Source: Diplonema japonicum
Taxonomy: Eukaryota > Protista > Euglenozoa: Diplonemea
Assembly (NCBI GenBank): GCA_964019335.1
Contig: OZ025682.1
Coordinates: 526,176-590,175, forward strand
Reading direction: 5' to 3'
Length of the DNA: 64,000 bases
The translations under genes and the position numbers were made by a program. Below, one piece after another: positions 1 through 64,000 of this stretch (position 1 is its first letter; the number at the start of each line of letters is the position of its first letter). The notes under the pieces were generated by a model. The model ran no database searches and was not told the origin of the DNA. It saw nothing but the letters and a program-made list of their open reading frames with translations.

Positions 1-1
1 C

Positions 2-3000
2 GCGAACTTCGACCACCTTGGAAATGCTGCGCTTGTGATCTTCCAATCTGTCACGCTTGATGGGTGGATCACGCATTCTTACGCCATCGAGGATGGGTGG
101 TCGCCACTGGCCTCCATCTTCTTTGTCATCCTCACGCTTTTCGGGGCATTTTTCGTTGCAAACCTTGTGCTTGCCGTAGTGACAGATGCCCTGTCAAAAT
201 ACACAATGCCGTCTCTAACGGAGTCAGCGTTGGAGAAACACGTGGGTGCCGGCAGCAAGGAGAGCGACGACGCTAGCAACGAGGAAGAGGACGACGACTC
301 TGTGCGGCTGCCTGTTGTGAAAGTGGACAAATACGGTGCGCGTGCTGCGAACATCACCGTTGTGAAGAACAACTGGCAGCACTTCGTGCATGACATCTCG
401 CACCAGGCGGTAGAGGGGCTCAAGAACATCGAGGAGAAGCGCGGGATGGGACGAAAGAGAGCCAGCACCTTCTGCAGGCGCTCTTCCACTGACGTGTCCC
501 ATCTGGTGCCCGACTCTCCCGTTGGGCTGCGACCAAGATCAAGCTCAGCGGTGGTGAAAGGAGATGGGAGATACGTACTCCAGAGACACCACTCTGTCAC
601 AGTGCTTCCCCCGTGTGATGAAAACGAGCTGTTTCCTACCACGGAAGAGGGATGGATGGAGGCAAGGAACACAATGAACTCAAGGTACGCAGCCAGACAA
701 GCAAGACACGCAACCGTCGCCTCTGTGCTAGCTATCATAGCGCAGCAACAAGTGGACAAAACCACGTTCACCAAACCAGTGCTGCCGTCTTTGATACCCA
801 AAAGGAGAAGGGAGTCGGTTATGTCTGGTGGCATGTCATGCAGCAGTACCGTAGTCACGCAGACCACAGTGTCTGAGGACGATGGCGGTGTGGGGCACAA
901 ACTACGGACATTTTGCAGGTCGCGGTATTTCACGCACACCATCACGTGCATCATTATCATCAACGCGCTGGTGATGGCTGTCGAGCACTATGACATGCCG
1001 AATGGACTTGAGAAGGGTCTTGAGACAGCGAACATGGTTATTACGTTTATCTTCTTGGCAGAGACGCTGTTGAAGATCGTGGCCTTTGGAAAGCAGTGGC
1101 CGCGTGACAAGTTCAATTTGTTCGACGCGCTGGTCGTCATAATCAGTTTAGCAGAGTTGGCCTTCTTGGACTCGAATGCGGTGTCCTTGTTCAGAGTGTT
1201 CCGTATGTTCAGAGTGCTGAGATTTCTGAAGCTGGCGAGGAGTTGGAAGGTTCTGCAAAAGATCATCGACATGATCTCCACTTCGCTGTCGTACATGGGG
1301 TACCTCATCTTGCTGATCTTGTTGTTCATTTTCATTTTTGCGGTGCTGGGCAGGTCGCTCTTCTCAGGGCAGACAACTAACCTCGTGTGGTGCAAGTCCC
1401 ACTCGAACGAGACGTCCTGCTTGACAGATGCAACCTGCGAATGGCGCAGCATGGACAACATGACCGACCCTTCTTGCAGAAGCGGCTCTGGGTGGAATAA
1501 AGTTGATAATACCTACCGTGCCAACTTCCATAACCTTGCGCAGGCCATGATTCACGTCTTCCAGATCTTGACAAAGGACAACTGGGCACTCCTGTGTTTC
1601 CGCCTCCAGAAGGAGATCAATCCTGCTGTCGTGCTATACTTCATCGTCATCCTGGTGATGGGCTCGTACCTGCTGTTCAGTATGTTCATTGCCATTCTTC
1701 TTGTGAAGCTGAGCGAGAACAGCGAAGCTGCGGAAAAACGTCGTGAGAAGCGACGCAAGAAGCGGCAGGGCATCGTGGACGACGACGCCTCGCCCTTGCT
1801 GAGCCAGGGCAGCCCGACCTTTACGCAGCCGCAGTCGCCTTCAGACGGGAACTCCCCCACTTTCCCAGTGTCGCCCATGGAGGAGCAAAAGATATCGAGG
1901 AGCGACGTGCTGCTGTACCAAATGGAGAAGCAGCGAGAGAGGAAGGAGCGTCTTGCAAAACGGAAGAAAATGAAGTACGGAGACCGAGCTCGCGAGAGGC
2001 GCGACAGCATGATGTCTGGTGCTGGGTCCGCATCCACGCCGGTGACAAGAACGCGTAGCAACACAACCTTCCGAGCGTTCAAGAAGAAGCTTGGAGACGG
2101 TGTCTCTGATGATGGAATGTCAAGCTGCAGTCACAGGACAAAGGACTCGAAGCTCGAAGCTGGGCTGAAATCTGCGATGAAGGGTACCAGGGCTGCGGGG
2201 GGCCAACAAGTAGCAGTGACGACAAGCAGGAAAGCAAAAGTGCAAGACGCAGTGGAGACAGTGGCGGCTGATGCTAACCTCGACGCCATTGACCTGCTCC
2301 TTCTGGAGGCAGGTGTGGACGAGTGTTTTGCAGAAGATGAGGAAGACTCGGAGGAAGAGTGGGAAGAGCTCGAAGGGAATTCATTTTTCATATTTGCCCC
2401 CACAAACCGCATCAGATTGTGGTTCACGAACATCGTGTTAGGACGCTTCTTCGAGGTCACCATCAGCTACTTGATCATCGCGAACTGTGCTGTGATTGCC
2501 ATCAACGACAACGCGTTGCAAAATGATCCTGACGCTATCAACGTGGCCCGCATCATCGACTGGTGCTTCACAGCTGTCTTCTCTTTGGAGATATTCTGCA
2601 GGAGCCTTGTACACGGCGCAATCATAGGCGAGCACTCGTACTTGCAAAGGCATCGGTGGAACAAAGTCGACTTTGCCATCGTTGCCGTGTCGCTGCTTGC
2701 GATTCCCATTGAAGCGCAGGCAAGGGCTACGAACGCTGCGCATCAAGTGCAGGTCAACACCATCACAAGACTCGCGAAGGCGTTCCGTGCCTTCAGACCA
2801 CTGCGCATCCTAGTACGAACAAAGAGAATGAAGGTCGTGGTGGGCGCGTTTGTAAACACCATCCCTGCTGTCTTCAACGTCATGGCGGTGGCTTTTGTCT
2901 TGTACTTCATCTTCGGCATCGCTGGTGTGCAGATGATGCAGGGTGCTTTCCGTAGGTGCTCTGACGGGTCAGACAGATCGCGTGCAGAGTGCGTGGGGCA

Positions 3001-5770
3001 GTGGAATGCCACGTTGCTGGATCAGGTGTACATGAATGAGTCCGAATTACAGGATGGGTACAGAATGCTGAACAGGGAGTGGATCAATCCTGTGGGGACG
3101 AGCTTCGACGATCTCGGGAGCAGTTGGGTAACGCTTCTCCAGGTGGCCGCGCTGTCTGGGTGGATGGACATCATGTACGCTGCAGTCGACTCCAACTCGG
3201 TTATCAACGAACGGCCCGTCAGGGATAACAGACCGGTGCTGGCCCTCTTCTTCGTTGCGTGGATCTTCGCAGGAGCTTTCTTCGTTATGAACATTTTCAC
3301 TGGTGTTGTTGTTGATCACTTTTCAAGGCAAAAGCTGCAGCTGGACGGGTCCATCTGGCTGACCAATCAGCAAGAACAGTCTTTACGCGTAAAGAAGATC
3401 ATCATGAACTCACACGCGAAGAAGAAGCGTGCTCTGTCTCACAGTTCCACCGCTTTAAACAAAGCGTGCTATGCTGTGGTTACGCATCCCTACTTCCCGC
3501 GATTTATTTTAGGCTGCGTTCTGGTAAACGTGCTGCTGATGGCGACCATCCACGATGGCATGGATGACACTTTCGAGAAGGTGCAGACATGGGGCAACAC
3601 TGCCTTCACCATCATCTTCACGATTGAGATGCTTCTGGAGATGGGGGTTAACGGTCCGCGCTACTACCTGAACTTCAAATGGTTCCGCCTTGATTTCTTC
3701 ATTGTCTGCGTCTCGTGGATCGAGCTCCTGATAGCGTTGCTATTCACGGGCGGCAATGCGGCGGCAACCATTCAGCTCCTCAGGCTTGGCAGGGCGTTCA
3801 GACTCCTGCGGCATTTCAAAGGCCTGCGGAAGTTGTTGATGACTCTGTACTACTCCATCCCTGCCTTTTACAACATCACGTCTTTGTTGCTGTTGATGTT
3901 CTTCATATTTTCTGTACTAGGCATGGCGCTCTTTGAAGACGTCCGTACGACGGACTCGGAAGAGCTGTACCCTGTGTTGTTGTCGGATAAAGCAAACTTT
4001 AGGAACTTCCCTCGTTCCATGCTTACTCTGTACCGTGTGGCCACAATGGATAGCTGGGTGCGAGTGGTGGCAGGGTGCAAGGTTCAGGAGCCGTACTGCT
4101 CCAACAGCGAAGGCACCTGCGGCAGCGACCTAGCAGCATCTATCTTCTTCTCGACGTTTATGCTGTGTGTGGGATTCGTGATGATGAACCTGTTCATCGC
4201 TATCATTTTGGAAAACTTCCGCGAGTCCGTCCTGCTTCCCGAGGACCTCACCAAGAAGATGGAGCACGTGGTCATGTTCCGCGAGATGTGGGCAACGTAC
4301 GACCCGCAGGGGATGCAGTTCATCCCTGCCAATAAATTTGTCCCGCTGTTGCACCAGCTGATGCCTCCTATTGGTTTAGTAGGTAGGTCGCAGTGCGACA
4401 TTCTGCCCGCGGTGAAACAGCTGGACTTCCCCATCACGTGGCCGGAGCAGGAGGTGCTGTTTGTGGATGCCATCGACGCTATCGGCGAGACAGTTTTCGA
4501 TATCAAGCTAGTGGACTCCGTTGCCACAAGGAAGTATTTGAAAACAACGAATAGAATGCAACTCTATCAGTTTGGGTGGACCATTGCGCACTGGTACGCG
4601 TGCTCCGTGATCCAAACAACGTGGAGGAGCTACAGGCTGGGTTTGCGCCTCACAGGAGCGCATGTGTTCGAGCCGCCTCCAGAGGACGAGCTGTACGCCA
4701 CTGTAGCCGCTGCCGTGAGGAAAAGACGACGTGACAACAGCAGGATAAGGCGCAAGACCCCTTACCCTGGCGAAGACGCTGTTGTCGCGAAGAACGAGCC
4801 TGTTGTGAAGGTGAAGCGTGACCACGTGATGATCAGGAAGACGTCGGTCAACAGCACACCCGGGAGCTTCGTGTCGAGCTACCTCTCCGTGCACCCCGAG
4901 TGCAAGAAGCCAGTTTTTTCGACTCCTGACTTGACGAAGAGGTCCACACCTATTGATCGGAACCTACTGGCACCGGCACCACCCGACTCGCCAAAGCGGC
5001 TTTTGTCGACGGAGAACCTGAACCTGTCGCTGTACAACTTGCAAAAGCTACCGACGCTGCCTATGCTGGAGTCGCAGCAAAATATCCAGAACGCGACAAG
5101 GCTGTCGTTGACGACAACGGAGTCCGACGAGAGTCAGGTGATGGAGTACAAAGGCAGCTTCACACTGTACTATGTGAACAAGCAGGACATCATAGCTTTG
5201 CATGTCGCAGTGCTGGCGGCGGGTGTGTGCTGTGTGGCGAAGATTAATCCGCTGTGGAGTCCGAAGAAGCTGTCTGTCTTGCAGTCGAGTGCGCTGGCGA
5301 GCTTAGGGTCGCCGCCGCTGATGACGAAGGGCAGTTTCACGTCTGTGACCACGTTGGGCTCCCCGTTATATGGAGCAGGGCCATATGCGGCAGCGCTGCC
5401 TGCTCCGAGCTTAGGGACTACAGTTGCGTCCCCGTTGCTAGACAGGGACAAGTCTATCCTGGGGCAGTTCCCCTCTGGGCAGTTCTCTACGCCATCAACG
5501 TCCTTAGGGCACTTCTCTTCCCCATCGACGTCGATATCTTTACTGCCGTTTGCACGCAGCGTTTCGTCTACAACCCCTGCTCTGCAGCCATCACCGTTGC
5601 ATCCCTCAGGCGGGCTGGGCAGGACAGACCCTCACGACCTCCTTAGAAGGGCAACAAGCATGAGAGACCCTCCGCGTCCCCCTCTCCCTGGTAGTGTCAA
5701 CCCACTCCTCAGTGGGAACGCGCGCAACCGTGTGTCTCCCCCTAAGAGGAAAAAATCCGTGTTGCTGTGA
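2..5770 (+). CDS. Four-domain voltage-gated cation channel alpha subunit (Cav/Nav-like), 5'-partial
   Basis: Frame is open from position 2 (ANFDHLGNAALVIFQSVTLDGW, domain I pore loop). Three S4 helices are visible (FRVFRMFRVLRFLK; RLAKAFRAFRPLR; LLRLGRAFRLLRHFK). Four P-loops: TLDGW, TKDNW, ALSGW, TMDSW. Also S6 motif MNLFIAIILENF, EF-hand-like FREMWATYDPQG and IQ motif VIQTTWRSY. Confidence 0.93.
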   Translation, partial: ANFDHLGNAALVIFQSVTLDGWITHSYAIEDGWSPLASIFFVILTLFGAFFVANLVLAVVTDALSKYTMPSLTESALEKHVGAGSKESDDASNEEEDDDSVRLPVVKVDKYGARAANITVVKNNWQHFVHDISHQAVEGLKNIEEKRGMGRKRASTFCRRSSTDVSHLVPDSPVGLRPRSSSAVVKGDGRYVLQRHHSVTVLPPCDENELFPTTEEGWMEARNTMNSRYAARQARHATVASVLAIIAQQQVDKTTFTKPVLPSLIPKRRRESVMSGGMSCSSTVVTQTTVSEDDGGVGHKLRTFCRSRYFTHTITCIIIINALVMAVEHYDMPNGLEKGLETANMVITFIFLAETLLKIVAFGKQWPRDKFNLFDALVVIISLAELAFLDSNAVSLFRVFRMFRVLRFLKLARSWKVLQKIIDMISTSLSYMGYLILLILLFIFIFAVLGRSLFSGQTTNLVWCKSHSNETSCLTDATCEWRSMDNMTDPSCRSGSGWNKVDNTYRANFHNLAQAMIHVFQILTKDNWALLCFRLQKEINPAVVLYFIVILVMGSYLLFSMFIAILLVKLSENSEAAEKRREKRRKKRQGIVDDDASPLLSQGSPTFTQPQSPSDGNSPTFPVSPMEEQKISRSDVLLYQMEKQRERKERLAKRKKMKYGDRARERRDSMMSGAGSASTPVTRTRSNTTFRAFKKKLGDGVSDDGMSSCSHRTKDSKLEAGLKSAMKGTRAAGGQQVAVTTSRKAKVQDAVETVAADANLDAIDLLLLEAGVDECFAEDEEDSEEEWEELEGNSFFIFAPTNRIRLWFTNIVLGRFFEVTISYLIIANCAVIAINDNALQNDPDAINVARIIDWCFTAVFSLEIFCRSLVHGAIIGEHSYLQRHRWNKVDFAIVAVSLLAIPIEAQARATNAAHQVQVNTITRLAKAFRAFRPLRILVRTKRMKVVVGAFVNTIPAVFNVMAVAFVLYFIFGIAGVQMMQGAFRRCSDGSDRSRAECVGQWNATLLDQVYMNESELQDGYRMLNREWINPVGTSFDDLGSSWVTLLQVAALSGWMDIMYAAVDSNSVINERPVRDNRPVLALFFVAWIFAGAFFVMNIFTGVVVDHFSRQKLQLDGSIWLTNQQEQSLRVKKIIMNSHAKKKRALSHSSTALNKACYAVVTHPYFPRFILGCVLVNVLLMATIHDGMDDTFEKVQTWGNTAFTIIFTIEMLLEMGVNGPRYYLNFKWFRLDFFIVCVSWIELLIALLFTGGNAAATIQLLRLGRAFRLLRHFKGLRKLLMTLYYSIPAFYNITSLLLLMFFIFSVLGMALFEDVRTTDSEELYPVLLSDKANFRNFPRSMLTLYRVATMDSWVRVVAGCKVQEPYCSNSEGTCGSDLAASIFFSTFMLCVGFVMMNLFIAIILENFRESVLLPEDLTKKMEHVVMFREMWATYDPQGMQFIPANKFVPLLHQLMPPIGLVGRSQCDILPAVKQLDFPITWPEQEVLFVDAIDAIGETVFDIKLVDSVATRKYLKTTNRMQLYQFGWTIAHWYACSVIQTTWRSYRLGLRLTGAHVFEPPPEDELYATVAAAVRKRRRDNSRIRRKTPYPGEDAVVAKNEPVVKVKRDHVMIRKTSVNSTPGSFVSSYLSVHPECKKPVFSTPDLTKRSTPIDRNLLAPAPPDSPKRLLSTENLNLSLYNLQKLPTLPMLESQQNIQNATRLSLTTTESDESQVMEYKGSFTLYYVNKQDIIALHVAVLAAGVCCVAKINPLWSPKKLSVLQSSALASLGSPPLMTKGSFTSVTTLGSPLYGAGPYAAALPAPSLGTTVASPLLDRDKSILGQFPSGQFSTPSTSLGHFSSPSTSISLLPFARSVSSTTPALQPSPLHPSGGLGRTDPHDLLRRATSMRDPPRPPLPGSVNPLLSGNARNRVSPPKRKKSVLL

Positions 5771-6589
5771 ATACAAAAAAAAAAAAAAAAAAAGAAAAAA
5801 GTTCCTAGCTGCTTATTTTTTTCTTCGGCTAATAGAGCCCTTTGGGGCATCCGAACACATCTCCGTCCTGTTGGGTAGTCCATTATTAGGAATTTTGGAA
5901 AATTTTTAAGAAAATATAAAAAGAGAAATGAAATCAGCGATGGGTCGGAGAAATAATAAAAAAAAAAAAACAAAAAGAAACCAAAAAAAAAAATGAAAAA
6001 CGTATGAAATGAATAGAAATACGGAGGGGAAAAAAGGGGGTGTGTGAAAAAAAAACTAAAGAAAAAATGAATAAATTTAACTGCGACTGCAACATTATTT
6101 GTTTTTTTTTTTCCTTATTTCTTTTTTTTTTTGTCTATTACTATTATCAAGGGCTCTGCTGCGTTTTAGAATTTAATGAGTTCTGGTGTGCTTCTTTCTT
6201 TCCCCCCGTTTTTTTTTTTTTTTTTTTCGCACCAAGGGGGGTGCCACATTTTCATTTCGAAGTTGAAAACTAGGATTGTGAAAATGCACGCATTAGTATC
6301 TTGGTGGTTACTGTGAATGTGAAAAAAGAAAAATGTCAGTATTTGCACTTTTTTTTTTTCATTTCACTGTTTTACATTATTTATTAATACTTTTTTTTTT
6401 TGAATCAGAAATCAACATAATAACAGTTTACCAAATGAGGAAAATTGAGGAAACAATGTGACAACCCAAAAGCTCAAAAATGAGAATTCTCCTCCTCCTC
6501 TGTTTTTTTTTTTTTTTTTTGCCTAGGTTTTTTGACAAGCAGAAGGGGGTCACCTTACCTGCGCAAACACAACAAATCGCCAACTCTTT

Positions 6590-6628
<39 letters not shown>

Positions 6629-7141
6629 TCAGTTCAGTGAGAACCACAAGAAATCTATTGACGGCAAAGACCTGTCCTATATTTTAAAAAATCTGTTCAT
6701 ACTCTTCTTATTTTCGCCCTCATTTTGACACAAAACAAGAATACAAAGAGAAGAAAAAAAAAGAAACGAAAAGACACACAAACGAGTAAACCTTTGGGGT
6801 GTCATTCCGTGCTAATCTACTTGTGGCTGTCAGCGGGAAAAAGAAAGAGAAATAACGAAAGGGAAGGGAAAAAAAAAAAGAAAAAAGGGTGTTCACCCAT
6901 ATGCAGTGTTTTTTGTTCAACCTTCGTATCGTCGTCATCGATTCAGTGACCCGCCAGTCTCTACAGGTTGTGTGGGCAAAGCTGAATGTGTTTCCCATAA
7001 TTTTTTTTTAAGCGGTCCCTTTCCCCTTATGGTCTGTTATCTGTTTTTTCTTTTCCACCTTTTTTGTTCTTTCTTCAATACTCAACACCACTATACTGCA
7101 TGACAGGACTACCTCAATAACTTAACACAACTTCTGACACC

Positions 7142-8188
7142 ATGCACGCAATCCCCATCGCAATTGTTGGCGTGGCCACGATGATGGCTGCCTCCATGGC
7201 AGGTGCTGCTAATCTGGAAGCAGGCACGTGCTGCCCCGACTGGGCGAAGTGCGGCGGCAAGAACTGGACAGGCTGCGACACATGTTGCAACTCCCGTTTT
7301 TTCTGCAACGCTTCCGACCCGCCTTACTACAGCGAGTGCGTCCCGAAGCCTCTTGTGCCCTTCCCCCCTGCCCCTGCTAGCGAGTGGTGCGGTCCTCAAG
7401 GCAAGACCCTCAACAAGGCAAAGCTAGCGGCGCAGGGAGTCGTCTCCAGTGAGGAGATCGCACAGATCTGGTCCGCTGCGACGAAGAACCTGACCCTTGG
7501 CTTTGCCCCCGGGGGTCCTGGGACATGCGTGCAGGCGGTCAGCATCGCGCTTGGGGAGTGCGGCCACCCGTCGCAGTCGAACTGGAAGCTCACCAGCGAC
7601 CCTGTGTGCTCCTTCGACGCATCCGGTGCAGGTGGCATCTGGCAAGTCACGTCGCAGGACAGCAGCGACACGACACTCGCCGGGTGCTCCGACGGCACGG
7701 ACCCTTGTTGCAACGCTAGGCTGGCCTACGCCCATGCCTACAACCAGGGCGGTGCCACCGTCCTCCCCGAAGGTTACTGCTCCAGCCAGTCAGACTGCTC
7801 ACAACTGTACAGCGACTGCGGTGGGAAGACAGGCAAGCCATGGAACAACAGAAGCGTCGACCTGAAGGTGAAGGTTGCCGGTGCCACCATCCCATCCTGC
7901 AGCTACAAGACCAACCCCTGGTACCCCGATGGTGGTGTGGGGCTTGCTAATGTGACTGTGGACCAGGAGCCGTGCTACTGGGGGCCCTTCAGCGTCGCTG
8001 CTGGGGGTGTTGGCAAGGAGTTCTTCCCTGGCTTCTACGGGTGGGGTGGGTTCTTCCAGCACTACCTGAACTCCAAGGCCGGGATGTGCGACTACTCCCC
8101 GCAGTGCGTCACACAGTGCGACCCTGCGAAGTACACTGACTACCCCTCTTACATCGACCTCGCTCTTGGTGCTTGCGGCAAGATGTAG
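7142..8188 (+). CDS. Secreted Cys-rich protein: signal peptide + CBM1-like module + lysozyme/SLT-like domain
   Basis: Hydrophobic N-terminus. WAKCGGKNWTGCDTCCNSRFFC...YYSECVP matches the CBM1 pattern. A Pro linker is followed by AVSIALGECG...GGIWQV...DPCCNARLAY, resembling the SLT/lysozyme-like AIALAESGG...GLWQI...DP..NARAA. Confidence 0.7.
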   Translation: MHAIPIAIVGVATMMAASMAGAANLEAGTCCPDWAKCGGKNWTGCDTCCNSRFFCNASDPPYYSECVPKPLVPFPPAPASEWCGPQGKTLNKAKLAAQGVVSSEEIAQIWSAATKNLTLGFAPGGPGTCVQAVSIALGECGHPSQSNWKLTSDPVCSFDASGAGGIWQVTSQDSSDTTLAGCSDGTDPCCNARLAYAHAYNQGGATVLPEGYCSSQSDCSQLYSDCGGKTGKPWNNRSVDLKVKVAGATIPSCSYKTNPWYPDGGVGLANVTVDQEPCYWGPFSVAAGGVGKEFFPGFYGWGGFFQHYLNSKAGMCDYSPQCVTQCDPAKYTDYPSYIDLALGACGKM

Positions 8189-8529
8189 GCAGCAGAGATC
8201 GTGAAACATCTTTCCCTTTATTTGTGCGTATCTACCCACCCCCGTCCCATCCTTGTTAAAAGAAGACAGCGTTTGTATTCTGCTGCATTCTTTTTTTTTT
8301 TTTTTTTGGTGGTCGTTGCTAAAACTTCCCCTCAAGGATATTTTTTGCTTTTTTGCTTCTTGGCTCTTTCAGTACTGCCACTTTTATTCTCCATTCATGT
8401 GCTTTCTTGGTAAATTGTTAACTGGTTTTCCCTTTTTTTTTCTTTCTCCCTCCCTCTTTTTTTATTGAAGTATATTTTACATTTATGCATGTGTTTCTAA
8501 GTGCTATCCCTCAACTTGTCCTCAGGAAC

Positions 8530-9929
8530 ATGGATACTCTTCAGACGAAAGAGCAGCATAACGGCATGCCCGAAGACACACACAATCTGGTGTATTGGAT
8601 CTTATGGGTGACAGGGGTGGGGGTGCTGTTCCCTTGGAATGCCTTCATTACGGCGCCAGACTACTTCACGAAGTTCCATGAGTTTGTGGACAGCAGCTAC
8701 GAGCTGAGCGACACGGAGAGCAAGATGTGGGACAACATCCTCACATACTTCACAGTCGCCTTCTCCGTGCTGAACCTTGTGGGACAGGCTTTGGTTGTGT
8801 ACTTCGGTGGGAGGATCACGATCAGCGAACGTGTGCTGTACTCCGTGAACGCGATGTTTATCATAATGCTGCTTGTGCCTGCCATCTCCTACATCTCCAT
8901 GAAGCCCGTTGTCGCCTTCAGCTTGCTTGTCACCGCCTCAGGCCTCTGCGGTTTCGCTACTGCTTTCTACCAGTCAACCTCCTTCGGCATCGGTGCCATG
9001 TTCCCCTCGGAGTTCACACAGTCCGTCATGGTGGGCAACAGCTGCTCGGGCATCGCTGTGACTGTACTCCGCATCATCACAAAGGCTACCAAGGGCAACC
9101 TTAGGCTCACGGGTGGTATCTACTTTTACTTGGCGACGGCTTGGTTGCTCTTCGGCATTGCCTGCTTCCTTGTTTTGAGGAAGCTCCGTTTTGCGCAAAA
9201 GCACATCAACGAATTCATCGGCTATTCGAGGCTGCCCCTCGACGACGAGAGCGCCACCAGTGGGAAGGTGTCCACCAGCTCTTCCTCCTCACACCTGAGT
9301 CATGACGTCGTGAGCTGCAAGTCAGCACTGCTCAACCCTGAGCCGGGCCCTGTGCAGATGGGTTCCATTTCGAGCATTTTCAAGACCATCGCACCAATGG
9401 GCTTCACGGTGTGGCTGGCCTTGTTCGTGTCAATCAGTGTGTTCCCGGGTGTGACAGCGAAGATTCCCTCCTCGCTGTCCGACGGTTGGTTCACTGTGTG
9501 GTTGGTGCTGACGTACAACGTAGGCGACAGCTTGGGGCGTATCGGGCCTAAGTTCTACAAGCTCCCACCCAAGCCGCTTGTGGTGATGGGGATCCTCCGT
9601 CTGGGCTTCATCCCGCTGTTTATCTTCTGCGTGGACCCTCTCTACATCAACAACGAGGCGGCTGCAGTGGTCATCTGTGCGTGCATGTCCATGAGCAACG
9701 GGTACGTGGCGGGCATGTCCATGATGTACGGGCCGGGGCACCCTGACCTGCGCCCAGAGGTATGCTTTTGATGTTTGTGACATTTTCTTCAATTCACATT
9801 TAGGAGCGCGAGACGGCAGGCATCATAATGTCGTTCATGCTGCTGTTCGGGATCACCTGTGGTTCCTTCACTGGGCTGCTCATCTGCAACTACCTCCCTG
9901 ACACGGACAGCGGGAGCGGCAGTACGTAG
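8530..9929 (+). CDS. Equilibrative nucleoside transporter (ENT/SLC29 family); intron 9760-9803
   Basis: Motifs GVGVLFPWNAFITAPDYF, SVFPG, YNVGDSLGR, LRLGFIPLF and SNGY. Removing the 44-nt GT-AG intron restores the last TM segment (ERETAGIIMSFMLLFGITCGS). Confidence 0.92.
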
Positions 9930-10774
9930 GCTGCCTCTCAACAGAATTTAGTTCTGAAATGGAAGACATCTTCCACATGCTGCTGCAGCTGCCTGTTGGA
10001 CGAGACTTGTTTTTTTAAAAAAAAGAAAAGTTTTTTTTTTTCCCTCTAAACATTGTCTGCCAATGGGCACCGTGCCGGGGGCACAGACGATACAGACAGC
10101 GGGGTGTGCCCTAAAGGGCTCACTATCCCGTTGAGAAGAGCAGTTCTTACGCATTTTTTTTTCCTTTTGATAAAACGATGTTTTTCTTTTTCTTCTTTTT
10201 TTTTCCTTTCTTCCGCATTTCCCTCCGATCAATGGAAATGGAAGGGCTCGGCGGCCAGTTAGTATTGTGTATACCTTGCTGTGTATATGCTTGCTCCATC
10301 CAAGGGCTCTGATCTCCTTAATTTCATTCTCTTTATTTTTTTTCGCTGATGCAACGCATTTTTAAATTTCCCTCCCTTACCCCCTCCCTGCACACACACA
10401 AAAAACTAAAAAAAAGAAAAAGGAAAAGAAAAAGAAAAAAAAGGGACGTTCTTCTTCATGCGGTGCGCTTGAAGAGCACGTTTTCATCGCTGAGGGATAC
10501 TGGGCCTTTGCCTCTATGTCCCTTAGATCGCTCAATTTCGTGCATTTTTTTTTCCTTTCCCCCAGTAATGAGTCTCTTTCCTTGGGGGGTTTGAACGGCC
10601 TGGAGATCGTGCGACAGTGATAGCTTTGTGAGTATCAAGATATAGGCCGCCTCGGGGGAACACCTCTCATTCTTTATTCTTGCATGTCAAAAACCTTTTT
10701 CTTTTGCATTCTTCTCTTTTTTCCCCCCCCCCCCTTCATTGTAGCAACACCACCGCCACAGGGGGGCAGCAAGT

Positions 10775-11190
10775 ATGGCGTCTTTAAGGAGCTCACAGAT
10801 GCCCAAGAGGCTTCCTTGGGACATGCATCTGATCAAGGAGGCTAACGCGAACTCGAGGGCTACAGTATGCTTTTGACACATTAAAAAAAAAACGATTTTT
10901 TTTTTTTACAGGCGATCTTCACGCTGGCCACTGTTGGTGTCTTCTACTACTGTGCTATTAAGGAGGAGAGATTCGACTGGTGTGTGCTATAATTTCTTTT
11001 TTGGGAGAAATGAATTAAATAAAACAGGTTCCAGCTTGACCCCTGGTCCCCCACCAGGAGAAAGGTGAGCAAGAAGTGGCCCTCGGGTGGTCTCTTCTAC
11101 GGTTGGGGTAACAACGCCCTGAACAGGGATTGTGGTCTGCTTGAGTGGTACTGCTGGCGTGGGTACTGGGGTAACGAGTGGGGCGACTAA
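10775..11190 (+). CDS. Small single-TM protein (106 aa), possibly cytochrome c oxidase subunit VIa-like, copy 1; introns 10865-10911, 10980-11027
   Basis: Spliced product is MASLRSSQ...AIFTLATVGVFYYCAIKEERFDWFQLDPWSPTRRKVSKKWPSGG...DCGLLEWYCWR...GD*. One TM plus RxxxKxWP and CxLxExxCW recalls protist COX6a. The exon structure is well supported; the name is tentative. Confidence 0.6.
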
Positions 11191-11715
11191 GGAGGTTGCC
11201 CACTGCCCGCCCGTTTTTTTCTTTTCTTTTTTTTTTCTTCTTTTTTCTTTTCCCCCATTTTTCGTTTTTTTCCCCCCACGAAGCCTCCCCTACTCAAAGA
11301 AGTAATTAAAAAAAAAGAGTTTTCACCAGAAAAAAAAGAAGCTTGTTCCCAATGTGCCTGACCCTCTACACTGTGCCAGATAATGGCCTGCCCCTCCCCT
11401 CTGAGGGAATGAGGGGGAAACAAAATTGAGGGGGAACCGTGAAAAGAGGAGGGGAAAAAAAAAGAAATGGGGAAGGGGGGGGGGGGAAGAAGAAGTAAGT
11501 GACCAGCAACAACCACGACTTGTAAAGAAGTGTTTTTTTTTTCTCTTTTTTTTTTCCCCTTTCAACGGGCCCCTTTTTTGACGTTCCCCCCCCCACTTTT
11601 TTCTTTCTTTTTTTGGGTTTTACATTTATTCTCACACCCCCAACCCCTCCTGTTTTATTCGTCATTTATCTTAAAAGACCACCGCCACCCACACCACTAT
11701 AGGGGGGCAGCAAGT

Positions 11716-11834
11716 ATGGCGTCTTTAAGGAGCTCACAGATGCCCAAGAGGCTTCCTTGGGACATGCATCTGATCAAGGAGGCTAACGCGAACTCGAGGG
11801 CTACAGTATGCTTTTGACACATTAAAAAAAAAAC

Positions 11835-11875
<41 letters not shown>

Positions 11876-12156
11876 GGCGATCTTCACGCTGGCCACTGTT
11901 GGTGTCTTCTACTACTGTGCTATTAAGGAGGAGAGATTCGACTGGTGTGTGCTATAATTTCTTTTTTGGGGAGAAAAGAATTAAATAAAACAGGTTCCAG
12001 CTTGACCCCTGGTCCCCCACCAGGAGAAAGGTGAGCAAGAAGTGGCCCTCGGGTGGTCTCTTCTACGGTTGGGGTAACAACGCCCTGAACAGGGATTGTG
12101 GTCTGCTTGAGTGGTACTGCTGGCGTGGGTACTGGGGTAACGAGTGGGGCGACTAA
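11716..12156 (+). CDS. Second copy of the small single-TM (COX6a-like) gene; introns 11806-11876, 11945-11993
   Basis: Exons match 10775-11190. Introns differ mainly in T-tract length, and the flanks diverge. Confidence 0.6.
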
Positions 12157-12532
12157 GAAGATCATCCCCCCCCCCATTTTTTCTTTTTTAGTGTGTTTTT
12201 TTTTTCTCTCCAACCCCGTTTTTTTTTTGTTATTTTATCCCCACGACCACCACGATTAGCTGGACGCAAAAAGAAAAGGACCCCCTCCCCCAATCCAGCC
12301 CAAATATTTTTTTAACAAAGGGTAATTGTGATAATCAGTTTGCCTCCACCCCCCTTTTTTTACTTTTTCAAGTGTAACCGTCCAAAGAGGAAAGGAAAAA
12401 AAAAAAAAAAATCGTTCCAGCTATTCCTTTTTAAATTGTTAATTCACAAGAATGGCAAAAAAAAAAAAAAAAAAAAAAAAAATTCTCAGGAAGAGGGAAA
12501 AGGAAGTATTAAAAAAAAAAAGTTATTAGAAA

Positions 12533-13107
12533 ATGTTCCGCTCGACCGCTGTTAGGATGTGCGCCGCGAAGGAGCTTCACAACCAGAAGATGTCGACCTT
12601 GTACAAGATCATTGTGGGGGACATCTCGTTCAAGAACAAGGTAACATCCCCCCAACCCCCACACACACACACGAGCAGGCGCCTGTGAAGGATTCGACTG
12701 TGACTGAGGTGTTCGGTAGCTCGTGGAGCACGGACCTCAAGGCGTGGTTCGCAAGCGACTTCACCGCGAAAATGGACAAGGCGGATAAGGAGGCCGCCAC
12801 CGTCGTCCTTGAGAAGTACCTCACTCGCCTGGACCTGACTAGGTACACCACCAGGGAGCTCGGTCAGTTCATGACCACTGGGGCGGCGAATGTCGCGGCA
12901 ACCGCTGAGGCCCACAACGTGAGCCAAGCTAAGGAGTTCATCAAGGCGAACAGCGAGGCCGCCTTCAAGGCCCACGTCATCGCTGAGGCAGCGAACTCCA
13001 ACTGGACCTCCGCTCAGGCTGAGGTATGTACTTGTTGAAGAAAAAAGAAGGAAAAAAAAAAAACTCATTTTCCACAGGAATTCATGAAGAAGGTGAAGTC
13101 CGCTTAA
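12533..13107 (+). CDS. ATPTB4: Euglenozoa-specific mitochondrial ATP synthase subunit ATPTB4-like; introns 12641-12678, 13024-13077
   Basis: Presequence MFRSTAVRMCAA, then TLYKIIVGDISFKNKAPVKD...RLDLTRYTTREL...NSNWTSAQAEEFMKKVKSA. This closely recalls trypanosome ATPTB4 (SFKNKAPVKD, LTRYT, NANW). Confidence 0.75.
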
Positions 13108-13364
13108 AATGGGGGAAATGTTCCCTAGTGTGTGTGTGTTTTTTTTTTTCTCCCGTTTTTTCCCCCGTATTCATTTTTTTTTTCCCCAATGATTGTTTTT
13201 TTTTCATGGGGGGAAGAATAGTGTGGGTTTCTCCCTGTCTTTTTTTTCTTTTTTTTTTTTTACCGTTTTTCTGGGCTTTTTTTTTTTCATTTTGTTTTCC
13301 TAGTTTGGTCCAAAAAATGTTTTGAACAGCACTGCAACACATCTCACACGCACAACAGATTAAA

Positions 13365-13699
13365 ATGGGTGGCAAAGATGGAGGGAAAGAAAGGGGGGAA
13401 AGGGAGCCAAAGGAGGGAAGGGTAAGGGTAAGGGGAAGAACCAGGCGATAGAACCGTGCGTCTCCACGGTGACGATCAAGAGGGCGTCGGGGAGCACGCC
13501 ATTGGGGGTGGTCTTTGTGGGGTGCGAAATGGATCGCTTGCGGGTCTTGTACCGTCAATGAAGGTCTTAGAGGTCAATGGGAAACCCGTGACGTCGCCAG
13601 GTGAGATGAAGTCCGCTGCTGCAGACGAAATGACCTTCACGATGAAGGTCGCGATCAACAGCTTCACGACGAAAGGTCTTCAACGTGACAGGCCCCGGG
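13365..13699 (+). pseudogene. Degenerate 5' fragment of the PDZ/CSD/dual-PARP gene at 16856
   Basis: 13314-13699 aligns to 16805-17421 with an early frameshift, a ~25-nt deletion and a ~210-nt deletion. It then jumps to sequence matching ~19789. Confidence 0.85.
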
Positions 13700-13949
13700 C
13701 ACATCACTTAAGATACTATTTTTAAGAATACGATTGGGTTCGCCATCATAGGCAAACCATCAATTGAGGCATATTACGTCCATTTTGATTTGTGTTTATT
13801 CACCGCAGTCTTCTGCAGGTTACATTTTACCAACTATCTTTAAATCTTTATACGTTTTTACCCTTTTTTTTTTTGTGAGTTACTTGAGGCTCTCTACTTT
13901 TTAATTTAGCTTACAAGACTTGTAGCACACCACCAGATCCTCAACAAAA

Positions 13950-16623
13950 ATGGTGAACCACGCGAAGGCCTTTGTGGGCCTGCTGTTCGTTGCACTGACG
14001 CTCGGGCTCGCCGCCGGGAGCGAGGAGGCAGCAGCCGGTGGGGAGAAGTACGGGTTCCAGGCGGAGGTGTCGAAGATGCTGGACATCATCATCAACGCAC
14101 TGTACACGAACCGAAACATCTTCCTGCGTGAGGTGATCTCGAACGCGTCTGACGCCCTCGACAAGATCAGGTTCCTGTACCTCACGAACCCGAAGACCCC
14201 CATGAACAAGGACGGGGAGCCTCCCAAGATGGACATCCGAATCAAGGTGGACAAGGAGAACCGCCTCCTCACCATCTCGGACGGTGGGATCGGGATGACA
14301 AAGGAGGAACTCGTGAACCACCTCGGGTCGCTCGGGTCATCCGGGACGAAGAACTTCGTGGAGAAGATGAAGGAGTCAAACGATGCGAGCCTCATCGGGC
14401 AGTTCGGTGTTGGTTTCTACTCCGTGTTCCTGGTGGCGGACGAGGTGAGGGTGGCGTCGAAGAACGATGCGAGCGACACTCAGTGGGTGTGGAAGAGCAA
14501 GGCGGACGGGGACTTCTACATCTACGAGGACCCCAGGGGGAACAGCCTCGGGAGAGGGACAGAGATTGAGATCGAGGTGAAGAAGGATGCCGAGGAGTTC
14601 CTCGACACCGACAAGTTGAAGGAGATCGCCACGAAGTACAGCGAGTTCATCCAGTTCCCCATCTACCTTCAGACCTCGAAGACCGAGAAGGTCCCCAAGG
14701 AGAAGGAGGAGACCGAGAAGGAGGCGGGTGACGATGAGGAGGCCGAGGTGAAGGATGAGGGAGAGGACAAGGAGGAGAAGGAGGAGGAGATGGAAGAGGT
14801 GACAACCTACGACTGGGATCTTGTGAACGAGAACAAGCCGATCTGGCAGAGGAAGGCGGAAGAGATCACCGAGGAGGAGTACAATAGCTTCTACAAGGCC
14901 ATCTCCAAGGACTACCAGGACCCCCTTTACAAGGTTCACTTCAGTGCTGAGGGTGAGGTGTGTGTTTGTTGTTTGCGGGCTTGTTTTCTTTATCAACACT
15001 CAAAACAGGTTGAGTTCAGGTCCATCCTGTTCATCCCCAAGTCCACCCAGACCAACCAGTTCGACATGAACCAGCAGACCCAGAACAACATCAGGCTGTA
15101 TGTTAAAAAAAGAAAAGGAAACACAATACAAACCCATTCTCCACACAGGTACGTTCGCCGTGTGTTCATCACCGACGACTTCAAGGACCTTCTCCCCCGC
15201 TACCTTGGTTTCGTGAAGGGTGTTGTGGACAGTGACGATCTTCCCCTGAACGTGAGCAGGGAACTCCTCCAGGAGAGCAGGATCTTGAAGATCATCAAGA
15301 AGAAGCTGGTGTGTGTTCTAATTTCAAAAGAAGAAAAAGGAAAGGGTTTCCATTTACTATTTTTACTTTTTTTTTTCTCTCACAGATCCGTAAGGCCCTC
15401 GCGATGATGAAGGACCTGGCGGAGGAAGATGAGGCTGAGGAGGAGGAGGAGGAGGAGGTTGCAGAGGGTGAGGAGAAGAAGGAGACCGAGCCGAAGGAGA
15501 AGAAGTACGGGAAGTTCTGGGAGGAGTTCGGACGCAGCATCAGGCTGGGACTTATCGAGGACGGGACGAACAGGTCGCGCCTCACGAAGCTCCTGAGGTA
15601 CAAGACCAGCAAGTCGAAGGGAGAGTGGTCGTCCCTGGATGCCTACGAGGGGAGGATGCTGGAGAACCAGAAGGAGATCTACTACATCGTCGGGGAGAGC
15701 GTTGAGAAGATCAAGGAGACCCCTGCCTGCGAGGACGCGGAGAAGAGGGGTGTGGAGGTGATCTACATGACGGATGCGATCGACGAGTACGTGGTGGGAC
15801 ACCTCACGGACTACAACGGGCACAAGCTTGTGAACCTTGTGAAGGAGGCACCGAAGATCGGCGAGGAGGATGGTGAGAAGGCAAAGAAGATCGAAACGAA
15901 GAGGAAGGAGGCCTACCAGCCGCTGGTGGACTGGTTCAAGAACGTTCTCGGGACAAAGGTCACCAAGGTGATCCTCACGAAGAGGAAGACCTCGTCGCCC
16001 ATGATCGTGAGCAGCCCTCAGCACGGGCTCACCGCCAACATGGCGAGGATCATGAAGGGCCAGGCCCTCGGTGAGAAGAACATGCAGATGCAGGAGGACG
16101 TGAAGCGTATCCTGGAGCTCAACTACTTGAACCCCATCATTGACGAGATCAACAAGCGTATCAAGGTGTGTTGGAGAAAACAAGCAAAAAAAAGAAAAAG
16201 AAAAAGAAAAAACCCTCTCAAAAAAAAAAAAAACATTTTAAAAAAAGGCTGACGCTGAGGACACCCAGGCAAAAGACACCGCCGAGATCTTGTTCGACCT
16301 TGCCTCCCTGCAGAGCGGTTTCGGTATGTAGTCGACACACACCCCCCCCCCCCCCACAAACACGCGCTCAACTTTTTTCCCTTTCAGCCCTGGAGGACAC
16401 GAAGGGCCTCTCTGCCCGTCTGGAGAGGATGCTGAAGAGCGGTCTTGACGTGGACCTCGCTGCAGCGGATGTGGAGGAGGAGGAGTACGACCTCGACGAT
16501 GAGGAGGAGGAGGCTGAGGAGGAGGCAGGTATGTAGCCATCAACCAAAATAACGGCACAACGTAACTCTTACCCAGCTGACGAGGAGCCCGTGGAGGAGG
16601 AGAAGAAGGACGAGGAGCTTTAA
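13950..16623 (+). CDS. HSP90B1: ER Hsp90 (GRP94/endoplasmin), copy 1; introns 14958-15008, 15098-15148, 15309-15385, 16166-16247, 16324-16387, 16529-16576
   Basis: Signal peptide plus [27 protein letters not shown] and [15 protein letters not shown]. The spliced CDS is 766 aa and ends ...KKDEEL*, an ER-retention-like tail. Confidence 0.95.
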
Positions 16624-16855
16624 ACACGCTTCGATTTTCGTTTGACTTGCAACACCGTCAAACATCTTTACATTTTATTTCTCTTGTTTCAAGCAGATCC
16701 GACTTTTCTGCTGCGTTTCCCTCTCTTTTAAAACAACGGACGCAAAGTGAAACATCCGACATTCCACTTTGCTACAGGTAACTCGAATTAGGTTGTAGTG
16801 TAATAAAATGTTTTGAACAGCACTGCAACATATTTCACACGCACAACAGATTAAA

Positions 16856-19672
16856 ATGGGTGGCAAAGATGGAGGGAAAGGAAAGGGGGGAAAGGGAGCC
16901 AAAGGAGGGAAGGGTAAGGGGAAGAACCAGGCGATAGAACCGTGCGTCTCCACGGTGACGATCAAGAGGGCGTCGGGGAGCACGCCATTGGGGGTGGTCT
17001 TTGTGGGGTGCGAAATCACAAAAGTGAGACTCGGCACCCCTGGATCGCTTGCGGGTCTTGTACCGTCGATGAAGGTCTTAGAGGTCAATGGGAAACCCGT
17101 GACGTCGCCAGGTGAGATGAAGTCCGCTGCTGCCGACGAAATAGCCTTCACGATGAAGGTCGCGATCAACAGCTTCACAACAAGGCAGAAGGGGACGGTC
17201 AACTCGTGGAAGAAAGAGAAGGGCTTTGGCTTTATATCCCCAGCAGTACCTGTTTTCTTCCCTGCCACGGACAGCATCCCACAGAACATCTCCATCGCTG
17301 ATGTCTTCTGCTTATCGTCTGGCATTGTAGGTGAGTCGAGCCTTCTCGTTGGCCAGCCTGTTGAGTTCATGCTGCGCCTAGAAGGAGGCAGGGCAAAGGC
17401 CTTCGACGTGACAGGCCCCGGGAGGGAAACCCCTCTGATGTATAAACCTGAAGAGGACACCAAGACACCTGTCGCTGCCGATATCGATTCCATCGTCAAA
17501 GGGAAGGACAGTTTTGACGAGGGACGGAGCATCTGCCTTCTCTACGCGGCGGGGAGGTGTCCGTTCGACGACCCACAAGGAACAGCATGCCCTAAAGGAC
17601 TGCATGTCAGGAAGAAGATGGCCACGCAAGCAGTTTGCAAGATTCCTGATGCCCCTGCCGAATGCTTCACGGTCAGACCCATTTCGTACGGTGGTAAAGG
17701 CGACAAGAAGCTCACCTTCGACATCAGCGAGGAGGGGCGGGCATTCTACACCCTTAGTGCGACAAAGACGTACTACTTCAAGCACCTCACTTACGATGGT
17801 GCAGACACCGTCAGGTTCACCGATCTGAACACGTGGATCAAGCTCTCACGCGAAAGCATCATTCGCACACTGACGGGTTTGAAAGCTATCGCAAACAAGG
17901 CCAACGTCACACACGACATCCCCGACAAGTTGCAGGAAGTAGAAGAAACCCTTGACAGAATTATGCTTCCCGTCAGCAAAGCCAAGCTGAACCTATTGAT
18001 GTCGCAGTTCAAGGAGGCAAGCTCAAACACACTGACTGTCCACAAAGCGTGGCAGCTGAAGAACGAATCCTTGGACTTCAGGTTCCGTAGCACGGAATAC
18101 AACATGACGCAGCAGAACGGAAAGACACCCGACATGATCGACGGCTACCATGGCACTGCGGAGTCAAGCGTGCTGGGCATCGCTCTGCACGGCTTCGACC
18201 CACTTAGGAGGAGCGGTCAAGTATTCGGCGAAGGGGAGTACTTCGCGAAGGATCCAAGGGTGTCTGTTGGTTACTGCAGGGGAGGGAACTATATGTTCCT
18301 CTGTAAGCTGATCCTTGGTGAAGAACAGGACCACACGTGGGTACCACACCAGCAGTACTACATCATGAAGCAACGTGAGGGCAACATCCAGGCTATACCC
18401 ATGTTCCTGATAAAGTTTACGAAGCACGTGTCACTCCTTGACTGTCATCTGTCTTCGTATGCAGAGGATGCTAAGGAAGCTGAGAAAGAAACACTGCGCA
18501 GGTTGGGCGAGAAGCAAAGAGGTGGTGTTCATCCGTGCAGGGGCAGGACTGACGGTGCCATGATGGCAGCGAAGACCGATCGCCTATGGGTAGGGTGGTT
18601 GCACCCCACCTTGGCCAGTGACGAGGACGAGCTTGAAGAGAATGTTAAACAGTTCCTTGAAGGGTACCAGGTGTCCATGGTGAAGTCACAGAGGAATGGT
18701 GCTCGCGTCGGTGCATTCGTGGAGCTGGAGCACCCCATCACACAGCTGCAGGTTGCGGAGCTGAACACCCGACCGTACATGGAGCAGTACAGCATCTCAG
18801 TCGACGATGCCCAACTGAACAACCCTTACACCAACAACAAGCACTGCCCGAAACTTTCCGGCCCTGGGTCCTTCTGCAGGGGGTGGAACCTCCGTGGCCA
18901 CCACGACTGGACGGAAGGGTGCACCTTCAAGCACGACATCGAGAGGTTCGTCAACCACGGCGCGAGCGTCGCCTACGAGAGGATCCCCAGGGGGGCGAAA
19001 TATGATGAGCTGTCCAGCTCCATTCCTGGCAAGGTCATCGACATCCAGAGAATTGTGCACCCCAAGCAGGAAAAGGCATACGAGTCCCGAAGAGCCTTTT
19101 TGAATGAGAAACACGGCTACGTGATCGAAAAGGAGCTGTGGCACGGGACAGCTTGTTCTGTGCTTGATACGATTATTAAGAATGGGTTGCAATGTCCGTC
19201 GGATTGTGTGCCCGGGAAAGACTGTCCAGTGTCAGGGGGTAAGGGGCTCAGCACGACCTTGTGTGGGACGGACTGCAAGCACTGTACCGAAAGGCACGAC
19301 TGGAAGAGGTGCCACATGTTCGGGTTGGGTATTTATCTAGCAGACGACCCTAGCAAGTCGCACAGGTACGTCACACCGCACAAGGGCGTCCACAGCTTGG
19401 TGCGCTGCAGGGTGAACCTCGGTAACCCGTACCTCATCGAGGCCAACCTGTTAGAGGGCGACGGCCTGCACAACATTGTGAACTGCGTTGACCCCACCAA
19501 CTACCTCAGTGCCACCGGTGAGGGGTGGGACACACAAAAAGGCCACGATTCGTACTTCGTGAAAGGCCTGAAACACAAGGCTAAGGTAGGGTTCGGTGTC
19601 ATCAACAGCGAATACATCATCTTCCAACCCTATCAAGTACTTCCTCTTTACATTGTTAACTATACCGTTTAA
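16856..19672 (+). CDS. Multidomain protein: KGG tail-PDZ-cold shock domain-CCCH-PARP/ART-RRM-like-CCCH-PARP/ART (intronless)
   Basis: PDZ (PLGVVF...GSLAGLV...VLEVNG); CSD (GTVNSWKKEKGFGFI...DVF); CCCH finger (CLLYAAGRCPF...CPKGLH); ART1 (YHGT, FGEGEYFA); RRM-like (LWVGWL...AFVEL); ART2 (WHGT, MFGLGIYLADDPSKS, NSEYIIFQPYQVLPLY). Confidence 0.85.
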   Translation: MGGKDGGKGKGGKGAKGGKGKGKNQAIEPCVSTVTIKRASGSTPLGVVFVGCEITKVRLGTPGSLAGLVPSMKVLEVNGKPVTSPGEMKSAAADEIAFTMKVAINSFTTRQKGTVNSWKKEKGFGFISPAVPVFFPATDSIPQNISIADVFCLSSGIVGESSLLVGQPVEFMLRLEGGRAKAFDVTGPGRETPLMYKPEEDTKTPVAADIDSIVKGKDSFDEGRSICLLYAAGRCPFDDPQGTACPKGLHVRKKMATQAVCKIPDAPAECFTVRPISYGGKGDKKLTFDISEEGRAFYTLSATKTYYFKHLTYDGADTVRFTDLNTWIKLSRESIIRTLTGLKAIANKANVTHDIPDKLQEVEETLDRIMLPVSKAKLNLLMSQFKEASSNTLTVHKAWQLKNESLDFRFRSTEYNMTQQNGKTPDMIDGYHGTAESSVLGIALHGFDPLRRSGQVFGEGEYFAKDPRVSVGYCRGGNYMFLCKLILGEEQDHTWVPHQQYYIMKQREGNIQAIPMFLIKFTKHVSLLDCHLSSYAEDAKEAEKETLRRLGEKQRGGVHPCRGRTDGAMMAAKTDRLWVGWLHPTLASDEDELEENVKQFLEGYQVSMVKSQRNGARVGAFVELEHPITQLQVAELNTRPYMEQYSISVDDAQLNNPYTNNKHCPKLSGPGSFCRGWNLRGHHDWTEGCTFKHDIERFVNHGASVAYERIPRGAKYDELSSSIPGKVIDIQRIVHPKQEKAYESRRAFLNEKHGYVIEKELWHGTACSVLDTIIKNGLQCPSDCVPGKDCPVSGGKGLSTTLCGTDCKHCTERHDWKRCHMFGLGIYLADDPSKSHRYVTPHKGVHSLVRCRVNLGNPYLIEANLLEGDGLHNIVNCVDPTNYLSATGEGWDTQKGHDSYFVKGLKHKAKVGFGVINSEYIIFQPYQVLPLYIVNYTV

Positions 19673-19910
19673 TAACTTAACTTGGTGCCTCCTCTAACCT
19701 TGAGGCAACAGTTACAACTTCTTGTACTTCTATCCTTTCTCATTTTTTAAGATTTTATATTTTTTTAAAGCAAGACGCAGACTAGGACTACGATTGGGTT
19801 CGCCGTCCTTGGCATCATATTGCGTCCATTTTGATTTGTGTTTATTCACTGCAGTCTTCTGCGGGTTACATTTTACCAACTATCTTTAAATCTTTATACG
19901 TTTTTACCCT

Positions 19911-20469
19911 CTCCCTTGGTACCACGAGCATGGGCTGCAGAAGAAATACCTCCCAGGCCTAATCCCATTTGTCCTCAACTGCTAAAGGCCCTAAAATGGG
20001 GCGAGGACGGCGGGCAAGTTTCTAAGGCGGAACTGGCGGTCGACCTCATTGCAACGGAAAGGCTCCACATGGGTGGTGAAGACATAGCATGCTGGGCGAG
20101 AAAGCTCGGCAGGATTCTCAGCGTCTTAGAAAGGATCCATATAAAAGGGACGGGGAATCATCTGATTCCGGCAAAAACTATTAAGTCAGTACACTCACTA
20201 CGCACCCTAGGGCTCCACAGCCATGCCGTCACTGGCTACTCCACTCGCCCGATCTTCGCGTCCCCGAAGGTCACCCACTCGATCCTAGAGGAGCAAATGC
20301 GAACGCATTGCATCCTCAACAACTCGCTAGTCGGTTTCACGCCCAAGCTGCTGATGAGATACTACAACGGGCCTAAGGCACTACCACGACAGAAGGGATC
20401 AAACACTAGATCAGTTGATTGTCGTTAGGCGATCCTGTCACATACTGCAGGTTCCCTTCAAAGACACCT
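19911..20469 (+). mobile_element. ~560-bp segment present in only one copy of the duplicated spacer; possible 3' fragment of a non-LTR retrotransposon
   Basis: Absent from the paralogous site at ~13863, with CCT at both junctions. Carries an open frame to 20428 with VSKAELAVDL...VHSLRTLGL...GYSTRPIF. Confidence 0.45.
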
Positions 20470-20553
20470 TTTTTTTTTGTGAGTTACTTGAGGCTCTCTA
20501 CTTTTTAATTTAGCTTACAAGACTTGTAGCACACCACCAGATCCTCAACAAAA

Positions 20554-23227
20554 ATGGTGAACCACGCGAAGGCCTTTGTGGGCCTGCTGTTCGTTGCACT
20601 GACGCTCGGGCTCGCCGCCGGGAGCGAGGAGGCAGCAGCCGGTGGGGAGAAGTACGGGTTCCAGGCGGAGGTGTCGAAGATGCTGGACATCATCATCAAC
20701 GCACTGTACACGAACCGAAACATCTTCCTGCGTGAGGTGATCTCGAACGCGTCTGACGCCCTCGACAAGATCAGGTTCCTGTACCTCACGAACCCGAAGA
20801 CCCCCATGAACAAGGACGGGGAGCCTCCCAAGATGGACATCCGAATCAAGGTGGACAAGGAGAACCGCCTCCTCACCATCTCGGACGGTGGGATCGGGAT
20901 GACAAAGGAGGAACTCGTGAACCACCTCGGGTCGCTCGGGTCATCCGGGACGAAGAACTTCGTGGAGAAGATGAAGGAGTCAAACGATGCGAGCCTCATC
21001 GGGCAGTTCGGTGTTGGTTTCTACTCCGTGTTCCTGGTGGCGGACGAGGTGAGGGTGGCGTCGAAGAACGATGCGAGCGACACTCAGTGGGTGTGGAAGA
21101 GCAAGGCGGACGGGGACTTCTACATCTACGAGGACCCCAGGGGGAACAGCCTCGGGAGAGGGACAGAGATTGAGATCGAGGTGAAGAAGGATGCCGAGGA
21201 GTTCCTCGACACCGACAAGTTGAAGGAGATCGCCACGAAGTACAGCGAGTTCATCCAGTTCCCCATCTACCTTCAGACCTCGAAGACCGAGAAGGTCCCC
21301 AAGGAGAAGGAGGAGACCGAGAAGGAGGCGGGTGACGATGAGGAGGCCGAGGTGAAGGATGAGGGAGAGGACAAGGAGGAGAAGGAGGAGGAGATGGAAG
21401 AGGTGACAACCTACGACTGGGATCTTGTGAACGAGAACAAGCCGATCTGGCAGAGGAAGGCGGAAGAGATCACCGAGGAGGAGTACAATAGCTTCTACAA
21501 GGCCATCTCCAAGGACTACCAGGACCCCCTTTACAAGGTTCACTTCAGTGCTGAGGGTGAGGTGTGTGTTTGTTGTTTGCGGGCTTGTTTTCTTTATCAA
21601 CACTCAAAACAGGTTGAGTTCAGGTCCATCCTGTTCATCCCCAAGTCCACCCAGACCAACCAGTTCGACATGAACCAGCAGACCCAGAACAACATCAGGC
21701 TGTATGTTAAAAAAAGAAAAGGAAACACAATACAAACCCATTCTCCACACAGGTACGTTCGCCGTGTGTTCATCACCGACGACTTCAAGGACCTTCTCCC
21801 CCGCTACCTTGGTTTCGTGAAGGGTGTTGTGGACAGTGACGATCTTCCCCTGAACGTGAGCAGGGAACTCCTCCAGGAGAGCAGGATCTTGAAGATCATC
21901 AAGAAGAAGCTGGTGTGTGTTCTAATTTCAAAAGAAGAAAAAGGAAAGGGTTTCCATTTACTATTTTTACTTTTTTTTTTCTCTCACAGATCCGTAAGGC
22001 CCTCGCGATGATGAAGGACCTGGCGGAGGAAGATGAGGCTGAGGAGGAGGAGGAGGAGGAGGTTGCAGAGGGTGAGGAGAAGAAGGAGACCGAGCCGAAG
22101 GAGAAGAAGTACGGGAAGTTCTGGGAGGAGTTCGGACGCAGCATCAGGCTGGGACTTATCGAGGACGGGACGAACAGGTCGCGCCTCACGAAGCTCCTGA
22201 GGTACAAGACCAGCAAGTCGAAGGGAGAGTGGTCGTCCCTGGATGCCTACGAGGGGAGGATGCTGGAGAACCAGAAGGAGATCTACTACATCGTCGGGGA
22301 GAGCGTTGAGAAGATCAAGGAGACCCCTGCCTGCGAGGACGCGGAGAAGAGGGGTGTGGAGGTGATCTACATGACGGATGCGATCGACGAGTACGTGGTG
22401 GGACACCTCACGGACTACAACGGGCACAAGCTTGTGAACCTTGTGAAGGAGGCACCGAAGATCGGCGAGGAGGATGGTGAGAAGGCAAAGAAGATCGAAA
22501 CGAAGAGGAAGGAGGCCTACCAGCCGCTGGTGGACTGGTTCAAGAACGTTCTCGGGACAAAGGTCACCAAGGTGATCCTCACGAAGAGGAAGACCTCGTC
22601 GCCCATGATCGTGAGCAGCCCTCAGCACGGGCTCACCGCCAACATGGCGAGGATCATGAAGGGCCAGGCCCTCGGTGAGAAGAACATGCAGATGCAGGAG
22701 GACGTGAAGCGTATCCTGGAGCTCAACTACTTGAACCCCATCATTGACGAGATCAACAAGCGTATCAAGGTGTGTTGGAGAAAACAAGCAAAAAAAAGAA
22801 AAAGAAAAAGAAAAAACCCTCTCAAAAAAAAAAAAAACATTTTAAAAAAAGGCTGACGCTGAGGACACCCAGGCAAAAGACACCGCCGAGATCTTGTTCG
22901 ACCTTGCCTCCCTGCAGAGCGGTTTCGGTATGTAGTCGACACACACCCCCCCCCCCCCCACAAACACGCGCTCAACTTTTTTCCCTTTCAGCCCTGGAGG
23001 ACACGAAGGGCCTCTCTGCCCGTCTGGAGAGGATGCTGAAGAGCGGTCTTGACGTGGACCTCGCTGCAGCGGATGTGGAGGAGGAGGAGTACGACCTCGA
23101 CGATGAGGAGGAGGAGGCTGAGGAGGAGGCAGGTATGTAGCCATCAACCAAAATAACGGCACAACGTAACTCTTACCCAGCTGACGAGGAGCCCGTGGAG
23201 GAGGAGAAGAAGGACGAGGAGCTGTAG
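20554..23227 (+). CDS. HSP90B1: ER Hsp90 (GRP94/endoplasmin), copy 2 (same six introns, offset +6604)
   Basis: Appears identical to copy 1, introns included, up to the last codon (CTG TAG vs CTT TAA). Confidence 0.95.
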
Positions 23228-23553
23228 AAGGATTAAGCAATCCATAGTCCTGAGGTCTTAGCACCACAGTACTCCAATGAGTCGAGCGGTGAAACTAAGC
23301 TTCCAGACATTTATTCTGGTTTCTCCTTTATCTTTTTTTTTTTTCTGCTCTTAATTGTTAACCTTTTATTTTCCCTCTCTTTTGGCCCTCTCGTTTTGAT
23401 TATCCCCCCCCTTTTTTTTCTTGCAGCTTGTTGGGCTCGCTCAGGTTTTTATAAAAATTTTGGGTAAAGAAGGTATCGACACCTTCTTTAGCAGTTTGCC
23501 ACTTTTTTCTTATTTGCTTGTGTACACAACGGCAAGCACAACAGTGGGGTACA

Positions 23554-24861
23554 ATGATGGAAAGCCAGTCGCCTGAGAGGGAGAATAAAAAACAGGAGGA
23601 GGTTGCCGAAGAGGAGAGGTATTGTTCAAGAAATCTGACTAAGCGTAACACGCCACAGAGCGAGTAAGGAAGAGGCAGTGCCACAGCAGCAACAACAGCA
23701 ACAGTTGCAAAAGGAACCGAAGGTAGCTAAAGATGTGTTCACAGTGCGCGACCCCACTGTGGTGCAGGGGGGCCTTCTCGAAAGCAGCTATTTGAAGTAC
23801 TACATCGACACGCTGGATACAGAAAGATGGGAGGGCAGGAAGTACGAAATAACCAGAAGGTACTCCGACTTCCTCACGCTCCGCAACATGCTGACAACGT
23901 CCTTCCCCGGTGTCATCGTGCCGCCCCTACCGGAGAAGGAGAGCCTTCAGCACGGTGCGGTGGTGGGTGTGATTTCACAGGTACAACGGTATCTAGATGC
24001 CTGCTCGAGGAAGGATACGCTGATGAACTCCAGCGTCATGAAGGCGTTCGCAACGTTGCACGAGAAGCAGTGGGAGAAACATATTAAAGATCAGAAGTGG
24101 AAGCTCCCTATTTTTGGGATTAAAGACACATGGTCTAAGGGTGTGTCCATGGCAGGGGTAAAAGATATTCTGCATCTGGTACCGGAGAGGTATCTGCACC
24201 TGCACACATACTTGCTGCACATGGAGGAGGGACTGAACAAGGTAAAGGAGGTGCTGGAGCAGCAGATGCTGATGAGGGCAGGGACTTCTGCTTCGCTGGA
24301 CGAGATCGGTCAGGCACTCAACGCCCTCGCTGATGTTGAGACAGAGGACCCTGTGCTGCAAGCTGACCTGCGCAACACATCGGCTCACTCGATAAAGCTC
24401 AGCTCGGCAGCCACAGAAGCGGACACGAAGGGGACAGTGTCGGTCCTGAATGTGGTGCTGTACTATATTAACATGATGCACGCATTGAGGCACAACCTGT
24501 TTGCGCAGAAGAGCCAAGAGACGAACATCGTGAAGCAGCAGAAAGAGGTGCAAGAGCTGTTGAAGAAGCGTGACCAAGCAGACCTCAAAGGTGACGAGAC
24601 AAAAAAAAGAAAGCTGTGCGAGCAGCTGGAGAAGCTCTCTATTGAAGTCTCGGATAACGTGACAAAATCAACACAAGCAAGCGAAGAGTTCAGCAAACAG
24701 TTGGCGGAGTTCAAGAAGGAGATGACTCATGTATGCCTTGTTACACTATTTAACTTTGACAGGAATGGACTGGGCTCCTTAAGCGTCTGGCGGAGCTGAG
24801 GATACAAACCTTGCTGACTGAGATGACAATAGAATACCAGCCGATATTGATCGATGCATAA
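23554..24861 (+). CDS. Sorting nexin (PX + BAR); introns 23619-23658, 24731-24762
   Basis: PX motif RRYSDFLTLRNMLTTSFPGVIVPPLPEK followed by a long helical BAR-like region. Confidence 0.85.
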
Positions 24862-25492
24862 ATCTGCTCACCCTGCATTCGTAATTCTTAACTAAAAATA
24901 GTACCGTGAGCAGCGCACCTCGTTCAACGTTTGCTTCTCTCATGCTAAGCACCTTAAGCTCCCTCTTTGTCCTCAATAAGTAGGCAGGTTGTACAATACC
25001 CGTGTGCTGCGAATTTATTCGTTTTTGCCATATACTTAATGCATCACAGTTGACATGACTGTACCCCTTAAATGACCAACGTGAATGCGTCTGCAGTACA
25101 GAGCCTAGCTACGTGCTTTGGTGTCGCGAAGCTGCGCGAATTTGTATCATAACAACAACGATGGCTCACAGATAGCACAGACTGTTTTTTACCATCTCGA
25201 CAACAAAGAGGACTAGAAGAAAGGACTGCGTGGTGTGGTGCGCGCAATGCGACAGGAAGGTTGGTAACTAGCAGCTTTGGTTCGCAGGGATGCTCGGGTC
25301 GGTAACACGTTTCAAAGCAGCTTGCAACTTCCTCAGCCACTTCAACGCATCCCGTGTACGTGTACATGCACCCTTAGATGCTGTGCTCCCACAGAATGCG
25401 ACATGTGATAGAGGGTTAGACTCGCGCCTTTCCAGGCATGATACTGCAATCAGTGATAGTTGTTATTGCGTGCATCCAACTAAACATGAAGC

Positions 25493-26245
25493 ATGGAATG
25501 GGGCTCAGACGATGGGACGGTCGGCGAGTGGGTGCCCTGCACCGACATCGATGATGCAGTGAAGGGCGTGAGGCAGATGAACTCTCATGACTGTGGGCTG
25601 GCTTGTTGTGCAGCTGTGATTGGGCATATAAAGGAAGATGATGATCAGGATGCTCTGATGGACGCTGTGACAGGTTGCTTCAACGAGATCAACCGGGAAC
25701 TGATGACGGAACAAGGAGCGTGGACCATTGAGCTTTACGTGGTGCTGCAGAGGTTGTTGCCTGGAGGTGTTGAACCATTCATGTCCACTTTACAAATGGA
25801 AGTAGACAGTCAGTACGAAGGTAGCCAGTTCTACGGCCCCTCCTTCAGCAAGGACGAGGAACGCATCAACATGCTGTTCAAGCGGCATGCCGATGATCCC
25901 AACGTGATGGAGGCAGCCATCAGCACGCACTTCATAGCAGAGCGGTTGCAGAAGGGTGACCTCTTTATCGTCCTGGTGGACAGCAACAAGCTAAACTGCC
26001 ACTGCCTCGCACACTCTACGCTGTGCTACTGCGATGATACAGGCCCGCCACAGCCAGATAGGGCATATTCCGGTCACTACATTGTGCTGAAGGGCGTTGA
26101 CCTCGGCAAGCGTGTGCTGCACTATTTCAACCCAGCTAGCATATGCTGCACTTGCACAACAAGCTTTAAGAACTTTAATGAATCACGTAAGACTTTCGGC
26201 ACCGACCAGGACATTATTCGCGTTAGTCAGATACTAAGTAACTAA
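25493..26245 (+). CDS. GUCD1: GUCD1-like (peptidase C39-like fold) protein
   Basis: VRQMNSHDCGLAC, WTIELY, YSGHYIVL and SRKTFGTDQDII match the GUCD1 family pattern. Confidence 0.75.
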   Translation: MEWGSDDGTVGEWVPCTDIDDAVKGVRQMNSHDCGLACCAAVIGHIKEDDDQDALMDAVTGCFNEINRELMTEQGAWTIELYVVLQRLLPGGVEPFMSTLQMEVDSQYEGSQFYGPSFSKDEERINMLFKRHADDPNVMEAAISTHFIAERLQKGDLFIVLVDSNKLNCHCLAHSTLCYCDDTGPPQPDRAYSGHYIVLKGVDLGKRVLHYFNPASICCTCTTSFKNFNESRKTFGTDQDIIRVSQILSN

Positions 26246-26298
26246 AATTATTCTATTGTTTTGTCTCTTTTTCTTGCTTTCCAACACTCCACAGCGTC

Positions 26299-28900
26299 AT
26301 GGAGGTGGAGAACCGACGGGATGTAGTTGCCACCGTGAAGCACCTTCAGGAGAGTTTGTGCGGGGAGTGCGAAGTGGAGATAGCAGTGGTTGACTGCGAG
26401 GATTGCCATGAGAGCTACTGCAAGATGTGCTGCGAATATGTCCACAAGAAAGGGAGACGGAAACAGCACACGAATTTTACGAAGATTCAAATATGCGGGC
26501 AGTGTGAAGTGGTGGCTGCAACAAAGGAGTGTCTCGACTGTCAGGAGTACTATTGTGAACCGTGCTGTGGTGACGTGCATAGCAGGGGACAGCGTGTAAA
26601 ACACAAGCACATCAGGAAAATCGACACCTCGCAATTCCGGGCTGTGAATTATGACCAAAGTAACGCCTTTGGACTTATCACGAAACAGTTGGTGTTTAGC
26701 AGGTTCGCTTCGTGTGATGCTGAGTACAATGAACACCTCGAGAAGGTCCACGCGCTCTGTACGTCTGTCACGCAGGAATGCCGAAAAGAAGAAAAGCCGT
26801 ACGTCGACACAGAACCCGCCACACTGGAGGTCCCCAAGCTGGCACGTCCGCAGCAGATCTCAATGCAGATACAAACAGACGCTGTCATGGAGCAACTCGA
26901 GGAAGAACTGGAGCGGTCGGAAGAGGCACGGGAAAAGAAGCAAATAGCCATCAAAGAAATACTAAGTAACGTGTACTCCTGGAGACGGCCCCGACAATTC
27001 ACGGAGTTTCCTTCCTTGTTCTCAGCAGGCAACACGTTGCTTGCGTCGAGACCCGCAGGTAGTCCTGTGCCGCACGGGTTCATTAGCTATTTGCCCTTCT
27101 TCAAGAAGGGAATCTTGGATGATCATTACTTCCTCTTGGCACGTATGTTAACAGGACAATTTTAGTCACACAGTGAGCGCCGTCGCAACGAGACAGCAGT
27201 TGGTGGCAAACCTGTTTGTGTCGTGCGAGAACGCGGATGTGGGGATGTACACATTTCAGTTCTACCGCGACAGCGAAATGGGCACACCTGGGTGGCACCC
27301 TATCACGATCGATCACCTCACACCTTGTGGAAAGAATGTGTGTTACATTTTTAAGTACATTGTACTACAAACCATTCACAGAGAGAGCCCGTGTTCGGTG
27401 CAACAGACGACCCAAACGAGCTGTGGGCTATCTTATTGGAAAAGGCATATGCCAAGTTCCTTGGGGCGTATACCCACCTGCATTATGGCGACTCTGCAAG
27501 AACTCTCATGCACCTCACGGGTGGTGTTCCCGAGGTGGAGGCGTGGAACAGCAAGACCCTCAGCGACGACACAAAACGGAAATTGTGGTGGAAGATATCG
27601 CAGGCATACGAGCAAGGCATGTTGGTTCTGTGCATGAAGAGGGGTAGCAAGGATCTGCTGCACGACGTGTTCACGAGTGAGAGCAGCAGGTTGGAAGTGC
27701 CTGACGACGATATCATCTTTGTATCGGAAGACAACCAGCTGAATTGGGACAACGGGGACGTTGTGCAGCTTACATGCGACATTGTGGTAGGGCAGCGAGA
27801 AAGGAAGAGAAACAAGTTGCTCAAGCTACGGAATGTGTTCGGAGAGACCACCTGGACCGGTGCGTGGAGCGACGCTAGCACCTTATGGACAAAAGAGATG
27901 CGCGACCTCACATCACACAAACAGGTGGACGACCACATCACGTGGATGGACTTGGATGACTTTAGTGAACAGTACGACACTGTTTGCATCCTTACAACGC
28001 ACAGAATTGTGCCCGACCCCACACACCTGTCAGAAGACCCACCGCAAGCTTTTATGAAATGCATACCTTCGGAGGAAGGCTACGGCATGTTGCCATGTTA
28101 TGCCCACCAATATTGCATCACCGCGGCAGACCCCAAGACCAATCACAAAGCACTCGAGGGCGATTTCCTCATTGAAGGTGCTGACATGAAAGATAAGATG
28201 GTATGCAACAGTGCAGTGCACAGCAGAACACAGGGTGAGCTTTACGTAGCGCCTGATTGGAAAGATAATGAGGACGTGGGGAACGACGAGATTGTAAACG
28301 TCGCGAAGGAATCTCTTGCAGAAAGGGGTGCCTACACACTGCACATCACAGTATCCCAGCCAGAGCTGGGACAAGGCTACACGGGGACTGGGGATCCCGA
28401 TCCCGTGGAGTTTGATGTGCTGATATTTAGATCACAAGAGAAAGGGCTGCAGAAGTATGGTTGAAACAACATATAAAAAACGCTACAGGCCTGCCGTCCC
28501 CGAGTCTGCTGAAGGTGAGGAAGACGATGACATGAACGATTACAAGGCAGGGAAGTATTGCCCGTCAAGAACGTGGACTTTCCCCACTCATAACCAGCTG
28601 CAGCTCCAGGAGCACACAGCAGGAAAGCAGGGGAAACAATTCACACACACGTTCAGCATTGTCCTCATCCCCGGCACCTATGCTGTGGCCATCACCAAGA
28701 AGCATCCCAACGACGTATTTCACTACCGTGTTGCCTTCCAAGGGAAAGACGACGCTGCGCAGCCCACTGGATTCACAATGGTAGCGGAGCACTTGGGCAC
28801 TCTGATGCTGCCTTTGGAAGATGCTTGTGCTTCTAAGGAGGCCGCAGTCATCTCGCCACGACTCATGATTCAGGCGGCCAAGCAGCAGACACTCTCGTAG
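26299..28900 (+). CDS. Tandem B-box zinc fingers + calpain-like (CysPc) domain, probably non-catalytic; introns 27143-27173, 27338-27381, 28201-28233, 28455-28488
   Basis: Two CxxC..CxxC..YCxxC..VH..G.R..H B-boxes. Calpain motifs ELWAILLEKAYAKFLGAY, LTGG, LLKLRNVFG, WTGAWSD. His occupies the catalytic Cys position (GILDDHYFLLALSAVA). Confidence 0.8.
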
Positions 28901-28987
28901 ATACAGTCTTAACTCTTCCGAGTTATCTAGTTCGATGTGATTTTGTGAGCGCCTATTATCCGACCTTATTCATCGCAGGACCCCTAG

Positions 28988-29669
28988 ATGATGCATGCGG
29001 TGAGACGGGGCGCTAGGTGGTGCAGCACCACGTTTAAGGAATTTGAATGGACAAAGGATATGGAAGCAGACTGGATGGAACGGCATGGGATGCTAAAGTG
29101 CAAGGTAGAGAGGATAAACAAGCAGCAGGTGCTTGATGTGTTTGAGAACAGGACGATGGCTGATAAGCTGCTGGAAAAAATGGTGATGATTGATGTACGG
29201 GGGCGTCAGGAAGTGACGGCGACGACTAGGCTGGACGTGGACGTTGATCAGGTGTGCTACTCATCCATATCATACCATCTTGCAGGTGTACGTTGTGCCT
29301 TACGACGAGATTGCCGATGCTATGGACAACTTGGACAAGACAAAGTGGTACCAGAAGTACATATTCCCAAAGCCCCGTAAAGACGACAGAATAATACTCT
29401 ACGGTGCCGACAAGGACGACATCCGCCCTTACTTGGCAGCTGCTCTGCTGATACAGAAGTACAACCACGTTAATGTGAGTGTATATGCTGGTGGGGTGGT
29501 TGACTTCAGGGGGATGAGTTACGCAGAATGGATAGCCGTCCAGAGCAAGAAGATTGTGGAAATGAAAAACGATGCCAAGATGGAGCGGTCACGGCTGGAG
29601 ACTAGAAGGAAAGAGGAACTGGAGCGGTACAGGAGAGAGAGGGCAAGGAAAACCAACAGAGCTCAGTGA
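28988..29669 (+). CDS. Rhodanese-like domain protein with probable mitochondrial presequence; intron 29252-29285
   Basis: MMHAVRRGARWCS presequence; VMIDVRGRQEV, KPRKDDRIILY, VSVYAGGV. No catalytic Cys at the expected position. Confidence 0.7.
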
Positions 29670-29745
29670 ACACAGGTGTTTATTGTATCTTTAGTTATAA
29701 AACACGTGTATTTAAGAAAGTTAAGCTTTACAACAGTATTAATGA

Positions 29746-32700
29746 ATGGCTCCCAAACGGTCAGAGAGCTCCCAGAGCGGGAAGATGAAGGAGCCGCTGA
29801 TGAAGCTGTCGGAGAAGTTCCCCGATGTATCGACGAAGGAGCTAACGAAGGTTCTTGCAGATGCTAAGAACGACATTGCCAGTGCAGAAGAGGAGTTAAA
29901 GAAGGCTGGTCACAAAGCAAGTGCTTCGCAGAAAAGCAAGCGAGCTTCGTCGCCAGCAGGGTCCAAGAGCGCCACGCCCGTATCAAAGAAAAGCAATAGC
30001 CCTTCGCCCTCAAAAAGCTCCAAGAAGAGCTCGCCTCCCACTGCTAAGAATAGCAAGGTAAGCAGTTCAGCTGCCAGTAAGACCAACGCACCAGCAGCTC
30101 CTAAGAGTACTGTGTCAAACGCGTCCCAGCCACCTCCACCGGCACCCGAACCCACGCCTCCCGAGGAAACTGAAGAAGAAAAAGAACAAAAGTCCACCAT
30201 TAAAAAATTGGTTCTGGAAACAAACAAACCTGTCGAGGCCTGCGGCGACGCCTTGAGGCTTGCTGGATGGGACTTGAAAAAGGCACAGGCGATTCTGGAA
30301 ATGGGCGATAAAATGGACAAGGACACAGATATTCTTAAGTTACGAAGGTACTTTGCAAAGCACAAACCATCGGCCGCAAGCCAAGAAGAGACAGAAAAGT
30401 TCCGCAAGTATGCAACAGCAAAAATAACGTAATATCCGCAGGCGTTGGGAGGGAGCGGAGGATCAGATGTGGAAGATTTTGATAGAGACGTATGGTGAAC
30501 CGCCTAACGACACGGAGGCTGACACTCTGTTGGCGAACCTAAATTCTGCTCCAAGCCAGCTGTCGGCCTTCCCTGAAGGAGTCGCCCCATCCAGGCATGG
30601 AAGCGTGGACCCATCGAGACATGGGAGCCTTCCAGGGCTGTCAACAGGCCTTCCGCCACCCCCTGTGCACCAGAGTACTGGGCCTGTACCTGCATCAATT
30701 CCGTCGCAAGCCCAGTACCAGCACTACGACTCTCCGCAGCAATCCCCAAGCACGCACTTGCATACCTCGGGGTACGGACAAGGATACCAAGGGGTCAGCA
30801 TGCCGTCAGCTTCACCTGTTAATGAGTCCGTCCCTGGTGTTCAGTTTAGTGCATCACCGACGATGGACTCAACCTTGCAGCCGCCTCAGTACGCGCAGAA
30901 TACAGCCTTTGCACCGCAAGGAGCACAGGGATTCCAGAACATGACAGGTGGTGGCATTCCTGGTGTGATGCCTCAAGCCATACCCGGGATGCCACCAGGG
31001 ATGCCAGGTTTTCTACCCCCTGGTGACCCCCAATGGATGTTGCAAGCCCCATGGCTGCTGCCGGGGCTGATGCAGCCTCTGGGCAAGTCGCGTACGTCAG
31101 TCACTGACTCTGAGACAACTGAGTACGAGGAAGAAGAAGTCCCAAAAAACACTATACAGCTCCGCAGGAACAGTCAAAGTCCCCCGAAAAGAACTCTCTC
31201 AGCTTTTTCGAAGCCTATCCCCGAGAGGTCTGGGGAGACGGAGCAGATCATCCTTGACAAGATAAAAGATATTGAGGAGGCACTGTTGGCTGTCGCTCCC
31301 GCAAAGGAGGTAAAAACAGAGGTCTCGCAGTTATCTGTTCCTGCGTCTGTAGCAGATCTGCCGCCACCTCCGCCCCCACCACCACCTTTGCCTGAAACAC
31401 CGGTGCTTTCATCGCTACCGAACCCCACTCAACAGATCTTTCACGAGACACAGGCGATACAAGCTAGGACAAAAGCAACAGCGGACCTTACAAGAAGGCT
31501 TAAGAAAGATAATGCCTCGAAGGAAACAGTTACAGTGGGTCCCCCTACAGGACACAGAACAGAACCTGGTGGGCCGCTCTTATATGGATTGCCTGGGGAC
31601 GAAGCTTCTGTGCGGGACACGGAAGGGCCCAAGGAATTTCTGCCGATGAGTGCCTTGGGGGGGGCTCTGTCCACCTTTGCTGGTGTGAACGTCGGGACGG
31701 ATATGACAGAGAACTACAAACTCCTGCTGAATAAGCAACAGGATCTTTTAAGTAGGACGCAAGATCAGGGGGACAAGGCAAAGATCAGAGCTCTAGAAAA
31801 AGAGTTGGTCCAGATGCAGCAGCGGTTTGTGGAGGCGCAGAGACATCAGGCAGAGCAGCTGGAGGTGATCGGGTCCATTCAGCAGCAAATCGAGGTCGAC
31901 AGCAGGCTGACAAAGGGCTCCATTAACCACCTTGAGGGCCTCACAACCGGGGTCCAAGAGTGGGCAACGAAGGTGTACGAACAGCAGCAGGACTACCTAG
32001 ATACTAAAACAATGCAACTCAAGCGCGAAGCTGTTGAACATCAGGAGAGCATGGCGCAACTTGCGAACATGCACAAACCTGCCGATATTGCTGTACTAGC
32101 AAGGAAACAGCAGGAGATACTTGAGAAGACAAAGTACCTCGCCAAACAACGGGCTCAGCTCTTGCAGGACCCGCTGAGGCAGGCTGACATGCTGAGTGAA
32201 GCGTCTGATATCGAAAGTTCCTTGAAGCAGTCTCATGCACGACAGAGGCAGTACGAGAGCACCCTACTGAACCTTACGAGCATGATGGCGTCAGGAATGG
32301 AGTCCATGAATGCTTCAATACGAAGGGAACCTTCGCCGCCACCGCCTCCGCCGTCAGGACCGCCGCCACCACCACCACCACCACAGTACCAAGAGCCTAT
32401 CAGCTATCCACAGGTACAGCAACATATCCCTGTTCAACCACTGCCGGTTAACACACAACCACCACCCTCTGCGCAACCAGCTTTTCTCCCAGTTCACGCT
32501 CTGCCTGAACAGCCAGCTCCTCCTCCTCCTCCTCCACCACCACCTCTTGCGCAGCCTGTACACGTGTATCAGGCACCAGCACCTCAATACCCGGTTTACG
32601 AAAGCTCACCCCCCTCTGAGAGCGCTCAGGAGGCTGTCATTGGTGAAATAGGGACGCTGAAGGAAGTTCTGAAGCTCCTTGTGAAACATCAGGTCGAACA

Positions 32701-33558
32701 ATCAGCCCAGCAAGAAGATTTAATTAAGCAGCAAGGTTTGATGTTAGAGAAGCATGAGTTAAATGAGCTGAATGACGCTAGGAGACACACGGCGTTGCTT
32801 GAGGGTGCCGCTCAGAATGCTGCGATGCAGAGCAGTGCGGTGGCGCAACGGTCGTCGTCGCGTCCTGTGACTCCTAGTCAGAAAACACGGAGCAAGGGTA
32901 GGCACGCGAGGCCTGATTCGCCGAAGCCCTCGCCGCGGAGGAGGTCGTTGAGCAAGTCGTCACCTAGCAGGCGGTTGGCCGAGGACGCGCTCAACATGAC
33001 CGCACCGAAGTCACCGAGAAGTGCAAACATCCAGCAGTCGTTGTATAGTATTTCAGAAGCAGTACAGCAGCTCAAGACAGGCGCGTACAGGAACAGCAGC
33101 GTCACACCATCGGCCCTGGCCACACCGGCGCCAACCGTGACAACTGTCCCCACAGCAACACCCATCTCTGTTGTGAAAGTACAAATAAAGCAGGATCACC
33201 GGCCACTGCCACCCCCTGAGAACCCACACAGAGCTGTCCTTGTCAAGTTCTATGAAAGGCACGACCCTGTTAAACTAAAGGATGTCGACACTATCCTTGA
33301 GCGCTTTTCGGGGCACGACAACACGTTGTTCCACAGCCTCGCAAAGAAGTACAACATAAAGTGCAGCCCATACAGGGACCAGCTCATCTCATTCTACTCG
33401 AAGTACAACCCCGCCAAGTTGTGTGAAGTAGATATCATCTTGCACTTAGCAGAAGGGAGAGAAGAAAAGCTCTTAAGGTGTGAAGGAATCTACGAAGAAG
33501 AATAAACAACCCTCAACACAGAAGCCTAGAAGCCAAATACATCAGAGGGGAGATGTAG
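29746..33558 (+). CDS. Pro-rich coiled-coil protein with CUE/UBA-like N-terminal domains and repeated FY..H.P.K...VD.IL...Y.G.E helical motifs; introns 30408-30441, 33478-33521
   Basis: CUE-like LSEKFPDVSTKELTKVLADAKNDI and UBA-like EACGDALRLAGWDLKKAQAIL. Poly-Pro tracts and two C-terminal repeat units. Splicing joins ORFs 29746 and 30467. Confidence 0.7.
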
Positions 33559-33642
33559 TTATGTATTGTTGTATTAAATATAGAGGCAGTTGCTATGTAT
33601 ATTTATCACTAAAGTACAGACATCATATCAAAGCAGGTTTCT

Positions 33643-36003
33643 ATGCTAGCAGAGAATCTGTTGTCTCTCAAACGTGGTCTTTTGAGCAATGTGACGGTGC
33701 TGCTGCAACATATTCAGAAGGCGAGCCGTGAAAAGTTAAAGCTTAATATGGAGACCTTTTGGATGGTGGAGGTATGGACGGACCTGATCAACTCGTTGAT
33801 GGCAAAGGAGGGTCGTGCGTCGTACTTGAAGCTGATCAAGAAGTTCGGTGTGGTAAAGGACATCGATGGATCTGACGCATTGGCTGTGAAAGAGGTTCTC
33901 AGTACCGTGCTGAGCCCACCCATCGACTCCCTAAGGCAAGGCCTAGAGGATCTTATCGACGACAATGTGGCCGTCATCATGAAGGACCTTGCGAACGACA
34001 CCGGAACAAGCTTAGGCATCCTCATCAACAACTTCTCTCAGGTAGTAGTCGACATGACGCAGGCAGACTTCGTCGAGAAGAAAAAGGGTCTCCAAGAGGA
34101 GCATAACATTCGTCTGGACCAAGCACGCGCCCAGCAGAGGGCAGCTGAGCAGCGAATACGTAACCTCGTTCAAACAAGCACCATTGCCACTCCTGAGCAG
34201 TGTTCTATTGAATCCTTGTCACTTCCGATCGGCATCACTGCAGCAACGCTACGCGATAAGGGCTATGCCAACAAAATAGCACAGCTGAACGCTAAGATTC
34301 GTGACCTTGTGTCTCAGAATGAAGAGCTTGTAAAGCAAATTGATGGCCTCGGGGTGAAGCTCATCGAACAGGAGAGGCTGTCCACACAAGCAATCAGCCA
34401 AATGAAGAAGAATCATGAAGAGGAGTCTGTCGTGCTGCAAGCGAGCTACACTTCGAAGTACATGGCATTGCGGAAGGAGTTTGACGAGATCCTTTACAAG
34501 CTGAGAGTGACGACGACAAAGAAAGAGCAAACTGAAGACGTGGCTCATCACTTGGATGTGTTGTGTGAAAAGTTGAACCTCGAGGTGAATTGGTTATTGA
34601 AGATTGTGAGACGTGCAGGCATAGCGCAGAAGAAGGTGGAAATACTGGAGTCAGAAATACAGAACAGGCATTTTACAGGAGCTTGCACAAGACAGTTGGC
34701 AGTGTCTGGTGGTTGGAAGGAGGGCGAGGCCCCTGATACGAGCCAACCGATACTGCAGAGAGGGGCGACAAACTCAGTACGTTCAGCACCTGCAAATGTG
34801 CAGCCTTACCCTGTGTTGGTGGAGCAGATAGAGGTGCTGCGGCAGGGCCTTGTCAACGAGGATCTGCACGACAAGATCGACGAACTGACAAAGCTGAACG
34901 ACGAGAAAGACAAGGTTGTCAGCAACCTCACAGCAACGCTCAAGAGACGCGATCACGACAACTCTGTCTATTTACGAGAGCTGCATAACAAGTATTCCAA
35001 ACAAATGGCCGAGGCCACCTCTAGGACATTTGAGCTTCAAAAGAAGTTCTTCGTTGAAAGCAACAAGATTGCGTCAAACAGGCAGCTAAAGTTCTCAACA
35101 CACGCATTAGACCAGATTGCCAAGAAGATGTCACGGACGCAGCAAAACCTGAACGACGCGAAGCTAGAGATTTGGAAGCAGAAGAAAACGATCTGTGAAT
35201 TGGAGTCGAAGCTGGCAGCTACAACAAAACATAGAGACGCACTTGAGAGAAAGCTGCACGGTACGACTAGCGATGTGGTTGAGGTGTCGGAACTGGGGAG
35301 CGAGTGTAACACCCTGCATGGGGCGGAACAAGGCAAAGATATCGAAGATAATACCAGCCAGGATGGGTCTGCAGACGAGGATAGTGTGACGATTGACACA
35401 CCTGACTTGATGTTTCCTGCTGAAGGGTCAGAAGAGAGCTATGTGTTGTACGAGGCAGGGGGGAAAACAGTCACGTGTGACAGAAAGGATCTTCTCACCC
35501 CAGAGCCAAGCAGGCACACGAACTCCCCAGCTCCGCCTATGGCGTTGTCAGAGATAGACTACCAGCTGTGGCTCGAAGCAGACAAGGAAGTACAAACTAT
35601 CGCCAAGCAGCAATTGCAGGCAGCGCAAAGCTCTCAGCGGACAGCCACTCCAACGAACTGCCGGTCACCGATTTTTCTGCATGTAAAATCGAAACAAAAA
35701 GAGCACAGGACACCTGCCTTTACAGAAAGGATCCTGCGAACTCATGTGGATTACAGGAAAACACCTGTGACAACCCCAACTATGAGGCAGACACCCACGC
35801 CACCGCCTGTACCAGTTCCCAAACCTCCACCAAAGAAGGTAACAGTGAGGCTGCCATTAGACTTAAAGAATGACAAGGCAAAAGGAAGTATGGGAACATG
35901 GCAGGCAGCACTGCAGACTATCTTGATGGATGTGAGGGTAATGAGTAATGGCAACAGACAAAAGCGGTGGCAGGGTTCCAGTCAAATTGGTACAAATAAG
36001 TGA
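33643..36003 (+). CDS. Hypothetical coiled-coil protein (start may be ATG 33748)
   Basis: 786-codon ORF rich in heptad-like E/K/L/Q segments; no recognisable domain. Confidence 0.65.
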   Translation: MLAENLLSLKRGLLSNVTVLLQHIQKASREKLKLNMETFWMVEVWTDLINSLMAKEGRASYLKLIKKFGVVKDIDGSDALAVKEVLSTVLSPPIDSLRQGLEDLIDDNVAVIMKDLANDTGTSLGILINNFSQVVVDMTQADFVEKKKGLQEEHNIRLDQARAQQRAAEQRIRNLVQTSTIATPEQCSIESLSLPIGITAATLRDKGYANKIAQLNAKIRDLVSQNEELVKQIDGLGVKLIEQERLSTQAISQMKKNHEEESVVLQASYTSKYMALRKEFDEILYKLRVTTTKKEQTEDVAHHLDVLCEKLNLEVNWLLKIVRRAGIAQKKVEILESEIQNRHFTGACTRQLAVSGGWKEGEAPDTSQPILQRGATNSVRSAPANVQPYPVLVEQIEVLRQGLVNEDLHDKIDELTKLNDEKDKVVSNLTATLKRRDHDNSVYLRELHNKYSKQMAEATSRTFELQKKFFVESNKIASNRQLKFSTHALDQIAKKMSRTQQNLNDAKLEIWKQKKTICELESKLAATTKHRDALERKLHGTTSDVVEVSELGSECNTLHGAEQGKDIEDNTSQDGSADEDSVTIDTPDLMFPAEGSEESYVLYEAGGKTVTCDRKDLLTPEPSRHTNSPAPPMALSEIDYQLWLEADKEVQTIAKQQLQAAQSSQRTATPTNCRSPIFLHVKSKQKEHRTPAFTERILRTHVDYRKTPVTTPTMRQTPTPPPVPVPKPPPKKVTVRLPLDLKNDKAKGSMGTWQAALQTILMDVRVMSNGNRQKRWQGSSQIGTNK

Positions 36004-36051
36004 CGTATTTTCTTAATCTGGTTTAAATTTCATATGATCTTTACAGACACC

Positions 36052-36972
36052 ATGTGCGTCAGCAATGAACAGTTGCTATTCAACAAGTTCCAAGAGGCGG
36101 TAAGAGACGGGACAAGGGACGACACGATGGAAGTGTTGAGGGCAGAGGGGTTTCCTTATGAATTCGTGTCTCCGACCGGGAGGAGGCCTATACACCTTGT
36201 GTGTGAACGAGGGCACCTAGAAGGTTTAGAATATCTGTGCACCAAAGGTTGCAGCGTTTTTTGCCTGGACAAGAAAAAAGGTAGCAGCATGCATTACGCG
36301 GCGAAGGCTGGAAGCTTGCCATGTGTGTCATTTTTATTGGAACGGGGTATGCCTGCAACAGGGCTGGCTGATGGTATGGGGGATGGACACGAGACAGCTT
36401 TCCACTGGGCGGTGTGGTATGCAAAACTTGATGTGGCGAGAGCGCTCAAGAACAAGGACCACAGCGTTGTTGATATGATAGACACAGACGGGGACACAGT
36501 GCTGCATTGGGCGTGCAACAACGCAAGGGTGTCAATAGCTAGGAAACTTGTTACAGAGTTTGGGTGTGACAGGAACAAGTCGAACTCGGTTGGGAGTACA
36601 CCCATGCACTGCTGCGCAGCACAAGGAGATTCCGATTTGTCTCGCATCATGACGGAGGAGCTAGGAGCCGACATCAACACTCAGGACGTGCATGGAGACA
36701 CACCTTTGCATGTGGCGGTGTCCTTCGAGCACCTCAAGATCGTAGAACTCCTTCTGTCGCATAAGGCGGATGTTTATATCAGGAACACCTCGCAGCAGAC
36801 TCCCTTAGAGCTCGCAGAGTACTTGTCGATATCGGGTGGTATCGTCTCCCTCTTAGACGGTGCTGTCAACGGTACATTCGAGGATGCTTACGAGCAATAC
36901 AAAAAAGATAGAAGAGCGGCCGAGACGCTGTCCAATGCCGTGGAGGCAACCCGTTTGGCAGGCGGGCACTGA
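36052..36972 (+). CDS. Ankyrin-repeat protein
   Basis: Multiple ANK repeats (GDTVLHWAC, GSTPMHCCAAQG, GDTPLHVAV). The ATG follows a CAG acceptor. Confidence 0.9.
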   Translation: MCVSNEQLLFNKFQEAVRDGTRDDTMEVLRAEGFPYEFVSPTGRRPIHLVCERGHLEGLEYLCTKGCSVFCLDKKKGSSMHYAAKAGSLPCVSFLLERGMPATGLADGMGDGHETAFHWAVWYAKLDVARALKNKDHSVVDMIDTDGDTVLHWACNNARVSIARKLVTEFGCDRNKSNSVGSTPMHCCAAQGDSDLSRIMTEELGADINTQDVHGDTPLHVAVSFEHLKIVELLLSHKADVYIRNTSQQTPLELAEYLSISGGIVSLLDGAVNGTFEDAYEQYKKDRRAAETLSNAVEATRLAGGH

Positions 36973-37054
36973 CCTCCACAAGTATTAAGTACACTAAGTA
37001 AGTAGTTTTATTGTTAAGCTGTATCACGCCAACAGCCCTCAGGTAGGTAGTAAA

Positions 37055-40000
37055 ATGAACGACGAGACCTGCGAGTACATAGAAGATGGTATGCACCTTG
37101 GCGCAACTACCACGTTATTACAGCTAATTACGTTCCCACCGAGAGCGACACTCAAGATTATGCTACGTATTTAGGAATAGACACAGTCACGGAGGCCGAC
37201 CTTTTGTGGATAGCAGAGGAGGGAGTTAGAGCAAAGCTCCCTGAGGGGTGGAAACCCTGCTCAACGCGAAAAGGACAAATTTATTATTTTAACACGATCA
37301 CAGGGCAGTCTTCATGGACACATCCCAAAGACGTTGAATTTAAGGAGTTGCTATTATCAGAGAGGCTGAAAAAAAAGCAAGCAGCTGCAGCCATCAGCAC
37401 CTACAACTCCCACCACAGCGAGTCCCAAGGCCCCAGCGCGCTTTCCACCCATACTTCTCTTACGGTGTGACACGCTTACATTTTAGTTACCCTCACAGCG
37501 CGACCGCCCACACAGCTCATATCAATCATCGCCACAAAGCCCCTCGGGTGTCTGCACTAGGCTTAAGGTATGCTGCATGATAGAATCCATCCATGTCCAG
37601 GTTGTGTCCTTGCACGACAACCGCACAGTCTGCCAGGCGCGCATCAGCAGCTCGACCACTTTCTCTTCCATTACTTCTCTCTTGCCTGCCTCATGTGTTG
37701 CTGACAGTTTCATGGACAGTGAAGGCTTTGCTTACCCACCACAAGACTTGGTGCAGGCACACTGTGTAGGGTGTGACACTGCTGTTGTTTACGTTAGTTA
37801 GAACAGTCAACGTTTTCTATTTCATCCCGCTCACACGCACTCAGGTCATGATCACTGAGGATGAGGAACGAGAGAGGCAGAAATTGTGGTTTTCCTTCGT
37901 CTCGGAGCTGCGCAGGGGGACGCGATCCGATGCCGCAAGGAAGATCCAGGGCATATGGGGCGACTACTTATTGTTCAGGGCGTATAAGCGCATGGCAGTG
38001 AAGATGACACAGGGGAAGGACACGACTGCGGCAACAAAGATACAAAGCTGTTGGCGAGGGAAACAAGCAAGGTCGCTGGTCCGTGTAATACGGTTGCAGC
38101 TGGATATGTCTTCCGAGCTGAGGGTGATGCCCCGTATGCGGGTTATGTTGCAAGAAAAGAAGGCACGCATGGCTTTTCTGCAAGAAGAGTCAGAGTTCCG
38201 TCTTGCCCGCTTATGGATGAACTACATATCCTCAGAGAGTATATACAGAGATGGCTTGTCATCCGTCTTGTCGCTTCTTGTTGCGGAAGCCTTCAAGAGA
38301 TTCACATCTGTTGGCATCTCTTGTATTGTGCCAGTCAGGCTGATGGCGAACGATGAAACATCCGATAGGCTCAAGAAAACCGCAGAAGCGCGAGTTCCCT
38401 ACAGGAGGTGGATGGTTCAGGCTGAGCAATACGACCGCTTTGCGAGAAGCTTGCACTGCTTTTCCAACTTGCTCGAACATAAAGAAACCTTTCGCAGGGA
38501 GCGGCTTAACATCCGGTGGCGTCTGTTGTTGCGTGAAGAGTGGGCCACTTTATCAGTAGTTGCAACTAAGAGCCATGTAAAGCGTGTGATCATCGAGTTG
38601 AAGCAACTATCGTGTGAATTATTTTTTGAACGCACGGAATTATTGAAACGTACCTGGGAAGAAATGGAACAGTGCCGCAGGTCCAGTCATGAACTGACGG
38701 AAACGCATGGTCGCAGCCAACTGAGTTTGCTCAAAAATGAAGCCTTCGCGCGTGCGGAGGCGAAGAGTGACATGTTAGCGGAGAGCGTAAGCTTGCTATG
38801 CTATGCGCAGCACTTGGGCAGTAGCAGCATAGGGGTACACGAGGATATTCTCATGGTGCACATTGTAGAGCTGGACAAGCGCGTCGCTGTTGGAAGAATG
38901 CAGCAGACGATGTTCACAGCATGCTTCGTGATATTTGAAGATCTTCATAGGCAGCACTGCGAGGAGCTGTGGTGCCATGATGTCCGTCTCCTTTCCACTA
39001 TTAACTACGAAGCACAGGCAAGAGACGCAATTAACAGTGAGGGGTTAGATATTCGCGAGTTGATAGCTACTCTTGAGATGGTGGTACGAATGCAGCATGC
39101 CAACGAGGAGGAAACAACCATGCAGTGCCTCAAAGAAGCCGTTGCAAGGGAGTTTGTGGCGCTTGAAGAGGCTCATGCCCTGCGCCGCTTGCATGTCGCA
39201 GACGAGAGGGATATACGTTCCCAGCACGACGACGAGGCAGCACGTTGCCACGCATTGTGGAAAGTGGAAACCAGCGAGCTTCGGCTGCGGTCCACAATGC
39301 CTTCGTCTATCGAGCTTTCTTACTTTGAAGCTTATGAGCAAATGCGCAGGTTTCATTTACAGATGTACGGAGAGGCCGATGCTGTGGCTTTAATTGAGTG
39401 CTGCGACAGGAGCTTGCTGCTGGCATCTTACCAAGATGTAGCGACACTGTGGGGTCGCTACTGCAGCGACCAGCTAAGGGAGCTTGAAGTTGTTGCGTTG
39501 CATGCTAGTTTGAGCTTACAGGAGCAAGAAAACAAAACAAGCAACATTTTGTACGACAGTATGTCCGCTGTGTACAGTGTCCTGACAGGTCAGAGCGTTG
39601 CGAAATGGGTGCCTATAGGCGACGAGCTGCTGTGCGTGCTTGAGGAAAAGGAAAAACGAGAAAGAAAGCAAATGGTGCTACAGGAGTACTCCTTGTGGTC
39701 ATTGCTGGAGAGCATGTTCAAGAAGAAAGGATACGAGAACAAAAAGAAAAAGAACGTAATGAGCAGGCTGCTAAGGGCGCATCGTGAAGACTTCGAGAAG
39801 AAAACATTCAACTGGATCCTGCAGACGGAGCATGAGGAACGCAGGAAGCTCGAGGAGAACGAGCGTAGCGAAAGAGGCGAATTGAAGCAACCACAGTTTG
39901 TCGTAGTTTGCAAGTTGCCTGAGCTGCTGTCTGTTGCTGCGGAGGATGGGCAGTACTGTGCCTCCCTGCTGGAAGCCATCAACAGTTTGCCTGTGGAGAC

Positions 40001-41171
40001 AGACCGTGTTATCTTCAATTTCGAAGAGCAGCAAAGATGGAGTGTGGAACATAGCAGTGAGTTTTCCCTACTGACAATAGACGAGGGGTTTGAGAGGTGT
40101 TTAGAGGAGAGCGCACAACAGAGCGCCCTACACGCGCTTGAAGCAGCCAAGCTCTGGGGTTGTGAAAAAGCAGCTAGATGTGAACTATGCGGCGTGCAAG
40201 AACAGGATTTAGAAACAGCATTGGCATCAGAGGCTTTCACAATGGTGTTGATCACAGAAACCGGAAAAAGACTTGGTTTGCAGCAAGCAGAGCAACACAG
40301 CTTCCAGGAACTGACATCTATCATGCAACAAGAAGCGTTCTTCGTTAAACAGAGGGACGAGGCTGGGATTGTCGTTCAGCAATTTCAAAAGAGGGCTATC
40401 GCTAAAAGAAAAATTAACAAACTGCGGCACACCCGCGACATTGAAGAAGCCAGGGATAGCAGAGCGGAGCAGCTGTTGCTGGAGACACCTGTCATTATTA
40501 AAAAGGAAGCTGCTAAGAGAATGTGTTTGGAAACCGAAGAAAGTGTGTGCCTTGCGAAGCTACTGAACAGGGCGTCGCAGGAGGCAGCTTGCGTACGTTT
40601 GCAAGCCTTGCCGCCCCTTTCAAGCACTAGGCATGTACCAGATATGACAGCCCCGCGAGAAGCTGTACCCGCCCTGCCGAGCATACGCCCACCGTCGCCT
40701 TTCCTGCTGAAGGAACTGCTACTAGCGTTACGAAGTTTAGCTACTTTCGAGAAGCCTAGGCGGAGAGCCATTCGTGAGCAAGAGTCCAAAGCCCTCGGCC
40801 GTCTTTGGATGAGCTTTAACAAGAGCCGTCCCAACCCACGTTTGAAGACCCCGAAGCTCGTCAAGGCCAAGGTCAACATGCAGCCAGAAGAAATTGTTAC
40901 GTTGGAAATGAAGCGCAGGCTTGTTCTCGAAAATGCAGAACATGATACATGGCAGGATCATGTCATGCAATGGAGAATGCAACACATGCTTCTGTGCTGG
41001 AAGTTCAACAGCAGCAACTACGCCGCTGATGCAATCCCAAACATGTTAGGCGACTTGAGTAAGTGGATCACAGTTCAGAAGCTTCCAGAGAGGTATGAAC
41101 TCAGCGATAGTTACCCATCACAGCCACGCGCCGTGCATCCTGCAGCCCTTGAAGGTAGTTACACCTTTTAA
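37055..41171 (+). CDS. CEP164-type N-terminal WW domain + IQ motifs + long helical repeats; introns 37089-37123, 37465-37498, 37568-37600, 37793-37844
   Basis: YVPTESDTQDYATYLGID...LLWIAEEGVRAKLPEGWKPC...IYYFNTITGQSSWTHP matches the CEP164 N-terminal pattern. IQ motifs AARKIQGIW and ATKIQSCWRGKQAR. Confidence 0.7.
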
Positions 41172-41577
41172 GGAGATCCCTGATCCATATTTCAAAAAGG
41201 TATTCTTAAGACACTGACCACTCATCTTAGTTATTTTATGAACGAGGTGCTGCGGGCAGAGCACACATGCTTTCCCAGTACAGGAATACACGTTTGGAAC
41301 AGAAGTTCCTACCTCTCACATCAGCCGTAGGTCATCAAACTTGTCCCAGTTGACGGCATCCTTTCTGATTCTGCTTGTTTTGTTGCTTTGGATTTGGACA
41401 AGGTGCTTTACAGCGCCATATGTTCACTCAGCTCTAGCTGCAGTCAGCCATTTGCTTGGATGATGTTGTTTCCTAACAAAACCCGCTAGTAGCTCGAGCT
41501 TACGCCTGCCTCGTTTTGTCTTCCGTTGAGTACTGTGAACTGAACACCGCAACATAGCACATAACAACCAGGCAAAT

Positions 41578-42474
41578 ATGAGTAACGCGCACGAATGGCC
41601 GGTATTGAATAGCACACCGGAAGGCCAGGCGATTGTGAACGAGATACAACGGGCACTGGAGGGGAGGCGGAGAGGGGTGAATAAGCAGCAGGTTATAAAG
41701 GTGAGTGCCGATCACTTGGCTGCGAAGTACGTGATGCAGGAGGTAAACAATATCAGCAGGGTTGCTGGAGACGTGGCACGACTTGTGATAGAGTGCGAGG
41801 AGCTTTGCGACAGCATGGAAGAGGCGTGCAACAAGAAGCACTACACGATCAACGAGTCGATGCGGCAACTGGTAAGCAGCAAGTGCAAAATGAGTTACGA
41901 AGCCTGCAAATTGTCGGCAGGGGATGTCATCCGGCCGTTGCTTGCAAAGAAAGTTGAAAGCCATGCCGAGACCTGCGCTGCGATTATCGAGGAGGACTGT
42001 AACTTGAAAGAAGAGGTCGAAAAGCTCCTGAAAGAGAACGAGGACATCAAGAGGAGCTACTATAGGGAACGCGACCACATCAGTAAGGTGAGGGGCGAGA
42101 CAAGCATGATGATGCAGTCGGTGATTAAGAGGATGACACTGCTGTTACAGCAGTACAGAGTGCCTTCAGAAGCATTTGACTTGAAATATGCTGACCACCT
42201 TCTTGCTCTGATCGAAGCCTTGCAGACGAAGGTACAAGTTCTCACTGCTGATGTCAACATGTGTAACTACGACAGCGACACAGTGCCTGCCTTGAGGTAC
42301 TTGCGCGACACGTTGCAGGAGCTTATCAATAGCGCGCGGCTGGAAGAGCAGACCATGACCGTCCTAATAGACCAGTACACACAAGCCGAGTCGGCAGAGT
42401 TCCACAAGCTGAACGAAGAGTTTAAAGCACTCGAAAAAGAAAAACAGCTACTAGAACAGACGCGCGAGCGTTAA
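41578..42474 (+). CDS. Augmin subunit 4 (HAUS4)-like coiled-coil protein
   Basis: C-terminal YDSDTVPALRYLRDTL...QY....EFHKLNEEF resembles the HAUS4/AUG4 pattern. Confidence 0.55.
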   Translation: MSNAHEWPVLNSTPEGQAIVNEIQRALEGRRRGVNKQQVIKVSADHLAAKYVMQEVNNISRVAGDVARLVIECEELCDSMEEACNKKHYTINESMRQLVSSKCKMSYEACKLSAGDVIRPLLAKKVESHAETCAAIIEEDCNLKEEVEKLLKENEDIKRSYYRERDHISKVRGETSMMMQSVIKRMTLLLQQYRVPSEAFDLKYADHLLALIEALQTKVQVLTADVNMCNYDSDTVPALRYLRDTLQELINSARLEEQTMTVLIDQYTQAESAEFHKLNEEFKALEKEKQLLEQTRER

Positions 42475-42573
42475 GCAATAGAATAGAATAGATGTAGTTT
42501 ATTATTCACTCGTACACTTGTACAATCGTGCCACCCAATACAGGGCTGCTTGCGACATGATAATGCCCTGCAA

Positions 42574-44964
42574 ATGAGGTTTTACAGGTTTTCCCGGCTG
42601 TTTGGTGGTCGCATTTTGATCACAACGGCAGTGTTGTGTTTTTTGTCGATATGTTTGACCGTGCTGGAGGATGATGATCCAGCTTTAATAGCCGTGCCGG
42701 TCTACCCTGTGGCGGAAAACAGGCCTGAAATCAATTTAGATGACGACGAGGAGGACAATCTCGGCGACGTTGACGAGTTCACCCCAGCGAACAGGACAGA
42801 GGCGGCAATATGTTATTTTGTACAGGTATGCCACTGCGAAAAAGTATACTCAAACGCAAACAGGCACACACATGTTCGCAGACAGGCTGGACGTTGTCCA
42901 AGACGCGCGGTATTCATGTTTCTGAAGACGATCCATTGAAGGTACACAAGATACGGCCTGGACTGTGGGGCTCTAGGAGTGTGTCATTAGCTGTCTGCGA
43001 GTACGACAGCAAAGGAGATCTGAAAAAGACGGTGAAGCGGAAATTCGTCAAGCACGACGGCTGCGACATCGTCATCGAAGAAGAGCGAGACGATATCTTC
43101 TTCAAACAGCAAGCTTCCTTTTTGCAGCACAAAAGCAGGTACATTAACGGCTTTTTTGCATTGGAAGCATCCGATTTCCACGGACATTACATCACAGCAA
43201 AGGGTGGGCAGCTGACGCTCGACTCTGAGGACTCGTCGTCTACCTTTAGAGAGGAAGCCAGTTGGCTGTTCGACACTGATGACAAGATAAAGCAAGCGAA
43301 GCATAAAAAAAGGGAATCTATCAGGAGTGGAGTGTACTTGCTGAAGCAGCCTGTCCCCCCTGGCACTGTTGTGCCCAATATTATAGACGACGAGACGACG
43401 TGCGCACGAGAGCACCACGGGTGTTGCGATATTCAAGAGTCGGGATTCGTCACCCCTCAGACAACAGAATTCGGCAAAGCTGACCCTGCAACCACAGATG
43501 TGACAGCTATCATCTTGAGTAGTAAAAACACATTGGGAAAGAGACGACCGTTGCTGAATAGGTGGTTGCTAGGCCCCATCCAGCGAGGGACAATGGCACC
43601 GTGGGCACGGGCCGTCATCTCACTCGATTGCTTTACCGATGACATCGATATCAACTTGATTAAGACCGACTGGGTCGTCGGTCCACTGGGCACGGGACCT
43701 GTTGGGCTTCCTATGATTACCGTTAGGGTGCCCATCGTTACACATTGGACTTTTGAAAAGTATGCATCGCACGCCTCATAGACCGCATGTGCAGGTACCC
43801 CGACGCTTCATGGTTTTTCACAATCGACGACGACACTTTGGTATTCTCGGAGAACGTTGTATGGGCCCTCTCGTGGCTTGATAAGTATGATGCTTTATTT
43901 CATTCCATAACCCTGCAGGCCGCACCAGAATATGTGGTACGTCGGCCACTCGACTGAGTGGCGTATCAAGATCTTCTATCACGGAAGGATGGCTTTCGGA
44001 GGAGGGGGGATCCTGATTTCAAACAAAGGTCGACGTGACTGGATTGATTACTGGCAGGGTGGTCTGACAAATGCCTCCCGATCATGGCTTCTCAGTGGGA
44101 AGTGCTCCCATGATGGAGGTGATGGCACAGTCTGCAGATGCCTGAAGCTGGCAACTGGGGAAACAAACATGTTCACCGACTTCCGAGGCTTCCATCAGTA
44201 CGACATCGTTGGGACTGCATCCATGCTGGATATTATCAAGGATACCTGCCCCAACTGCCCTACGGTATGTTATTTTTTCTTGCGATACAAATGACAGACA
44301 TATGAGCAAGCGGGTCTGTGGCTGGATGACATAGTAAGCCAGCACACATTGTGTACTTTTCACCATCTTTTAGCGATTGCTGAAGGTTCTGTCTTCCCTG
44401 CTACTAACGGTATGACGCTGACACACCATATTGCCCCAAGGTTCGACTACTGGCTTACTGTTCTACGATGCCTACGGTGCGTACCCGTATCACCTTTTGA
44501 TGAAGAGAGTCTGTGGCAGATCGGAGAACAACACACACACTTTGTGCATCAATTTTGGGCATCAGCTACAGGTGTGCTTAATTCTTGTGTTTATTTTCTT
44601 CTTTTTTTTTCAGATTTTCCGAAACACGCTTGAACCTGACGATGCATTTGTATTGCTTGATGCACGTGATGGTACGGATAGGGAGAGACCTACCGAAAAC
44701 CTCATTTACTTGGCTGTGAAATCGCACATCCAAGATGCACAGCTTTGCTCGATGCACTATCAGTTTGGGGGCACGAAAGAGTTCACGACTTACATTGGAA
44801 CCACAGTAGAGCCACGCGCCCTGCATGACCCCCCCTGTGAAGGAGAGGCAACTGTCATAGTTCGGGAGGACACACAGCTCATCATTGACATCACCATGAA
44901 ACAAGAGAATACTAACATAAAGATTATATGGAAGCAAGCCATTACATTTCCGCACAACCACTAG
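42574..44964 (+). CDS. Type II membrane Fringe-like (GT31/DUF604) glycosyltransferase with an AbfB/CBM42-like module; introns 42826-42881, 43760-43794, 43885-43918, 44265-44297, 44410-44440, 44572-44613
   Basis: N-terminal TM. CBM42-like FFKQQASF and ALEASDFHGHYI...STFREEASW. GT motifs WFFTIDDDTLVF, MAFGGGGILIS, GGDGTVCRCL, GFHQYDI and TFHH. Confidence 0.75.
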
Positions 44965-45060
44965 ACGAGTGTAGAGATGGAGTTTACGACGTTCATTTTG
45001 AACACTTTTTTTTTATGTCTTGCATCTCTGCGTGCGTAGCAACGACATGCATACAGATAG

Positions 45061-47892
45061 ATGATGCGGTCCAAGATCTGGGCAATAGCAGCACTTGTGT
45101 GCTTTTTCTGCGTTGTGAATGTATTCCATCCTGTACCCGAGGAGAGTAGGGTGGAGGCTTCTGAGTTCGCAGAGCGGGGGCAGCAAAAGCTCGTCGCCAG
45201 TGACACCGAACGAAGTGTGACAAAGGCCAATGTGACCACATACGCAAATGGATCGGTGGCCATCAACGGGGTGTTATACAACCCTGGGGGGCATCTCCAT
45301 GACGACTGGGATGAGCTTGCGAAGCCGGGGACATTTGACTTTTATTTGTACGTGTCCCTCGTGCTGACCTGTGTAATTGGAGCAGCACTTGCAGCAGGGC
45401 TAACGATGGGGCTAGTCAGTGTAGACATTATGAAGTTGCACGTAACCCTTGAAGCGGACCTTAGCGATGATGATGAGGCAGAAGAGCGCTTCGAACGTGA
45501 CGCAAAAAAAGAAGAGAACCTCCTTCAAAGAAAACAGGAAATCTTGCAAGGCGGTATCTCCAGTCACGGAGAGCTGGCTGACATCGATGCCGAGCTTCAA
45601 CGGGTGACCCATGAGAGCAGGCTCCGCGACAGGGAAGAACACAATGTCATGAAAGCAGAGAAGCTTAACGCCAACCGCATCCTTCCCGTTGTCGCTCAGA
45701 GGCATCTGCTTCTTGTGACGCTCTTGCTGACCAACGCCGTGGCAGCCGAGTGCATGCCAATCTTCCTTGACAGGATCGTGCCTTCGTGGATAGCTATTGT
45801 CCTGAGTGTCAGCTTTGTGCTCATCTTCGGAGAGATTGTCCCATCGGCTATTTTTACGGGGAAGCACCACCTCAGGATTGCTGCCTTTTTCACACCTCTC
45901 GTGAGAACCTTGATGTTTATCACAGGGCCAATCTCTTACCCGATCAGCAAGATCTTGGACTATACATTTGGTGAAGAGGAGCACGATGCCTACAACAAAG
46001 ATGAACTCAAAGCTTTTATCAGAATGCATGGCCATAGAGAGCAGCACCAAGCTGTGGTGGTCCTTCGCCCGCATCCACAAGACGATCTGCAGCCACCGCA
46101 ACCTCCTTCCAAAGATGAGCTCGAGGAAGCTTATAAAGACGCGAAGATCCTGAACATAGCCGACCAGGACAACCTCCCCGACCCGCATGATGCACGTTTC
46201 TGTGGGACAGACGAGCGTGAGTTCAGAGATTGGCTTGAGAAATTGCTGCAACCGACATCATTCTATCCCGCACATGAGTGGGGAGTACTCATGCATCCTA
46301 TGAGTAGCGAACGAAGGGACATGAACAAAGCAAGAGCACACTTCGGCTTTGCGTCGTCAGAGGACGCAAACCAAGTGTGCGACATCATCAACAGGTCTAT
46401 TGTGGCTGAGGGTGGGGGTGCATGGCTCCACGGATGGGTGAGGGTCGAGGCTGAGGTGGCTGAAAGTTCGCATGCTGTGAGGATGCAGAAGCTAGCCGAC
46501 GACGAGTGTGCCATGCTGTGTGGGGTGATCGGAATCGGGGAGACGCCTGTGGGCGAAGCAGCACATCTTATCGATGACAAGTACGATGACAAGTCATGGA
46601 AGATATTCATGCTCTCGCAGAACACAATTCTCGACAGAGGTGTCTTGGCAGAAGTGATGCGCAGGGGGCATTCAAGGGTTCCCATTTATCAGGTTAACGA
46701 GTTCATTGTGACTATCAAGAGGAGCAGCGATGAGTCGTATGGTATCCATCTCTCGCATCCAGGACCCACGCCCGCTGACCCTGAGCCCACATGGGTATGT
46801 TTTTATTCGTTTACGTGATAAATTCACAGGGATATTGGAACCGCATTGGACACGTCACACCTGACTCGCCTGCTGCACGAGTCAACTTAGACCACACGTA
46901 CTACATCTGCGCAGTGAACGGTGTCCGGTTGAAGAAGTTGGAAGACTTCATGAGGGAAATGGTATGCAACAGGAGCTCTCTCACCCCGCACATAGAAAAA
47001 GACCGATAAAGAAGTGAAGTTGACACTATACAGAGACGATGCTAATGAGAGAAGTATGCATCACAGACTTTGCTAGACACATAAAACAGAGCGTATCTGC
47101 GGCATGCTTCTGGCGAAGAAGCTCCTTGTTATCAGCCCAGAGGATTTCCGCATGGTGGGTGATGTCACAGAGAGGTTCCCTCTTGCTGTAGCACCTGATG
47201 AGACTCTATTGGAGGCACTCTCAAAGTTCAGGCAGGGGGGTTCCCACATGGCCATCGTCACAAACAATCCGGAGGTGTGGATGGGTTTATTCCCATTATT
47301 TTTTTTAAATTACAGATGTTACAAGAGTGTTGGAATAACTATAGAAAAGCGAGGCTTCCGGATCCGGGGCAGATAGGAAAAAAGAAAGGGAAACTGCCGA
47401 AGCAGAATCCTGTAGACTGTTTGGCGTGGGCAGCGCCACTGACTTCAGGGCAAGTAGAGGTACTCGGTATCTTGACGCTGGAGGATGTTTTGGAGGAGTT
47501 CATGGGCGACATCATTGATGAGACTGACATGAAGCACGAATCAGAAGCGGGCCTCAGCCATTCGAAGAAGCAGCGCATCAAGAAGATCACAGCAATGTCA
47601 AACCTAATCCTACGACACGACGAGAGCCGCAGGCGTCCGGTCTCACCCGGTGTAAGATCACCCGCGCCCCATTACGCATCAGGGGTCATCCCCCATCTCA
47701 GGCAGCTTGGTTCCACATCATCCAGCCTAACATCACGTCTTGCACGTGTCAAGTCGTCAAGCACTCATGTAGCCGCTGAGTCGGGACGCTCCATCGCCTC
47801 GTTGGGATCGGTATGCGGAAAGAAAACACCATAAAAACTAACTACAATACCAGGCCCTTCCCACTGAAACGACGCCCTTGATTAAGAGGTAG
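45061..47892 (+). CDS. CNNM/DUF21-CBS metal (Mg2+) transporter with inserted PDZ-like domain; introns 46795-46829, 46962-46995, 47054-47089, 47275-47315, 47811-47853
   Basis: AAGLTMGLVS, HLLLVTLLLTNA, VLIFGEIVPSA, GHSRVPIY, FRQGGSHMAIV and LGILTLEDVLEE. Confidence 0.88.
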
Positions 47893-47974
47893 TCCTGTAC
47901 GGTATTCCTACTAGGATATTAACAATTTTCAGTGGCGCAACATGTTTCTACATATCAGCTTCAGGTTACACAGA

Positions 47975-48694
47975 ATGAACGACATCCTTGCTTTTAATCA
48001 TTTCTATGATATCGACAACGGCTTGGGAATGTGCACGGGTGCTAAGAATAGCATAGGAGGGTACATACAGACTTCGAAGCGAAGGTACTTCGGTGCGTCA
48101 AAGGTGAGCGGTACAAGGTTGGTGTTCAAGAATGACACACCTTGTGATGTGGGGCCTGGGAGCTACGAATTGAAGAGCCTTGCTGACATACAGAAAGCAA
48201 ATATGAATGGTTCCTTTTACAAGTCGAATGTTTCGCGCTTCTCGAAGCTTGAGTGGTCTGTACCACATGACCTGTACAGCAGAAACTCTACCGAGCAGGG
48301 CATCGCACCGATGCCACAGCTGTGCAAAACGGAATGCTACGCAACACCTTCAACTACAGAGCGAATCAAGAAACTGCCGTATGGTAGGTTCGGGAGCAAA
48401 GAGAAGAGGGAGTTCAACACCGTCAGCTGGGCCAACAGTGACCCGCGCTGCTTGAAGCAGCCTTATTACCCCGCGACAACAAAGTGCGATAGGTGTTCTG
48501 TAGATCGTTCCCAGCCCAAGTCCAAGCCTTCTGGTGCAACTCTGCACACAAGCTTCGGAACTGCTTCTGACCGCAAGAGCTTAGACAGTTTCAAGAAAAG
48601 ACAAAAGGATGTCATCCCAGAGGTGTGTTCATTACCTCACTACCATGCATCACAGGACTACTTTGTGTTGCGCTTCGACAGACGAAATCAATAA
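47975..48694 (+). CDS. Hypothetical protein with a SHIPPO/ODF3-like motif (possibly flagellar); probable intron 48623-48655
   Basis: VGPGSYEL motif plus repeated (S/R)FGS..R elements. Confidence 0.5.
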   Translation: MNDILAFNHFYDIDNGLGMCTGAKNSIGGYIQTSKRRYFGASKVSGTRLVFKNDTPCDVGPGSYELKSLADIQKANMNGSFYKSNVSRFSKLEWSVPHDLYSRNSTEQGIAPMPQLCKTECYATPSTTERIKKLPYGRFGSKEKREFNTVSWANSDPRCLKQPYYPATTKCDRCSVDRSQPKSKPSGATLHTSFGTASDRKSLDSFKKRQKDVIPEVCSLPHYHASQDYFVLRFDRRNQ

Positions 48695-48748
48695 CTTACA
48701 TTCAGCAGCGGTGCACATCTAACTCCTCACGCAGGCTCCTAACCAAAG

Positions 48749-49285
48749 ATGCTCAGAGGTCTGTACCGAAGCACTCTGCGGGTGAGGGGCAGGTGGTGCT
48801 CTGCGTCGTCGTTTGAGAGCAAATTGACGATGAGCGTAAAGGATGGTGACTTCAGTGCTTGCAGGGATATCATCAAAGAGATGCGTGATACGAGTGTTGA
48901 GCCCACGCCGCGTGTTTACCAGCTGTTGCTGCAGCTGTATGCCGACCAGTACTCGGAGGATCCGGATATGTGTTTTGAAAGCGCAAAGATGACGTTTCAG
49001 AAAGCGAGGTCTAGGGGCTTCACGAAAGATAATGCAGCTATTTGGTCGCTCATGATGTTGACACATTCAAAAGCTCAGGACGCAAGCGCCGCACGTGTGC
49101 TGGATAGGATGCGAGATGATGACGGGGTGCCTGTTCCAAAGGGTTCGATGTATACAGAGGCCTTGAAGATGGCCATTAAAAACGAGTTTCCAAAAAAGCT
49201 TCCACCAGCAGCCTTGAGAAACGACCGTGATTTCAACAAACAGCACCTCAGACAGACGACACCTATGCAGTACTACAGTGACTAG
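48749..49285 (+). CDS. Small PPR-like protein with mitochondrial presequence
   Basis: MLRGLYRSTLRVRGRWCS presequence; PPR-like IIKEMRDTSVEPTPRVYQLLLQLY and VLDRMRDDDGVP. Confidence 0.65.
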   Translation: MLRGLYRSTLRVRGRWCSASSFESKLTMSVKDGDFSACRDIIKEMRDTSVEPTPRVYQLLLQLYADQYSEDPDMCFESAKMTFQKARSRGFTKDNAAIWSLMMLTHSKAQDASAARVLDRMRDDDGVPVPKGSMYTEALKMAIKNEFPKKLPPAALRNDRDFNKQHLRQTTPMQYYSD

Positions 49286-49355
49286 CAACGTTCCGCTCGC
49301 TGCTGATGTATTCTAAGAAGGACGCGTGACCGCGACATCACTCACAACAGGGAAG

Positions 49356-50734
49356 ATGGATGGGACTGAGGGGCTCACTGACAGGCAGAAGATCCTGCTC
49401 GGGAAGGGAGGAAGCCAGACCCACACGCAGAGTCCAGAGAGCGTTGCATTTGCGAAAGTAGTTGGGCATAATCCGAAGAAGATAGCGATTGGAGTAGCTA
49501 AGCTGTTGATGAAGCAAGGAAAAGAACGAGAAGCGGTGGACGGGATGATACGGCACATCGAGTTTCTGAAGGAGAAGGGCGTGACGCCAGGGCAGCAGGA
49601 GCACAGCAGAAATCATCTTCGAATGTGCTGGAGCATCATCGACACTATGGTGTGCTTCCTGGGGGGGAACTATCCGGTGTTTTTCGCAGTTCATATTGTT
49701 TCACTGGTGGAAAACTACAGTAAAGATATGGACGAGGCCTTCATGTGCGAGATCATCGGAAAGTGGAAGATGATCTTCCCCCCTGATGTCGTGTCCGGCA
49801 TCTATGGCGTGTACCCCGAGGCCTATTGCGCGGGCATGGAGGTCCTGATGGAGGAGTACAACAATACCGCTCTTCCGAAGATTAAAAAGCGCAAACGCAC
49901 CGACCCCTCCCTTTCGTATGGAGAAGCGGAGTTGGAAAGTGAAAACTACGAACAGGCTCTTTCCTATTTCAGAACGTACAGCAGCATCCTCGACTTGTAT
50001 GGAATGTCAGCTACCCCAGCGCTTCTCATATCTAGGTGCACGGCTTTAATAGAACTAGGTGAATACGGACCGGCCATGAACGATGCGCAAGAGCTGGTGT
50101 TCACAAACAATTCGTGGGAAGGGTGGGAGCTCAAGGGGCGCATCTTCCATGAACTCAACGATGTTAAGCAGGCTATCTATTGTATGAAAACGGCGCTAGC
50201 GAAACCTCTTCCGCCCGCAGACACTGATAGACTTAAGCAACGAGTGGACGCTCTAAACCTTGAAGGCCTCATCAAAAGCAGCCCCCCCGAGCTGTTGTAT
50301 CTCCTCCGTACGAAAGCCTCTAACGCCTTCGTCAACCGCAGCTACCACCTCGCCTTGTTTATCTACAAGAAGCTCTTGAGTTTAGACAAGGAAAACCACC
50401 TACTGCATCTTAGTAATCACACAGCTTGCCTCATTCACTTGAAGAAAAATAAGGCGGGGCTACAGCAGGCAGAGCAAGTCGCTTCACAACTCCCAACATG
50501 GCACAAGGGATGGGAGCGGAAGGGCAAGGCACTATTGGGACTGGGCAAGACATCAGAAGCAAAGGTATGTGCATTGAAACGCAAGCCCGTTAACCCCGCT
50601 GACCCTTGGGCCATGGGAAAACGGAAACGTGTTGTCGGACCCCTTAAATCCCCCTACCACAGGATGCTCTGGAGAAAGCGTTATCATTGCAACCTTGGAA
50701 CGAAGATCTTAAGGAACTTGTGGGCAGTCTTTAA
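49356..50734 (+). CDS. CID (Pcf11-like)-type N-terminal domain + TPR repeats; intron 50565-50662
   Basis: SIIDTMV..LGGNY..FF...KWKMIFP is CID-like, followed by TPRs. Splicing completes the last TPR (DALEKALSLQPWNEDL) and gives a stop at 50734. Confidence 0.7.
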
Positions 50735-50774
50735 AAGAAAACAGCCTTTTGCATTATTAGCATTCATCATAGGA

Positions 50775-52075
50775 ATGGACATGGGAATTGGTGCGAAACG
50801 AAAAAGGGTGGTGCCTTGCATTGCTGCAATTATATTGGTATTCGTTTTGGTGCAGATCAGCAAGACTTTGGTGCCCACGTATGATTCTGACAAGTACGTT
50901 TTTACTGGTGACGCGAGAATGAAGTGGGAGAAGGCAAGGATTTGGAAATGGCAGCGGGAGATGGGCTGGGTGGTAGGAGCGAATTACGTTCCAGCCACTG
51001 CAATTAACCAGCTGGAGATGTTTCAAGAAGCGACGTGGGACCCGAAGAGAATACGTTTTGAATTGCAGCTTGCCAGCAAGTCTGGCATGAACTGCATGCG
51101 TGTGTTTCTCCATGACCTACTCTTCGAGTCTGACAAGGAAGGCCTGTTCAAAAGGATGAACGAATTCTTATCCATAGCTTCTTTTTTTGACATCAAAATC
51201 CTCTTTGTCCTCTTCGACGCATGCTGGAGGGGAGCTGCCAAGCTCGGTCCTCAGCCCGAGCCGATCCCTTTCACTCATAACAGTGGGTGGCTGCAAAGTC
51301 CGACCCACGCCACCCTTCGGGATGAGAGCAAGTGGGACAAACTCCAAGACTACGTAACGTCTGTGTTGCAAAGATTTAAGGATGACTCCAGAATAGTAGG
51401 ATGGGACCTTTATAACGAGCCCTCGAACTTCGACTTAGATTTCCAACTTATTTCAAAGAAGTTGAATGTTGAGGAGGGCGCCCCTGACGCAAGACACTTC
51501 AGCAAAACAGACAAGCAGACACAAGTTTTGAAGCTTTTGCAGCTCACCTTTCAGTGGGCCCGGGCTGTTGGACCATCCCAGCCCCTCACAACGGCAATAT
51601 GGGGCACTATGACTCCCGACGACATGGATAAGGACTCCCTCAACGCAAAGTTCACGGAGGTGCAGCTCACGAACTCTGATGTGATATCGTTTCACAGCTA
51701 CAGTTCACCTGCAGACATGCAAGTCCTGATTGACAGCCTGCGGAAATTCGACAGACCCATCATGTGCACAGAGTACCTTGCCCGTGGCTATCACTCTACC
51801 ATCTTGGGGAATCTACCTGTGCTTCATAGACAGGGTATCAGCGCTTTCAACTGGGGGCTGTTTGATGGGAAGACCCAGACAGTGGTATGCAACTCAACTT
51901 CATTCACCCACCACAGTATCCGTGGAGCTCTTGGTACAAAACCTTCTCAGAAAAGCCATCTGTCTGGCACCATGATGTATTCAACACAGACGGGATCCCC
52001 TTCAACGCTTCAGAGACTGATCTCATCTTGAAGTTTTCAAAAAAATCCAATAATAAATTATTATACCAGTTCTAA
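50775..52075 (+). CDS. Membrane-anchored/secreted glycoside hydrolase family 5 (bacterial-like, GH5_13-like); intron 51885-51916
   Basis: GANYVPATAINQLEMFQ, MRVFLHD, HNSGWLQSP, WDLYNEP (acid/base), CTEYLAR (nucleophile) and NWGLFDGKTQTVYPWSSW. Confidence 0.85.
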
Positions 52076-52326
52076 CCTTTCTCCCTCATTGTCAAGATGA
52101 AGTGTCCTCCGTGATTTTGTTTGTTGCAACTAGAGCAAGTCAGAAATCGTGGGGTATGGCCGAAGGTTCTGACCATAACTAGCCTGCTGCAATATACCAA
52201 GTGTGATACAGGATTGCACTTGTGGCATGGGCATGTGGGTTGGACCTCGTACGTAGTTGCTGAGCATTCATCAGCTATGTATTATTTTGGTTAGTTCGTT
52301 GCTTACTTCTATGCACCCAGGTATAG

Positions 52327-52938
52327 ATGGAGCTCACATTGGATGGAATGAGAGATGTAGTGACAGACATGAAGAGCGCAAACATGGAGCTGGAGATGAT
52401 GATCGATGACTCGATCGAGGTTGGCGAGCAACAGGACTTCACTGACATACTGAACGAGCAGCTGAGGAACACGTCGCTTAAGAACACGAGCAATTTGCAC
52501 ACGAAGATGCAGTCGAAAGCCTTTGTAGGCCGCAGAATAGTTCTTGACAGTGGGAGCGAGGAAAGTGAACCAGAGTTGATTGAGAGTGCAGCACGTCACC
52601 AGCCTACTAATATTGGTGCATTGTGCGCGAGGCTCTCTCAGAATCAGACTCCTGAAGTGCTCAACGAATTAAACACTAAGCGCCTCACCTGCACACGAAG
52701 GCTTCCCAGGCTGCCCTCTTCATTTTCACCCGAACTCCAGGTTCTCACCGATAAGGTGAACTACCCAAATTTGCTGAAGACACAACAGGAGATGGCGACA
52801 AAACGCGTTGAGTCAGACAATGTGTACCGGGAGCTCATGAGAAAGCTGTATCTTTACCAGAACCGCCTGCTCCACAATCTGCCAGAACAGAAATTGTTCA
52901 AGGCGCTTGACTCACCTAAGCGTGCGATAGTACGGTAG
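52327..52938 (+). CDS. Hypothetical protein
   Basis: 203-codon ORF on the cluster strand, ATG directly after an AG; no recognised domain. Confidence 0.55.
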   Translation: MELTLDGMRDVVTDMKSANMELEMMIDDSIEVGEQQDFTDILNEQLRNTSLKNTSNLHTKMQSKAFVGRRIVLDSGSEESEPELIESAARHQPTNIGALCARLSQNQTPEVLNELNTKRLTCTRRLPRLPSSFSPELQVLTDKVNYPNLLKTQQEMATKRVESDNVYRELMRKLYLYQNRLLHNLPEQKLFKALDSPKRAIVR

Positions 52939-53045
52939 TATGGTTAGTGGTGACATCTTTCTAGACAGTCATGATGTAGTTTAGATAAGTTACAGTTTTC
53001 TTTATACAGCAATGTTTAGGGTGAAGTCTTTTTCAGGTGACAAGT

Positions 53046-54395
53046 ATGGAAAATGATGACGACGGGAAACTAAGCAGTTTAGAGCAGCTTTTCAGGAGGG
53101 CCATCGAACAGAAGGGAAACACACCAAAGCAATGTCTTGCCAGTGACAGGCTCAACCACGGTTTGCAAGTGTCCGACGATAGCCTGACTGTGACACACTC
53201 CCTGTCAGGTGCCAATGTGGCGGGTGACGCATCGCTGCAGACACAGTGGCCGCTGTCTCTGACGTGTGGTGTCGGGTACTATGAAGTAGTGGTGCACCAC
53301 TGTGGTGTGATAGTCGTAGGTTTAGCCAACCAAGGGTACCCGAATGTGAAGCAACCAGGGTCAAAGAAGCACTCTTGCGGTTATAAATCAGACGATGGAC
53401 AACGTTTTATCAACAATGGTGAGGGTACCTCTTACGGCCCAACCTATACTTCTGGAGATGTTGTGGGGTGCGGTTTCTGCAGCAGAACACGTGATGTGTG
53501 GTTCACAAAGAATGGGGAGCACCTGGGTGTGGCATTCAAGTTCCCAACCCCCGACATCGTTATCGACCACATCTTCCCTACTGTAGGGGTTGAACATGCC
53601 TCAGTATCGGTGAACTTTGAACTCAAATCCATGAAATGGTCTCCACAAGAAGTCATCGCGGAAGAGCGTGCCATGGCTTTGGAAAAGGTGCGCACTATGG
53701 AGCTGCCTACAAAAGACAAGGTATTTCATGTCCTTCACAACGAACACACCACAGACGGCAGATATCGTGGCGTCGTACCTGCTGCACTATGGTTACCATG
53801 ACACGCTGAAGAAGGTGATGGAGATTAATCCAACAGACACGAAGCTGCTGCTACGGAGGAACGATGGCGAAAGACAAGAAGAATGTCAAATAAAATCTAG
53901 CAAGCTTGTCGAGAGAAATACAGTGATACAAAAAATAATGAATGGAGACATCGTGGGTGTCATGGAGTATATAGAGAAGGTTTTCCCGGGGCTGAAGTGG
54001 GACGTATGGCCGTCGCTACTTAGCCAGCTGATTGTCGAGCACATCAAGAATGACACTTTAGAAGAGGCCATCAACGTCACTGCGAGGACTGAGTGCAACA
54101 CAGCTTCGGGTGAACCACATCCTTTAATTTCTGAAGTGCTTGGGCTTCTTGCATACAATGACCCAAGATCTTCGCCTCTTGCCTACCTCTTAGATCAATC
54201 GCAACGCAGAAGAGTTGCCGATCATGTCAACTCCGTTATCCTTTCGTCTTTACAGGTATCCATCTTTTCTTTTTTTTTTTTCCTACTTGCAAACCACAGT
54301 TCCATCCCGAGTCCATTCTTGAATCCTTGCTGAAGCACATTATGGTAATGCCCATCTTGGCTAAGGAGTGCTTTTACCCCATCTCCCTAACTTAG
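53046..54395 (+). CDS. RanBP9/10-like SPRY-LisH-CTLH-CRA protein (GID/CTLH ligase subunit); introns 53721-53754, 54256-54299
   Basis: GYYEV, CGYKSDDG, YGPTYTSGDVVGCG, FTKNGEHLGVAF; LisH VASYLLHYGYHDT; CRA GLLAYNDPRSSPLAYLLD. Confidence 0.85.
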
Positions 54396-54496
54396 AAGTG
54401 CTAACTTGTTCCATACTAAAAAAGTGTTTTTACACCCAGAAAACATTTTTTTTTAATTGATTGCTCCGCCCTGCACCTTTATACAGGCAAACAAAG

Positions 54497-55189
54497 ATGG
54501 CGGCCGTGGAAGCAACTCAAGGGGGGATGGTGTTGTGTAATGTCGGCGAGGACATCACAATCGGTACAAGGGACCTTGTGGTGTGCATTGGGCTTGTTGT
54601 TGTAGGAGACAAGAAGGTGGGAGTTGCGCAGATTGAGGACACGTTGAACATGGAAAGCATTAAGAAGGCCGTGGTGGGGGAGGAAGGCATTGTGGAGAAG
54701 GTGTTTGTGTGCAAGAGTGCTAGCAAGGAGAATGATGTGACTTTCATGCAGGACCAGATTATCAGGCATGTTCAAAAAACATTCGAGGGCGTTTCCACAA
54801 CTGTTGAGGTGGAGGACTGTTGCTTCGTGAATGGGAAGAGCCCACACACAATCCTTAAGAAACCCCCCACTGTGGAAATTGCCGTTGCGTCTCCCGAGAG
54901 GCAGGTCTGTCACTACTGGATGTCCATCATCCAGGGTGTCCACGAGGGCGATGACTACGAGCTTCTCGACATCGACGTGCAGTACGAAGGCATGAAAGAG
55001 ATCCCGTACATTATACAGTTCGATGAGGTGAAGGAGAGTATTGTGGACGGCACCTTCAAGGATTTTGCCTTGGAGTCACTGGAACAAGTTTTCCTGACGG
55101 AAGGTGTCGAGCCGGAGATTGCTAAAGAAGAATGGGACATTAAACTAGGCAGTGAAGCGTTTGCATTCTTGAAAAAATCATTGAAATAA
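54497..55189 (+). CDS. Hypothetical protein with weak CheD/NTAN1-like deamidase-fold resemblance
   Basis: IGTRDLVVCIGLVV...VGVAQIE resembles LGTxDxxTCxxxV...xAHxD, but with Q in place of H. Confidence 0.5.
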   Translation: MAAVEATQGGMVLCNVGEDITIGTRDLVVCIGLVVVGDKKVGVAQIEDTLNMESIKKAVVGEEGIVEKVFVCKSASKENDVTFMQDQIIRHVQKTFEGVSTTVEVEDCCFVNGKSPHTILKKPPTVEIAVASPERQVCHYWMSIIQGVHEGDDYELLDIDVQYEGMKEIPYIIQFDEVKESIVDGTFKDFALESLEQVFLTEGVEPEIAKEEWDIKLGSEAFAFLKKSLK

Positions 55190-55342
55190 GTTCCAGTCTA
55201 GAAGTCTGAATCATCCCCCCCCCCTCTTTTTTTATTCGCACTGGTGGGATGTGCCAACACTCCTCCATCGTAGTGAGTCTTTAGTTCTTTTCCAATGTTT
55301 CCTACTTTTCCAATCATGTTGTTCAGAACATACACGTTACAC

Positions 55343-56814
55343 ATGTCTCTCAAGTTACTCTCTGCCGTCGCTCTGCTCTGCTTTCTGCAGCCATGTGAGG
55401 GCAAAGGGGCAGGATACCGGTCATACAAGTCTGGATACTACAGCAGGTCAAGGTTCTACGGCTATGGTGGAATCTACCTATGGGGTGGTGGCTACAGAGG
55501 CTCGAGGTCTACATCAAGGTCTTCCACAAACCCCAAGGCCTTGGGGATCACGGACAAGGATGTATTTTGCAAGAGGGATGTGCGTCTGGACCACCTATCG
55601 TACACTACGCCTCAAAAAGTTACAATCAACTCCACGAGGCACTGCTACCAGCAGGTAACCCCCACGCACGGGTCGCCTTACAATGTGGACATCAACGCTA
55701 GCTGGATGGACGTTTACCAGTGGGAACTCGCTGCCGGCACGGGTGTGATCCCCAGTGTCTCCATGTTACAATACGATGACAAGGACATTAAAACTCCGAA
55801 CAGCAACTCTCCTTTGAAGGTGTTAGTCACAAAGTATGCTGCTACCCAATTTGATAATTGTTCTGTCTTGTTTAAATTTTCCACAGAATCAAAGAAGAGA
55901 ACACAACCCATAGTATTGATCTCAGCACCCTGACGTGGCAGGCGACAAGACAGGCCCCGGTGGGGAAGCCTATCTGGGGGTATCCTTTTGCATACGCGAA
56001 GGACGAGGCAAAGATGATGACGTTTTCAACACGCGGTGTGAGTAGCTCGGGAGACATTGACGTAGTGTTAACCTTTACGGCAGCTGGCGACTTTGCAGAA
56101 GACGCGTATGATGATCACACTTTCATCAGGCCGTCAGGCCTGCGTGTGGACATGACAGTCACCAAATTTCCGTTCCAGGGGTATGTTTAGTTTGCTTTCC
56201 ATTTAGGCTCCATCACAGCGTGAAAAATAGCATAGGTGTCGAATTCATCATTGTCAGTGCAAAGAACAGGCACTCTGTTGGCACACCAATTTCTACGAAG
56301 TTCGGGACGGAGTATGACCCACGTGCCATGAACCGTGTTGAGATCGGGTCGCCCTTGGATGCGGAGAAGCGTGGGAGGCACTTCTTTTCATGGAAGGGGA
56401 CGACCAACCTGAGAAGCATGTGTGCTTCAAAGTTGAGCCCTAATTGTGCACACTTGGACAGCAGTCTCACTGGTTGCAAGGAGGTTGTGACTGTAGCAGG
56501 GCTGTGCCCCATCTGTGCAAACAAAGGTTCACCTGAGTGCCAGGCTTTGGATGTGCCACAAAATGGCACCGCCAGCAGAATGACGGTGTGGTCACTTAAC
56601 TCCAACTCGAGGTATGTCGCTCAGTCGATAGTTCACACTTATCAGGCTTTACGAAAATACTACTTCGCCTTTTTCCAAAACCAATTACCTGTCCTGGGCT
56701 TTTACAGTAGGAACGTGGGACAGCGCAGAGCATATTGCACCAACAGAAGGAGCGTTCCTTGCCATGCCATCGCTCTACCTTCTGTTGGGAAGTGTGTTGA
56801 TTATATTGTGCTAG
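55343..56814 (+). CDS. Secreted, probably GPI-anchored protein; introns 55913-55941, 56181-56218, 56612-56645
   Basis: Signal peptide and a G/Y/R/S-rich segment. Three short introns join ORFs 55295, 55960 and 56220. Hydrophobic C-terminus PSLYLLLGSVLIILC*. Confidence 0.7.
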
Positions 56815-57672
56815 CCGCATCAACTGTACAATACCGCCTACTGCTATCTCCTTGACAATAACTGGTGTTTTTTATTTTCTCTTACAGTGCTCTTGTTTTC
56901 AGTCGGGCCGCAGCAAGATCGCGTTCTGCCCCGAACGTGATAACAAGACTACGCATGTACCTTCATGCTTTTCTCCCACTGCACTTTCAGTTCTTCCCCC
57001 CTTTGTTCTTTTCTCTCTTTAACAACGCAAGGGTAAGCACTTGTTCACAGTATTCGAAGTTCTTTTTTTACTCTTTTTTTACACAAAACATGTTCAGGCA
57101 ATGAAGAGCTTGGGTTGAGGCCTGCAGTTTTCAGTGGACAGAGCTGAATAAACAGGAACGAGCCTTGCTAAATCCTGTTGAACATCTCTTGGTTCTCCGT
57201 TAGCTTCGCGGTGGATGAAGATGAAGAGGAAAGCGCTGGAGCGAGTTTGTTGTTCGCAGACCTGGCAGCATGAAACTTGAAGTGGTGATGAAGCAGACGG
57301 CCATCAAGGCCTGTGTGAGCGTTAGGGCCCTGTCCATTTCCATTCGCGAGATAACAAGAACCAGATCTACTGGCTGTCCCCGCCGAGGGACACTGGCTGC
57401 TTCCGTGAGTACTCCAGCAGGTGCTTCCTGTGTATGCGTACAGCAATAACACCCGGACTTGTCCACAACGGGTACAAGTACGCAGCAAGATGCGGTGCTA
57501 GAGGGTTTCTGGTTTTGCTGTTTCTTGGCTTTTTCTTTCTTTCTTCAGTCGTCCCTGAGGTCTGTCGAGATCTTCGCCCGCAAACAGGGGATGCTGTATT
57601 TAGCCTCTTTTTACTGTTTTAGAGAGAGATACAACAAACGGCAACACACAACAAAGACAATAAACGCACACA

Positions 57673-57723
<51 letters not shown>

Positions 57724-57726
<3 letters not shown>

Positions 57727-58725
57727 CAATCAGCCTTTTTTCTTGCGATTGGTGTGTCCCTTGCTGCGGCTGCTGGGAGTCCCTTCACGAACCCCGTGTT
57801 CTACACAAGTGCGGACTGCACCGGGGTTGTGGACCCAAAGGCGGCCCTGTGGAGCTACGCCGCGAAGGACACAGTCGCGGTGAAACCGTTCGCGACGGAG
57901 GGGGCAGAGCTGAGCGGGCTCACGATCGACGCGTGCCTGACGGACAGCACTGTGTCGTACTCTGTGATGCTGAAGATCGACGACACAGCGTGCCCCGCGA
58001 AGGGAGCGGAAGCCTTGCAGCTGTCATACTGGAAGGACTCGAAGACGTGCGAGGGGACGGCGGTGGTCAAGACACTGAAAGCGGACACGTGCGTAGTGAC
58101 AGCCCTTGGGTCAGCGAAGTTCAACCCGTCGCTGACAGCGGCAGAACAGTGCATTGTGACGAACTACCTGCTAGCGATGAAGAAGGGCGGGGTGAAGACG
58201 CGCAGCTGGACGGGGAGCAAGTGCTCTGGCACGGAGAAGGCAAGCACGACGGAGTCCCTGAGCCAGAAGGCATGCGGGGCGGAGCCAGAGTGCAGTGGGT
58301 GCTGCCAGTCGTACGACGCGAAGTGTAAGGTCGTCACCAGCCCTAGCCGCATGAGCTCGCAGGCCGCATGCAACAAAGTGGCAAGCGGTTGGGTGGCTTC
58401 CCTCGTGGAGAGCGACTTCAGCGACGCGAAGTGCATCATTCAGGACAACAAGACTCCCGCCTCCAGGCTTGTGAAGAACGTTGGGTCGTGCAACACAGGC
58501 ACCCTGAATGGCGCAACCCTCTCCCTGCAGGCGGACCTCGTGGCGCCCCTCACCCTCGACATCCACTGCCAGTACGTGCAACTGAACGCCAACAAGAGTG
58601 TCAGCGGCTACCTCACCTGGGAGGAGTTCAACAAGGAGTACAAGGAGAACGCGTCTTCCCCTGCAGCCCACCCTGCCTCCGCCCTCCTCATCACCCTCCT
58701 GGTGGCTGTTGTCTTGTTGTTTTAG
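57724..58725 (+). CDS. Cys-rich surface protein with signal peptide and GPI-anchor signal
   Basis: Starts MQSAFFLAIGVSLAAAA, has many Cys, and ends NASSPAAHPASALLITLLVAVVLLF*. Confidence 0.8.
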
Positions 58726-59333
58726 ATGATTCCTAAAACACGCGACAAAAAGAACGTGCTAGGAAGGAAAATATAACTGCTGATTGTTTGTGCAAACCGT
58801 ATCCCTACTGTAGGTGAAACGGGCAAGCTGCTTTTACTCTTTTTTGCACTAATGCAAAGTTTGCTTGTTCCAGAAAAAATAAAAAAATAAAAAATAAGAA
58901 ATGGTGCCTGTGCCTGCGACAAATTGTCTCTCATGTCGCCATGACTGGCTGCCCTTACTTAATCTATCTTTCTCTCTATTTTATATTGTTTTTCATTCCC
59001 CTCTTTTTTTTTTTTTTTTTTTTTTTCCTTTTTTCACCTCGAAAATAAACTGTGAACAATTCGAAATTACCTGAACACCTAATACAATTCCCTTTCTCTT
59101 TCCTTTCTCCTCCATTTTGCTCTTTATTCAATGCTTATAAAAATGAAATCTAAAAAAAAAGTTTTTTTTGAATACTTAGCAAATGTACCCACAGGTTAAA
59201 GAGATAAAAAAAGAGAAGTAATTCCAATGACACGGATCGGGAAGCTAATGCGAAAGAGGCTACGGTGTGACGTGACACAGAACAGCAGCCCAAACGAACA
59301 TTTCGATCAACTGAGCGTGTGCGACTTGTCTAG

Positions 59334-61568
59334 GGGTACGCAGCGGCGAAGGCGGAACACTACAAGCGCCAGAAGTATGAGGCGGAGCTCGCCAAGACAC
59401 GCGTGGCCTTTGTACCTTTCGCGATGGAGACCTTTGGGGGGTTCGGGGAGGCAGCAGTCTACCTCACGAAGAAACTGTCCAGGAGCATAGCTGCGCGGGC
59501 TCACGGGGACAGAGTCTCGATACACAGGCGTGTGGTCCAAGAGGTGTCAACGGCCATGATGAGATCGATAGCAGGGGCGCTGTTAGTCAAAGGGCCTGTA
59601 CAGTTGGATCCAGGGCCCCCGGTACCGGACGGCGAAGAGGAAAAAAAGGACAACGAGGAAGCGAACAACGAACCCAACACTGAATCCGACACTGACCTCA
59701 CAGAGGACTCCTTCGGCAATGAAAAAACCACCGAAGCTGAGGAGTCGTCCGAGAGGGAAGTGAAGGGACAGGGAGGCGGACCCCCAATCACGGTGGCCCA
59801 CCAGCTGGATGCCCTTCTGGAGCAGACGAAGAAGGACCTGGACGCCCGAATGCAGCAGCAGCGAAAGGCGGAACCGGTGGAGGGTGGAACACAAGGGAAA
59901 GCGGGAGCAGGACTCGAAGCAGCCTCGCCGGGAGGAGAAGACACGGAGATGGCCGGAACAGGATCCAGCGAGAGGGCTGGGCAGGGAGGGGAGCTTGACC
60001 CGAAGGCCCAGGAAGATGGGAAGAGACAAGGGGCGACTGACGCTGCGGTGAACCAGACCTTGGACCAGTGTCCTAAGGGGGATACGGAGGCCCAGAGGGA
60101 CTCGAACAAGGGGGACCAGAGTGCGACAACTGCTACGAGGAAGATGACCGTGAGCGAATTCTGTAGGGAACAAGCTGCGAAGAGACAGGGCGGTGGGAGG
60201 ACTCTGAAGCCGCAGGCGGATGACGCCCCCGAAGGGACCAAAGAGGGCGGGAACGCACCGAGCGGAGGCAGCCAGTCGGGGCCTGACACACCTAGGGGTG
60301 GGATCCAGACGCCGGAGGGAGATCAGCTGATGGGAGTCGGGGCACCGGAAAGGGAACAGCAGGTGGAAGTAGGGGGAGACTTCGTTCAGCTTGACCCGAT
60401 TGATGTGGTGATGGGCATCCCAATTCCGAGAGCGATGGTGCCACTGAGGGCGAGGCCGGGGGACCGACTGCTCAAGTTCATCATCCAGTTCGAGGGCCGG
60501 GTGGAGATCATCCTTGAAGAAGGAACGGACCCTGGAAGGGAGAGGACTGAGGAGATGCTTCTTGCGAAGGCCGAGTCGCTGGGTGTTCCACTGGAGGTGG
60601 CTATGGCTGGCCAGATTGGTATCGCTGGACTTGGACACATGATGGTAAAGCAGTACTTCGCAAGCTTGGAAGGTGGGTCGGACGGAGAGCGCCGCAGCCG
60701 CATTGTGGGTTGTGAGGTGCAGAAGTCGGAAACATACCGCGAGTTCGAGTTCCCGAGGACGGTCCAGGATTTCCAGATCACGTACGCGTGTGGGTGTTCG
60801 GCGGTGCAACCTGTTCGTTTCAAGGGTGGCGTGCTCAAGGGGACTCTGGAAACGGCATGGAGGGTGGTCAAGTTGCAGACCCGGGGGTGCAGACACCACC
60901 CGACACCGGGGAAGGAAGGGGTAGTGGGCATTGCGGCGGGAGCCGGCGCTACCAAGGTGACACTACGTGAGTTCTTGGAGAGGTGCGACGCAAGGATAAG
61001 GGCCCCAGTGGGAAAGGTCAAGGACCTGATCAAAGTGAAGGCGTGGGTGAGGGATGGAAGGAAGGTCACCCTCGACGTCTACGAGGGGAGGGGGCCCTGC
61101 GAGAAGGAGACGAGGCGCACTGTCCAGGACCATCTGCGGAAGATGGGTGTTGAAGAGGTCGACCTGCAGTCAGCGGTGGTGACGGTCCCGGGGTTGTTCG
61201 AGGACGTCTCCTTTGAGAGGTACCTTGGGCTGTTGGCCCGGAAGAAGGAGGAAGACAGGGAGAGGCGGCCTGAGGTGGTTGCCACGGACCTCCCCACCCT
61301 GGAAGAGCTGAAGTGGAGCAAGAAGGACAAGAAGCGGGCCCGGGCCCGATCGGCCAGTACTGACTCGGATTGTGTGGAGGGTGGCTACATCTATCTGAAG
61401 GGTACGGGGGCGGATGGCACCGTGGTCGAAGCCAACATATGCAGGGGTGAGCTCAAGGGGATGACCGGCCCCCAGTTCAAGTTCTTGGCGGAGCACAGGT
61501 TGATGGAAGAGCTGGGAGCGACGACCTGGTGCGGGACACGGTCAAGGTATTGGTATCGCTGGACTTGG
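59334..61568 (+). mobile_element. 5'-truncated non-LTR retrotransposon remnant (CRE/SLACS-type restriction-like endonuclease C-terminus + long C-terminal extension), interrupted at 61568
   Basis: Frame from 59334 reads GYAAAKAEHYKRQKYEAEL...FVPFAMETFGGFGEAA...KLSR...VSTAMMRSIA, the typical end of an RLE domain. GC/purine-rich and intronless; no RT domain visible in the window. Confidence 0.75.
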
Positions 61569-61605
61569 CCAACGATTCTAAAGCTACAGTTTCTGTACTT
61601 TATTG
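61569..61605 (+). other. Spliced-leader (mini-exon) sequence, copy 1 (37 of 39 nt)
   Basis: CCAACGATTCTAAAGCTACAGTTTCTGTACTTTATTG. The 3' part CAGTTTCTGTACTTTATTG is the conserved kinetoplastid/diplonemid SL end, and the 5' part matches the diplonemid AACCAACGAT...AAAGCTA type. Confidence 0.9.
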
Positions 61606-61621
61606 GTCGTTCGTGTTCTTG

Positions 61622-61659
61622 ACCAACGATTCTAAAGCTACAGTTTCTGTACTTTATTG
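61622..61659 (+). other. Spliced-leader sequence, copy 2 (38 of 39 nt); 54-nt tandem period with copy 1
   Basis: ACCAACGATTCTAAAGCTACAGTTTCTGTACTTTATTG. Both copies are followed by the same GTCGTTCGTGTTCT. Confidence 0.9.
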
Positions 61660-62008
61660 GTCGTTCGTGTTCTGCTGGTGCCTGCCGCCTCTGCCTGGGT
61701 TTGCCGCTGCGTCCGTCGTCCGTCGTCGCCGTCGTCCGGGGGGGTTGTTTTGCCCGTCGGCCTGCCCGCCGCTCAACGAAAGGATCCCCTCCCCCCCAAC
61801 ACACACTATAAAACAAAAAAAAAAAAAATGGATCCAAGACGACTCGCAGGAGGAGGTGACCGCAGCCGCAGCCGCAGCCCGCAGGAGCAAGCCCGCAGCC
61901 CGCAGCACGCGCCGAGACCCACCCAACCAGGCAATCTGGTTGGGCAGTATGAATCCCCACCCCCTAGATCCCCCCACCCCCCTTTAGAAAAAAAAAATAA
62001 TAAAATAA

Positions 62009-64000
62009 AAAAAATCACTAGCAGAGACCGCGGTTTTGACCGCCGCTGCTACAACCACGGCCGCCCCAGCCGCCCTGAACGCCGCAGCCGACCCTGCCGC
62101 CCTGATCGCCGCAACTGAGACCGCCGCAGCCGCCCCTGCCGCAGCCACGACCGCCGCGACCACGACCCCTGCAGCCGACCCTGCTATTGTTGAAGAGGGA
62201 AGAAAAGAGGGAGAAAAAAAGGGGTGGGTACTGGTGTATGGTGAACACCCTCCCGGGTTGAGGACGGGCCCGGCCCCTGCCTTCCCGAAAGCCCTGCTTT
62301 CAGGAAAGTGGGAGGCCCTGTCTGGGAACTCAGGGAGGGAGACCCTCCAATACGGGTACCGGTGGGAGGGGACGAACGCCAAGGTGCGCCCCACCACGGG
62401 GATCCCAGGGGGGGCGGAGGGGTGGGTGAGGGAGGTGGCCGCCGCCGCAGGGATCGAGGTGGTCCCCAACCAGGTACTTGTCAACAAGTACAAGTCTGGT
62501 TGTGGGATTGCCGCCCACAAGGACGACGCGAGGCTGGGACCGATTGTCCTAGTCCTCTCGTACGGAGCCGAGACCACAATGGTCATGAGGAGGGGGGACA
62601 GGGTGGCGAAATACCTGGTGCCCCCCTTCTCATGGGCATTGTTGGAAGGTGAAGCGAGACACCAGTGGACGCACCACATCCCGTCCGGGATGTCCACTGG
62701 TGTCAGGGTGTCGATCACCCTGCGTGCGGTAGGCCCCAAGCTCACCCGCACACCCCAGGAAGACTCATCCCCTGGGTTAACAGACGAACCCCCTTTTTTA
62801 GATCCCCTTTTTTGTGGGCAAGGGGGGGTGGCACTCCCAAGAGAGGATAGTGCCCCACCCGCCCCCCTTTTTTTTTTAGAACCCTCTTCGGAGGAAAACA
62901 GACCCTCTTCGGAGGAAAATAGAGAGAAAGGGGAAGAGGTGGCACTCCCGAGAGAGGGTGGTGCTCCTCCCCCCCATTTGTCCCCCCCTTTTTCATTTTT
63001 AGAGCCCTCTCCAGAGGAACCCTCCACGGAGGTAAAAAACAGACCCTCTTCGGAGGAAAACAGAGAGAGAGGGGAAGAGGTGGCACTCCCGAGAGAGGGT
63101 AGTGTTCCTCCCCCCCATTCGTCCCCCCCTTTTTCTTTTATAGAGCCCTCTCCAGAGGGACCCTCCACGGAGGTGAAAAACAGACCCTCTTCGGAGGAAA
63201 AAAAGGCAGAGGGAGAGACAGCACGCCCGAGAGAAGGTCCCTCTCTGCCCCCCATTTTTTCTGGACCCTCTACGGAGGTGTACACCCTGGTCCCCAAGGG
63301 CCGGGGGCTTTTTTTGAGGGTGGAAGGGAAAGAAAAAAAAAAAACAAACAAGGAGGAACCTTTTTTCTTTTCAAACAACCAGGGGGACCCAGCACCCACC
63401 CCCACCGCCCGCCTAGGTGTGGTTGGGGCGGAGGCTGCGAGCGACGTGAGAGCACCACTGCACACCCTTGTGAGAAGACAGAAAAGAGCCGGCAGGGAAC
63501 CTAAGCCAGCGCCCAAGCGGAAGAAGAACAGGAGGAGGCACAGGAGCGAAACGGCCCTTCAGAGGCGTCGGGAGAAGAGGACCAAGGCGAGGGAGGGGGC
63601 GAGGGAGGCTGCCAGACAGGAGAAGAAAAGGCACCGTCGTGCGAGGAAAGAAGGGAGCCCGCAAAACCCGCAAAACCCGCAAAACCCGCAAAACCCGCAA
63701 AACCCGCAAAACCCGCAAAACCCGCAAAACCCGCAAAACCCGCAAAACCCGCAAAACCCGCAAAACCCGCAAAACCCGCAAAACCCGCAAAACCCGCAAA
63801 ACCCGCAAAACCCGCAAAACCCGCAAACCCGCAAACCCGCAAAACCGCAAACCCGCAAACCCGCAAACCACAAACCCGCAAACCCGCAAACCCGCAAACC
63901 CGCAAACCCGCAAACCCGCAAACCCGCAAACCGCAAACCCGCAACCGCAAACCCGCAACCGCAAACCCGCAAACCCGCAAACCCGCAAACCCGCAAACCC
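62009..64000 (+). CDS. AlkB-family 2OG-Fe(II) dioxygenase-containing ORF, 3'-partial; likely start ATG 61828 with a 1-nt frame discrepancy near the A-run 62007-62014
   Basis: Not in the ORF track, probably because it has no stop before the window end. Reads GRETLQYGYRW...PNQVLVNKYKSGCGIAAHKD...VLSYG...LEGEARHQWTHHIP...RVSITLRAV. HxD at 62516-62524, distal His at 62672, RxxxxxR at 62705-62725. Confidence 0.85.
62881..63200 (+). repeat. 141-bp in-frame tandem repeat (~2.5 copies)
   Basis: AGACCCTCTTCGGAGGAAAA recurs at 62900, 63041 and 63182. Confidence 0.85.
63658..64000 (+). repeat. Minisatellite: 18 x CCCGCAAAA, then CCCGCAAA and variants to the window end
   Basis: Read directly from the sequence. 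It contains no T, so no + strand frame has a stop; the 9-mer encodes (PQN)n in the AlkB frame. Confidence 0.95.

Follow-up and report, generated by a model that had tools for sequence, protein, structure and literature searches.

A truncated terminal copy of a spliced-leader-headed, AlkB-encoding probable non-LTR retrotransposon in Diplonema japonicum

Fungi, Giardia and insects are known to harbour telomere-targeting retrotransposons with a restriction-like endonuclease (RLE). TRAS1/SART1 of Bombyx, GilM/GilT of Giardia and HeT-A/TART of Drosophila are arranged head to tail at chromosome ends, where their arrays coexist with simple telomere repeats or replace them (see references in PMC4640811); these elements differ from the one described here in that they belong to other clades, are mostly of the APE type and are not known to carry an AlkB domain or a spliced leader (SL) head. 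In dinoflagellates, DNA-encoded relic SLs, sometimes stacked or truncated, mark retrogenes derived from reverse-transcribed trans-spliced mRNA. Those relics mark ordinary recycled genes, whereas the Diplonema SLs head an element that appears to be an autonomous retrotransposon. Some plant flexivirus replicases contain an AlkB domain ahead of an OTU peptidase. RNA-virus polyproteins and orchid Ty3/gypsy elements resemble the Diplonema element in being selfish RNA-templated replicons with their own AlkB. The known AlkB-bearing systems are, however, RNA viruses or plant LTR elements, the orchid ones carrying an ALKBH-type m6A demethylase (PMC9289625), whereas the Diplonema element is predicted to be of the non-LTR type.

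Two fungal elements, MoTeR1 of Magnaporthe and FoTeR of Fusarium, are likewise RLE-type non-LTR retrotransposons that are confined to telomere repeat arrays, always lie in one orientation and have telomere motifs at either junction. They share with the Diplonema element the endonuclease string C..C..H..C-RHD-E-(R/K)xD-D/E and a sense strand that is collinear with the C-rich strand of the repeat (PMC12857005). They differ in that it is their 5′ end that faces the terminus, whereas in Diplonema it is the 3′ end, and in that they lack AlkB, OTU and an SL, have much smaller ORFs and live in fungal hosts. The trypanosomatid elements SLACS, CZAR and CRE1-2 have in common with it a euglenozoan host, RT, CCHC and RLE domains and an association with the SL. 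However, they integrate within SL RNA genes, whose SL exon they split (SLACS and CZAR at nt 11/12), whereas the Diplonema element has a whole SL at its head, a telomere-repeat target, and AlkB and OTU domains in addition; the SLACS/CZAR analogy drawn in an earlier sequence-only reading of this locus is therefore a loose one. NeSL/Utopia and R2 elements are similar in having a single ORF with N-terminal zinc fingers, an RT, and a C-terminal zinc finger plus RLE, and NeSL and some Utopia elements encode a cysteine protease upstream of the RT (PMC4640811). The NeSL/Utopia protease is of the Ulp1 type, whereas that of the Diplonema element is of the OTU type, and target and AlkB domain differ too. 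In the literature searched we found no described non-LTR element with an AlkB domain, and no report of a telomere-targeting RLE retrotransposon with a nucleic-acid demethylase or a host SL head.

The stretch of DNA of the marine diplonemid Diplonema japonicum analysed here (the window) is 64,000 nt long and belongs to contig C35, which ends at window position 64000. Our analysis indicates that the end of this contig, positions 61569-64000, holds a 3′-truncated, frameshifted, terminal copy of a non-LTR retrotransposon of 10-11 kb. The sequence-only reading had taken this region for the 5′ part of a non-LTR element with an SL head and an AlkB of its own, and both the existence of longer copies and the multicopy status agree with that proposal. 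From the equivalent of window position 63657 the longer copies continue into OTU, RT and CCHC/RLE domains, and they finish in an A-tail. Full-length members (10-11 kb) consist of SL nt 2-39, a leader of ~170 nt and a single ORF of 2804-2990 aa, followed by a T-rich 3′ UTR and the A-tail. The ORF encodes, in this order, AlkB, P/S repeats, a basic region, a zinc finger, an OTU protease, an RT, CCHC plus RLE, and an acidic tail. The RT domain (PF00078, E 1e-17 to 1e-19 in full-length copies) is missing from the window copy, and the OTU protease (PF02338, E 1e-10 to 3e-12, with motifs ...GDCLFRS... and ...GSHYRPV) lies beyond its break. R2 proteins are the best PDB matches of the RT and RLE parts. 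The endonuclease of the 2990-aa ORF reads CxxC-x9-H-x3-C-x8-RHD-x19-E-x9-KPAD-x15-D(VTV)...KRAKY, with spacings that are within 1-2 residues of the published SLACS/CRE formula (PMC12857005). LTR-like direct repeats flanking the element were not found. Judged by this domain content, the element would be a non-LTR retrotransposon of the RLE (R2/CRE/NeSL) type. RT-RLE proteins with 33-35% identity are widespread in dinoflagellates and animals, and proteins with an identical domain order are present in Diplonema papillatum, where they are auto-annotated as "SLACS" ('SLACS 132 kDa protein') or "tRNA methyltransferase"; within the literature searched these homologues are undescribed.

All features of the window described here are on the plus strand. 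Up to position 59333 the DNA is ordinary intergenic sequence. Positions 59333-61548 hold an older element copy that has lost both of its ends; it runs from the endonuclease 'KRQKY' motif to the C-terminal tail, is 99.7% identical to positions 14814-17030 of the copy on contig C115, and ends ~100 nt short of the ORF stop, the full copy running on beyond the equivalent of 61548. Next comes a junction filler of 20 nt (attggtatcgctggacttgg, 61549-61568) without a match in full-length copies; it may derive from the 3′ end of an SL and some leader sequence, both in garbled form. The two SL copies claimed in the sequence-only reading were located immediately downstream. The first, SL nt 3-39 at 61569-61605, forms together with 14 nt of element leader and TG a first stutter unit (61569-61621). 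The second, SL nt 2-39 at 61622-61659, is the actual 5′ end of this element copy, and homology to every other copy sets in at 61622. The 54-bp tandem units, each made up of SL, 14 nt of leader and TG, are 98% identical, and the window SL differs at 2 positions from that of D. papillatum (PMC3795323). The 5′ leader (61660-61827) is rich in pyrimidines, contains AG|G at 61781-61783 and has a run of A ahead of the ATG. Its folding (z = -0.07) revealed no special structure, and an Rfam search of the SL-bearing loci and of 61300-62300 detected neither an SL RNA family nor a ribozyme.

The conserved ATG and N-terminal coding part (61828-62014) have the MDPRR... start of intact copies. An A8 run at 62007-62014 contains one A more than in sister copies, which causes a +1 frameshift. 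Thus, the ATG at 61828 described earlier is genuine and the frame from 62009 to 64000 is indeed open, but ATG and AlkB are in different frames. The ORF listing had missed the AlkB frame only because frames that run off the end of the sequence are not listed. Downstream of the AlkB-type 2OG/Fe(II) dioxygenase domain (62324-62725), the presence of 141-bp repeats and of an Arg/Lys-rich segment was borne out: the former are 2.2 copies of a coding tandem repeat that make up a P/S/E-rich linker (62895-63201), and the latter extends over ~63470-63657. The element breaks off after 63657, where other copies go on with GAGGAGGGCCCGCAGAG.... The remainder, 63658-64000, had been described as a minisatellite of the open frame, but is the terminal chromosome repeat. 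It comprises 18 9-mers, (CCCGCAAAA)x18, followed by the 8-mer (CCCGCAAA)n up to the contig end. As this repeat contains no stop codon in any frame, the stop-free frame of 62009-64000 is inflated. The sequence-only reading had missed both the chromosome end and the dead state of this copy.

At least 62 copies in the genome have the identical SL-leader junction in different flanks, a result that excludes that the SL junction is an assembly chimera. Nearly all of them are located at most ~15 kb from contig ends and point outward: those on the plus strand have high coordinates, those on the minus strand low ones. The great majority of chromosome ends carry at least one. Some copies stand alone, others form head-to-tail arrays in which neighbours abut directly or are separated by up to a few telomere units, and copies that seem to be interior end in telomere units adjoining scaffold gaps of 200 N. 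The terminal repeat is also present at other contig ends, where it reads TTTGCGGG at left ends; TTAGGG arrays are absent from the genome. The 3′ ends of copies have tails of A7 to ~A45; what comes next is either telomere units or another SL. The 5′ junctions vary, and the flank is in some cases a telomere unit and in others an older, truncated copy. In the window, the 5′-truncated copy starting at 59333 lies on the proximal side of the terminal element, as target-primed reverse transcription (TPRT) from a distal primer predicts. The 8-nt repeat is itself the target, and a target-site duplication would be indistinguishable within such a repeat. The ORFs on C16 and C9 differ at 8 of 8412 nt and units within arrays are 99.97% alike, reflecting either recent activity or recent spread.

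Such an arrangement might also be produced by a domesticated or recombining subtelomeric gene family, comparable to yeast Y′ or the fungal telomere-linked helicase genes, that spreads by break-induced replication or gene conversion without ongoing retrotransposition. The exclusively subtelomeric position and high similarity of the copies, the near-identity of the units in tandem arrays, and the lack of an AG acceptor from which SL-headed RNA could be regenerated would all be in line with this. Against it, the 5′ SL and the 3′ A-tail mark an RNA intermediate, RT and RLE are under purifying selection, and the variety of 5′ junctions, together with truncation at the 5′ end and stuttering of the SL, is what reverse transcription typically leaves behind. 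We therefore regard a purely recombinational origin as quite unlikely, although part of the spread could be due to recombination between chromosome ends.

All 62 exact leaders have the SL directly upstream, and 34 of the 39 independent heads begin at SL nt 2. The head corresponds to the exon alone; the element leader differs from the sequence GTACCCAATC... with which the real SL RNA gene goes on. A euglenozoan host, an RLE and adjoining SL sequence would also be expected of an SL-gene-specific element of the SLACS/CZAR/CRE kind residing inside the SL RNA gene array, and the automatic naming of the D. papillatum homologues points in that direction. The junction sequences refute insertion into SL genes for the SL-headed AlkB family, since the SL is complete (nt 2-39) and unsplit at nt 11/12, no SL remainder is found at the 3′ end, there is neither an SL gene promoter upstream nor an intron downstream, and the element is flanked by telomere units or older copies. 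This explanation is accordingly extremely improbable.

How the SL became joined to the element is less straightforward. The nucleotide after the SL is G in 42 of 47 junctions, and 35 of these 47 continue with GT, which could reflect template switching to SL RNA and not trans-splicing. Some copies have the SL joined at other points, namely 61675, 61761 or 61783. The 61783 variant follows a pyrimidine tract and AG (61781-61782), as expected for an acceptor; three alternative junctions, including those at 61675 and 61761, have no AG. In addition, relic forms in which SL is followed by SL nt 24-39 sit after an internal ACAG. No genomic copy represents an SL-less master with an AG ahead of the main leader, a finding that speaks against the mechanism proposed below, in which SL-headed RNA would have to be renewed from SL-headed DNA. 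End-to-end template jumping is a known property of R2-type RTs. The SL could thus have been acquired without trans-splicing, by a jump of the RT onto SL RNA or an unattached SL exon once it has reached the 5′ terminus of the element's RNA; alternatively, the head could be an inherited module derived from an SL gene. The prevalence of G, mostly GT, after the SL in most junction classes and three junction variants without AG would fit this, as would the SL plus intron-like hairpin carried by other SL-headed repeat families in the genome. On the other hand, the leader past the GT is unlike the SL RNA intron, and the 61783 variant and the internal-ACAG relics are what trans-splicing predicts. On balance a head made without trans-splicing is unlikely, and trans-splicing is the origin that we favour. 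Those other SL-headed families also reach SL nt 2, for which reason reading through the SL may not require AlkB.

The AlkB signature reported in the sequence-only reading was recovered motif by motif in the window copy: QYGY at 62348, NKY at 62483, HKDD at 62516, WTHH at 62666 and RVSITLR at 62705. The domain matches Pfam PF13532 (2OG-FeII_Oxy_2) with E 3.5e-14 and 53.9 bits (cut-off 31.2), and other copies pass too. The catalytic set is present, with HxD at 62516, the second His at 62672-62677 (within WTHH, 62666-62677) and RxSxTxR at 62705-62725, and H112, D114, H164, R175, S177 and T179 are invariant in an alignment of 62 sequences. ALKBH8 is the best PDB match by sequence (E 1e-9). An AF2 model (pLDDT 90.3) has the predicted double-stranded beta-helix fold of solved AlkB homologues; its nearest folds are ALKBH6, ALKBH8, NMAD-1 and ABH2 (TM 0.63-0.70), with ALKBH6/8 the closest, and fold matches include replicases of Picornavirales and of plant flexi- and closteroviruses. 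A word-indexed protein search with the domain gave no match, and an exhaustive HMMER search yielded only relatives at E 1e-15. Between subfamilies AlkB is the most conserved domain (72% identity, dN/dS 0.23; 54% and 0.26 for the RT), suggestive of strong purifying selection that fits a function. That the strongest constraint in a 3000-residue polyprotein falls on AlkB points to a real role in the life cycle.

About a dozen AlkB-type genes are present at interior loci of the host genome, and the alternative offered in the sequence-only reading was a processed retrocopy of a host gene of this kind. The full-length copies already refute it, as AlkB is fused with OTU, RT and RLE in a single ORF. 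In addition, the closest host paralog matches at only E 2e-11, at least 62 copies reside at chromosome ends, and in a tree (a quick version with weak deep support, used only for the grouping of element AlkBs of the two Diplonema species outside host clades) the domain is not nested among host paralogs but groups with the AlkBs of D. papillatum elements. A simple host retrogene is thereby excluded, and we attach next to no probability to this origin.

Taken together, these data make it probable that the window copy is a defunct copy, the outermost one, of a non-LTR retrotransposon of the RLE type (R2/CRE/NeSL) that is associated with telomeres in D. japonicum and moves as follows. The element mRNA would be trans-spliced and polyadenylated, and the element protein would nick the terminal repeats in their G-rich strand (TTTGCGGG). 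The resulting ...GGGTTT-3′OH end would pair with the A-tail and prime reverse transcription (TPRT). The cDNA would reach nt 2 of the capped SL, with frequent stutter there through template jumps, the 54-bp duplication of the window representing one such stutter. AlkB is presumed to act on the element's own RNA, from which it would remove RT-blocking methylations of the m1A/m3C type, possibly including cap-proximal ones in the SL, and this removal would allow a 10-kb template to be copied up to its 5′ end. Terminal copies would later be eroded and re-capped with telomere repeats, which would explain why the window copy stops at 63657.

The C-rich strand of the terminal repeat runs 5′ to 3′ toward the chromosome end, an unorthodox polarity. 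One conceivable, though rather doubtful, extension of the proposed mechanism is that chromosome ends are built jointly by the element and the 8-nt repeat, with the C-rich strand 3′-ending, and that AlkB erases cap-proximal or internal base methylations of the trans-spliced RNA so that the RT copies a hypermodified SL. If true, this would be the first retrotransposon 'eraser' tailored to a trans-splicing host, and in a lineage with non-canonical telomeres. Loss of telomerase as the cause of retroelement ends is unsupported, given a TERT-like frame on C41. The terminal repeat and its polarity raise a separate question about diplonemid telomeres.

AlkB was captured independently by plant RNA viruses and by orchid LTR elements, and long RNA-templated replicons may therefore generally need to erase RNA methylation. 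The SL heads written in DNA, with their stop at nt 2, and the stutters provide a natural record of an RT meeting a capped, modified 5′ end. Finally, among the "dozen AlkB homologues" that have been taken for host regulators in D. papillatum are some that are carried by elements.

The features listed in the sequence-only reading are all present at 61569-64000. Two SL exons are located at 61569-61605 and 61622-61659, the second of which is the true head of the element copy that starts at 61622; the 54-bp tandem unit at these SLs (98% identical) consists of the SL, 14 nt of the following leader and TG. The ATG at 61828 opens the sequence MDPRR..., the start conserved in intact copies, and a stop-free frame extending from 62009 to 64000 contains an AlkB domain (Pfam PF13532, E 3.5e-14) with the motifs QYGY, NKY, HKD, WTHH and RVSITLR; downstream of this domain are 2.2 copies of a 141-bp coding repeat and a basic segment. 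This ATG and the AlkB domain are in different frames, however, because the A-run at 62007-62014 contains one A more than in sister copies. The reported minisatellite also exists, but represents the terminal chromosome repeat; the suggested extension beyond 64000 was precluded because contig C35 ends there. At least 45 near-identical matches to the 1.1 kb downstream of the SL were found in the genome, and an exact 23-nt leader sequence occurs 62 times, always preceded by the SL (with an extra TG in two cases). Since the element is multicopy and longer copies encode RT and RLE downstream, the proposal of an SL-headed non-LTR element carrying its own AlkB was right.

These longer copies run on past the break point of the window copy (63657) into an OTU protease (PF02338), a reverse transcriptase (PF00078) and then a CCHC motif and a restriction-like endonuclease (RHD...E...KPAD...DVTV...KRAKY). 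This motif string matches the SLACS/CRE/MoTeR endonuclease formula quoted in PMC12857005, with spacing within 1-2 residues, and for the RT region the best matches among solved structures were R2 proteins. A single intact ORF of 2804 aa is present in the copies on contigs C16 and C9 (8 differences between the two ORFs in 8412 nt), and one of 2990 aa in a tandem array on contig C24 (10.6-kb period, units 99.97% alike). The ORF is followed by a T-rich 3' UTR of ~740 nt ending in ...CCCCCTTTTTA7 or a longer A-run, which in turn is followed by telomere units or by another copy, SL first.

Within the polyprotein, conservation between subfamilies is highest in AlkB (72% aa identity, dN/dS 0.23), compared with RT (54%, 0.26), RLE (37%, 0.52) and OTU (32%, 0.63), and the AlkB catalytic residues were invariant in a 62-sequence alignment. 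An AF2 model of the domain was confident (pLDDT 90), its nearest solved folds being ALKBH6, ALKBH8, NMAD-1 and ABH2, and a PDB sequence search gave ALKBH8 as the top match. The top-ranking viral models were giant-virus oxygenases and AlkB domains within RNA-virus polyproteins. About a dozen host AlkB-type genes are present at interior loci of the same genome, the closest of which matches the element AlkB at only E 2e-11; outside relatives reach E 1e-15 at best, with 36-40% identity. A quick tree grouped the AlkBs of this element with those of D. papillatum elements, outside the host clades.

The element SL differs at 2 positions from the D. papillatum SL listed in PMC3795323. The genuine SL RNA gene is recognised from tandem units (~350 bp) whose upstream region is conserved and in which the exon end ...ATTG is followed by GTACCCAATCTG. 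The element leader (GTCGTTCGTG...) has only GT in common with this intron, and hence the head of the element is the SL exon alone. An exon-only head, which rules out insertion into an SL gene, is what would be expected of a reverse-transcribed trans-spliced mRNA. At 34 of 39 independent junctions the SL begins at nt 2 (A), nt 1 not being above chance; this start is a cDNA stop one base before the cap. Stacked partial SL pieces upstream of some copies (loci L005 and L034) and the 54-bp unit of the window resemble products of template jumping at the 5' end.

Two junction types match what trans-splicing onto transcripts of DNA copies, by which the SL may be renewed, would predict: a form with the SL, SL nt 24-39 and leader is located after an internal ACAG, and a variant is joined behind a pyrimidine tract and AG at 61781-61782. 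These forms argue against the SL being acquired by template switching to SL RNA. That explanation is nevertheless a live rival to trans-splicing, as no genomic copy has an AG in front of the main leader, three junction variants lack an AG, and the SL is followed by G, mostly GT, in most junction classes.

Probable genuine SL RNA genes lie at C59:512250-513000 and C15:778780-779655 (loci L070 and L037); their ~350-bp unit comprises an upstream box ending in GGAGGTTA, the 39-nt exon, an intron beginning with GTACCCAATCTG and a T-run terminator, and both clusters are ~1 kb or less from contig ends. The SL exon occurs 226 times in genomic DNA, heading several unrelated repeat families (for example, loci L019-L038), some of which carry the SL plus an intron-like segment of ~21 nt (GTATCGACCGTGCCAATAAAG) able to pair with the SL 3' end; their upstream flanks are often long A- or T-runs. 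In sequencing run X16 (probably RNA, from another organism), depth across 61544-61727 was ~9000 over the SL and 50-80 in the flanks, and contigs ending in the SL were also present, which is consistent with SL trans-splicing onto many mRNAs. A related element was partially covered in one probable RNA run.

The contigs begin with (TTTGCGGG)n and terminate in (CCCGCAAA)n, an 8-mer repeat found at 63658-64000 of the window, at the starts of C42, C63 and C9, and at the ends of C68, C97 and C102. Its C-rich strand, CCCGCAAA, reads 5' to 3' toward the contig end, the usual arrangement, with a G-rich 3' strand, being reversed. The proximal units have 9 nt (CCCGCAAAA, elsewhere CCCCGCAAA), and TTAGGG arrays are absent from the genome. 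A TERT-like frame is present at C41:533974-534300 (PF12009, 28.4 bits). The D. japonicum genome note (PMC13598402; 62.30 Mb, 118 chromosomes, HiFi reads) does not mention telomeres in its main text.

Plus-strand element copies are located at high-coordinate contig ends and minus-strand copies at low ends. Three seemingly interior copies, on C20, C64 and C115, have telomere units at their ends that abut 200-N scaffold gaps. The arrays next to these gaps, at ~401.5 kb, ~166 kb and ~67.5 kb, respectively, with non-telomeric sequence beyond, are likely Hi-C mis-joins of chromosome ends or interstitial telomeres. The element is a telomere-specific RLE retrotransposon, a kind already known, and is unusual in three respects: its most constrained domain is an AlkB demethylase, its spliced leader is written in DNA, and it has a giant single ORF.

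At the window locus, unique DNA (52000-57670) is followed by a gene (57724-58725) from a Cys-rich, signal-peptide family and by an older element fragment (59333-61548) that begins within the endonuclease motif KRQKY and ends ~100 nt before the ORF stop. This fragment is followed by a 20-nt filler, a single SL-plus-leader stutter unit and then the SL head at 61622, from which 2.0 kb of element extend to the telomere repeat. The break at 63657 lies 8 nt upstream of a CCCGCA hexamer of intact copies, which fits the use of a telomere-like seed for capping of an eroded end; other terminal element copies are capped at different positions. The ORF at 57724-58725 (333 aa) is rich in Cys, with a start resembling a signal peptide and a hydrophobic tail, and is immediately preceded by an A51 tract (site 57674-58725); copies 66-88% identical occur on C73, C14, C10, C21, C12 and C72, besides an array on C101.

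We propose that the terminal repeat is where the element inserts, by target-primed reverse transcription. A nick would be made in the G-rich strand, probably after TTT, and the 3' end of the nicked strand would pair with the A-tail of the element; at the C9 and C71 junctions the A-run passes directly into CCCGCAAA. Synthesis of cDNA would proceed inward from the primed end, so that the sense strand would point outward, copies would be 5'-truncated proximally and SL stutters would arise at the proximal junction. As regards the repeat strands, this insertion scheme is the same as that of MoTeR/FoTeR (PMC12857005), but the repeat array is oriented the other way round with respect to the chromosome end, and therefore the element 3' end faces the terminus here. 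The most likely substrate of AlkB is the element's own RNA, from which it would take off RT-blocking methyl marks. A more specific version, in which AlkB would erase cap-proximal SL methylations, fits the stop at nt 2, but is weakened because other SL-headed families reach nt 2 too.

No description of an AlkB-bearing non-LTR element was found in the literature searched, the nearest precedent being orchid Ty3/gypsy elements with an ALKBH domain (PMC9289625). The AlkB-OTU-RT domain order of the element recurs in D. papillatum proteins, for example KAJ9442719.1 (2635 aa), which are auto-annotated as 'SLACS 132 kDa protein' or 'tRNA (carboxymethyluridine(34)-5-O)-methyltransferase'. In the genome paper of that species (PMC10161547), 'a dozen AlkB-type genes' were counted among host regulators and transposons were deferred. 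Since P0028 and P0020 (KAJ9446222.1, KAJ9439924.1) and P0161, D. papillatum AlkB proteins under tRNA-methyltransferase or SLACS names, are element-borne, part of that dozen are transposon ORFs. Relatives of the RT-RLE module, 33-35% identical, occur in dinoflagellates and animals. In another genome (ENA), relatives contain OTU, RT, UCH and RNase H1 N-terminal domains and lack AlkB; a common backbone seems to exchange accessory modules. Two such giant proteins, P0001 and P0175 (3746-4614 aa, the UCH being a deubiquitinase), are encoded on contigs of 0.66-0.83 Mb.
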